Positions 1 through 64,000 of a DNA stretch of 64,000 nucleotides are shown here, one piece after another. Under the pieces are notes generated by a model. The model worked only from the letters and a program-made list of their open reading frames with translations. It did not search any database and had not been told where the DNA came from. This stretch comes from Podarcis cretensis (taxonomy: Eukaryota): the NCBI GenBank assembly GCA_951804945.1, contig OX638153.1, positions 58,838,001-58,902,000 on the forward strand, in the 5' to 3' direction. Each line of letters starts with the position of its first letter. Within the stretch, counting starts at the first letter, position 1. The translations under genes were made by a program, and so were the position numbers.

Positions 1-250
1 AGATCCGGGAGCCGAGGAGCCGCGAGCAAAAGGGGAGAGTTCCAGCCGGGTACTATGCAAATCAAGCCCGTCCACCCGTGCTCGCAGAGGCCGGGGGTGG
101 GGTCCACCGTTGAGACTTCGCCATTCCGAAGGCGCCTCCTTGCGCCCATCGCACGCTGCGTAGCGCTGCACGTGCTCACGCTTCGCCGACGGCCCTCGCC
201 AGTACAATCCGCTCTAGGCGGCTTTCAGAGGAGCAGGTGGGACTCCGAGG
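1..250. promoter_or_regulatory. CpG island / probable promoter-5'UTR edge of the neighbouring gene (possibly KCNIP2 by synteny)
   Basis: Very CpG-dense and GC-rich against a CpG-poor background. Octamer ATGCAAAT at 55-62 and palindromic E-box GCACGTGC at 168-175. The gene identity is inferred only from the OGA-KCNIP2-ARMH3 order known in human. Confidence 0.6.
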
Positions 251-3200
251 TCTTAGAAGGAACCAGTCCTTGGGGTAGGGTTGCCACTTCCACCACTCTT
301 TAAAAAAACCACACAAAAAACACCTGGCTCCGTTATTATGAAAAAATAATAAGCCCAAGGTGGGAGAGCTTCACCGGTTGAATTCTGCCTGTTGCATCCT
401 CTTAGAGCGCAGGAGCTTGCCAGGACGCGGTGGCAGGTCCTAAGACCTGCTAGAAAGGCTGGTGGTAGGGATATATGGGACACGCTGACTAAAGGAAGTT
501 CCTCACTGAGGAGGCCCAATAGCCAGACAGCGGGCAGCTGTCAGAGGGCCAGTAGCTAAGCTAAGAGAACAGCTGCCCTGGATGGATTTCAGATGCTGGA
601 TCAGAGGTCACAGCATGGTGAAGTATTTCGTTCCAGCAGTGCACTCTAGATGGATTGCAGCCTGTCCTGGTCCAATACCCATCCACTTGCCTAATGAGGA
701 CCTTTATAGAGACTACAGCGTGTTTACAGCAAGGGATGGTGGACTGTACTGGCCCAGGGTTGCCACAAAAGAAAATGCATCACAGTGGTCCAGGAATAAG
801 TTGCAGGGCATATCCCGGTAAGTTGGAAAGGAGATTTATGCGAGTAACAGCTTCTTGGCTAGATTGCCACATAGCCCATCTCACTCTTGGCTTCTTGGTT
901 GTTCCTTTCGGTAATTCTCATGTTTTTCTTAAAACAAAAAATGCTAGGAAAATTTTGGCTTTTTTAAAAAGGAGGGCATCTTTCTGTGAAGCCTGGAAAT
1001 GCAGATAACGCATCTTCTTCACTTTCCTCGACCCACACCATTAATCTTAATTAATGAGTACTGCTCATATTCTGGTCTCTGCTGTACTGCTAAAACGCCA
1101 GCCAAATTGATTCAAGCCTTAACCCAGTCTACGATACCACCGTGGAGAAACTGAACTGTTCCATGGTGGCCAACAGGTGGCGTGGGGGAGCCATGCCTCT
1201 ATAGAGTTTAATACCCCCCCATCAGTACTTTCATGGCTGCTGTTGCTCCTTTGCCTCACCTCCCCGACATAAAATAATTTCCTTAATTACAATACCTGTA
1301 TTCAGCACTGGCAGAGCTGGCTCAAGATGACATGGGCTGCTCCAGTCAATATGTCCTTCTCTGTTCTTGCCCATTTTCTTTGCAAGAGGAATTTGGAGTT
1401 TGTACATCTCCCCACAGAGCTGGGGCAGAGGAAGTAAACAGTTCATTCATTTTATTAAAGATTTGGAGGAGCTAACATTCCACGTAATTATTGAGCACTA
1501 TCATGTGCGAAGCAAAAGGAAGGGGACAAGACTAATTAGAGTTTCCCCTTTTCCCCTTCCTGAGGTGCTTTATTTCCCAAAGAGCATAAGAAAGCTACAG
1601 ACCTTTGGAGACCTGGAGCTGATGGCGTGTTCTCATTGTGCCCTGCGATGGATGTGGAGATTCATTTCCCTGAAGCAAATGCCACCTGAAATTCTTCCAA
1701 GTGAGTGTGGGCAACCTGTGCTCATCAGGGAAATGGGCTGGTTGAAATACCTTTGGTCAGGGATAAGGGGTTTTTTGTGGGGGGGTGCCCTCTGGCCCTG
1801 CACTTGACAGTCCAGAGGGGCACAGAGAGAGTGATAGCCCCAGCCTTGGGACTTGTGGGCTGCTGTCCATAAGCAATTCAGAAAGTGCCCTTTTCTTAGT
1901 ACCAAGCAGGAACCATAAGTGTGAGCTGGCAGAGAAAGTGGGGAGCTGATTGACAGGGCTGATCTGCAGGGAAAGGATGCAGATTTTGGGGGGCCATTCA
2001 CGAACAGCTAACTATTGATTATTTCATTTATTATTAGAGTTTTGCTATCCTGGTTGAGGAGAGAGCTGCCACATTGATGTGCTCGATCAAGCAGTAAACT
2101 TTATGGGACCATCTTCCTGTTCTGTTTTCTCCAAGAGACTGGGTAGAAAAGGGGCCTGGAAGCAATTTTGCCCTCAGTGGCACCACAATGCAAGACTGTA
2201 TAACACAAATACAGAACGGCAAAAAGAAGGTATCGGGAACATGTGTGAATGTGCAAGAGTTGCATTAGGCCTGCTGTAGCAAGGAAGGGAGTTGCCAGAG
2301 TATGTGCATATCACAGCTCCTCTAGAAATGCCTGGATCTCAAATTATCAGCATCCTCCCCCGCTTTTTTAAAAGTAAGCTTTCTGTGAAGGGTGCTGCCT
2401 TCCCAGTGCAGAGAGAGAAGGCAAACACGGGGGGCGGGGAGGGGGAGAGGGAAAGAGAAACTGACTAGGGAAAACTTGAGAAATGTCATTGTTAATTTCA
2501 TCTGATAGATGGAGTGTCACACAGAGAGCAGCTGACACCAGATTGACAGCAGTCTGTCTGGAGGGCGCACACATGGGAGACTGAGGTGAGTGCCATTTAT
2601 CAAATGAACAGATCAATCGGGATTATAGTATTTATTTCCTGTGATTAATATTTGAACTCCAATTCATCTTGCTTGAGAGTTCCAGTCTCCAATGATTCAC
2701 TTTAAAGAAAAAGAAAAAGTCCGCACTGGAATTTCCCAGGCAATTGCAGATAGAAGAAGCAAAGGTACCAAATTGCCTCACCCCAAAAGGGATTCATAAT
2801 GGCAGAATTCAGTAACCAGTTTTGCTAGTGGAAGCCCATGCCCATAGAAGGACTACTAGTGTAGTGGGGCTACCTACTCCCCAAAATTGACTCAGGGAGG
2901 TCAGGAGAACCTCCAGACTTGCACATGGGGATGAGAAGCTTGCTCTGACAGAACACTTTCTCAAAACCAGCTGATTTCCCTATCCTTCCCTGACTTAACC
3001 CCAAGCCCCAAAGGGCAGCCCAGGTAAGATGGTCTTACAAGGGCCCAGAGTCTGCAGGAAAGGCAATCCATTGCTGCTGCTTCTAGGTCCTTTATGCTCC
3101 TAGAGGTGTCTTTCCCCATGAGAGTTTTACTGGCCTTGGCAAGTGCTCTCTGTCCTACTCCTCCCCATTCCCTTTCCCTGGAACTTTCTTGCATATAGAG

Positions 3201-4014
3201 TCTCTGGAGAAAACACTATCTTGGCACCTTTCTCACCATGTTCAAGGCAAAGGAGAAATATGCCTAGTATTCTCACACCCCTAGGACCAATCAAAGGAAG
3301 ACCGCTGGCTATTCCACATTTTCTCGTTCAAAAAGCCTGGGTGCTTAGGCTACCTTGACTTCAGGTTGTCCTCTGAAGAGCAGTAACACCTCCTCCAGCC
3401 CCCTATGTTGCAGAGCAGGTGGTACCCACACACAGACCCAGGAGCCAGGAAAGAGATCACCTCTTGCTCTTGTGGCTCCCAGCACCCTTCTCCTGCTTTC
3501 CTTCCCCCTCTTCTTGAGCTCTTGCCTTGATAGAAAATCTCTTTCTAATCATTTCTCCTGCTTGCATGCGGCCCTCCCTCCTCCCTCTCCTCCACCCCCA
3601 TTCACTCCGATGGTGAGTGGGAGGGTTATTAATTTGAGGTTTTCCTTGCTCGTGCTCTAAATACCGAATACAGCATTCAGCATTCCCACAGCAAATGAGA
3701 CACACATTTCGCTTAGGAGGCAGTGGGAGAAAATGATGCAGCTCCTTCCACAACTTAATTGCTGAAGAGAAAGAGAGAGAAATGGGGAGGCAATCTGACT
3801 CTGATTCAACTTGTTTGCAAAGTTGAAGCAAGAGGGGGACAAGAAAAAGCTCTTGCCTGTGCTCACAGGGGGAATCAGTGACGTGGTAGGAGTGGGTCAG
3901 TTTGAACCAAGGACTTCAGCAGAGTTATTTGGAAGGCACCACAAGACCAGAGGGCGAGGGCATGTCAGAATAGAGTGGCCGTCACTGACATGGTGAGAAC
4001 TCCGAAGGTATTGT

Positions 4015-4060
4015 AAGTAGATAGATAGATATAGATATATAGATATAGATAGATATATAG
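4015..4060 (+). repeat. (GATA)n/(GATATA)n microsatellite
   Basis: tagatagatagatatagatatatagatatagatagatatatag read directly. Confidence 0.9.
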
Positions 4061-5127
4061 GCTCAGAGGGTGTCCATGACTGTTCCGTAACAGGGCTGCA
4101 AACTAGGGACAAAGCAGCTGTCCTTCTCTTGGAGAACCTTGCAGCCAAGAAGGGGGGAAACTGATCAATAAGCCATTGAGCTAATCCCACTGGCACAAGA
4201 AAGGGAACACTCACAGTAAGACAGATTCCTTTGCCCTGAAGTACCAGGGCAAATCAAGGGAGGCTGTGGTTCATGTCCCCTTGGTGCAAGTTGCCGTATG
4301 CAAAAATGGCAAAAGCTAGGCTTGCCATATATCAAAAACTAAAAACCAATATATCCTGAATGTTGTTGAGCTGGTTTATTTTTAAATAAAACCACTGAAC
4401 TTGTTGGGATTTTTTTTTACACAAACCCCAACGTTTTTTAGCCTTTTTTTATTTTACAAAAACACCAAAAAAAAAAAAAGATTTTTTTTTTCAATTGACT
4501 TGCCAAAGATCCAAAGTGCTGCCTTTGGGAAATCCCCACCCTCCATGTCAATTCTGCCTTTGAAATCCCAGTAATGTCCAGGGAAACTCAACAAAAGCTT
4601 CCATTTTATTTGGAAGGCAGAAGGCTGCCTTTTCTCTTCTAGGGATGCTGCTAGCCCTGCCAATTTCCCCCTGCAGCAAAGAGCACATGCTGAGCCCACA
4701 CCTTTAGGAGATCTGTCAGAAGTGGTAAGGATTCATTAGGATCATAGAGCCCATACCAAATCCAATTTGGTTTATTTAAAAAATGTATGGAGTTGGTAAG
4801 GATGAAGGAATCAATACTGGTTTGAAATAATATAAAAACACAAATTCTAACCTATGACTAAATGCACTTTCAATATATATTTCACTTTTTACTTTAAAGG
4901 CTTGCATCTTAGCAGTGTTCCATGGTTCAAGGGTACAATAGCTTTGTAAACAAGCATTTTGGTTTCCCTACGAATGTCCCGGTCCACTTTGCACTTCAAC
5001 AGGGAGAAAGCCGCACTCACAGAGCTCAGGCGATGCTGGATTTCTGCATCAATGTCAGCCCTTGTAGAAAGATAACTGTCCAGGTAGATTCAAGTGATTC
5101 AAGAGCAAGGATATACTGTGACTAAAC

Positions 5128-5486
5128 GTAAAGGTAAAGGTAAAGGGATCCCTGACCATTAGGTCCAGTCGTGGCCGACTCTGGGGTTGTGGCGCTCATC
5201 TCACTTTATTGGCCAAGGGAGCTGGCATACAGCTTCCGGATCATGTGGCCAGCATCACTAAGCCGCTTCTGGCGAACCAGAGCAGCACGCAGAAACGCCG
5301 TTTCCCTTCCCGCTAGAGCGGTACCTATTTATCTACTTGCACTTTGACGTGCTTTCGAACTGCTAGGTTGGCAGGAGCAGGAACCAAGCAACGGGAGCTT
5401 ACCCCGTCGCAGGGATTCAAACTGCCAACCTTCTGATCTGCAAGTCCTTGGCTCTGTGGTTTAACCCACAGCGCCACCCACATCCC
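5128..5486 (-). mobile_element. Sauria SINE (Squam1/POM-type), older full-length copy
   Basis: (ACCTTT)n tail on the minus strand (aaaggtaaaggtaaaggg), diagnostic core gtacctatttatctacttgcac...gctttcgaactgctaggttggcagg, and 5' end acccacagcgccacc...ccc. Degenerate TSD at 5112-5124 / 5488-5500. Confidence 0.93.
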
Positions 5487-5947
5487 TTATACTGCAACTA
5501 TACCTCACCAATTTCCCAAATCTGATAAAATAGCTGTTTTTCTCTTTTTTATAGTACAGTACAGTACTCCTATCTCCAGAATGACATTCTCTCTCTATCC
5601 CACCACAATTGTTTTTTTAAAAAATGCCAAAATGTACACTTTATCTAGCCTGGCTTTTTAGCTGTTACAAAGAGGAACAATTTCCTTTGATAGTCTATCA
5701 AATAGCCTGTGGTATTTCTCTTGAAAGGTGTCAAACAAAGAGGGAATCTCTGCCAGAGTCCAATCCACAGCCCATCTTTCAGCTAATGTGAATAGAAAAG
5801 TGTGGGGAGGGGGCGAGCTACCAATTACCAGCACACCAAGATCTCTAATGTGATGATGGTACAGTGGGGTACATAGTGCAAAGAGAAATCCTGTTTTCTA
5901 CTCAGGCCATAGAGAGTTCCAAAAATATATATGTGCCAGTTACTTTT

Positions 5948-6010
5948 AAGAACATAAGGAGAGCCTGCTGGATCGGACCAGTGGCTCTTCTAGTTCAGCA
6001 TCCTGCTCTG
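5948..6010 (-). mobile_element. CR1-type 3' tail fragment
   Basis: taagaacataaggagagcctgctggatc...agcatcctg resembles the squamate CR1 3' terminus also seen at 6918 and 33570-33625. Confidence 0.55.
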
Positions 6011-6917
6011 GCCATTGCCAAAAATGTTGAAATTTATCTTCCCTCCCTCTTTTGATTTGTTCATGAGTTGTAAGATCTAAGTGGTTTCCCACTTTTCTGC
6101 AGAGCTTTTTTTTAAGAGAGTGAACTACATTGCTTTACTTAGTTTGAATTTCTAATATGCTGCTGTGGCCCCTTAGGAGTTACAGTGCTGGATGTTAAGC
6201 TCCTGCCTGTCTAATATTAGACTTGTAGGTGCATTTTACTTTTGTGTATTGTGCAGCTTGTTTCATTTTCTCTAACGCTTCCCACCTTCTCTTTAATAAA
6301 CTTGGAACTCGTTCTAGTTAGACACAGAGTATTACATAATGAAGGCAGATTCGCAGGCATTGAAGACAGCTTCCAGATTTTAAACCTTTGTGACACCTGG
6401 CTGAAATTAAACTCTGCATATATTCAGGGGACTGGTGCTGAGTCCTGGCACTGAACTCAAAACCACAGGTTCTTGTTCCCAGTGAGAGCTTTCCTGTCAT
6501 TGCAGATAGCAGGTGTGGAATCATTCCATTCAGATTGGGTCCAGGGTGGGGGCAAAAGCTTGAAGCCTCCCTCCTCCACACCAGCTATTATTTTTTTTTT
6601 AAAGCCCATGGCAAAATAATGTCACATCAAGTTTGGCTCTCAGCCTTAATCCCTCACTGCAATATGAGGATAAAACCACTCACTTTTGGGGGGTTTTCTT
6701 CTTCTAAAAGGTCTACATATATGTGAAACGCTTTGCAGACAGTGAAATATTCTGCCAATGCTACTGTTGTTATTATTATTGACCCAAGTTGTTTCCATAC
6801 AATCATAGAATTTTATCATCTCCAATAGAATATCATTTCCATCCTATCAATGCAGCCCACACTGGTCACAGAGGACAGAACTGCACCTTATAAACAACCT
6901 GTGTTGATCCCGGAGTC

Positions 6918-7270
6918 CATAAGAACATGAGTAGCCTTGTTGGATCAACCCAAAAGCTTATCTAGTCCAGTGTGCTGTTTCCACACAGCAGTCAACCAGA
7001 TGTCCACAAGCAGGACACAAGGGCAGTAGCTCTCTCCGTCTCCATGTTGCCTCTCATCCTGGAGGTATTAGACAACCATTGTGACTCTCAGCCATTGATA
7101 GCCCTGTCCACCATGAATTTATCTAATCCCATGTTAAAGATATACAAATTGGCGGCTGTAACCAGAGTTTTGTAGTCCTCTTGTCTGTCTTGAATGGTCT
7201 ACCATTCAGTTTCATTAGGTGACTCTGGGGCTCTAGTATTATGAAAGAGGGAGGAAAAGCTTCTCTCTAG
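6918..7270 (-). mobile_element. CR1 LINE 3' fragment
   Basis: cataagaacatgag tail followed by degenerate CR1 3'UTR/ORF2-end sequence (gccattgatagccctgtccaccatgaatttatctaatccc...). Confidence 0.65.
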
Positions 7271-9959
7271 CCACCACTTGCTGGAGGAGATATTATAGTC
7301 CCATTCTGTTCAGCCCTCAAAAGCTGGGGGAAATCTTGGGATTGAGCAGCTGGCTGTTGGCCTGGGGCTATGTGGGAGGGGTTGATTTATGGACTGTGAG
7401 GGGAAGAGATGACTGCCATCCTCTGTTGTCTTCCATCCTTTGGTTGGTTGGTTGGTTGGTTTGTAAGCAGAGTGTAAAACCTGAGCCCAGGAAAAAGGGA
7501 TGGAGTGTGTATACTGCAGTCAGCTAGGTGGTCACAGCCAGAGTCAAATAAGGGCATATTAAAAACAAATGTAAGAAACAATGAATAACGTAAGTAGTTC
7601 CAGATGGATATCGACTCTCAGGGTCTGCCAACAGGACACATGATGTCAGGTTAAATAATCAGTGCCAAAAACTCTTCAGGCCAAGGTTATTTTTCTCAAT
7701 TGCTGTCAAATAAGAGTTAATCAAAGCTTTTTGGGTAATTGCTCCCTGGCTCAGGGAGATGCCAGGCAAGCTCTACATAGGTAACTATAAGTATACCTCA
7801 TAGAACTTCCCAGAAAGCAGCTCTGTGAGCAGAAGGAAGGCAAAAAGTGTTCTGGCACCCTATAGACTAGAACCATGTTGATTTAATGGGGCGTGAGGTG
7901 TATAGGCAAGTCTGCAGCAGATATGAGATGGGCAGTATATATGTGAGATGAGAAAAGTAAATTATAGAGTACAGAAGTAAAACAAAAAACAGCACAATTT
8001 GATTACTAGATACAGCACTCAACTTTCTGTGGCATGAGCAACTCTTCATCTGCTAAGGTGCCACCATGGCTTTTGGAGAAGAATCGTAGGTGCTAAGGTG
8101 GAAACAGGAGCTCAGTGCTTCTCAAGAGCTGCTTCTCAGACGTTCTCTCTGAACCAGTTGTGGGACCTCAGGAATCAGACTTTGTGCTCTTCTGGTGAAT
8201 CAAGGATGTAGTTAAATACAGAGTCGAGTGCCTCTTGAAAGGAAATACCTTAGAGAGAGACTGTCTGGGAGCATCTTCTCAGAGGTTACAAACTTCTGCA
8301 AAAGCCACCACAGATCAAGCACCTGACATCATCTAAAAATTTAATACTTTTCAATAGAGTAGGTTCATATATTTAGAACTGGAATCCTGTGACAGTGACA
8401 GACTGCACCATTTCATACTGTGGGTGTGGTGGTGGGGGGGGGGTGCAATTTCAGGTCTCCCCTAGGCAAAACCCCACACTCCTCCATATAAACAATAAAG
8501 ACATATAGACAAACACATACATACATGTAACATGGCAGGAATAAAGCTTTTGGTGCAGCCTGCTTCATACTTTCTATTTGCAGGGATTTATTTCTTTTTG
8601 AACATCAAAGTGGTTTCCTTCCTCAGCCCTAGTTGGAAGTGGTAAAATCCATTATGTAACCTCAAAACTCAAGCAGCTCACTCTGCTGCATGCATAGACA
8701 AGACTTGTCAGTTGCATGTCATCAAGTGATGTTCATGCATGTGTGAACTGGCCCCCCCAGGAATAATTCATTCTTCCTGGCACCAAAAAAAAAAAAGCAC
8801 ATACCCATTTGCGTACACCTTCCATTTGGTTTGTTGGAGATGGTAGTTTTTACTTGTTCTGGTTGTTAATTGCTCTGTGCGCAAAACCAACTCTTCCTCT
8901 CTGCATTTCTTTCAGTTTGTTACAAGATCAATAGAAGGGAGTGTACCATGCATACATTTGAATTTAAGAAATAAAGACCATTTTTTAAGATGACAGAATC
9001 ATTTCTGTTTAGTGACTTCTTTGCAGGACGTAAAGCTGCTTTGAGTCATACCTGCATTGTCTGAAATAGCTTTCACCTCAATGCTAAACCTCCAGTGGCT
9101 ACTTGATTTACTCTGGCCTGGAGCATTTCACAAAGGCTTAGACACAAAAAGAATGGACTCCAACAGCCTTGATGTATTAGCAAACCTAGCCAAAATAGAT
9201 ACAGCATGCAGTTATATACATCTTCCATCACTTGTTGCTGTTGTTTGGCTGTATTAAAACAAAAGCAGCTGTGAAAGAGTGCTTATTCAAATGCTGGTAC
9301 AGATCAGATAACAAATCTATCGCATACACCTCAATAATAGACCAGCATATTTTACAAGAGCATTATGTTCAAAGCTTGCAGCTGGAAGGCTGAATCAACC
9401 TGAGCTAGAAAACAATTGGGTTGCTTGTTGTGCACTTAGAAGGCCTTTAAAATCACCTGGATATAAAAGCAGGCTGTGGGGGGTTGGTAGCAGGAGATAC
9501 AGTCTCACTGCAGTGTTTGAGGCTAGTGGGAAACTTATGAGACCATATTCATAGTAACCCTTCAGGGCCAAAACGCTGGGACTTTGTAAATCAAGAGGGC
9601 AAATGAAGAACATTGATATCAAGTCCTTTCAGTCCTGCTAGGAGGAAAGCCTGGTGTTGTATCTGTGTTAGAATGAGAGCACTATGCCCTCACCATTGCA
9701 ACACAACACCTCACCTCCCAGCTACAATGGCAGGCTGGTCTTAGTGATCTATCTCAGGGATGCAATTTAACAGCTCATTAAGCAAAGACAGAGCATTGAT
9801 CACCATTATTAAGCACACCTTTAGCTAATTGCAGATTTCCATTCTTATGGCTTAACTATGTGGGAAAAGTCAAGCACAGGATATTAAATCACCATGATCT
9901 AAATCCTGGACAGTTGATGTTCCTTTTTGATTTTACCATAATTAATTTTTCCTTTTTTT

Positions 9960-10030
9960 AATGTGGGGAATATTGTTGTGTTTTATATTGTAAACTGCCC
10001 TGTGATCTTCAGATAAAGAGCAGTATACAT
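9960..10030 (+). mobile_element. L2 LINE 3' terminal fragment
   Basis: tgtaaactgccctgtgatcttcagataaagagcagtata...aataaacaacaataat, a typical L2 3' end. A similar copy lies at ~52230-52295. Confidence 0.55.
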
Positions 10031-12764
10031 ATTTAATAAACAACAATAATACCCGGTTTGATTTTAACCTAAAGCCTTGCTACCTATGAGCAAGATTGGC
10101 ATCCCATTCTGCAAGGAAAGCCACAGCCACCTCCACAATTCAGGAAGCATTTCAAGAATGGAGGTTCATTTCCTGTCCTCTGCTTCTATATTACTTGGTA
10201 TAATAATCTTTAAGGCTGGATAGGTGAGTTTTAAAAACTCTGCTAAGTATGAATGACAGTGTATAGATTACTTGTCAGTTTCATGGACAGAAACTCCATG
10301 TTTGCTGGCAAATATTGCAGCCTATCGGGGATTTAAAATGTGGCAAGATGGTGATAGCAAATGTTTTGAGTTTCCAAATCAGCAAGGGAGCTGGGTAGTA
10401 TAGGGGCTGTTCTTGTGTAACTTTGGCATGTGGGAGATCTGGGATTAGGATTACAGTATGTGTTAAGGAGAAGGAGAAAAGTAAATAAGCACCCTCATGT
10501 GGCTACTCTGGACAGGGTTTTAGTCCTTTCCCTTATGTAAATCCCCCCCCCCCCCATTGTTATTATCTCCATAAGTAGTGAGGCATTGGGGCGGGGGAAG
10601 GAAAAGGTGCAGATGGTGTTCCTGACTTTTAAAATAGTTTGGGGCAGGGTGTGGGGAAAATTACATCAGGAGATGGATGTTTGGAGGAAAAGGTGGGGGG
10701 CCCAGAGCGCGCACACACACTCAATCTTCAAAGCAGCTGATAAAAATGTCCCCCAAACCTTGGGAGATCCTAAACATGGACCAGATAGGAATGTCAAGTG
10801 TAAAAAGGCAAAACTTTCCATTTCAGATGTCATTCTTTCTAGAGGCGTTTGCACCCCGTCTCCACTCACTTTCGAAAGGGAAAGAGGGAAATGATGACTG
10901 TGTGTTTCATCCTCACAAACATGCTCTTCCCTCCACTAGCAGCAGATGTATGGAAGTATCTAGGGACAGTTCTTCTTGGGGGTGGGAGTGGGGGAGCGGG
11001 GAGAGGAAGCCAGTCTGGTCTGGGAATGCTGGCATTGAAGAGGACAGTGCTCTCCAGCCTCCTCCAGCCCCAGCTGGTACTTGTCACCAGAGCGTTGGCT
11101 CTCCCGGAGCGCAACTTAAACCTAACAGCTTGGAGGTCCCTGGCCCCCTCCAGCACAGCAAGAGCCTCAAAGCCAATGCACTTGTAAGCTGATGCAGCAG
11201 AAATTAAATGAGCAAATGTGGCTGGGGCCTTCCCCAGCCTGCAGTTCATTACACACTCACAGCCCTGAGGCCCAGCGTGAGGGAAGCATGAGTGGAGGGG
11301 GCCATGCCGAAGTCAGACAGCTTGGCTAATTAACCACTAATTACCTAGGTGAGTAAGGAGGCTCTGCGCAACAGAAGAGAGTGAGGGGGGAAATGTCTGA
11401 GGAGACGGGGAGCCATTGCACTTTCCCAGCAGGGGCTGCTGGAAGACCAGGGATGAGAGGCTAAGCAAAAGGCAAAGGGTGGTGAAGTGATGGCACCTAG
11501 GGGGGTGCAGTTCATGGGGCAGCGGAAGAGCTGTGGCCACAGGAAGCGCTCCTTTGCTCCGCTTCCAAGGCCCCGATTTCTTCCCAGATCTGTGCCCAGC
11601 TCATTTAATCTAGTCAATTGGATTCACTTCCCATCTGCTTAATTCAGTTAGTCCGAGAGGTGCAAAGGAGAAGGAGCCTGAACCAGGCTGCACTTCATCA
11701 GCAACTAGGTAGATCAGAAAGGAAGGGAAGCGCTTAAGGGAAATGAATCGAAGGCCTGAGGTGGCACAACTCTGCCCAGAATGATTAGCAAGGTAGGGTG
11801 AGAAACATATCTGTCTTTGTCTCCAGAATGGCCTGGGCTTGAATTATTCTCTAAGACTGAGAGACCAGTGTAAACCATTTGAGACAGGGCACATTTTTAT
11901 CAACAAAACGGAGCGCCTGAATTAATTCTCTAGTCTAAAGCAATGATTTTCCCAACGTTGCATATGCATGCTCTGCAAAAAGGGGGGGGGTGCGCAAAAG
12001 AATCCCCACAACACCACTATGTACATTTACTAGGGAGTAAGTCCCACTGAACTGAGTGGGGCCAATGTGTGTAAATATGCATAGATATGGAATGCACATC
12101 AACAGAAGCAACAGAAATCATCTTCTGTATGGAGACAAGAGTCAAATGACCCCCCCCCCATGCTGTGCTGCTTCCCAACCTCACAAAAGGTGTATCAATG
12201 CAGCTTGCTAACCAGAAGTGTGAAAATGCTTTGCTGGAAGCTAATAGTTCAACAAGAGCCAAAGGCTGGGGCTGCAGGGAGAGGGAACATGGCTCTACAT
12301 TGATGCCATGTTGAGAAGTGTAATCCTGCACACCCCCTTTGAGGAACTGGCCACCTGTGAATCGGGGACACAGAGAGTTCTGAGCTAAGACTGGCAGTCT
12401 TGTTTTATGCCAACACGGTGAAATGTGTTATGCCACATGGCAGCTTGCAGCTAGACAACAGGGTGCTTTAAGGCAGGAAATGTGAATACAAAACTGCAAA
12501 AGTGCCAGGCTGACCCCAGACGGATCTCCATGCTAGAGGCCCACCATCCATCATGGTCCTTATGTACCAAGTGCTGCTTTATGTGTGGGTGTGTTTTCCT
12601 GCAGACAAGGCAGGGCAGCGAGTCACTGTGTTGAAGGGTATCATGTTATCCATGTTTTCACACCGTATGGTTTAGCTATACACCACTTGGCTGACCCCAA
12701 GTGCTACAGCTGGCTCCAAAACCAGCAAAGGCAAAGCAAGCACACAATAAACAAAAACAGATAA

Positions 12765-12822
12765 GGTCTAAGAGTGGCTGGTGAAACCCATCCAGATGGG
12801 CGGGGTAGAAATTGTTGTTGTT
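12765..12822 (+). mobile_element. L2 LINE extreme 3' end
   Basis: ccagatgggcggggta is the reverse complement of the L2 terminus at 55098-55112. Confidence 0.55.
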
Positions 12823-13414
12823 AGAAAGAGAGACCTCCGCCAGAAGACAATGCTCAGACTCCCTATCCACTTTGAAAAACAAACAGGTCCCATGTGCTTT
12901 TGGCACACCTCAACAACACAGAAGCAAAACCTTAGACGCAAACACTGTTGAAACTGGGTTGGCTCACAGTACCCTAGGACAAAGTGCTCTGTTCCTTTGA
13001 TGCAGGCGAGATGCTCTGCTTAGATCAAAGGGCTATAATTTTTCTGCAGGGCATAGAAATTTCATATATAATTATTTGTCATGCTGTACAACAGAAATCA
13101 GATGGGCCTTTAATAGTTTACATGGGACATTCCTTCCTTTCATGTCACATGACTTGCTTGATCACAGCAGGTTTAAGATCTTGCCCTGCTGCCACTCTAA
13201 ATATTTGCTAGGCATCTACACTCCATTCTAGATATAGGATTCAAGAGCCAGCAATTGACTCAACAAAATAGTCCTCAGTATTGATCATGTTCTCTCCCCC
13301 ATGCACAGGTATAAACTTCCCACAGCCTCCTCACCCCTAAAGAAGGAAGTCTAGCTCTGGCCTTGATGCAAAATTCACCCTAAAAAGCAACTACTTGAGA
13401 AGGAACTTGTAAGG

Positions 13415-13549
13415 CAAGGATGGAGAACCTGTGGTCTTCCAGGCGTTGTTGGACTCCAACTCCCATCATCACCAGCCAGCATGGCCAGTGCTCAAGGATG
13501 TCAGGTTGTAATCCAACAATATCTGGAGGGCCACAGGTTCCCTATCCTA
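13415..13549. mobile_element. short hAT-type MITE
   Basis: Imperfect TIRs aggatggagaacctgtgg ... ccacaggttccctatcct and internal caactcccatcatcaccagccagcatggcc, typical of squamate hAT MITEs. Confidence 0.7.
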
Positions 13550-16352
13550 TATTGAGGATTAGCCATTGAACATGAGCATTGCTGATGACCTCTACCCTAT
13601 CTATTCTCATTTCCCTGAACAAGTACACAATGTATATTAAATATGTAACCCAGGTCAGCTGCCAGGGCCCACTGATCACTAGAACTTCCCAAGCCAGATG
13701 AATCGTGGCAATTGCTCTTATTCCTTGCTGTCAGCACTAGCCAAACCCTCTCCCTGCCCACCCATCAGTCATGGAGTGGTACAATCTGAATTGGTGCAGC
13801 TTTGCTCCATTCACAGACATGCCACCTCAACATTTGTGTATGAGGACTTGGGACAGGAACACTGGGGAGAACCAGCTCCAATGACAGAGAAACAAGGTAA
13901 TGGCTGTCATCAGGGATTATACCCTTCTAATACTGAACTCAAAGCCATCTGGGCAGAAGTCCCTGACAACTAGGCAAGATTGGTGGTGGTTTTCCTAAGG
14001 TACTCATTTGTGGAATGCGTTTGATATGGATCAGCAGGCTTTCCCGTATAGCCGTGGTGTGGTAATAAGCTTCTCGCAAGATAGTAAGCAACCATTTGGG
14101 ATAGCTTATAAACTGCCCAACCAGAGCCAGAACACTTGGAAATGCTATTGTGCTGTAGCACAGTGCGTGCGCAGACACATTTTACAGCAAGTCATGTTAC
14201 TGTAGGAGAGCCCTTTCCAGTGTGAATGTGTCACATTAGTGCCCTATGGTGACTTATGGGGTGTGAAATGGCTGTAATGAGGACAGAATGCCAGATAAGC
14301 TTCCGTCAGAGCATATGAAGTCTGGATAGTGTGCCTTGGGAGAACTATTGAACTTGGCTATTGAACAGTTACCCACACTCACAAGCTGCCATAAAGGAAA
14401 TGTTAATTGAGGCGATAAAAGGCAGCTAGGGAGAAGGCAGATTTGAGCTGATAGCATCTGGCTGCAATAAATGGGAAAGGAACCTGGTCTCTTAGGGTTG
14501 GGAGAGAGTGCTTCTTTCCCAAGTAGTTTGCAGGATGAGAGTTGCAGATCCATTGCTTGGCAGAAACCAGTGGCAGAAACCATGCAGCCGAAGGCAGGAT
14601 AATGTTGGGAATTCCTTGTGAAAATAATCAAATAGCTGATTTTTGGCACAAGGGTCATATACCCCTTCTTCCACTAAACTTGAAGTATTCCCCACTGACT
14701 TTAATTCTCAGGGATTCTGGGGTCATGCAGTGCTTATTGTTGGGCTTATCCAGGGGGAGAAGGAGCTTCCCTCTAGCTCCTATACTAAGCCCATATAGCC
14801 TGGAAGAAAGCTCTTTAGTCCTAACAAGTTAAAACTATATATATAAAAAACAGAAGACTATTATGCCCAAGTGCACTAAGATGCACACCAATGTAAAACA
14901 AACATTATGAGATCCTGCTGGACTCAGAATATCTATGCTGGAAACTGGTAAATTCAGACATCCAAAAAGAACAAGCCAGGCATCACTGGTTCATACAGGT
15001 TCTCTTTCTCTTGCTCCTTTTTAACATAGGTGGGAGAAATTACCCACCCTACAACCCCTGGGAATAACCTTCCTCCTGTTGTGTGCAGGAATAGCAGCTA
15101 AGGTTGAGGACATCTTCTTTTCCTAGGTATTTGTGCTGCGCCTTTACTTATTTTTAAATCAAGTACTGTTTGCACCAGTTTAGTTCTCAGATTCACACTT
15201 CACCCATCATCCCTATTTCTGCTTTGAGGAACTTGAGTGAGAATTCTTTCCTGGCTCCTAAATCCAGGATGCTTCATCACACACAAAAATACTCAGACTA
15301 AGGAAGACAGTCTGTGGTTGTCTGCATCTGACTGGGAACAGACACCAAAATGGTGATACACAAATATCCCTCATTAACTAACTCTGTAGGTATGTTTGCG
15401 CTGCAGTTTCAAGCCGGAAGGCAAGAGGAGCCCTGAAAACAACTGTGTGGAATCTGGACCAATTACTCTTGTGAGACAATCATCCCCTACTGGTTGACAG
15501 ACTATAAGATCCACATTTGCCTAAAGTCCTCATCAGTGACCTAAATCTGGATGTTAACATCAATAACCCAATTTCATCATGATTTCAGCATTTCTCATCA
15601 CTGCAACAGAGGAAGAGAGCTCTCTAGATGCAGTTAGTCCATGAGGCAGGTTTGAACATCCCTTTATTCTCTGTCCGCCCCATGGACAAGACCAGAAGAA
15701 TATAATCTGGGTTGGGAAAGACTCAATTCTTGCTAGACAAAGTGTGCCATAACCTTTACAAAAACATTCACAAACTCCCTCAGGGCTGCAAAGAGAGAAC
15801 TGGAAGCCTTCTGTATTGGAAACATTTATAGAGTCTGCTTCTGAATGATCAACAGATGCCCACAGAGATTCAATTCCTGCCAGGATGAAAAATTGGCAAA
15901 TATTAAGTTCTCATGCAGTGATTGAGCCGTTTCAGATTTAAATGGGTGAAAGTTGCCATTGTTAGGTGTTCTATTAATGAACCATATAGTGCCTCTGGGC
16001 CACTTCGCTTTGCAGTCCAGGGGCTGTCAGAACACTAAAACAAATGCTGGTGCTAGGGACAGAAATTTATTTTGGGGAAATGCAGCAAAATCTGCCTTCT
16101 GGTCATTCAGCAGCTGCAAGGCTGCTTGGAGGTAGTTTTCTGTACCGGTTGACCAGACATGGTCTGAGGTTCTATGAAAAGTGCTGAAATGTCTTATTTT
16201 GCATGGACTTTCCTTTTTGTACTGTGCTCAGAAATAGTGCTTGTGAGGAGTACAAGATTAGAACTGCCTGTGGAGATACCTGGGGACTGGAAGTAGCAGA
16301 GTCATTACTGCCTGAGCCACTGGAGCTGATGGAATGGGAGCACTTGAGTGGT

Positions 16353-16354
<2 letters not shown>

Positions 16355-16423
<69 letters not shown>
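16355..16423 (+). repeat. compound (TG)n(AG)n microsatellite
   Basis: Read directly. Confidence 0.97.
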
Positions 16424-16427
<4 letters not shown>

Positions 16428-17324
16428 GGCATGTGGTAGAACATCATTATCTCATTGGCTGCCCAATATATAGGTAATATGAGGGTGAAATCACCAGCAC
16501 AATCCCTAACGAACATGGACAGTGTTTCTAGGATGCTCTTTGTGTATAGCAGTTTTTAAAAAATTGAGAGCAAGAGTTCCTTGGCTTGCAGCTATTTATA
16601 TATGCCCACTGAAAACATCTCTAATTTATCCTTTTCTTAGTTTAGATTCTGCTCAAAATGGAAGGATATTGCAGGGGTCTCCCTCTCACTGCTTTATGAA
16701 TGTTCACTTCACAGACATTGTTAATGGCTATGAGATTTCAATCGCCCCACTTCAATCCACCCTTTAACTAAGGGCAAGCTGTGAGCAAATGTCCATTTGG
16801 CAAATTAAGACTTTCCAGGCAAAGCATGCTGCAGCAGCAGGATTGAGCACACTTCAGGAGCAGAAGCCAGGAGGTAGGGTTTTTTTTTGGGGGGGGGGGG
16901 ATCCTGAGAGCCAGACAGAAGTGCTGAGATATGCTTGTTTGTGCTTTGGTTAAAACATTAACAAGATTGCTCTGAAAGCTTTGCAAGAGGTTGGCTGCCA
17001 AAATTAAATGTTTAGAATTTAAAAGCATCCATTTTTATTAAAGTCTGACATATTGCTGGCTCTGGCTTCAGTATTGGCGCCTACAGATGAGGAGAACTGG
17101 GCACTGAAAGACCAAGACCAAAGGTGGGCAGGGTGGCCAAGATGCAAATGAGGGCACTGTTCCTGCACCTTTATTGGTTATGCAGAGCACAGAATTTCAG
17201 CAGGTACAGTTTGCATGTTATTCTCTCCTCCACACAACTATTTATATAGGTATAGGTGCCCTGCCCTCACCTGCATCTTGGCCCCCCTAAATATGGGTGC
17301 AAGGAGGCTATTCTGTATGCAAGC

Positions 17325-17469
17325 ATCCTAGGAAAAAAGAGGTGCCAGAACTCACCTGAACTCAGTTCTGGCACCTCTCAGGTGGGCACCATTGCCATTA
17401 TAGAAGAACAAGGGAGATATTCATGTTGAGTTCTGGCACCCCCACCCCCCCCCCCGAAAAATAGTACTG
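17325..17469. mobile_element. non-autonomous DNA-transposon (MITE) remnant with internal hairpin
   Basis: 14-bp perfect inverted repeat gaggtgccagaact/agttctggcacctc (~17339-17378) and a third arm gagttctggcacc at ~17429. Confidence 0.55.
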
Positions 17470-19937
17470 CTTAGATCACATATAAGTTAAAAAATAGGCA
17501 CATCCACTTTCATGTTTTGTGGTACATACCCCTTCCCTTCTAAGATTAGGTCATTATATGCTGTTAAAATATTTGTCATCTGGCTTCTGCCACTCCACTT
17601 AAGACCTGGCAACTCCAGAGTCTCAGAGGCAGCTAAATTGATGGCAAAGACAGCTATAAATTAACCATTATAAAATTTATTCAAGTGCTCCATATAGATC
17701 TGTCGAAATTCTCCACCACAAGCCCCATCTTAGTCTCCCTCATTAGCGCTAAACATATCCTGTCTCTAAAGAGTCTGAGCCAGCATCAGGTGGAAGGAAT
17801 GGAGGAAAATCCAAGCGGAATTAGCAGAGATGAAAAGCTACAGCTGTCTCAGACAGGGGTCATGGCTCAGAATAAGGGAGACCCCACTGGAGATAGATTT
17901 GTGCTAACTAATCTAGAATCACTAATTCACAGCTCTGTGTTTTTTCTCTTTCTATGGCCTCTGCAAGCAGCGGCATAATTTCCATATCTCTCAAGGGACA
18001 AACCACTGCCTGGGAGGCAGCTGTGGTTCCAGACAGGATAAAAGGAAGGCCAGTCAACAAAATAATCAAACCCAAGTTTTGCCTTGGGCCTAATCCACTG
18101 CCTCTAATACTATACTGTGTGAAGACATGAGTTCTGCTGGAAAAAAACCCAGTGTGCAGTACAGTAGCAACAGAAAGAGGGAATGTTACGAAGTACTCCT
18201 AAATTCAGATTTTCCTCTAAGTATTGTAGCCTGCACCTGAGAATGGAAGCTCTGTTATGATCTGGAAGACAAGGAATGAACCACCTGCAATGTGTCCTGC
18301 TAAATACATTGGCAGCTATCTCCCTGACACTCCTTATCACTTGTAAATTTAAAAGTAAAACACAAGAGCATCAGAACCTTTCTGGAAGTGTTAAGCCAAG
18401 ACACCTAAAATGTCACTCATTTGTTTTCCCCACATAGCTAATTAAGAAGTTTCAGTGGCATCAGGCTACCACCAGAAAATAGTGATGATGTTAATCCTTT
18501 TCCCCTTCCGCACCTGGACATCAGAAAGAAGTTACACCTTTAGAAGGCATTTCTCAGAGATTTAGGACAATCTCTTCCTGGCTGGCATGATTTAGAAACT
18601 TTTAGCACCCAATCCTTTCGGGAAGACAATATTTTTAGCCTTTTATTGTAAATATTAAACTCAGATTTGGTGGTAAAAGCTGCTACTAGCCTGCTCAGAG
18701 TTAGGGGCTTCTTATCTTCAGGGGTTGGACTCTATCTCCTAGGATCTTCACTAAGGTTGTAATCTGTGACTCTCAGATCCACCCACCCACCCACTCTGCA
18801 GGTGTCAGAAACTATGTCCTCTTCTTCACAGAACAGGCCATATGCCCCTTCGTTACACTACCTCATTTTATTTTTCCTTGTTTTTGTTCCTTTTGCTGTA
18901 CCAGAATGGCTCCAGGATGACACTACCAAACTCTCCTCTGCATCCCTTACCAATATACTCTGAGCCAGTGTTCTTAAGCTGGCAACAGATATTTCCCTTC
19001 TCCATGCTTGTCCTACTGCTCTGAAAATCCCTCCCCACCCCGTGCAAATTTTTTTGCCTTTCCCTTCACATTTCTTCCAAACAGATTTGTACAGCACATC
19101 CTCAGCAGCAATTTTCTCCACCACATTTCTCTCCTTTATGCTCACAAACCACTTCAAGCATTTCCACTGTTAGAAAAAGACTTACTTCCCTGTTTTCTGT
19201 TAAGAAAGCCAAATAGCTCATACCGTTAGTTGCTTCAAGCTCTCCAGAACTGAAATCCTTTTCCTTTGCCAGTCATCCCAAACGTTTTCCTCATTTGTTA
19301 ATATTGCCAAATTGTGTTCATCTTCTTTTTCCAAAGTGTGCTGCACAAGCCCCCTCCTGCAGTTTTTGTGGTAAGGCTGGTGCTTTAGAATGATTTCCTT
19401 TTATTGCTGTGGCCAGGCAGCTTCCCCCCTCCTCAATTTCTTGTTAGCATTCTTCCTTTGTTGTATATTTCTGCAAATTGAAAGCTTGCACCGTTAGTTT
19501 TAACCCCTTTATTAGCTTTAAACTCTTTTAAACTTAGCCTGTTGTTAGTGTGTTGTGAACATCGGCATCAATTGATTCTGCTTAATAGCTTTCAACAAAT
19601 ATGTTACAGTAATTCCTTCCAATACAAAAAAATTACTTGAGATTTCGTTGTCCATGACTACCCATGGAGTGCCAAATTCCAAAGTGTGTTCAGGCTCAAG
19701 CACAAAAGATCCTAAAAATAGGTTGCATGCCAAGGTTGCATGTGCAAGCTTGCATTGCGTGCACACTGCACACTTCATAATAGAGACCCTTGACCCAAAC
19801 CACCTTGAATTGCTTGACATGTGCATATAGTGAGGGTAGCATTTTCCCCAAGCCAACCTTTTGTCACAAGCATCAAAGGCTATGCATGCAAACAGGAAGT
19901 GCACAACTGCTCAAAGAATTCCAGTAGAAAAATGACA

Positions 19938-20108
19938 TTGTGTTGTATCCAAAGCAGAGTGAGGGACATTCCACTTGCACAATGAGACTTCTTCTGCCTC
20001 TGCTCTCCTCACCCTCCCCATATCTGCTTCAGGGAGCTGAAGGGGGGAGTTACACCGTGCAAGCCAAAGTCTGTTGTGCAAGAGAAATGACAATGTTGGA
20101 TACAACCT
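19938..20108. mobile_element. palindromic MITE (family also at ~39610-40075, ~46886-47090, ~58184-58315)
   Basis: Terminal inverted gttgtatccaa ... ttggatacaac and internal cttgcaca / gtgcaag arms shared among the copies. Confidence 0.6.
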
Positions 20109-21635
20109 ATGGATACAACCTACACTCCAAGATGCTTCCAACTGAGTCAGATAAACCCAAAGGCATCAATTCATAATAATACCAATCACTATAAACTAGG
20201 AAGTACATCCTAAAACAAAGGATACTCCTATAACAAACTGAGAACTAACTACAGAATGCAGATTGGAAAGGGGGAAGCGCAGAAACACACACCTTGCTGA
20301 AAAGAACTCTGATGACCTCTGTGAAGACCCCACTCCCAGCCCAAAGTACAGGACCACAGAGCTTCTCTTCCTGGTTAATTCTGAGGAGGATGACCCTGCC
20401 TACCAAGCAAGAGAAGGCTCATGAACAAATGAAAAGATTCCATGTGGTCACATGGGAGAGAAGTAAAAGGCTCCTGAGCAGGGGTTGCCACCCACCCACT
20501 CAGTCACAACCTCTTCTATTGGCTGCAAAGTAATACATCTCTCAACCAAATTTCGGCTGGGGAGCGGACCCGATGAGTGCTGCAAATGTGCTCTATGTTG
20601 GTAACCCCTGCAACTAGTTTGACAAAGAAAATGCTTGCAGGTAACAAACTGAAAAGGACTCAAAGAATTAAGCTTGCAATTTTCAGATTTTCAAACCCAA
20701 CTTCTTTCCACCTCGCACATCCCATCCTAAATACGTCACTGAAGATGGCAAGTGCTCTTTAGCAAGGACGATGTCGTTTGTGTATTTGGTACAGCGGCAA
20801 GCACAGCATTAGCACCAAGAAAATGTTAAGAGTAGTAATAATTTATTACCTCTCCCCCCAAAAGAGCACAAAAAGATACACTGCACACAATAGAGTGATC
20901 AGAGGCGCCACACCCCTCCCTGGCCCCTTACTGCCAAATTCTATATACATCATCTTACAGGTGCTATTTCAGCAGCAAGGTGTTCATAATGTTTCTTCTA
21001 GAGGGGGAAAAGGAATTCTTCCTTGAAATTCTGGCCTCAAAGTCCACTGCTAGGCATGGCTGAGATCCATCAACGTACTGGGGAAGGGAGCATCTCATCG
21101 GAGTCCAAAAAGAACAGAGGAATCACACAAGATGGCAGTCTGTTCTGAATAATAACCAACATACACCAGGCAAGAGCCCAGTAAAGGTGCCTGTACACCT
21201 GCTTGCCTGTTTGCATCCACTGGACATGGTTCTGCAACCTGGAAGATAATATGCAGGTAGGAGACAATCTTCTGCAACAGATACTGTGCCAAATCCTCCC
21301 AACATTTTAATTAAGAATTCAGACTCTAAATTTTAGAGCTCATCTGATTGAGATTTCCAGTCTGAGTACAGTACCAAAGGTATGACCAACTCCTGGCTTC
21401 CCAACAGAGCACAGTCCTATATTTCTAGAAAAGGGATAACAAAAATCGATGGGCAGTTGACCGCACAAACATGTCCTGTAATCTGCCGTTGCAGCCCTTG
21501 GTGGACAGGAGTAGAGAACAGAATGCCAAAGATGTAGAACACTGACTTGCCCCATTCCAGGCTTCTTTTCCCCTAAAATGCTGTGAGATACTCCCAACTA
21601 ATTAATTCCCTACTTCTACCTATGCAATGAAGCAC

Positions 21636-21641
21636 TTTATT
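21636..21641 (-). terminator. ARMH3: candidate ARMH3 polyadenylation signal (AATAAA on minus strand)
   Basis: First canonical AATAAA I found downstream of the stop codon on the coding strand, implying a ~1.1-kb 3'UTR. An alternative lies at 20842-20847. Confidence 0.5.
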
Positions 21642-22719
21642 GGAGCACAGAGAAGGTAGACTTTGACAGAGGAAGGGAAGGTGAGCTAAGTAGTTCCTGC
21701 TTCAGTCAATGTGAAATTTGGCATAGGCAGTGTATGTGCTGAATGGACTAGACACTGAAAATGTGGATAGGAGCACTTGGTCACCATATCAGCACCTTGG
21801 GGATCCAGGAGTATCAGGCCAGTGGAGAGGTGCTGAAGAACCTAATGTAGGAGCTTAGTTAACCTACTGGAATCAGGGGAAAATGGGTTCCCTCTGATAC
21901 ACAACAACTGCATTAGCAATAAAAGCAGAGGGCACTCTCTTTTATCGGTCCTATGGGGTCGGGGTGAGGAATCAATGGCATATATTCAAATCCTTAATCC
22001 CCAGAGTCTTAGAACAGGGCAGTAGGAATAGCAGAGGTGAGCTCATAGAGGTCACCTCTTAGTTCAGGAACTCTGGAGACCAAGTGTTTTAGGCAACACA
22101 CTGCGAAACCTCTTGAAGAGAATCTCTTGCAAGCACCATTCAGTCAGGAGGCCCTAACTCAGAGTGAAGGGCAGAGACTTCAGCTGGTAATTTCCACACC
22201 AGTTTGAGATGGGGCTGGCAGTACACATGGGCAACAGATGCAAAACACCCAAGTCAAGCAGATAACTTATAGACAGAAGTTCAGTCAATCTGCCCCTTAT
22301 TATAAAGGACTTAGTTCCCATGGCCTGCACTGCTTTCTCTTCCTCGGCATCTGTCCATCATCAGACAGGTTGCAGAGAATCAGAAGGATGAGCTCTCCCA
22401 ACAACACTGTTTTGCTCTAATTTTGCTCACTTGGGGAAAAACTCTTATCCCTGCACAATAGTTGCTGCACAGAGAAAAGCGAAAAAAGCGGTAACTACAG
22501 ATTCCTCTTCCTCACTCCCAACTCCACAGTGTAGTCAACATCACCAGTTCTCTGTGCTCAGGAATGTGGGACAAGTCCAGTTCTTCCCTTGATGATTCCT
22601 GGGGAAAACCACACAAGCACTAGGGATAGACCACCCCACAATCAGGAGTTACAGCCAATGCTGGGGAAAGGGACTCAGTGATGCCAGGACTGGCCAGGAA
22701 GCAGGATGGTAACTCCGCT

Positions 22720-22812
22720 TCAGGAGATGGTTGAGAATTCTTTAAGCAAGGTCTCCTGGCTGAGAGTGTTGAAGGCCAGATTTCGCCGGACATTGATGCT
22801 GATGGATCGAAC
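22720..22812 (-). CDS. ARMH3: ARMH3 (C10orf76) last coding exon, [30 protein letters not shown]
   Basis: Acceptor ctgttctctctcacacag|GTT, 93 bp ending in TGA. Peptide matches the recalled C-terminus of vertebrate ARMH3. Confidence 0.95.
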
Positions 22813-24553
22813 CTGTGTGAGAGAGAACAGTCATTTCATATACCACTTACACAGACCAGCACCTCTGGCACTGAAGGAGACCCCTGATAGGTGAGCTTTT
22901 GTTGCAACGTGATTGGCTCGGGGAAGAAAGCCTACCAACAAACTAAGACTTTCAACTACCACAAGGATGTTCTGTCAGATCAAAACAGCCTATGAATCTC
23001 TCTCATGCTGCTTGCAATCTACCCAGGTGTCAAGATGGCTGAAAAATTTCCTTCCTCAGTCTATCTTTGTGTCTTGGGTGGTTCAGAGCTTGTGGGCCAA
23101 GACAGAGCTCTCGGGAATTGGGTGCTTTCAACCCAGAGGTAAATTGGAGGAAGGATGTGGTGGTGAGGTCAGGATTAGAGCTAGTGGAGGTCCAATAGCA
23201 GTGGCAAGACAGAGCGGGAAATTGGCTAGATGCAAAGTTGGTAGGACTGTGAACGGCTCCCAGGCATGCAGCTTTCAGTACACAACTGAGCCACAAGTGG
23301 TGCAAGCCCTGAGTCCTGGATGGATGTTTACTGTTTTGAAGTCCAATATGGTTTCTTCTGCATCCTGCACAAGCCAGGAGAAGAAACTTAAGAGCTTGTA
23401 CTCTCCGCCTTTCTCTATGTTTTTAAATGGAATTCACTGTAATGATATGTGGCAAGGACCACTGGTTTCAATGGTTTTAAAAGAGGACTGGGAAAAGCCA
23501 TGGGTGATAGGTCTGTTAAGTCATGACAGCTGCCTTCAGGGACACTGTAAGAAACAGAATGCTGAACTAGTTGAACCTTTTGTGTTTCCATCTAGATCAC
23601 CTTCTATTGTAGTCATAGATAAATGTACATAATTCTGCATAAAAATTCAGAACACAGCAATCAAAATAAACAGTGCAGATCTGGGACATTTCCATAATTT
23701 AAGGTTGAACATGTTTGGTTCAGAGTATGTACCCCCTTACTATTAAATAGGGCAGCAGATCTTAACTGGTAAATAATGGGATTTTGTCAACATACAACCA
23801 AATCAGGTCAATTGGATTCTTCCCTTCTGCTTTGATAGCAAACACAGGAAATACACAAAACATTTATTGTAGTTCTCAGAGATTGGCTTGTAAGAGGCTC
23901 AAGAAGTCTCTAGAGAAATAGGGATTAAACTGGTTGCATTTGTTCAATCATCAGATGAAGAATAATGACGAAAGCTTCCTTGTCTTCATTCAACTGGGAA
24001 GAGAGTCCACTTGAACATTTCTGATAGAAAAACTGGAGAAAGGAAGACCGCTGGCAATTGTGTTAGCTATACTCGGTGAAACTGAATCTAAACTACTAGC
24101 ATTTAGGAGGATGGACTCTGGAAAAAGTATAATCTCAGAAAATTGGAAAAAGCAAATCTGCATTTTAATCAAGGGAAATGTAAAGTTAGTGAACAGCAGG
24201 GCATACTGAGCAGCAACAATTCCTGAAAGAAGGGGGGGGAGAGAACTTAGGCAGCACACACAGCTGATGCACAAAAAGTAGCAGAGAACATAGTACAAGG
24301 GAAGGGGAATATGCCACCTGCTTGTATGAATGCACAGATCAGGACAACCATGGCTGTTTCTGAACATGGCTGTTTCAAGCTTCTGTGTTTGGCAATTTCC
24401 CTCTTGGGAAATTCAAATGAAAAACCACCCTTATTCATGTTCTGTCAATGGAACTATTGGAACATGCTCATCTGATGAGCTGCTGGCAGGTTCAATCAGC
24501 ACGAGATTTCTCTGGCTCTCTCCTTTAGGAACATGCAGAAAAAAAGTGCAATA

Positions 24554-26178
24554 GACTTCCGGGTTGGTGCCATCGCCGAATGGCGGACTCCCTCCGAGCT
24601 CCGGAGGGAGCCTGCTCGGCAGGGGCTGGGTCCTACCGCGTCGGTGTCGCGGGGACCCTCAAAAACCATGGGCGCTGAAACCCATGGGCATGGTGACTCG
24701 GCGGGCACCGTTTGCGCCCCCCCCCCAGCCCGTGAAGGAGCCTATTTAAAGGCTGCGGAGCGGGTGCCGGGGGGGTGGTGCTATGAGTCCTCCGCTTCCC
24801 CTGCCGAGCGAAGCCGCATGCCATTTGGCGGAGAGCGCTGACTTCTTCAATTGAAAATTCGGATTAAAAGAACAACCCGTGAGTAATTGGAAACTGGACT
24901 TAAAAAAGGAAAAAACTTAAATTTTAAATTAGGAGCGAGCGGGGGAGGTGCAAAAAGGAAGTCAGCCTCCCCCCTGTTGTAGAGGATTTAAAGCAAAGGA
25001 TTTAACAACTAAGATCGAGTGCTACCTAAGTTTGATAAAGCTATTAATTTCACGATGGAAAGCTATAAGATTGGGCTGGAGGAGAAAAGTAGAATGTGAG
25101 CTAAAATGCAACCCCCCCCCCCGGGACCGGGAGCGATCCGCGAGAGCGAGTCGCCGGGAAAGGAGCTGTCAAAGCTGAAGAGTAAAAAGAGAACTTTGTT
25201 AGGAGGACTTTGCCGGTTACATTTGTTACAAATTAGATACAAAATGTTTAAAATAAGGAATAACAAGTTACTTTGACTGTTGGGTGGATCTGGAAGGAAA
25301 CTGAGTAACTATAACCCCCCTAGAGGGGCTATGGGACACTACAAGTATTGTTGCCATGGAATTTGAACTGGATTTTTTATCTGCTGGGAAACTGCAGAAA
25401 TGGAATACTATTTTGTCTACAGAGGTCTCTACACTAAAGGAGACAATAGACTTATCTATTGAAGAATGGAAGGGACTTGACGTAAAGTTTTGTTCCTGAA
25501 TAACAAAGCCTCTGTGGGAGATTTTAGAAGCTTCTGGAATTGGAACATTTTTGCAGGAGAGCAGGAAATGAAACTAGAGAAAAATGAGGAGAGAGAACAA
25601 CAAGAACAACATGAACAATAAGAATCGGACAAAAAAAAATGGACTTTTTTGAGATAGAATTTCTTCCAAGACTGGACGCTTGAAACCAAAGATGATTAAA
25701 AAGATGGCAAAGACTATTTAAAAAGACGGCAAAGTGGATTTTTGAAGGATTTCGGCCTAGATGTGGGATCTCCAGGATGACAACAGGCATTGATGGACAT
25801 TGGGGAACGCAACCGGGAAAGGGGGGAGGAAAATTTGGAATCCAAAGGGTGTTAAACTATACTTTATTCTTTTTTCTATCTTTTTTAAAATTTTAATCTG
25901 TTCTGCATATTAAAGTGGGGAACTCGTGGAAGGGAGCGGGGTCGATTTTAGGGGAGGGAAAAACATTCTTAATATTGGGTTAATTGTAATAAGTTTAAAA
26001 CTTGGGGTAAGAACTTGTTGAATTTATTTGAAAGAATTGGAATACAAGAGGGGGTGGGGTGGGGAAAGTCCTGGAAAAATGTTAATGAAAATAAGATTAT
26101 AGAATGGATGTTCTATTTTTTCATCTTTCTTTTTTGTCATATTTGAAAATGCTTAATAAATATTATTAAAAAAAGAAA
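24554..26178 (+). mobile_element. 1.6-kb non-autonomous L1-type retroposon
   Basis: Perfect 17-bp TSD agaaaaaaagtgcaata (24537-24553, 26179-26195), CpG-rich 5' head beginning GACTTCCGG, AATAAA at ~26155-26160 followed by an A-rich tail, and no long ORF. Confidence 0.88.
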
Positions 26179-26409
26179 AGAAAAAAAGTGCAATAAACCC
26201 TGAGATGAATGGAGGTAAAACCTTCTTTCCCTAATCATGTCTCGCCAGCATCCTGTTCAAAGTGACCTAATGAAAAGTACACTAGTTTGTCACCTGTGCC
26301 AGTCATATTTCTGGATAATAAAAGGGACGTTCTGGCTGTGCTGTGGCTGCTCTGCAAAGTAGACCATGGGCCAAGACTTTGAGGCTCCTACTCACAAGCT
26401 GAAACTCAC

Positions 26410-26526
26410 CAGTTCTTTAAAGAAAGCAGCTTCTTTGTGTTGCTCCGAGTAACGTTCATATTGGTCCAGCCCATCCTGCAACTTTAGGGTGAGGGTGTCG
26501 TAGTTGGAGCGCACCACTTCCAAAAC
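26410..26526 (-). CDS. ARMH3: ARMH3 penultimate coding exon, [39 protein letters not shown]
   Basis: Acceptor tttctggtgcag|GTT, donor CTG|gtgagt, 117 bp, phase 0-0. Peptide matches ARMH3. Confidence 0.96.
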
Positions 26527-29261
26527 CTGCACCAGAAATACACAATGAGAAAGAAAAATCAGCTTGTTGAAAATTGTTCAATCTACAGCATTCAGCAGTG
26601 AGCGTACAGGAATCCTACTGCCTTAATGGGAAATGAGGGTGGAAGAGGAATCTGCCAAACTTGGAGGAGCTCTGCCAAGTAGATCTATAAAAATGTGCTG
26701 CCTAGCACCTCGAAGATGCTCTCCACAGGTGCAACCTATGCACTACACAACGGAGAATGGGGCGGTGCAGTGGAAGAATAAATGTTGATGTGCTGCAAGG
26801 TCACTTCTGAATAGTTTTGTCAGCAATCCTGCTGTTGCTAGAACAGGCTGCCTCCTCTGAAAACAGCCTCCTTCCTTGATTCTGTTTGTCAGGTTTACTG
26901 GCAGTGAGGAAAAAATCGCCAGCAGTAACAGCTATCTACAGATTCAATTGGCCATTTTCTTGCATATGTGCCGAGGTTGTGATGGGAATAATAAGTGTTT
27001 GAAAGCGTAGACCTCAAGCACAGAGATCAGACCCAGGAGGAAGAATAATTCACTCCCGAATGCAACTAGCCACTAGGGACTGAGCATAATCGAATAATAC
27101 ACCCTCTGCCAGACAGTTAAATAGAAAGCTATCACCACAGCTCCATGAATCAGAACTCTGTCCTCTTGCCAACTGTACAGATTCAAGTCATCTACAATTA
27201 ACCACAGAAAGAAGGTGAAGTGTACTTGAAAGGGAAGGAGGCTCTGAACAGAGCTGTCTTCTGAATGTGTGCTTCAAGGCAGTGCGTACAAGGTTCTCAC
27301 CTGTTTAGCTTCTTCTTACCATGACACATTGAAAAAGCTACCATGATCTTATTTTTAAATGCCTGAAGAGACAGTGAGAATGCAAGAGTTTGCACACACA
27401 AGTTCTCAACACTGGGTTTTTTTTAAATTAAAAAATAGGCATATTAAGTTTAGTATCAATTAGTTTCCTTACATATTTAAACAGTTGTCTATTCCTGGGC
27501 ATTGACCTGAAGTCTCTGACATCATTTCTGGGTGGGCTTTCTTGCTGTTGTGCAACACATTAAGTCACATCAGCCTCCTACTGCTGCACATGAAGTTCTG
27601 TTGCTTATGGGCATTCTCACTAGTGACACCCCCCCCCCATCTGTGAAATGTTCTCCCCAGGGAAATGCACCTGGTGCCATCATTATTACTCAGGCCGTTG
27701 CTAATCATTGGCTCCTATGGTGATGGTCACCTTTAGCGGGATGGATAAATGTTTTAAGTATTTTGGATTTCATTGTTTTAAATTTTCTGGTTTTAATTGT
27801 TTTATCTGTGGTCTGTTATCTTGTTAAGTTGCTTTGAGACTTTCTTTTGTGTAAATCAACTAACAAATATAAGTAATAACAAGAACTCCAGCAGCAAACA
27901 GAGGCATGTATTCCAAGCCTCTCAGGAAAAAAAAACCCAGAAAGAGACAAAACTTAATTGTCCCTGTTGGATTGGCACAGCTTTTAAACAGATCACCTCA
28001 CTTTCTGAAGATGTAAAGCCTCAATTTGTGGGCAGAAATGGCACACAAAAATACCTGTTAGGAGCATTGCAAAAAGAGAGGTCCAGCAGGCAAGGGAATA
28101 GCTGCAACGGTTTTTAAGCCAAGAACACGGCAGGGAGCAGCTCTTCCACAAATCTCAGTTCCCCATTCTTACACTCCGTTGAGGACCAGTATTTATACCC
28201 TCTTTGTCATTAGAAGCCTGGCATTTGCAGAGGTTTTGACTGAACCGTCTTCTCTTTCCACAAGCGACAAATGCAGTTTAGAATTTATGTAATTTGAAGA
28301 TCTAGGCTGAGGCCACTCACAGCAGGAACAGAGCTGGCTCCTTTGATAAATCTGCTTTGTTCTTCGTTCAGATATACCCTGCTCCAGATTTCTCTGCAGC
28401 TTGTTCCCCCCCCCCCCCCCGAAGTAGCAGCTCCCACCCTGCTACTGCCTGCCGTATCTTAGGGATGCAAGATGTGGGTGGTAGTGTGAGGTCAATCCCT
28501 GAACAAGCCGCAACTTGTGGCAACAGTCTTGCACATTACCAATTTCTCTGCACCTCAGTAAGTAGGAACAACACTTGAGTTGCAAGTGACAAACTGCAAT
28601 ACAGGAGGCTGTCTAAGAAGTGAGCATCACGTTGCAGTTGCTATGAAGCAAATGAAGGGTGTCAGTCCAAGAATTTTTAGGAACAGGCTGGTTTTGTCCA
28701 CTTGGTGGAAATCCTCACTACTGTCAAAGATTTAGACATGTTGTTCTCATGAACCAAAACCCCGTGATGTTCTCTGCAAAAATGAATTATTTCCCAATCA
28801 TTCCAAAAGACAGATTTTTGTCCATGTATAAAAGAAACATGGCTTTTATTAAGCAACTTGTGAGAATTTAAGCTCTTGTGCTTGTATGGTCAAATACAGT
28901 TTTGCAAATAAGAAGATCAGGTAACTGTTGCAACTCAGCCATGTTGTGGTATGTGGTTGTTTCTGGAACTACAGTCAGAGATGCTGATCTGAGGCAGGTA
29001 CCAGACCTCTTGCACAGTGAGTTAAAAAGCAAACAAACATCTATCCCAGCCACATTGGTATCCTATTAATATGGAAGGCAGAGACAGCATCCAAAACACA
29101 TCACCAGTATGATAATTGAATGAACTCATCAAGGGAACATAGAGGTGCAAAAAAGGCTGTTTCTGATGGAATAAAATCCTACTGAATTACTGAGAGACTT
29201 TATATTTTATAGTGTTAGAATACATTTCCTGATAAATCAGTATTGGCTTTCCTAATATAAA

Positions 29262-29725
29262 CATCACTTGGCAGGACAGAGTCTCAAACAAAGATGTGCT
29301 CTTCCAAGCCAACATTCTCAGCATGTTCACACTTCTGTCTCAGTGACATCTACACTGGCTTGGTCTTGGACACAGAATGGAAGATGGCAGGATCCCCAAA
29401 GAGCTGGCTCCAGACTCCAGGCCTGCTGGCAGATCAACCCTGTGTTATAAAACATGATATGAAGGCTGGCAACATTAAAACTGCAGAGTCTGGAGACAGT
29501 CAGCAGTGACAAGAGGAGAAATGACCACTGGGAGGACCAGAGAGAGAAGAAACACCATGGTACACGTGCATCAGCAGAAGTGAACACCTTCATCTGCCCC
29601 AGCTGCATCAAAACAGGTCTCTCATATTGGTCTCTATAGCTACAGCAGGTGCTATAACTCTCCAACAATTTGACTTACCCCAATGGCACACTCTTCCATT
29701 GTCTATCGAGATGGATGTCAACAAT
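29262..29725 (+). mobile_element. degenerate RTE-clade LINE 3' fragment (non-BovB)
   Basis: Translates to WQDRVSNKDVLFQANILSMFTLLSQ*HLHWLGLGHRMEDGRIPKEL and later FICPSC...HIGLYS, which match RTE C-terminal motifs. Confidence 0.8.
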
Positions 29726-31594
29726 ATAAAAAGATGGTGTTTGGGGCGTGCGTGCTATGAATGTGCCTGATTTGGGTAAGTGGCACTAAAAAAATTCAGA
29801 TTATTATATTCTGCATATCAGGAACACTTCTATATAAAACGTCACAGGTTTAACCATGCTATGCACCCATCAAGGGTACTTTGGGGTGGGGGCTATAGTC
29901 TAAATGCTCTTTCATGAGTCACATTTCTTGTGCACATGTAAAGATAGTCTATTTGTTGCAACATTTGAAAATGATGTTCCTTATGAGGAGGGAACCCGTC
30001 AGATTCTCGCTTTAAGAAGGAACTTGTAACCATTTTCACACAGGTATGTATTGTTGAAGATTAGATCTATCTTTCACCATGTTATCACTGAATAGGCCTT
30101 CACTCCATGACCTCCCTTATAGGTTTAGTAACAAGAAAAAATAAACGCCCCACGGCAAGGAAATAATTGTAGCTCTGGGGACTGTGGAACTGCATATATG
30201 GGAAATCGAAAAGTGTTAAGATTTTAATAGCTACCTTGGAAACAAGGAAGGTTGTGCAATTAGTGCCCCTATTTTGCTTCCCCCCCTCCTAATTTGAGCA
30301 CACAAAGGGGGTCATACGAACTTGCAGTAATATCTGTCATGAGGTTATTTCAGAAACAGCTGAGAAGATAGGCCAAAGATGCAATTGCCTTAGTTTCTTT
30401 TGAAAGTGGCAACCTATATTATCCCTGTAACAGAAAGCTGATGGAAGTTATAGTCCAAAACACATCTGGCACACACCAGGTTGGGGAAGACCATCCTAAC
30501 CAAAGCCCTTTCAAAGCAAAATATACTGAACTGCTAGACCTGCAGTGTTTACCCTCCAGAATACAGCTAGATGGGACAGATCAGCCCAATGAGTTTGATT
30601 TAAACAGCTATTTCCTATGCATTCTTCCAAAACAAATAAAGTTAATTAAGCACTGTATGTCACAAAAATGGTCCTACACTTAACATGCCCATCCATTATC
30701 CAAAAGCATGTCTCTGGAAACTATTAGCTGCTAATATAATTTCTTCCTGTAATTGAAAGACTTATCACTTTAACTGGAAAGCAGTGACTGAATCTGTACA
30801 TAAAACAACAGATAATTGACAAATTTTACAAGAGTGTTCTAATTAATACAGAAAAAGCTGAAAAATTGTATCAGTCTGCAGACAGCATCTTAAGAATTTG
30901 CTGATGCAGCTGAAGTCTCTGCTGGAATTAATTCCTAGAAGCAGCAAAGACAAAGTATGTACTGTAACTAAATAATTAGATGTTAAATAAAAACAAAACA
31001 CTCAGCACATTTTGTAACTGTTTCTAGATTTCTAGATTGTGACTGGACCACCCACAATATTCATCTGAGATCCATTAACAGTGTTCAGCTCAATTCCACC
31101 AAAATCCCAATTCCTCACTCAAGAGTAATTATTTACTAAATTAAATTTGCATACTTTCTGAACTATTGTGTAATTTACTGCAACACTTAGTCTTTCATAG
31201 TGTGCTGAACATTTAGGTGAGGCCTTGGGGAAGCGAGAAAGCAAGGTAAAAGGTAATATATAACTGCACAAATGACAAGGGAAGGGAATTGTGCATAAAC
31301 ACTACTCCTGACCAAGAGAAGCTTTGTCCAAGTTTCCATGGTTTCTATTTATTTATTTTTAATCCCTCCCTCAACTTCTTTTCAATTCAGCCTAATGTTC
31401 CTTAGTGCACTCAACACATTAACAAGCATCGTGTTATCTCAGCAAATGAAGTAGTAGTGAATGTATCTGAATCTAGTTTCATTTAAGGTATTTATTAAAG
31501 AACATGCACATTAGAACCATCACATGAATGGCCCTTCACAGTTATGGCTAGTGTACAGTGTGCATTCCTAGAAATTTCAGATACGGCCATATGA

Positions 31595-32235
31595 CACATG
31601 TCTTGGTTACATTTCATCTGGACTACTGTATTTTCACTCTGTGTAGGGTTGCCTATGTAGAGTGCTTGGAAACTTCAGCTGGTTCAGAATGCTGCAGCCA
31701 AGATGCTAACTGGGGCTGGTTATAGGCAGTATGTGACTTTCTTCATGTAACATCTTCACTGGCCATCAGTCTATTTCCAAGTGCAATTCAAACTGCTGGT
31801 GATGCTCAACAATGCCTTAAACAGCTTTGGTTGAGGTGACCCTACGGACCACTTTCTCCCATACAAATGTGTCTGGGTTTTAAGATCTATAGAAGAGGCT
31901 CCTCTTTCTGTCCTGCCACCATTCATTTGGTAGAACTTGAAAAGGGTCCTTTTTAGTGGCTGCACAGGCCCTGGAACTCCCTTCTTAGGAAGCCTTATTT
32001 CTCTAGCGATCTTTTGACAAGTGAACACCTTTCTAATTAGAAAGGCTTTTGGCCAGTTCCACTGATCTGTTTCATCTACTGCCTGCCTTTTGTTAAATAG
32101 CCACTGCTTTATTGATCTGTTTTTTACTTGTTCTATAAACAGCTGAGTATTTTGTGCAATTACTTTATTTTGCATTGTATCTCATTTGTTGTTGTTATCT
32201 TGAACACTATTGTGTGGAAAGGTGGAATAGAAATT
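31595..32235 (+). mobile_element. degenerate L2 LINE 3' portion
   Basis: Remnant ORF2 motifs LVT..LDYC...GLP....KLQLVQNAAAKMLTG...LHW....QVQFKLLV, followed by a T-rich 3'UTR. Confidence 0.85.
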
Positions 32236-32630
32236 TAAAGCAGTAGCCCTGGACTAAAACCAGCATCCACAATAGTTACATAGCGCTTGATCAATTGAAG
32301 TGCCCTACTCCGTTTTATTGTAGAGGCATAGAACACACAATGCCAGAATTTGAAGCAGGAGACCACTTTTCCACAGACAAATATGCTGAGCTGTAGACAG
32401 AATGGCCAAGCAGGCTGTGGTTCATGATCCAAATTGAAAGGTTTTTACAGCAGTGCTGTTTCAGACTATCAGCAGTTATCCGTACGACTAACCACAGAAT
32501 CAAGTCATTCTCGTATGTTAGTTCAAGCAGATGGAGCTATCAGTTGAGTCTCACTACATTCTTCAGATAATGTACTACGGATACTAAACTCAACTAGCAG
32601 AAATTACAAATGAGTAGAAGTAGGACCAAA

Positions 32631-32786
32631 NNNNNNNNNNNNNNNNNNNNNNNNNNNNNNNNNNNNNNNNNNNNNNNNNNNNNNNNNNNNNNNNNNNNNN
32701 NNNNNNNNNNNNNNNNNNNNNNNNNNNNNNNNNNNNNNNNNNNNNNNNNNNNNNNNNNNNNNNNNNNNNNNNNNNNNNNNNNNNNN
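32631..32786. other. assembly gap (156 N)
   Basis: Run of N. Confidence 1.
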
Positions 32787-33369
32787 ATTTGGGGAAGACA
32801 GGTTACTGTCCTGGAGTCCAGCTCCTCCCTCAGGCAGGCCTAGCAAGTATGCTGTTAAAAATGGTCTTAGGTTCTCACTCTGTGTGGGTATGTGGGTGTG
32901 TGTACCATTCTGGCAACAGTAAAGTAGCTGGAGCCCTTTAAAGAGGATACACAACTGAACCTAGCAAGACATTCTCTTCCCAGACAAATTTGGCTCTTTT
33001 TACTTTAGCTGTGCTCTCTATTGTTTACTGTATACATTCATTAGTTCAGCTGGAAGGAACACATATGAATTAAGTGTTCATAGCTTTTAAAAACATCCCT
33101 CAGTAGCCAAAGTCAATGATCTGCATTAACCAAGGGCATACTTTCCAAAATAAACTAAATATTTGCCAACTTCCAAATTGTTCAAAACAAAATTGCACTG
33201 CCACCTGGGCCTAGTTTGCATTTCCAATGCAACAAAGAATTTCTGGTGACCGATAAAATTCATGGGAATTTTGTTGTAGTAATGGGTGGCTTCAAGTATC
33301 CTCACATAAAATGGCTGCATATGCGTTCCACCTATGACAAAAGGTAAAATGTCTAGACTCCCTAAATGA

Positions 33370-33626
33370 CTGTGCTGTAGAACTGTTGGCCATCAACATG
33401 GATGGCTTTAAAATAGGATTATCATGGAGAAGAAGGCTGCCTCCATGGTTGGAAGCAGTATGCTTATGAATATCAATTGCTAGAATCCACAAAAGAGGCA
33501 AGTGCTTTTGTGCTCGGGTCGTATTTGCTGATTTCCCAACCAGCATCTGGTTGGTCAATGTGATGACTGGATGCTGGACTTGATGGGCCATTGGCCTGAT
33601 CCAACAAATGCTTCTTATGTTCTTAA
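33370..33626 (+). mobile_element. CR1 LINE 3' fragment
   Basis: gatggctttaaaataggatta ... ggatgctggacttgatgggccattggcctgatccaac ... cttcttatgttctta, the squamate CR1 3' terminus. Confidence 0.75.
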
Positions 33627-34319
33627 GATTTCGTGTCCATTTCCAGATTCTTTCAAATGAAGGTGATACACAGCTGCTCACCATCAACTCTACTCGTCGC
33701 TGAAGCAGGGGCAAGAGCTTGTCTGACATCATCCTGAACTTTGGGTTGTGCAGCAAGTGCCTCCAAAGAATAACTTGATAGCAGAGGCAAACCTCTGCCC
33801 TTCTCCCAAGCTCAGAGCTAGAGAGGGAATTGGGGCTCATATTCACCAGAGAGAGAGCCAACTCCCATGATAAGTGAATTTGGATAGCGTTCTATTACAT
33901 GAAATTCTGAGGCTAACAAGAATATACTCCTAAATGGCAAGTAAATGGCTTTGACAGAATTAGAACAATATTGTCCTTTTCTTCTTGATCCCTCCTCTCT
34001 GATGGAAAAGAATAACACCTTGGGAGAATTATCAGAGACAGAATTAGAGCAAAACTGTCCTATTTGTTCCTCTAGTGGAGAGGAACAACACGTTAGGAGT
34101 TTTCGGGTATTTCTTACATTTTTGAACAAACTGGATCTTGCAACCAAAGGATACATAGCATTAATAGAAATGGGTGGGTGGGGTGGAACAGGCACTCTCA
34201 TCTTTGACTGAAGTGCACATAACTTAATGGAACACCAGAATCTTGTTGATACTTCCTATTTTACATTTTCTTTCATGGGAATGTTCTTAACCAAATCATA
34301 AATGTGACCAACACCATAT

Positions 34320-34838
34320 TGTAGGGATTTTGGATACAGAGATTAGGACTCAGGCTCATCATCCTCCAAAAAGGGATGCAGTATGTCCTCTTCCAGTCAG
34401 ATGTAAGGCAAGGCAGGAGCTGCAGAACCATGGATAGCTCTGAGCAAGCAACTTACTCATTCAACAAAGGTTGCGAGCAGACTGAGTCTTCTTTAGTCTC
34501 TGCTACCCAGACTGCCTTTCCCAGGCTCCTTACCTTTGTGGATAACTTTAGATTTTAAAGGGCCAATCCTCTGCCTGGAAGACAGGCACGCTTCCTCTGT
34601 TCTATAGCCTCCTGACTATTTTCCTCCCTGTGCTGCTATTGTGAGAGGCATTTTGTTTCTCAGGCTCAGGGGGAAGGCTCCCATTAGGGTCTTGGCTCTG
34701 GTCCTATAGATCCTGGTGGTGTGGGAGATTGTTCTGGGTGATCCTGTCAGTCAGCCTCACTGGTCTTCTAATCTCCAGCAGCAGCCTCACTGGTCTTCTA
34801 ATCTCCTCTAATCTCTTCTAGACTCTGGTGTCATGACA
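34320..34838 (-). mobile_element. possible degenerate solo LTR
   Basis: TGT...TGACA boundaries, pyrimidine-rich strand bias like the reverse of 47137-47720, and internal direct repeat cagcctcactggtcttctaatctcc x2. No clean TSD. Confidence 0.4.
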
Positions 34839-34970
34839 CAGCCAGGACCCCAAGGCCAACACAGCTGGAAATCTGGGGAGAAAATCATCTTTCATTTGCT
34901 TTACCGCACAGTAGACGACATTATTGTTGCAATACTCCAAGAGGCTAGCAAATCACTTCTCCACACGCAG

Positions 34971-35340
34971 GGGACGCAGGTGGCGCTGTGGGTTAAAGCC
35001 TCAGTGCCTAGGACTTGCCGATCGAAAGGTCGGCGGTTCGAATCCCTGCGGCGGGGTGCGCTCCCGCTGCTCGGTCCCAGCGCCTGCCAACCTAGCAGTT
35101 CGAAAGCACCTCCAGGTGCAAGTAGATAAATAGGGACCGCTTACCGGCGGGAAGGTAAACGGCGTTTCCGTGTGCGGCTCTGGCTCGCCAGAGCAGCGAT
35201 GTCACGCTGGCCACGTGACCCGGAAGTGTCTCCGGACAGCGCTGGCCCCTGGCCTCTTAAGTGAGATGGGCGCACAACCCCAGAGTCTGTCAAGACTGGC
35301 CCGTACGGGCAGGGGTACCTTTACCTTTACCTTTACCTTT
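34971..35340 (+). mobile_element. Sauria SINE, young full-length copy with 55-bp TSD
   Basis: gggacgcaggtggcgctgtgggttaaa head, (ACCTTT)3 tail, intact CpGs, TSD 34912-34966 / 35340-35394. Confidence 0.96.
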
Positions 35341-35875
35341 AGACGACATTATTGTTGCAATACTCCAAGAGGCTAGCAAATCACTTCTCCACACAGCCAA
35401 GATTGAGGACACAATAAAATGGTCTAGCAGTAGTTCAAAGTTACCAACTAGATCAGGCCTTGTGCTGTGCACTGTTCAAGACCATAGTGGCGGCAGGGAC
35501 CACAGTCTGACTTGGGCAGAGTTTCAGTGAAGAGGAAAAATGATGTGGTTGGAGGTGGAGAGGAGAGTACAAAAACCCACAGTTCCTCCACCTAGGTTTA
35601 CTCTCAGATTTTGCAAAGATGCAAGCATGTATTAGCAACGGCAGTAATTTCCCGCTGGCTTCCAGCCTGGCCATTAAATGGGCTGAATTTAAAAGTGTTT
35701 TAGCAGCACGACACCCATTCAAGTCAATGAGAATCACGTGGCTACAATTCACTAGGGAAAATACCATTTATGCTGCTTGCACTCCTCTTGCTTATTCAAT
35801 CCAAGCACATTAGCACTTCTCTCAAACTGCCCCCCCTCCAATTCTCAAAAATTATTGTTCTTTTAAACCAACACT

Positions 35876-36228
35876 TTGTTGTTGTTATTGTTTAGTCATG
35901 TCCGACTCTTCGTGACCCCATGGACCAGAGCACGCCAGGCACTTCTGTCTTCCACTGCCTCCCGCAGTTTGGTCACACTCATGTTTGTAGCTTTTAAGAC
36001 ACTATCCAACCATCTCGTCCTCTGTCGTCCCCTTCTCCTTGTGCCCTCCATCTTTCCCAACATCAGGGTCTTTTCCAGGGAGTCTTCTCTTCTCATGAGG
36101 TGGCCAAAGTATTGGAGCCTCAGCTTCACGATCTGTCCTTCCAGTGAGCACTCAGGGCTGATTTCCTTCAGAATGGATAGGTTTGATCTTCTTGCAGTCC
36201 ATGGGACTCTCAAGAGTCTCCTCCAGCA
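35876..36228 (-). mobile_element. BovB (RTE) LINE, 5'-truncated 3' end
   Basis: ORF RVPWTARRSNLSILKEISPECSLEGQIVKLRLQYFGHLMRREDSLEKTLMLGKMEGTRRRGRQRTRWLD is the BovB ORF C-terminus. (CAA)n tail and ~12-bp TSD taaaccaacact/taaacaaacact. Confidence 0.95.
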
Positions 36229-37229
36229 TAAACAAACACTATTGTTTCTTTATTCCCTATCATTCCAAAGCAGCACTAGTCCTTTCTTCGAAGTTGCTAC
36301 TGCAAAATTAGTGTTATGGTAAGGTTAGTTCTAGATCACGAGTACTACTACCATGATTTGTGTAACAGGTCACTGAGGCTGGGCATCCAGATAAATTGCT
36401 TCTTAGGACTACATCTGACAAAAAGGGGTACAATAACATCATGGGGCAAACTGCAGTTAGGAAGTGGGAAGGCAAAGCTCAAACAGGCAATGGTGATCAG
36501 AAGGAAGGATCACTGGCGCAGGTGCAGGGAAGGGTGAGATAGCTCTCACACCAGAGGATATCACCTCCAACAGAACCTACTCCTGTTGCTTAAAAAAAAA
36601 AAATAATGTAAGCTTCCATAGAGCAAAACTGAAAAAGGTCTATGTTATATATTGAGATGCTTTGTTTAATCAAAAAACCAATACACTTTTCCTTTTTATT
36701 TAACTGAACTTATTTCCCCCACTTCCACAGCAAAATGCAGATAATCTTGCCTACAGAATCCATAATAGTTTCCACTCCCCTCTTTTATGCAATGCACTGG
36801 GTGGGGGGAGTAGGGGCACAGGTGCAACCCAGGGAGTTAATGTCTGAAGCAGAAGAGAGCCAACAGTTGGTTTGTTTTTGTTGTTAATCACAGCAGGGAT
36901 GATCCTCAGGCTTTTGAACAAGTTCCAGCTCTGGTAATTCAATCCCGATTCCCTAAAGTGCACCCTGCAGATTTAATCAGGGGAGCAATTCGTTGCTGTA
37001 CCCTTCATGATACCACTGCCAATGCAAAACATCTGCCAAACTCCACCCTAGAGGCTGCTGCAGGTCCAGGCAAGGCAGCTGACTTCTTTGTGCTGGGCAC
37101 ACACATACAAGCCTGATAGATTTCTTCTGGAAGAAATCTCCTTTACAAAACAAAGAGCCAGTATTAACCTTTGTCCCTACAGTGCAATCAAAAAGCTTTT
37201 AGAGACTTGGGAGCTGTAGACCCACTGTT

Positions 37230-37510
37230 GGGAATGGGCAGACAAGTCCCAGATCTCTGTGGGGCAATGTGAGGAAGCACATCTCTTAGAGGGTGGGGGA
37301 GGGGCAGCTCAGAGGACTCCCAATGAGAGGGGAGAGGAGAAGAGACTGAGGGAACACTCCACAAGTGAGCGTGTTTGAGAAAGCGTGAGAGGGTGCCAGC
37401 TCTATAGGCAAGGGGTAACATAACTGGGCTCCTGAGGCCCACAGGGGTGCCGCAGAAAGAATGTAATTGGTCAAGGGCGCCGTGGACTCAAAAAGGTTGA
37501 AAACCTCTGA
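37230..37510. mobile_element. hAT/Charlie-like MITE remnant
   Basis: Terminus ggcgccgtggactcaaaaaggttgaaaacctctg resembles hAT non-autonomous ends. The left boundary is uncertain. Confidence 0.4.
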
Positions 37511-38447
37511 TCTAGGCATATGGCTCCCCATCAAGGATGAGGGAATGAGTAGAACTGTAAGCCCTGATTGTGAACTAGGCTTTGGAAAAGATAACCCTTC
37601 ATGGCCATGAGCAAACTTATATGCTATGGCTAGTCTCATCATTGCAACCTTTAGTAAGTACAACTCAGAAGATAAGGGGAGAAAATGCCAGTCAGGTTTT
37701 TCAAGGGTGTAAAAAGCACTGCCCCCCCAACAAAAAATGTTCTCAAGCAATGGTTAAGGCAGGAGAGACTAGTACTATGCATAACTATTAGACTAAGAAT
37801 TTACAGCCAACACCCCAAAATCCACTTCTTCAATATCCCCCACCAAGTAGTGCACAAATCCAACATGCCAAACCATATCTTGGGGGTGGACTCTGTAGGG
37901 GCTACTAAAGAAATGCTGGGTGGATCTTAAACAAGCCATTCTGTTTAAGATTTTGGAAAGTGGTTACATCAGTCTCTCATGGCTATAAAAGAAAATTTTG
38001 CCCTCCTCTCTACAAAGAGGCAGAGAATCAATAGGATTCCAAGTATACAATAAAAATTAGGGCAATCCTCTTTTATAGTGCCAGTCTTGGTGTCCAAATA
38101 TCTGCCTTAAAAATAGACAGAGAGCGGAATTGTACAGCTCTCCAGACTGCAGCCCAATATTCTGATGTTACAGTATTTACAGCCCTGAGTAACCTTATTT
38201 ACAACCTCTATGTACATCCATGGGGAACCTCTGGCTGGAGTTGATGGAAGCTGCAGACCAACATATGGAAGGCCAGAGGTCGCCCACCACCCCTGGCCTA
38301 AATGAAAAAAAGAAAAGAAAAGAAGCGGCGCATTCAAATCATTTAAGATTTTCTTATCAGTGAAAGAAGCATTTCATAGACAAAACATTTAGGAATTCTG
38401 GCCTGTACTGCCAACCAACTGTGTTACATGTGAGCCTAAAGAATGCT

Positions 38448-38746
38448 CAAGGCTCAGTAGTACAGTGTCTCCTTAGTATGCGAAACCTGGTCTTCCAGGT
38501 TCAATTCCTGGTGTCTCCAGAAAGGGGTGGGAAAGACTCCCTTTCCTGGAGAACTACCAGTTGGTACAGAAAAGGATTGGGAATCCTCTGGCCCTCTAAA
38601 TCCCATCAGCCCCAGCGAGCATGGCTCACGGATTACTGGAACTGTAGCCCTGCAAAATCTTGAGGGCCACAGATTTACCATCATTGGTGCAGAGAATACA
38701 CAAGCTCAATGGCCTGATTCAATATAAAGCAGCTTACTATATTCCT
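38448..38746 (+). mobile_element. Squam2-like tRNA SINE interrupted by a hAT MITE (~38571-38686)
   Basis: A box gctcagtagtacag, B box ggttcaattcc, and CR1-like tail gcagcttactatattcct. The insert resembles the MITE at 13415 and is flanked by ggtacaga/ggtgcaga. Confidence 0.65.
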
Positions 38747-39607
38747 GAGAGGGCCATCATTCTTTCTGCCTAACAATTCTCATGCAAGAATTAAAGTTAC
38801 AGAGCTATAGCAAGGCACCAGGCATCTGATGAGCCATTAGCTCTGATTTTTTTTCTTTTTTAAAAAAGGTTCAGGGAAGTGGCCAAGCACTAAGAACTGA
38901 TCATTAAAAGGAAAGGTGGATCTGACCTGGTGGTGTGAAAACAGTACAATTTAAAAGCTGCTGGAAAGGCAAAGGGACAGGACAAAAAGCCCACCCTCCA
39001 CACACGGAGAAATGAGATTTGATTTATTCCGTGACTCTGAGGCTTGTTCAATTTCCATTGTGAATTTCCACTGCATAAATTCAAGGGCTGCAAAAAGTCC
39101 CTGTTAGAAGCTGTCCAGAGCAATTGAAGGTGATGTGCACAATGATCTATGAACAGGCAGATTTCAAAGCCTCACTGGGGTATTTTAGCATATTTTTGCA
39201 TATATGTTCAGCACACCAACCCTTCAGGAACATGTTGGGCATTAATTTACAAAATGCAATTAGATACATACACAACTCCTTACCGTCAATGATTTATCAA
39301 TTTAGTTAGCTCCCTTCACTTCATCTGGTTAATTTCCTCTGATTACATAGCATTGCGTACAGAGACAAGCCTGTATTTCCTAAGTTTTAGAAGGATTAGA
39401 TGACATTCAGAAATCATTTGCAAAAAGAACACAGAGGCTGCACAGCAGGGATTAATATGTTAGCTGCTTTTTCCTGTTTTAAAATCGCTCATTTGCCCCA
39501 AGTCAAATAGTTCTCTTTATTATTTTCTTGTCTTTATTTTCCTATTGCTTGGTTCCCCGCTCCTAATGGACTTGCCCCATTATCCCTTCTCAGCAGAATC
39601 ATGTCTA

Positions 39608-40075
39608 GGTTGTATTCAACATAGTGCTAAAGTGAAAGCTCCATCAGCACAAAGATTTCTGCTTGACCAATAGAACATTCTCTCCCTTTTCTCCCCCTGC
39701 ATGCAGAGCCTTAGTTGGTGATCTTGCGCCCCTGGCAGAACCGTCCAGATTGCTCCCCCTAGCCATGTCCTACAACCCCCCTCCCTCCACCCATTCAATT
39801 CACCCTCTATTTAAAACCATTTCTTATGAGGCAATACTCAATATTTATATTTATGGACATATTTTTAAGCTGATTTTGTGCGCCCCTGGCGGGGGTCCAC
39901 CTCACCACCCCCTAGCTACAGCCCTGCCTGCATACCCCCTAAATTTGTTCTAGGAGTTCCCCCAGCCCTCTGGAGTAGTTTAGGGGAGGGCACAGAACAG
40001 GAACAAGGAGGAAGTCCTAGTGTGCAAGCAGAAATCCTTGCATTGACTGCATGTAGTAGCCAAAATACCACCCTC
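39608..40075. mobile_element. palindromic MITE with a nested second MITE (~39704-39926)
   Basis: Outer ends gttgtattcaac ... aataccaccc. Inner element cagagccttagtt ... agctacagccctg with repeated gcgcccctggc. Confidence 0.55.
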
Positions 40076-41108
40076 TGGTGATTTTGCCTACACAGAGATG
40101 ATGCCCATAAAGGAAAAGCTGTGTATATCATTACTTATTTTTTAAGTCTGACACAAGTATTAATGTTGATGTGAATATATGATTTGGGAAGTTGACATGC
40201 AGAAGGAGACTTCCTCTTCTAAATTATTGTTTCTGTACAAAACCCAGTATTTTAGCCTAACAAAGTCTTGAATCCTAGGACATCTGAGCAGTGATGTCTT
40301 CATCTAGCATTTAATTTCTTTTAGTAATACAGAGTGTAACTCAGAATCAATTCAGTCAACAATTTTATTAACTTACTTCAACAGCAGAGCAGCACTAGTC
40401 AGACAGTCCAGGTGGGAAAGGGACAGGCTTAGAAGAATCAAGTGCTCACAACAATGTTCATGTTAACTCACTCTAAATGCCCAGACAGTTGAGAATTACA
40501 GGTGTTGTCACTGTGAATGGCACCTCTGAAGTCGTGCTGGACAGACATCAGCATAGCTTGGTGCTTTCAAAGACTCCACAACTATCTTTGGAAGACTGGC
40601 TTCAACATGTAGGGAGTCTATGATTGCTTTTGCCTCTTCATGGCTGAAGTGCTAGAGGCAAATCCCCAATGCTGGTGGATGGGGAGGAAGTGTGCTGGCA
40701 TCATGCCTGTTCCCCTGCCCCCACTTCCAACTTGACAGATGAAAAATGCAGTGAGAATTCACACCTCTTCCTCAGTGAAGAGGGCCAGGAGGAAGGAGGA
40801 GATCATGGTTCTTTGCCTTCTTTTCCTTTTGTGAAGTACAGAGGAAAAACGATTTCTGGAATGAAACACGTGTCTGGTCCGTCGCTTCTGTCTTCTGACC
40901 TCAGAGGGGAGGAAAAAGGATGTTTCTCACTTCTCTCCTTCTCAACCATTTTAAACGATAGCCAAGAGTAATTTCTTCAGCCCATTAGGTTAGGTTTAAA
41001 ACTTTCACTGCTGTAGGCAATGTTGAACTGTTTATAGTGTTTGGCCACTGTCAAAGGGTTGAGAAAATGATGATGCAACAAGTAGGAGTATTAGAAGGAG
41101 ATCCTGTA

Positions 41109-41324
41109 CAGTCGCACCTTGTTACATCAGTCTCCGGTTGCATTTTTTCAGGATACGAACGCGGCAAACCTGGAAGTGTATACTTCCGGGTTTCACCGTG
41201 CGCACATGTGCATAAGTGCTCTGCGCGTCTCATGCATGCACAGAAGTGGCACTCTAGCTGCGGACTTTTCGGGGTGCAAACAGCACCCTGGAACGGATCG
41301 AGTCCGTAACTAGAGGTACCACTG
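41109..41324. mobile_element. Tc1/mariner (Tigger/pogo-like) MITE
   Basis: TA TSD, ends cagtcgcacct ... gaggtaccactg, and internal palindrome aaacctggaagtgtatacttccgggttt. Confidence 0.8.
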
Positions 41325-42937
41325 TATAAAGCTTCTTAACATGCTGATACAAAGGGGGCACTGGCCACAACTGCTTAGGTGATGAAATACAGTAATGGCA
41401 CTGAGTAGCCAAAGGCTTCTGAGCCTAAAGATTCCAAAGGCAGTGTTGATGAAGAGTTCAAGAAGCGCTACAAGGCTGATGCCTTCACAGTGTTGACAAA
41501 CTAGGCAATGACAAGGACGGGCCAATTCAGAGAATTTGGAAGGGGTGGAAGAAGTCATGACACATTTGGTTTAGCAATACCCTATCCGTACAGAGTTGGA
41601 GGTGGGGAAGAGAATGGGAACAACAACTTACAGAACTACCAAATGATGAGAGATCCCTTTCTGCTGCTGCTCACTATGTGGTCATAAAGAAACTGAGCCA
41701 AAAGGTGTTGGTCAAACTCCCTCACTCCATGTAAAGAACACCAAATACCTGGGTAAAGAAGAGAGTGGTGGCAACTCTAATCTTCCAGAACTTTCTAGAA
41801 TGTCCCACTTATAGACTGCACAGGCAGGTTTCCATATTTGGGATTGCACGGAATCCACAGTGCACAGCATGACCTACTTTATATTCCTGTATAACCTCCT
41901 GGAAAAGTAACTGCAGCAATTGTGACAGAGAAGCAGCAAGAGAGTTGTTTCATGCTGATAAAATAAAGCCCACGTCATGTCAAACTGCCTCCTCTGCACC
42001 AAAACGCATGATACCTGGAGCGTGGGTCAGAAAAGCCTGAGAGCTAAAAAAAATATATGTTTTTTTTTAACTCTTCCTCTATGGGACAGCTATCTGTCCA
42101 TCTAACGATTCAATCCTCTTTTCCACGTTGGCACTGAAACTAGATAGTGGAAAATGTTATGGGGTCAAAAAGGATTGTCAATTCTCCTCTTAGCCAGATT
42201 CTGGGTGCTTATAAAAAGCCCTAAGCAACTTGGGACCCCATATTCAAAAGAAATATTAATCTGCTTGGGCATTAAGACTTATAGAGAAGTCAGTCTTTGT
42301 GATTCCACCTGCAAATTGCATTTACAGGTGACAGTGCAGGAGAAGACCTTTTATTTGATGGTCCCCCACTTGTGGAAAGCTAGATCTCTCTTCTGAGGTG
42401 CATCTTGTGCTGGTGCTATTGGTGTCCTCTCGATAGATGAGGATGCACATCTTTGCCCGGGACCTTTGGGTGTGGTTAGCTTTTACTACCAGGGGTTGTG
42501 ACGTCTGAAACTGTTTGCCTGCTTCCGTGAAAGGTTCTTCACAGTTTAATGATTGGTTTAAAAATATCATGTGCACACAAATGTTACAAATCTTATTTAT
42601 TGTTCTATGTATGCATTGCTATGGATTTGCATAGTATCCCCTAAAAGTCCTGGGTACCAGATATTCCCCCCAGTAGTTTCTAATTTGTGAATGCAGATCA
42701 CTAAATGCTCAATGTCCTCACCCAGGTGCAAGACAGTTTAGCAGTGTAAAAATGCAGGCTGAATCAGTTTCTTGGCCAGGAATTGGCTGGAGAGAAGAAC
42801 TACCATGTGGTACAAAGGAAGGTAAGGGACAATTGACACAGTTACTTTGTGCTGGGCAGCAGAGGAGTGTGAGCTCCTCGTCCCATGAGCAGAGACGTCA
42901 GGTTTAGGAAGGGACAAACATTTCAGCTAAGCTGATA

Positions 42938-43282
42938 CAGTGGTGCCCCGCAAGACGAACGCCTCGCAAGACGGAAAACCCGCTAGACGAAAGGGTTTTC
43001 CGTTTTGGAGGCGCTTCGCAAAACGAATTTCCCTATGGGCTTGCTTCGCAAGACGAAAATGTCTTGCGAGTTCCTGCGGGGTTTTTTCCTCCCCCCCCCT
43101 TTTCTAAGCCGCTAAGCCGCTTATCAGCTGATCCGCTAAGCCGATAAGCCGCTAAAAGCCGCTAAAAGCCGCTAATAGCGCTAATCCGCTAAGCCGTCAA
43201 TGGGCTTGCTTCACAAGACGAAAAAACCGCTAGACGAAGAGACTCGTGGAACGGATTAATTTCGTCTTGCGAGGCACCACTG
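42938..43282. mobile_element. young Tc1/mariner (Tigger/pogo-like) MITE with internal minisatellite
   Basis: 22-bp TIRs CAGTGGTGCCCCGCAAGACGAA / TTCGTCTTGCGAGGCACCACTG (1 mismatch), TA TSD, and internal (CTAAGCCG)n at ~43104-43196. Confidence 0.93.
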
Positions 43283-44053
43283 TAGTAGTTTGGCACATTA
43301 TCCACAATGTGTGGGAGACCACTGAGGCAAAATCAGGGCTGTTCAGAATACCATACCTGTCTGACTCTTTTCTTTTAAAACACACACTCAGATGGCACAA
43401 AGGAAAAGAATGGTCTAGAACACTGGCTGTGAATGTGCAAGTGATCTGATCTTTCATACAGGGATGGATATATCCTAGTCAAACAGCATACCTTGGGAAA
43501 CTAGAAAGCAGGGCAGGGTAAAAGCTGGGAGGTAGCTCTGTCATCTGTTAAATGAAGAATCAGAGCCTACTTTTGAATAAGAATTAAGAAGCTGTAGGAA
43601 GTCCTCTAGATCTGGAACTTTTTGGCATGGAGGATGTAGTGACAGATTCTGTCGTCCCATACCAAATTCCCTTTAAGGGGGGGAAATAGAAACTTTAATT
43701 ATTTCAGGGGAATGGAACTACGTATCTGTGAGACCATCTGCCTCTTTGTCAAGAAGATAAACTATTGCCTTGCTTATGGGGGGGGAGCTTTGTTTTATTT
43801 TGATTGTTTGCTTGCTTCACTGGAGCAAAGCATTCAGAAGCTGCTACTGGTGGCAAGAGGAATGGTTGCCAGGCAATCATATGGTACGTTCAACATAGAC
43901 CCTTATCTGCCCATCTTCAGAAGAGGGATAGAACCATATACCTGACCATCTTGCTGACTTTCAGATTCCAAGTACTGTTAAAAGAAACCAACACGCTTCC
44001 AAATTTTTTTAAAGCTATTGGTATAAAACTAAATACATCAGGTATTGGGTATT

Positions 44054-44419
44054 GGGACGCAGGTGGCGCTGTGGGTTAAAGCCTCAGCGCCTAGGACTTG
44101 CCGATCGAAAGGTTGGCGGTTCGAATGCCTGCGGCGGGGTGCGCTCCCGCTGCTCGGTCCCAGCGCCTGCCAACCTAGCAGTTCGAAAGCACCTCCGGGT
44201 GCAAGTAGATAAATAGGGACCGCTTACCAGCGGGAAGGTAAACGGCGTTTCCGTGTGCGGCTCTGGCTCTGGCCAGAGCAGCGATGTCACGCTGGCCACG
44301 TGACCCGGAAGTGTCTCTGGACAGCGCTGGCCCCTGGCCTCTTGAGTGAGATGGGCGCACAACCCCAGAGTCTGTCAAGACTGGCCCGTATGGGCAGGGG
44401 TACCTTTACCTTTACCTTT
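44054..44419 (+). mobile_element. Sauria SINE, young full-length copy
   Basis: Near-identical to the 34971 copy. 12-bp TSD taaatacatcag (44030-44041 / 44419-44430). Confidence 0.96.
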
Positions 44420-47136
44420 AAATACATCAGAGATCAAAAGTATTTTATTTGTGAAGTTGAGGGACAACCAATTTTGTTTGCAACAGTCCAGCTTTTAAGA
44501 CACTTGACCCACGTTGGTTCTGCCTGACAGGTGGCTCTTAACCAGGGGATGAATCAGGCAAGGTAGCAATGGCACCTAGGAGACAGCAGCCTAGCAGCCT
44601 TTCCCCAGCCTGCGTATTGGGAAATTGTAAGGAAGGACATGACTCCCCACCAGAGGAGAACCAAGGGCTAGAAAAACTGGGTAATCTTAAAGTGACAGGC
44701 TGGCATAGGGCATATTTTCTTCCTTACTTTGGTCTGGGTACCATGGGCCTCTAATTAGCAAAGACAGGGAAGAGAACATGGTAAGAAAAAGAAGCTCTGT
44801 AAAGATCTTGAACCCTATTAAGAAAATAGGGCCATCCCTCATCCTAGTGTCCAGAATTCACCTTTCACCAGGAAGAGGTACAGCAGGTGAAAACTATCTT
44901 CCTCTACCTCAAGGAGAAGAGAGGAATGTCAGTATAATGGTCCATTTGTTTGGCACCTGCATACCACCTTTCTGACTTGCCCTGCTCTCTTTAAACTAAA
45001 AATTTGGTTGCTCTCCATATAGTTATTTATTTATACATTTTTTATACCCACCATTTCCCTTGACGGGACTCAATACAGCTATTTCAATTTAACAAAATAG
45101 TGGCCCTTTTTTGCACCTAGTTCTCCATTAATTTGGCATTATTCAATCTCCTAGCTCTCCAGGACAGATACAACACAGAACAGTGACACATCTCAGCCGA
45201 GATATGCAGGATTCCCTTCATGTGGAATGAAAAGCATCCCTTTGGGCACCTAGGGGCTGACAGTCTTTGCCGGCTAACACTTTGAACTGAATTCACAGTA
45301 TCTGAAGGTGAGAGGCAAACCAACCACCAAAGCAGTGTTCATTCTCCTGCTTTTACATTGTCTCCCTACAGACACTGCACCTTTTTGCCTCACAAGCATT
45401 TGTTCTGATGCTCCAGGAGACGTAGTGGTTGATCTGCTTCCCCCTCCTAGGAAGCAAATAAAAATCAGATGACCTAGTTTGCCACCATGGGGAATAGATG
45501 GCACCTACACAGCGCAGATAATCCAGGGGAAAGCAACGGGCGGGCAGGCAGTGTCAGGAGGGCAGCTTACATAGCACTTGCATGTCATGCTACTGAAGTC
45601 AATGCCTGAAAGCAGTCAGTGCTTATTGTCCCCTTGGTTTCAGGAAAACTGGGGGGGGGGGGGGGATACAGATAATCAAATGCTTACAAAAGCTAACAAG
45701 CGACAGCTCCTTCTTTAATATCAGATGCAAAAAGTTGTAATTTAATCTATTTTAAACGCAGGCTCTTTTGATTGTTCTTCAGTGGCACTTTAACCAACTG
45801 GAGCAGATGGTTAATGGTAGGGCTAATCAACAGCATCACTTTGAACTTGACAACATCCTCCATCACAAAAATCTCAGTGAGCTTCACAAGTCCCAACACA
45901 TTAAGCCTCAGTGTTAAGAAAGCCACAAGTACCCCCTGCTCCAACTGATGGAATTAAATTATGGAAGTTATTAGGCATTTCTCTACAAGCAAACGCAGAG
46001 ATAATAAAAAATAGAACTAATGAGTGTGCTCTGAGCACTAGCCTGTAACCCAGTGAATTTGGATTATAAATAGAAAATAGGTTAATAATCTGCTATGCTA
46101 CTCTTGAGTTGATGCTTTGGGAGCAGCAGTTTTACTATCACTGAACCTACCCTATCACAGAGGTTCATGGCAAGTTTCAATATACCAAAACAGTAAACAA
46201 AGCCATCTCTGAAAGAGTACCTAAAATTAGACACATCATACAACACTTTGAAAGCTGTTCAAAATAGCAGCCTTGTCTCTCAAAATGTTTCTGCCTGCAT
46301 CCTCATGCAGACTTAAGATAGCACACCCTATTGTACGGGACAGCTAGGAACAAATATGCTTGGTAAACTCAGCTTGCTATTCTGACACCGAGACAGGCAT
46401 TCCATGCTGGATGTTTGGTGCTGCATAGCAGGATGTCTTAACTCTTGACCTCTATATCTGTACAATAAAAAACACCTGGTGTGAGAGGATCCCTAGTATC
46501 CCAACCACTGTCTTTTAACTGCACATTAGAAACACAGAATCTGAACATCCTTAGCAGCAAAAAGATCCTCATTGATTAGTCCCCCCGCCCTGCCGCCATG
46601 TAGCAGAAAGTGCTTTCTGACCCCAAGTGCTTGGATGGGACAAGGAGTGTCTATAAAACAAGAAATTAATTGGTTCAAGTTAATTAACTGAAGTAACATC
46701 GAAGTTAATTATTTGAAATAACTAGATTACCAACAAGCAACAGCCCTTAAAATAATTAGCAGTAAAATGGTAAAGATTTGTTTAAGAATATCCCAGCATA
46801 CAGGATTTGTGGGCCAGGAGTTGGAGTACAGTAGAAACAAGCAAACCACACCAAAAAAAAAAAAAAATAGATAGGAAAAAATATAGGGTGGAATCCAACA
46901 TAGCACTAAGGCAATTGTTGCATCAATGCAAGGACTATTGCTTGTGCAACGGAACGTTCTCCCACCTCCCCTTCCCTCCCCCTGCATGCTTCTTAAATTT
47001 GAGGAGGGTGTGCACAGGAAGTGGAGAGGGAGGGAAGTTTCACTGTGCAAGCAGAAATTCTTGTGTTCACTTTGATGCATTAGTAGCTTACCTCCTATAG
47101 TTTCTAAATTCAAATTTAATCTATACCTAGGATATA

Positions 47137-47720
47137 GTCATTGCCATGAACTGGCTGGAGAAAGAGGAATGCTGGAAGGAACCAGCTGGAGAAGGCTCAA
47201 AGCCCAGGGAGTGGTGGTGGGACAACGATGAGTAGTCAGAGGGAGAAGACTGGGAAGAGGAGGTGTTAGAAGCTGAAGAGGTAACAGGACTTAGTGAGCT
47301 GGGAAAGTCTGTGGCAGAGAGAAGTCCAGAATCAGAGGCAGAAGTTGAAGCAGGACAGTAGGATGAAGGAGGCCAAGAGGCAGAAATGAGTCAGGCTGAC
47401 GAAGAGTCACAGGTGTCTCCTCTTCCTGCTGCAGCAAGCTCCCTTCCCCACTTGTCTCCCAGAACCAGAAGAGATATGAAAACTTTGGAGGAGAGCTTGA
47501 CTGCATGCAGGTGCGGTCTTTGATTGCATGGCAAAAGCCCTGGTGAGGAGGAAGGGACTTTTAGTCTTGCTGATTTTCATGGAGGAAGACCATTGGGAAT
47601 GAGCTACTCTGCTCATTAGGCCTGACACACAACCAAGTCTGTGGAGGTCATGTTTTTGCTAATAGAAAGTTAACTCCATCTTTGAACTGTGTTATTACTG
47701 ACTAGCACACTCCTGTGACA
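47137..47720 (+). mobile_element. probable solo LTR
   Basis: ~580 bp purine-rich block starting (a)gtca and ending tgtgaca, with a degenerate polyA signal (aatagaaag) near the 3' end. No clean TSD. Confidence 0.5.
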
Positions 47721-47795
47721 GTGAACTACTAAACACCTATAGCACAGGAAATGTATTCTTGCCTAGCCAGTTTATTGGGATGATGCACCTAGTAC

Positions 47796-47831
47796 CTACA
47801 CTTGATCTTAGCCAAAAGGCCGAGAAGCGAT
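47796..47831 (-). pseudogene. RNU2: U2 snRNA 5' fragment (nt 1-36) retrocopy
   Basis: Reverse complement reads ATCGCTTCTCGGCCTTTTGGCTAAGATCAAGTGTAG, identical to the conserved vertebrate U2 5' end. Confidence 0.97.
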
Positions 47832-48181
47832 GGCGCTGTGGGTTAAAGCCTCAGCGCCTAGGGCTTGCCGATCGAAAGGTCGGCGGTTCGAATCCCTGCG
47901 GCGGGGTGCGCTCCCGCTGCTCGGTCCCAGCGCCTGCCAACCTAGCAGTTCGAAAGCACCTCCGGGTGCAAGTAGATAAATAGGGACCGCTTACCAGCGG
48001 GAAGGTAAACAGCGTTTCCGTGTGCAGCTCTGGCTCGCCAGATGCAGCTTTGTCACGCTGGCCACGTGACCCGGAAGTGTCTCCGGACAGCGCTGGCCCC
48101 TGGCCTCTTAAGTGAGATGGGCACACAACCCCAGAGTCTGTCAAGACTGGCCCGTACGGGCAGGGGTACCTTTACCTTTTT
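47832..48181 (+). mobile_element. Sauria SINE, young, ~11 nt 5'-truncated and fused to inverted U2 fragment
   Basis: Near-identical to the 34971 and 44054 copies. The TSD acctagtaccta (47787-47798 / 48182-48193) encloses both U2 and SINE. Confidence 0.96.
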
Positions 48182-49177
48182 ACCTAGTACCTAATGCCCT
48201 AGCCTCAACAGGCCTCCCTGCTGAGCTAGTTTCCTGGTGGGAAGCCAGTACCTGCAGACATGCATGAAATCCAAAATGATGCTCCTGCCAAGCTAGTCTA
48301 TTGGTGAGATGCACCTGAAGCTGCTCTGTTCTCAAACGATGCCCACACACCAATTGCCAAGAAGGCTAAGGAGCACAGACAGTCCAGATGAACTAAAGGT
48401 GGTGGAATACCTGGAACCAGAGAGCAGGGCTGAATAGCTCACTATGGAGCAGTGAGGAAACAAGGAGAGGGGTGTGGCTGAAAGACCACTTTAAACATTT
48501 CCACCTTTGGAAGAGGTGACTGGGAACTGTTGTGCTCTGTGTCACTAGACAAATCTCAAAAGGAGAAACTGCTGCTAACTACCCTCCAAGACCCTTTCTG
48601 AGGATCTCAGGACTCCTCATCATCACTCCTAAAATAAACCCCACATACACCCCAGGGAACCACACCGGGATGGTGGGTGGAGGAGGAAGAAGAACAAACA
48701 CTTAATGGGGTTGAATGAGAAGAAGAAAGGGGCTGGAAAGAAACTAATGAAGAAGAAAATTAATGTTTCACGGCAGGAAACAGAATGAGAACATGGAAAG
48801 GAAGGAACACACTCAACCAAACTGGATAAAAAAAGAGTTTAGAAAAAATTGGAAAACACACACACCATATAGTCAGAAGATAAACTGCTATATAGAGCCA
48901 TTCAACCCACCACCTAGACCACCCACAAACTGGGTTGGCTTGGTGGGCAGAATGGCTCCTCCCTTTGGAGATGAGGCAGAAGACCTAGTTGGACCCTGCA
49001 TGTCACATCTGGTGACAAGTGTCACCCCATCAGAGGAATGTCTTCCATCCTGATCTTGCAAAAATTGTAATCTCCTCATTGAGCTGATTATAATGGGCAA
49101 AGTTAACCTAATGTGTCCCATCAGTGAAAGTCTTGTGCAAGGACTTCTGCTTTTGCACCCTCTCCAGTGTGCACACA

Positions 49178-49430
49178 GAGCCAGTGTGGTGTAGTGGTTA
49201 AGAGTGGTAGTCTAGTAATCTGGGGAACCGGGTTCGCGTCTCCGCTCCTCCACATGCAGCTGCTGGGTGACCTTGGGCCAGTCACACTTCTTTGAAGTCT
49301 CTCAGCCCCACTCACCTCACAGAGTGTTTGTTGTGGGGGAGGAAGGGAAAGGAGAATGTTGGCCGCTTTGAGACTCCTTAGGGTAGTGATAAAACGGGAT
49401 ATCAAATCCAAACTCTTCTTCTTCTTCTTC
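49178..49430 (+). mobile_element. Squam3-like tRNA-derived SINE with (CTT)n tail
   Basis: A box tggtgtagtgg, B box-like gggttcgcgtctc, CORE-like gtgaccttgggccagtcac, L2-like 3' end and (CTT)5 tail. Confidence 0.85.
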
Positions 49431-50149
49431 CTCCGTCACCATGTACCTTGAATGTGGCTCAGGGGCAGTGAGAAATCCAAGAATAGCACACAGCGGTAGG
49501 AGAGGGGGGATTGCTTCATCTGGCAAGCTGCAATGCTTGCACAGATGGAACATTTGGAGGAGCGTGACATTGAATTCCACCCATCACATATGTACTCAGG
49601 GAAACCTGACAGATATTTTGGAAATTTAATTGTTTGCAGTAACTGAATACAATTAATTTTAATTCAAGTAATTAAAAAAAATTAATTTACCTTGGCATCT
49701 TGGCTATCTCAGACAGAAACCTGTAATGTGTGTTCCCCTTTAGTTATCAAAAAGAAATATTTTTTGCTTCTGAACTATGAAGAAGTTGCACTTGAAGATC
49801 TTTCCTAAACTGTCAAGCTAAGTCCTGTACATAGATACAAGTGAGTCTGATAAACTCAGAAAACATCGTTGCCAAAGTATACTTGCTGCCCTGAAAAGCC
49901 TTGATTCTTCCATGTAATTAAAATATAACTAAATTAGAAAATGCATTTATGAAATGGCTGAAAAACCAGGGGAAGGAGGGATCAACTCTCCTGGACGATA
50001 AACTGCCCCTGGTATATGGCAAGCCAATCCTGTCTCCAATGTGGCTTTTCTGCCCATTCCATCCTGCTCCAGTGACATTTGTTTTATTGCAACCAATACA
50101 TTAAATTTAATGGAAGCCACTAAAAGGCACTAAAGCAATTGCTCTGAGG

Positions 50150-50151
<2 letters not shown>

Positions 50152-50190
<39 letters not shown>
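50152..50190 (+). repeat. (CT)n microsatellite
   Basis: Read directly. Confidence 0.97.
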
Positions 50191-50193
<3 letters not shown>

Positions 50194-53100
50194 GTTAAGC
50201 AGGGATATTTTTGGGACACAATTAATGTTGTCATATGCATGCTCTAAAGATGTCACAAGGTATTACATAACTCATGTGTGCTACTCGAACAGTAAACTAG
50301 CACAATGCGTACTAGAAGTAAGAAAACCACCACTTCAGCAAGCTGATATCATCCATGAGCTTGGAATTCAAGCCCCAGAAAACAAAGGTTAAAATTCCGA
50401 AGTACACTTCATACTTAAATGAAAGCTGGACATTTATGAAATTCTGGTGGTTATTTTGGTGTGTATGAAAGAGCCTGTTAACAATGAGGACCATTTCAGA
50501 TCTTTCTTGTATAAGTTTTGGAGTACTAAATACACATGCACAAAGACATTTATGGATATATGACCTGACCATGAAACAAATTAACAGTGGCTTGAAAAAG
50601 CTTGAACATATTCTTTCCTGCTCAAAATACCAAGAACAGCCACTTAAAGCAACTACTATATTAATTTATTTGTAGCTGGGGACTCAGTACATACCCAGAT
50701 GTAAAGAGAACAGAGCACAGCACTTAGGATCATGGTGAGGATATGTGAGCCTGCAAACAGCAACTCCTAAGTTTATTTGCTTTTTAAAACTTGTTTGAAA
50801 TAAACTGATGAAAAGCAGAGGGAGCAGAAGAAAATTTAGCTAATAGCTTTACACAAATTAGTATTACTGAGCAACAGAGCTCTTATTACATCATAACTGT
50901 AATCACTAAGGGAAGAGCTAAATGTCATGAGACAGACAATCCCAGCAAAATTACTAAAGGTTTGAATCAGGAGAACTAGATAGGAAATGCATGACAATGC
51001 AGAATAACAATGTGGAATGACAGCATGATATAGTAGTTTTGCTACAGCTGATTGAAAGAAACGGGGCACAAAGACAGAACTGGCTGAATACATCTGCCCT
51101 GACTGTGCAGCAAAAATTACAGCAGTCACTTGAAGGTTTCTACAATATGGCTTGTTCTGGTCCTTCTCTTTGGGGGAGTGACCAGCAGAGTAGCCCACAC
51201 ACTCTGAGGGTTAAACTTAATTATCCTCCCCACATCCACATCCAGTAGAGTAGAAAATGAAATGGAGGGACAAAAAATGAGCAAGTATTGAGAGGCAAAT
51301 GCATAGTGAACAATAAGAAGTACTCTACGTATTATAAAATTGGGAAAGCCTGCATGTGGACACAAACTGAGAAGCATGTTAACTAAATCACAATGCCTGG
51401 ATGCAACAATTGCTTTGTGGAGTTGCCTGCATAGCCAGGGGGTTGGGGTGGGAGTAGACTTGATCACAATGACATTCCCTAGTTTTGAATAATCATGCAA
51501 TTTACTTAATTATTTATAAGTTACAAAATTGGATTTCTTATCAGATTTTAACAAGAGATATCCTTTCAAAAAAGCATATTCAATGCTCACAACACGCTAT
51601 TGCCAAAAAATATTGCACTCTCTCACCCTCCCCCTGCTTTAGCCAATGTATTTAATATGATGTTCCAAATTATTAACTGTGTGTGCTATCTAGTCAAGCT
51701 ATTTGTTCAAAACACTGGAATATATATTTTAGCTCATTATTAGATTGGTTAAAAGCAGAAGCATTCAGAAATATTTAGCTTTAAAAAATCAAAAATAGAG
51801 CAGAATCCCATATCCAGAATGATTCCATGATTCTCACTGCAGAAGCAGATCTAAGGCCCTCTTAGGATGGACATATAGAGAAATGCTGAATCAAAGAGAG
51901 TTGTTTCTCAAAACCTTTCAAGCATCTACAAAATGCAGACCCTTCCCTCATTTTTTTTATTTTTTTGGAAGGGTCGAAGAAAAGGGGCTCAAATGTTCAC
52001 CTATTGTGTGGCGACAGTGACAGCAAAGGCTATTAACCAATGAATCCACCCCAGTCCAATGTAGCAATGACCAAGATAGCCAAGCCTGGTTGCCTTGACA
52101 ACCGGTGCAAGATCCCTCCTATCCCTAATCTCTGATATCATGGTTCATGGTGAGGGCAAAGCAACCTGCTGGAAGGAGGTGTGGGTGGTTATTGATTTGT
52201 TTCTGTTCTTGAGGGGTTTTTTTGGCCTTGTATTTTTATGTTGTAAACTGACCTGAGGACTACAGATGATGGGGGCAGTATACAAATTTAATAACTAAAA
52301 GTAGAAACGAATATATTGGCTTCATTTGCCCTCAGTGAAATCATTACTCTCACTACCTGATCTGTGATTGGCTAGGTTCATTAGTCCCAGGAAGATGTTC
52401 CAGTTTAAAAAACCAGGCAGTGAATAGCAGTGAGGAGATAGGAAGGTAAACAAAATTTGAGTGTTCACTGAACATTCCACCCCTTCTCCAAAGCTTTACC
52501 TCCATGCACAAAATTGAAGTGGCTACCATTTAGCATAGCCCTAGCCTAGACCTTCCTCCTTTGGATGCCATCCGGAGGTCCCACCTCTTTTTAATTAACT
52601 CCTCTCTATTTTGATCTTTCTGCCACTTTGGGGTAATGCTTCCATTTGAAAGAAGAAATCAAACCACTTCCCTGCTTCCTAATAATCTCTCCTCAAACTG
52701 CTCTGTGCATCAGAGCTGATTTCATTACCTGCCGCCTGCTGCTGCTGCTGGTTTTATTTAAAGCACAGGCGTGTGGTGAAGAAAGAATTCAGCATGACCT
52801 CCCTGAACTGCTGGGGGATGAATGCTCCACTGCACTGACAGGGAGAAGCTGCTTCCCTTTCTTAAAACTAGCAGACTAAGCCAAGCATGGTTGCGAAGCC
52901 TCCCACATCCAGGGCCCCCTTTTCAATTACTGCACGTGCTGAAAGGGTTTAAAAAAAGAAGTAAAAAAAGCATAGGCTGGTATAATCAACAGTGAACAGA
53001 TGAATGAGAATCTGTAAAATACAACATCATAGAACATAGTAACGGGTACAGCAACTCCTGGCAAGAAAATTAAGTTGAATAGATTGTCTGGAGCTTGGCA

Positions 53101-53928
53101 GTACTCGTTCTGCAGAGGAACTGTACAAAGGAAAGCCAACAAGAACAAGGATGCTGCATCATTAATCCCTACCTTCAGGTTATCTTGCAATGCATCAACA
53201 TAATAAATGGTAACTGAAGGGAAAGAATGGTGGACCGAGTGTATGACTAGCTACTGCCAAGCTTCAAAATTCCTAAGCCCCAGTTCTCTCTGTGTGTTTT
53301 AATGAAATGGACAAGAAGGTCAACCTTTTCCTCCCTGAAGCTATTTAACTTCAGGAAGGCCCATTTACGCAGCTCTGACAGGCAAGGAAGTAGAGGAATC
53401 AGGTTGAATTATGATAAAATAAAATATAACCCTAATTGCTCTCTCTATGAAAAATCTCCTCATTTAGAAATGTACTTAAAATAGCTATTCATGGCTTAGT
53501 GAATTCCATTACACTGAAAAGTCAGCATCAACTATTACGTATATTCACATAATCCTAGCACTCCCCCAAATTAAGTTGCATTCCAAATGTTTCCCAAGGT
53601 CTCACTGTGCATTTCCAGAGACATCACTTATCAAGTACACATTTGCAAATGAGAAACCACCTTGACCCTGCTGTGCATTCTCTTTCAATTCAGGGTAGTC
53701 TTGGAAAAAGTCTTTCTTCCTGGGCCACAGCTCTGCCTTCCTAGACTTAAACCATGTGGCAGCACATGCCCCATTTATTGCTCATGTGATGCTATTTTGA
53801 AAGCTTGCTAAACCCTAGCAAGGGGTAATATAAGGCTTCCAATGCAGTCAGCCGGGACAGAGTAGGGTGAACTTTTCTGAACATGCTCCATAAGAAATAA
53901 CAGAATTAAAAAGATGCATGTAACTCAC

Positions 53929-54007
53929 CTGTTCTTCTGAAAGCTGTGAGATGTGATTCACAGCTGCGTAAGACTCTATCTTTGGATTGAAATGGTTGAT
54001 AATGGCT
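53929..54007 (-). CDS. ARMH3: ARMH3 third-last coding exon, (R)[26 protein letters not shown]
   Basis: Acceptor ctctctgtttcag|A, donor CAG|gtgagt, 79 bp (1 nt + 26 codons), in frame with the next exon. Confidence 0.96.
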
Positions 54008-55054
54008 CTGAAACAGAGAGTGAAAATATTCCCCATTACGTGTTGCAAAAAGCATTTTCTTCTACTGTATTGCATAGCTGTGGTGTCATTTTAGCTGACA
54101 AAGTTTAAAATCAACAGCTCAAAGGCATATATTTACACATATCAGTTCTACATGGAAAACCAATAAAAATTAGGACCATCTGGTGGTTACTAAGTTACCT
54201 AGGATTTCTTATTTGACACCATACCTTGAAGCCCTCCTCTTGAGTTTGCCTGAAACAGATTCTAGAATAATATATCCATACATATAGTCTTGGTCTGTTC
54301 AGTCATCTGGATATTTCTGCTTCAAACAGATTATATATATATTTTCGGGGGGGGGGGAAGGTTCTCCGTAATTATGATCTAACAAAAAATGCAGCTGAGG
54401 AGATGAGGTTCTAGGGATCAATCAGCAATTTCCCTTCCTCTGATGGCTCCAGTGTTCACAGTCACCCTAAACATGAAGCAGCTTATGTTTTGCTACACAA
54501 GAGCTGAATGTAGACATTTTCAAAGTTGCAAAACAATGCTGGCATCAGGCCTGTCTGCATGTATGATACTTCTTGCCTGTTGGAATCTTTCAGCCTTTCA
54601 GTGCTGAGTAGTCTCAGGCAGTATTTGTGGGAATATGGTCATTTGTCCATAAGAGCATGGGCAAAAGTTCATTATTGCAAGGTGATTTCATAGCAGAAAG
54701 CATTGCTTGGAGCATGATCAACGCATGAAGAGCTCATGCTGCCCGATGATTGGCCCACGTAAGCATAGCATGATCAAATACGTGGTCTGGTGTGAGAAAA
54801 TGAGACTAATGTATTGTATTGTCTTTTATCTGCTGACTGAGGCAAAGCTCTCTCCTTGAATTTGTATCTTTTCGTGGACACACAATAAAGGTTGGGGCAG
54901 CAGCAGCTTCTAGGGAGAGCTGCGGCCAGATTTCTACAACCCATTTTGGTGTGAGACTGATTATTTACGGATGGCGAGCGGGTTCTCATCAAGTACTCAA
55001 ATCCAGAAATTGCCACAATGGTTCTCAGACTTCAATTATGCTGTCCTCAGAAAC

Positions 55055-55055
<1 letters not shown>

Positions 55056-55100
<45 letters not shown>

Positions 55101-55470
55101 CCGCCCATCTGGTTGGGTTACTCTGGGCGGCTTCCAACAGAATATTAAACAGAATAAAACTTCAAACATTAAAAACTTCCCTAAACAGGACTGCCTTCAG
55201 ATGTCTTCTAAAAGTCAGATAGTTGTTTATTTCCTTGACACCTGGTGGGAGGGCATTCCACAGGGCGGGTGCAGCGAGGGAACTGCCAGAAGGCCCTCGG
55301 AGCTGGACCTCAGTGTCCGTGCTGAACGATGGGGGAGGAGACACTCCTTCAAGTATACTGGACCGAGGCCGTTTAGGGCTTTAAAGGTCAGCACCCATAC
55401 TTTGAATTGTGCTCAGAAACATACTGGGAGCCAGTGTAGGTCTTTCAGGACTGGTGTTATGTGGTCTCAG
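55056..55470 (-). mobile_element. L2 LINE 3' fragment with (TAA)n tail
   Basis: (TTA)n tail. Minus-strand translation includes APALWNALPPGVKEINNYLTFRRHLKAVLF, the L2 ORF2 C-terminus. Confidence 0.9.
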
Positions 55471-56905
55471 CTGCCAGGGTAACAGCTGCTATGCTAGTTT
55501 CCCAGCAGATGTGATGCTGTTACTTACTAGGAGATGGGAGGTGTGGCAGGGAAGTCAGCGCAGTGCAAGCATGCCAGCAGGACTGCCAAATTCGCATCGT
55601 ATTGACTTCTTGGTAAGCAAAAGTAATCCATCTGCTGAGAAACTAATGTAGCAGCTGCACCATACCAGATGAGCCACCTATGACTATCCCATAGCACCAC
55701 TATTTTGGGAAGACTGGTCAGTCATATTACCAGAAAATCTCCAGCACTAAGACAATACTGTATATTAGAGGAGACAGTTTTAAGTCGAGTTCTTCCCAAG
55801 CAAATTTTATCAGCCAGAGCAGTCTATGGTGCATTGTGTATACAGTTGCATGTAGCTTCTTAAGTATGCTCTCTGTGGCCTAATGTGATATTAACCGAAA
55901 CAGATAGTCAACAGCAAAATATGATACTAATGACACTTCTGACCCAACTATAGCATCAAAGGCGGACAGCATGTAAGCAACCTTATCTGCAAAGCGCATA
56001 ATAAACAAGTCACAGCTGAATGGAGATGCTGACAAGAACAATATATTTCAAATAACTTCCACTTACTCCTCAGTACAATGTTGAATCCCCGTACAAGGCT
56101 ATTAGAGTCTTAGGAGTTAAGACAATCAAAATGTATTTTTATATATTGAGAATATTTCTAAACCACCCTCCATCAGCAGATTGCAAGGTGGTATATAAAA
56201 GTGCAAATAAAATTAAGTCTCACACAACGTACAAATGCAATTTGTGACCAACACAAAATAAAATAAAACAAAGGCAAATGGAGATAAAGCATGAACTTCC
56301 TTTTTGTTTCAGGTTGTTAAAAGTATCCCGGTTCTATGAATACAAATACTGATTTCTTTATGGTAAGTGTGATAACAGCTCTTCTAAATGTAAATTGCTT
56401 TCATAGACATAGCAGAGGTCAATACATTACATGAACACTAAGGAGATGAAGAAGCGATCCAAACGGTTGCCTACAAAGGCTGCACTTGTTTCCCTAACCT
56501 AAAACTTTTCTTAGTTCTTGGAACTAAGTTCTCTCTCCAAACCTCTTGCACACAGAACCCTTAGAATCCATTCCTTATTCCAACTACTAGAGAACATTCG
56601 CATAAGCATGCTAAAAGTCTTTATTTTGATAATTTTGCTTTTATATAATCATTGTACAGAATACAGTGCCCCATAATGAGCAAAGAGGGACAAGCAAAAC
56701 CCTTTGTAAAAAGACAGCTGTATTCATCCAATGAGAAGGAACTGGCTCTCAGCCCACTATGCTTTATCAAGGAGATTAGTGCCAGGGTAGGAATAAAGTT
56801 TCATTTTTGGTGGTGATGGGAGGGAAGTATACTTTGAGGAGACGCTTTACCTACTGCTACAAAAAAGTAACAGAGGAGCAAAACAAACACATCCTTCTCA
56901 ATATA

Positions 56906-57151
56906 CAGCCATACCTCGGGTTAAATATGCTTCGGGTTGAGCATTTTTGGGTTGCGCTCTGCGGCGACCCGGAAGTAACGGAACACGTTAATTCTGTGTT
57001 TCGCTGCTCGCGCATGCGCTCAAAATGACGTCAAGCACATGCGCGGAAGTGGCGAATCGCGACCCGTGCATGCGCAGACGCGTCTTGCATTCACTTCAGG
57101 ATGTGAACGGGGCTCCGGAACGGATCCTGTTGGCATCCAGAGGTACCACTG
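56906..57151. mobile_element. Tc1/mariner (Tigger/pogo-like) MITE
   Basis: TA TSD, ends cagccatacctc ... gaggtaccactg, and subterminal ggaacggat shared with the 41109 and 42938 elements. Confidence 0.8.
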
Positions 57152-58571
57152 TAGATATATCTAAACTTAAACATTGAATTCAAGGGGGGGGGGGACCATT
57201 AATATTAGATAACAATATTATCAATCCAAAGAGAACAAGAGTAGCTGGAAGTCCCCAGGAGTCCCCAACCTAGGTGATATCCTCTATAAATATTGTATTC
57301 ATAACACACTCAGACATTCTAGGATTTGGGTAAGGTAAACCAACAAAACTTCACAGTAAGTCCAATTTTTCTCTCTTGGAAGGGGAGGCAGAGTAGTATG
57401 TAGCTAGAACATTTCTATCAAGAAGTATTATGGGAAGGAAACAGGGATCACTCCTCCACTTTCCCTTCAGCACAACCCTTAACACTGCCTGAAACAGGAG
57501 GAGTAGCTTCTTCTCAAAGCAAGCTGCTCTCCCCCACCAACTGAGACCAGTGACTTTGATGGATTCCACTTGCCTATGCCAGCATCATAATGCAGCACTA
57601 ATGTATTTTCTGGACCACAAAAATAATTAGTTTTGGTGTGGCTTAGCACTTCTAAAAGTTATTGATTCACTCCAAGCTACATGCAGCATGACCTTTTATC
57701 CCTACCCTCCTATGGTAAGAAGGAGCATATGGTATTCATGAGGTGCAGGGAGGGGTTCCTTCATAAACAGATTACACATGACTGCACTTTAATTTAGTCA
57801 GATCCAGCCTTCCTACATAGTCCTATTCTGCAGAACTTCGGAGCAAGAGAGCTTGCTATAAAGCACTCTTCTAAGTAGCTAGAAAAGGAGAACTGTGAAG
57901 AGGCCACAGAACGAACTATGAATGGAGGGATTCCCATCTGCCATCATTTAGATCCCCTGGGAAACCCACTAAGCCTTCTGAAGCCTGGAACTGGGTGTGT
58001 GGAGAGCAGCTGAGTGACCACTCAATGCTATACAATTGTAGACATCCAGAGGAAGTTCCATCAGACTTTGGTGCCTGTCCATAAACTCCAGAGTGAAAGA
58101 CTAGGGTGAAGTCATCATTTTCAGGGGCCCCTCTTCCTTGTGAGAAAGTTTGGGCTGACCCTTCAAGTGTTCTCAAAATATTGGGTGGTATTCAACTAAC
58201 CCACCCTGTCAGCGCAAGGATTTCCACCTGCACAATGAGACCTTCTCCCCTCAAGGAGAACAAGCAGCACAAGCAGCAATCCTTGTTCACTTAGCGCTAT
58301 ACTGGATTTCATCCAGTATTTTAAGTGTAGAGAGCTCAGCAGCAATTTTGCAAAGATTTCAGTCTTCCCTTATAGTACCACCTTATTAACGTCAGCCATG
58401 CATAAATGGCAAGAAGTACCAAACATGTGAAATGAGATGAATATGACAGAAGGATGAAAAGGGGAAAACGGAGAATAAAATATCCAAGTAAAATTACCTT
58501 ATGGGCAGCTATAGAGTCAGAGCATAGAATAAATCAATAAAAACAAATTGATAAAAGTAATCAAAAGTGAC

Positions 58572-59112
58572 TGTCAAAAGCCCCATGGCAACAAACAAGG
58601 AGGGATGGTCATGGCAGGATCTCTCAGAGGGAGCAGGAAATAGGAGGAGGGGTCCAGATAGTCTGCCCAGATGCTGCTGGACATCCCAGCTGTCAACCTG
58701 CCTCTAGAGATTGAGATTGCCCTGGCAACCAGGGAGGTAAATGAGCCTGAATCAGATAGTGAGCTGGCCCCATCTCCAAAGATGTGCTGTTAAATGTGCT
58801 GGCAAGCAGATCCAGCCTACACACAGGAGTGCCCGCTTGCTTGGAGTCCAGTCCCATTGTTTGGGACATGAATCATGTGACCATCCTGCTCTGCAAAGCA
58901 GGAGCAAAGTGGACATGTCAGCTGTTGTGACAATGTGTTAGCTTCTGCCAACCATGTTTCTTACACTTTTATTTCTGAATTACTGATTCTGTAGCCTGTA
59001 TCTTAATCTATGTTTAAACTATGTGATGACTTTTGGAATAAAGCCTTTGAGAATTCTCAAGTCGAGAGTCCGAGTACTTTGTCTGAGAGTGGGAGCCAGG
59101 AGAGTGATGCTT
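58572..59112 (+). mobile_element. probable solo LTR
   Basis: Starts TGTCA, ~540 bp long, AATAAA at ~59037 followed by U5-like GT-rich sequence. The right end is degenerate. Confidence 0.5.
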
Positions 59113-59853
59113 GATGAACTACTCATATATATTGTCAATTGAAAAACATATTTTTAAGTAATAGCTAGAAGACCATTACCTCCAGTACAGACCAGGGCAA
59201 ATTTTAAGATTTTCCAATGAGACCCTGTCGGTGTTTCCACAACTACCAGATTACTACAGGCCTTGTAGTGATAACATTCGCCATCTCCCTGTGGAATGAT
59301 GTGCAATTCATGAGCCTTTAAATGCTTCTTAAAAACTTGCCTGTTTACACAAGCTTTTTTAAGAAAACTCTTGACTCTTAATTTTAAATTGTTTTTGTTT
59401 TGCACACTAGTTTTATTTCTGATACAGATTTGTTCTGCTATAAGATTTTAATTATATATACATATTTTAAGCTCTAAGAGACAAATAGTCACCTGAGCCA
59501 GCAAGTTTATTTGGAAAAAAAACACTGGTGTGGGTGTAGAGAGAATACATAATGTGGGTGTGGATATTACATAATGTGTAGCTTGGCCATTACTCTTTTC
59601 CTAGTGAGCGTTCATATACTTAAACTGTTTCAGCCAGAAGACACCCAACCCTGGTTATGTCCATAGAACTCAAGTACTCCTTCGGTGTACTTGCTTACGA
59701 CTTCCTCCGGATACTGGTGGTAATACAGGCAGAGTCAGCAGGCCTAACATTACTACTACTGTTGCTTCATGCAAACAACAAATAGATTTTATGAGAGCAC
59801 TAATTTCCTCTTGAACATGATGTGTACTACCCTGACTCATCATATCAAATTGT

Positions 59854-60043
59854 GGGGAGAATCATAGCTCAGTGAAAGAGTACATGTGATACATACAAAA
59901 CAATCCCAAGTTCAACCTGACATCTCCAGGTGGGCTGGGAGAGACACACGAAATTCTGGAGAGCTGCTGCCAGTCAGTGTAGGCAATACTGAGCTAAAGG
60001 GAAAAATGAACTGCCGCTGTATAAACAGCCTTCTGTGCTCCTT
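59854..60043 (+). mobile_element. Squam2-like tRNA SINE
   Basis: atagctcagtgaaagag A box, agttcaacc B box, and ctggagagctgctgccagtcagtgtaggcaatactgagcta body. Confidence 0.7.
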
Positions 60044-61770
60044 TGCTCTAAAAGTTTAATTATGGGTACTTGTCCAAGTAAGAAATTTGCCCTGGAGTAC
60101 ATTGCTTGCCTCATAACTTGCCTCTGAGCAATTAACTCAATTGGATAAGTTTATTGTTACCATGCTTATACAAATCCGATATATATATAATCAAGGCAAC
60201 TGTGACTTAACTCTCTTCAAATGCATCCTTCTCACGGTTTCAATTCCAGAAGTAGGTGAGCAAAACAGAATAAAGCAAAGCCAGCAAAAAATATTTAAAA
60301 ATCTGTACTATTCCCCTGGTTCACATCTGAAGCTGGGTTCAATTGGCTCTTCCCTTAGTAATGTGCTTTATTCACAGCACCCCAACTTCTAACCTCATAA
60401 AGTCACTGAACTGTACATTAGTATAAACACAAAAGCCCTGTTTTAGACAGTTCTGTGCTTTAAAGATGCATCTATTCCATGCTATTCTACATTTCTTTTT
60501 CAGATTAATAATGCAACTGTGAGGCAAATTATCTAAGAATTAACTACTCGAGAGCAAAACTATTGTAATTCAGGTCTCTGCTATGGATCCAGAATACCCT
60601 GGACAGGTCTCCTAATTTATAGATTAGCCACAAACAGGATATTGATTCGCCTTAAACTCAGAGCTGTTTGAGACAGACACTATTTTCCATGGCAAATGAA
60701 CATCAAAGTAATTTTCTTTCACAGAACTGGGCAGGAAACAACCTTGTGCTAAGGCACCTTTGACTAGCACATATTTCATCGCTGAAGTGGTAACACAAAT
60801 TCACTGGAATTCTGCAACATTAACGAATTTGCTTTAGCACAAACTGAAAGTCAGCCTGCTGAGAGACAAAGGCAGACTTTTAATCTGCAAAAGAACACAC
60901 CTGTTTGGCAGGAAGCTTCTGATTAGAAAGGCAAGGTTAGGGGAAAGCCAGGTTTATGTCTCCTTCGGTGCATAGAAGATGCATTCAGACATAATGCTGA
61001 GCCAAGAGGTATGGCTTGTTTAATCACACTGGGCAAAAGTTCCATGCTTGTGGCTTGTTTCTCCCACAAAAGAAATGTTGGCTTCAGATCATGGTTTATG
61101 TGGAGGGAAGCAAACCATAAGAATTGGTTCAGATGCAACGCTAAGTCAACTGCTGTTTCCCTGATCCACTGTGGCAGGAGCAAAGAGGGAGAGCTCAAAC
61201 TGTGCGCACCTTTTAAAACTTTTAACATTGCAATCATGCTTTAAATGAGCCATCAAGTAACAGGAATCTTTTCTTTGTTGCTGTTGTTGTTTTATTAAAC
61301 CTGGGCAAAAAAACCAGAGTTAGTTGCTCCAGATTTTTGGGGTTCTTTCTCCCAAAGATGTCTGCTGGCATGAGAAATCTTGCATTCTCATCCTCCTCCA
61401 TCTTCCTTTTCATTACTGGAGCCCAATTGCCTCCACTTCACCACCAGTCAGCTATGCAGATAATGAAAGGTAACGAGTTCCACTAATTCCTTCCTCTTTA
61501 CTTAGTTGGTCCATAAGCCAACGAAAGTTATCACCTCTCTGTTTCAACACCCCCTCGAATTGTGTTCTGTTTCTAACCTAGTTTTTCTGCACACCTAAGG
61601 CATAAGCTCTTCAGCTCTTAACTCTTTGCCAAACCACTGCATTATTCACATACCTTCCCTCATGACACACTGTGCCCCTGCCCCAAGAAAAGCACCTCTT
61701 CCTCTGCTCTGCTATCCTCACTTATTTACACCCCCTGGAAACCTGCTCTCTTCTCTCATCCCAGAAACCA

Positions 61771-61874
61771 CTAGCATTTACATCAATAATCACTTTAAAA
61801 TCCTCTAATTGTGCCCAACTTCCTAGCATTTGCAAAAATAACCACTTTAAAACCATCTATTTGTGCCCAACTTC
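61771..61874 (+). repeat. 52-bp tandem duplication (2 diverged units)
   Basis: ctagcattta...tgtgcccaacttc repeated as ctagcatttg...tgtgcccaacttc. Confidence 0.85.
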
Positions 61875-64000
61875 CTCTCCCCCACCACCTTTCCATACTC
61901 TTACTAGAGAATTGGGATATTTTACAGCACATGCTTGCTTTTCTGCTTAGCTCCTGCTTTTACCTATAGTTGCCAGAATAATGAACAGTTCTGAGCATTT
62001 ATTAGCACCATAAATTCTGGTTAGGATTAAGTGCTTTAAATAAATTGTTTCATTAATTTCTTCTTGATAAAATTCACTGCTCTCCTCTGGAATACTCTTG
62101 TCTCAGGCCTCTTAAATTCTCTTTAAAAAGAACATCAGATTTCAGTAGCACTTGAACACCAGCATTAACACAACATTCAAAATTCCTCTCCAAATGTTAA
62201 GGGTCCATGTCTGAAAAGTGCACACAGGCGTGTCAACCAGGGCATATGGTAACAGAACATCCCACCATATGCCAGCTGACACACAAAACCCAATCTATAA
62301 TCTTTAAACAATGGCCTAATAGTGCTGTAATGGGCAACCCTGAGCAGAGAGGTTGCTGACATTCTGAACCAGCTCCCATGGCTTCTGCCATTGTGAATTC
62401 AAGTCAAGTAAACCATTCAAGAAGCAGCCAAAGAGGAAGCTCTTGCTGCAGCTAGGACTTTCCTCCTAACCCAGCTTTAATGATAAGGCTGCTGTTCCTC
62501 TGTGCAAAGTGTCAGGGTTGTTTTCCTCCTCAGTAATGAGCATAAAAATAAACCAGTGAGTTTACGCTTTAAAAGGAGGGATCCACTAGCCACAAAAATA
62601 AACGGCAGGGGGGAAAGCAAAACAAAGGGATAGTTTCATCAGACAGTATAAGCAGATTCTTTTTAAGGGTACAGAAAAATATTTGAGTCAGCAGTGTTGT
62701 CAGATGGTAGGAGAAAGCAACCTGTTACACCTGTTCATTCCTGTCATGTAGGGATGTATTCTTTGTGTGGTAGATGGATTCTGTGTTGAGGGAGCCTCAC
62801 ATCCCATTTTAAAGAAGCAGGGGGGAAAGTACAGAAGAGAGCCTGCTTGTGTAGGCTGAACCTTCAGCAGCTTTTCAGCCTCTCTTGTTTTCATCTGGCT
62901 CCGTTTGCTTCCAAAAGGGAACACACTGAATGCTTTTGATTCCTTCCCCAGCACTCAATTTTCTATCTCTCATCACTTTCTGGTTATTAAGCAATTCAGT
63001 CTATCTCTGTAGCTTGAAGAATAAGCTAATTTTCTGCTGCAACGCATGGCTGTAGATTTAAGATGAGTGATGTATCCGAGTTCTCACCCCCCCACCCCTC
63101 TTAAATCACTGCTCTTTGACTTCTGCCAGAGTAGATAGCAGAGGTCCAAAGATCAACCACTTCAGTGTGACCATTTACCAGTCACAATGCATATAAAGCA
63201 GGTATTCACAGCAACCTTTCACACAGCATATCTGTCACATGTCAGCAAGAGCTTTCCTATGGAAATAAAATGCCTCTGCACCCAATGAGCCATAATGAGT
63301 TCACATTGGACAATAACAGTGCCTGATTGGGACATAGATTCTTTAAACATCCATAAACATCAAAAAGGCATTCATTTACAAAGCAGTTGTTAGTGAAGCT
63401 AATGGCTGATTAATTCAGAGGGAACCCTGGGAAGCAGGGCCACTCTATCAACTCTGTTGGAAGACCAACTCCATCAGGCTTATTCCTCAACCACCACATG
63501 GCAGCAACCATTCTATCAGGCCACAGCAGAGAGGGAGATGAGAGGAATGGCCTTTCCACCTGTCCTGCTATGAGAACAACAACATTTGGGCTCATCCTCT
63601 CCCTAAACAGCTAGTCCTTAAACTTAGATAATAACTGGTGTGTGCTTGCCTCCTCTTCCTTTCTCATCTCTTTCTCCTTTTGTATTGTGTTAGTTGGGTC
63701 AGAAGCTAGCAGGCAGGGACTGTATTGTTTTCATTATTCACATGTTAGCCAGTCAGTTAAAAATTTCAAGCATTCTGGATCATTCACCAAGACATCCATC
63801 CTTCTGCATAAAGATTTGCAGCCCAGGAGGCTTAAAAGTAAGCAAACGGACCATGAGGATTTATTCTAACCAACCACAGACACCAGTGCTCCTGTTAGGC
63901 ACCTTAACTATGCCTTTGGGTACAACATAAATAAGTCCACTTTGTACCGCTCATCTACTACATGTACTTTGTCCATATTTCCCAGTGGCTAGCTGTAATT

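Follow-up and report, generated by a model that had tools for sequence, protein, structure and literature searches.

For L1 retrotransposons, twin priming with 5′ inversion was reportedly described by Ostertag and Kazazian in 2001; the 3′ end of the top strand is said to prime a second cDNA, and both cDNAs would be joined through microhomology. In the human genome, seven 3′-truncated small nuclear RNAs (snRNAs) were found by Doucet et al. in 2015 to lie opposite in orientation to an L1 or SVA element within one target-site duplication (PMC4476161). This inverted set comprises U1 up to nt 40, U2 up to nt 55, U5 up to nt 36, 43, 46, and 48, and one U6 case; the duplications measure 14-20 bp and the junction homologies 1-4 nt, with a 14-bp duplication and a homology of 2 nt in the case of U2 nt 1-55 joined to L1 (PMC4476161). 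The snRNA breakpoints are located in unpaired loops, and the authors explained the chimeras by reverse transcription of the snRNA starting at the break in the top strand, in other words by twin priming on a second RNA (PMC4476161). A preprint of 2025 describes antisense 5′ fragments of 5S rRNA (nt 1-45), tRNA halves (nt 1-37), and U5 joined to L1 across primates, which are ascribed to twin priming (10.1101/2025.02.02.635956). Chimeras of U6 and L1 are explained either by template switching or by RNA ligation involving RtcB (PMC6789731), and SINEs with heads derived from U1 or U2 have been described by Kojima in 2015 as SINEU (PMC4494074). For elements of the RTE clade, no report of twin priming or of snRNA chimeras was found in the literature.

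The locus described here is part of a stretch of 64,000 nucleotides from the lizard Podarcis cretensis (assembly GCA_951804945.1, contig OX638153.1, positions 58,838,001 to 58,902,000 of the forward strand), the whole of which is referred to as the window. At this locus, an antisense piece of U2 snRNA and a Sauria-type SINE are arranged head-to-head, with the following features:

47787..47798, no strand assigned: left 12-bp copy of the target-site duplication, ACCTAGTACCTA, an exact 12-mer common to both flanks
47796..47831, minus strand: U2 snRNA nt 1-36, with positions 1-36 all matched in the Rfam alignment (36/36)
47831..47841, plus strand: junction together with the A-box-like motif TGGCGCTGTGG, from the alignment with the three other SINE copies and the Pol III consensus
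47832..48181, plus strand: Sauria-type tRNA-derived SINE without its first 10-11 nt, as aligned with the other three SINEs of the window
47885-47895, plus strand: B-box-like motif GGTTCGAATCC, from motif reading within the SINE
48168..48181, plus strand: SINE 3′ tail ACCTTT ACCTTT TT, from direct reading
48182..48193, no strand assigned: right 12-bp copy of the target-site duplication, directly after the SINE tail

The U2 piece was detected on the minus strand by the Rfam model of U2 (RF00004) in a 6-kb search, with an E value of 8.6e-06 and a score of 40.9 bits, which is below the gathering score of 46 because the 5′ end of U2 alone is present. Positions 1-36 of the model correspond to 47831..47796 of the window with 0 mismatches, and no position beyond 36 is matched; the span reported by Rfam is 47748-47831, the part outside 47796-47831 consisting of gaps and filler. 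None of the 36 U2 nucleotides is substituted. The breakpoint created by the 3′ truncation falls within the branch-point recognition sequence GUAGUA, a stretch which is unpaired in U2, and U2 nt 1 is the nucleotide that meets the SINE at the internal junction (47831/47832). Since the piece ends exactly at the transcription start, its source would have been the RNA and not a U2 gene. A DNA-level patch from a U2 gene was considered and rejected on the same ground. Neither self-comparison nor an Rfam search of positions 1-47790 and 47838-64000 yielded a second U2-like piece or any other small-RNA piece in the window.

The SINE at the focal site is 350 nt long. It shares 96-97% identity with the copies at 34982-35328 and at 44065-44413, and with an older copy, which lies on the minus strand at 5136-5475, the identity is 81%; against the majority of young copies in the window, the focal SINE carries about 7 private differences in 332 nt, corresponding to a divergence of about 2%. 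All three other copies start with GGGA(C/T)G(C/T)(A/G)GGT followed by GGCGCTGTGGG, whereas the focal SINE begins with GGCGCTG, so that 10-11 nt are absent in comparison. A microsatellite-like (ACCTTT)n 3′ end is typical of Sauria SINEs, and the 3′ end which they have in common with the Bov-B LINE is the basis for their RTE-dependent mobilisation (PMC13295347); tail and 3′ end together link the Sauria SINE to Bov-B, a LINE of the RTE clade (PMC13295347, PMC6007223). A Bov-B copy with the same 3′ end as the SINE was not found in the window. No tRNA was called by ARAGORN in another SINE copy or by Rfam in the window, and the tRNA origin of the SINE rests on the literature. The motif TGGCGCTGTGG is taken to be an A box on the basis of the known Pol III consensus. 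In the focal SINE, it is the complement of U2 nt 1 that provides the first T of this box, and transcription of the focal copy by Pol III would begin inside the U2 complement and include about 11 nt of antisense U2.

The longest repeat common to both flanks is the exact 12-mer ACCTAGTACCTA, and it encloses the U2 piece and the SINE together; a second duplication around the U2 piece alone or around the SINE alone was not seen. The chance of such a 12-mer is about 4e-8 per given position and about 4e-6 over 100 candidate positions. Both flanks are unique in the window except for one weak self-match of 34 bp with 79% identity; this uniqueness speaks against a local tandem repeat as the source of an apparent duplication, and that explanation was rejected. 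Short homologies are found at each of the joints. The CTA at 47796-47798 is at once the end of the left duplication copy and the complement of U2 nt 34-36, a homology of 3 nt with a chance of 1/64. On the SINE side, the ACCT at 48182-48185, with which the right copy starts, continues the ACCTTT unit of the tail, and the first strand may have been primed through this match. The T at 47831, at the internal junction, belongs either to the complement of U2 nt 1 or to the SINE, where it would be nt 11; this amounts to a homology of 1 nt.

For Sauria SINEs, a Tn-TA target signature has been described, with TTT about 10 nt upstream and a duplication starting with T (PMC13295347). The focal site conforms to it only loosely: the duplication begins with A after C, the TTT is located at 47771-47773, which is 14-16 nt upstream, and a T/A step (47790/47791) is found 3 nt inside the duplication. 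A good fit to the signature is seen in the copy at 34982. This copy, with the SINE at 34967-35339, is flanked by an exact direct duplication of 55 bp (34912-34966 and 35340-35394), far longer than the 12-bp duplications of its two neighbouring copies. Its 5′ end is preceded by 4 additional nt, GCAG, which together with the duplication-final AC repeat SINE nt 4-9 (ACGCAG). The copy at 44065-44413 has a 12-bp duplication, TAAATACATCAG (44030-44041 and 44419-44430), and a filler of 12 nt, GTATTGGGTATT, before the SINE start; the filler and the GG behind it form GTATTGG twice in succession. Additional nucleotides between duplication and SINE 5′ end are thus present in two of the three other copies (4 and 12 nt), and an untidy 5′ junction is usual for this element.

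The remainder of the window offers little further context. An exon-like ORF is not visible in it, and of ten ORFs beginning with ATG that were taken from the unique flanks (46.7-49.1 kb) none was found, as an exact sequence, in the protein collection. A 32-nt pattern from the right flank gave no match in metagenomes, as expected for a lizard locus. A run of 156 N bases at 32631-32786 represents an assembly gap or a masked stretch, and long poly-Tyr and poly-Leu runs in the ORF translations at 54990-55110 indicate a trinucleotide microsatellite.

The architecture had been outlined by an earlier, sequence-only reading, which had placed an exact reverse complement of U2 nt 1-36 at 47796-47831, directly against a Sauria SINE short of about 11 nt, and had seen one 12-bp duplication around both parts, an overlap of CTA with the complement of U2 nt 34-36, and a match of ACCT to the tail. 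Each element of this description was borne out: the first by the Rfam alignment (36/36), the second by the comparison with the three other copies (10-11 nt absent), the third by the exact 12-mer at 47787-47798 and 48182-48193, and both homologies by direct reading.

The locus is probably the outcome of one retrotransposition event which yielded a chimera of two RNAs. Judged from the sequence, a single event for U2 piece and SINE appears well supported, given that one duplication encloses both parts and that the U2 copy ends at nt 1 of the RNA. The SINE, with its divergence of about 2%, and the unchanged U2 piece would also fit one shared age. On the plus strand, the U2 complement runs from left to right from nt 36 to nt 1, as a cDNA would that had been extended from the left (top-strand) end of the target; priming at the 3′ end of the top strand would be expected to leave this orientation and a homology such as the 3 nt seen. 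Taken by itself, the 3-nt homology is weak evidence, as homology of this kind is produced by end-joining, too.

In the proposed pathway, the endonuclease/reverse transcriptase of a Bov-B-type LINE of the RTE clade would nick the bottom strand where the duplication now begins on the left, as suggested by the known biology of the family. The SINE RNA would be copied starting from its (ACCUUU)n tail, with which the ACCT of the target may pair. Judging from the layout, the top strand would be cut 12 nt downstream, and its free 3′ end, terminating in ACCTAGTACCTA, would pair via CTA with U34-A35-G36 of U2, a stretch that is normally unpaired. This end would be extended by reverse transcription up to the capped 5′ end of U2, with run-off at nt 1; the polymerase may be the RTE-clade enzyme itself. 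The 3′ end of the U2 cDNA would then be joined head-to-head to the SINE cDNA, presumably via the homology of 1 nt (T); the SINE would have lost its outermost 10-11 nt, perhaps by trimming of a flap, or these would never have been copied. Gap repair would eventually give rise to the 12-bp duplication.

A single event might also have taken place without priming from the top strand, if a ready-made run-off cDNA of U2, self-primed or primed elsewhere, had been captured as filler by end-joining, its orientation being a matter of chance. Capture is evidently common at this junction, as inferred from the fillers of 4 and 12 nt in other copies of the window, homologies of 1-3 nt are typical of end-joining, and short 3′-truncated snRNA cDNAs are a known class, being represented by groups of 3′-truncated pseudogenes (PMC4476161). 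However, a separate source would be needed for a cDNA which starts exactly where the target end can pair, and the orientation would be explained by nothing more than a 50% chance. The published inverted chimeras are strongly skewed towards antisense (80% for U5, and most of the 5S and tRNA cases), which favours priming (10.1101/2025.02.02.635956). Capture of a filler is considered less likely than priming, albeit as a close rival to which the other copies of the window lend some weight. Doubtful to a higher degree is the derivation of the locus from a chimeric source copy, in which an older U2/SINE chimera would have been transcribed from upstream and retrotransposed as a whole, so that the focal event would be an ordinary SINE insertion. 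A duplication around both parts is what a composite element would leave behind, and the intact A- and B-box-like motifs imply that the copy could be transcribed. Pol III normally initiates about 10-12 nt upstream of the A box, though, and a transcript started there would retain only about 11 nt of the U2 complement instead of 36. Moreover, the U2 piece is present in none of the three other SINE copies of the window, and it would have to be a coincidence that the end of U2 overlaps the duplication by 3 nt.

An origin in two separate events, with the U2 fragment preceding the SINE or following it, is highly improbable, even though tailless 3′-truncated retrocopies of snRNAs do occur alone (PMC4476161). 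If the SINE had come second, its duplication would repeat the end of the U2 piece, while it actually repeats sequence to the left of that piece; if U2 had come second, its insertion must have fallen exactly where duplication and SINE meet, without a duplication or tail of its own. There is, finally, the possibility of an assembly artefact, namely a chimeric join at a repeat, for which the incomplete recovery in short-read contigs of related samples might be quoted; these contigs hold 0.45-0.84 of the sampled words (19 indexed of 24 runs, 8 organisms). A mis-join would give neither an exact 12-bp duplication nor a U2 end at nt 1 nor unique flanks on both sides, and this explanation can hardly be credited. 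Preference is therefore given to one event with priming on two RNAs, whose one-step character is suggested by the arrangement of the insertion.

With regard to this mechanism, the proposal of the sequence-only reading, twin priming on two different RNAs by an RTE enzyme, holds insofar as the single event, the orientation, and the 3-nt homology are concerned; the RTE enzyme as maker of the U2 cDNA is conjectural, and capture by end-joining would leave an indistinguishable locus. The contrast drawn with the same-orientation chimeras of U6 and L1 is correct as to orientation, but novelty was overstated in it, inverted snRNA chimeras having been published (PMC4476161). A further suggestion, that the Bov-B/SINE ribonucleoprotein contacts the U2 snRNP, found no support. 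One locus is concerned, and U2 ranks among the very abundant RNAs of the nucleus. L1 and SVA give rise to the same layout in human, so that a contact specific to Bov-B is not implied; the inverted layout points rather to a property of the small RNA or of the open break as its cause.

If the layout is read correctly, twin priming on foreign RNAs would extend from mammalian L1 to the RTE-clade machinery acting on its SINE. The second target end would then be free to prime reverse transcription also in a LINE clade whose endonuclease has another preference and which lacks both ORF1 and poly(A) priming. In annotation, short antisense pieces of snRNA at the 5′ junctions of reptile SINEs would have to be regarded as insertion scars and not as snRNA genes or regulatory elements. 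The case is a single locus with no evident effect on the host. A more far-reaching and rather speculative idea, to which a low probability is assigned, is that the branch-point stretch of U2, along with the matching loop of U5, serves as a recurrent landing site for the top-strand 3′ end of several LINE clades (RTE/Bov-B, L1, HAL1-like) in the lizard. In that case, the 5′ side of the integration intermediate would be routinely exposed to spliceosomal snRNPs, and RTE-clade enzymes, which are devoid of ORF1, would also perform second-end priming on foreign RNAs.

Comparing the locus with the known systems, the U6/L1 chimeras resemble it in having a spliceosomal snRNA at the 5′ end of a retroelement within one target-site duplication. 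They differ in that U6 is full-length and points in the same direction as L1, while the focal U2 is antisense and comprises nt 1-36 only. The U6/L1 layout is impossible by top-strand priming, just as the inverted layout of the focal locus is impossible by template switching or RNA ligation; both of these were rejected for the locus because of the wrong orientation. As in SINEU, the 5′ end of a SINE carries sequence derived from U2, but in SINEU the head is in sense orientation and belongs to a multi-copy family, whereas the focal piece is antisense and unique within the window. In twin priming of L1, both cDNAs are derived from the same L1 RNA, while the second template would be a different RNA here. 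In the primate chimeras with 5S rRNA, tRNA, and U5, short antisense 5′ fragments of abundant small RNAs are likewise placed head-to-head with a 5′-truncated retroelement within one target-site duplication; all of these chimeras are L1-driven, and neither a U2 case nor a primary SINE was found in the passages searched.

The closest counterpart is provided by the “twin” class (Group IV) of Doucet et al. (2015). As in that class, the snRNA is antisense, with an intact 5′ end at the internal junction and a 3′ truncation within an unpaired region; both parts are surrounded by one duplication, and the 3 nt of homology at the focal site are within the 1-4 nt of the human cases. Differences concern the breakpoint in U2, which is at nt 36 instead of nt 55, the host, which is a lizard, and the partner, which is a Bov-B/RTE-dependent SINE with an (ACCTTT)n tail instead of L1 or SVA. 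The LINE behind this partner has a single ORF and does without poly(A) priming, unlike L1. In the antisense snRNA, the 3′ truncation, the single duplication, and the complementarity at the breakpoint, the focal locus agrees with this class. The twin-priming model for inverted snRNA chimeras is already published for human L1 and SVA, and what is new is the partner only, namely a SINE dependent on an enzyme of the RTE clade in a lizard host.
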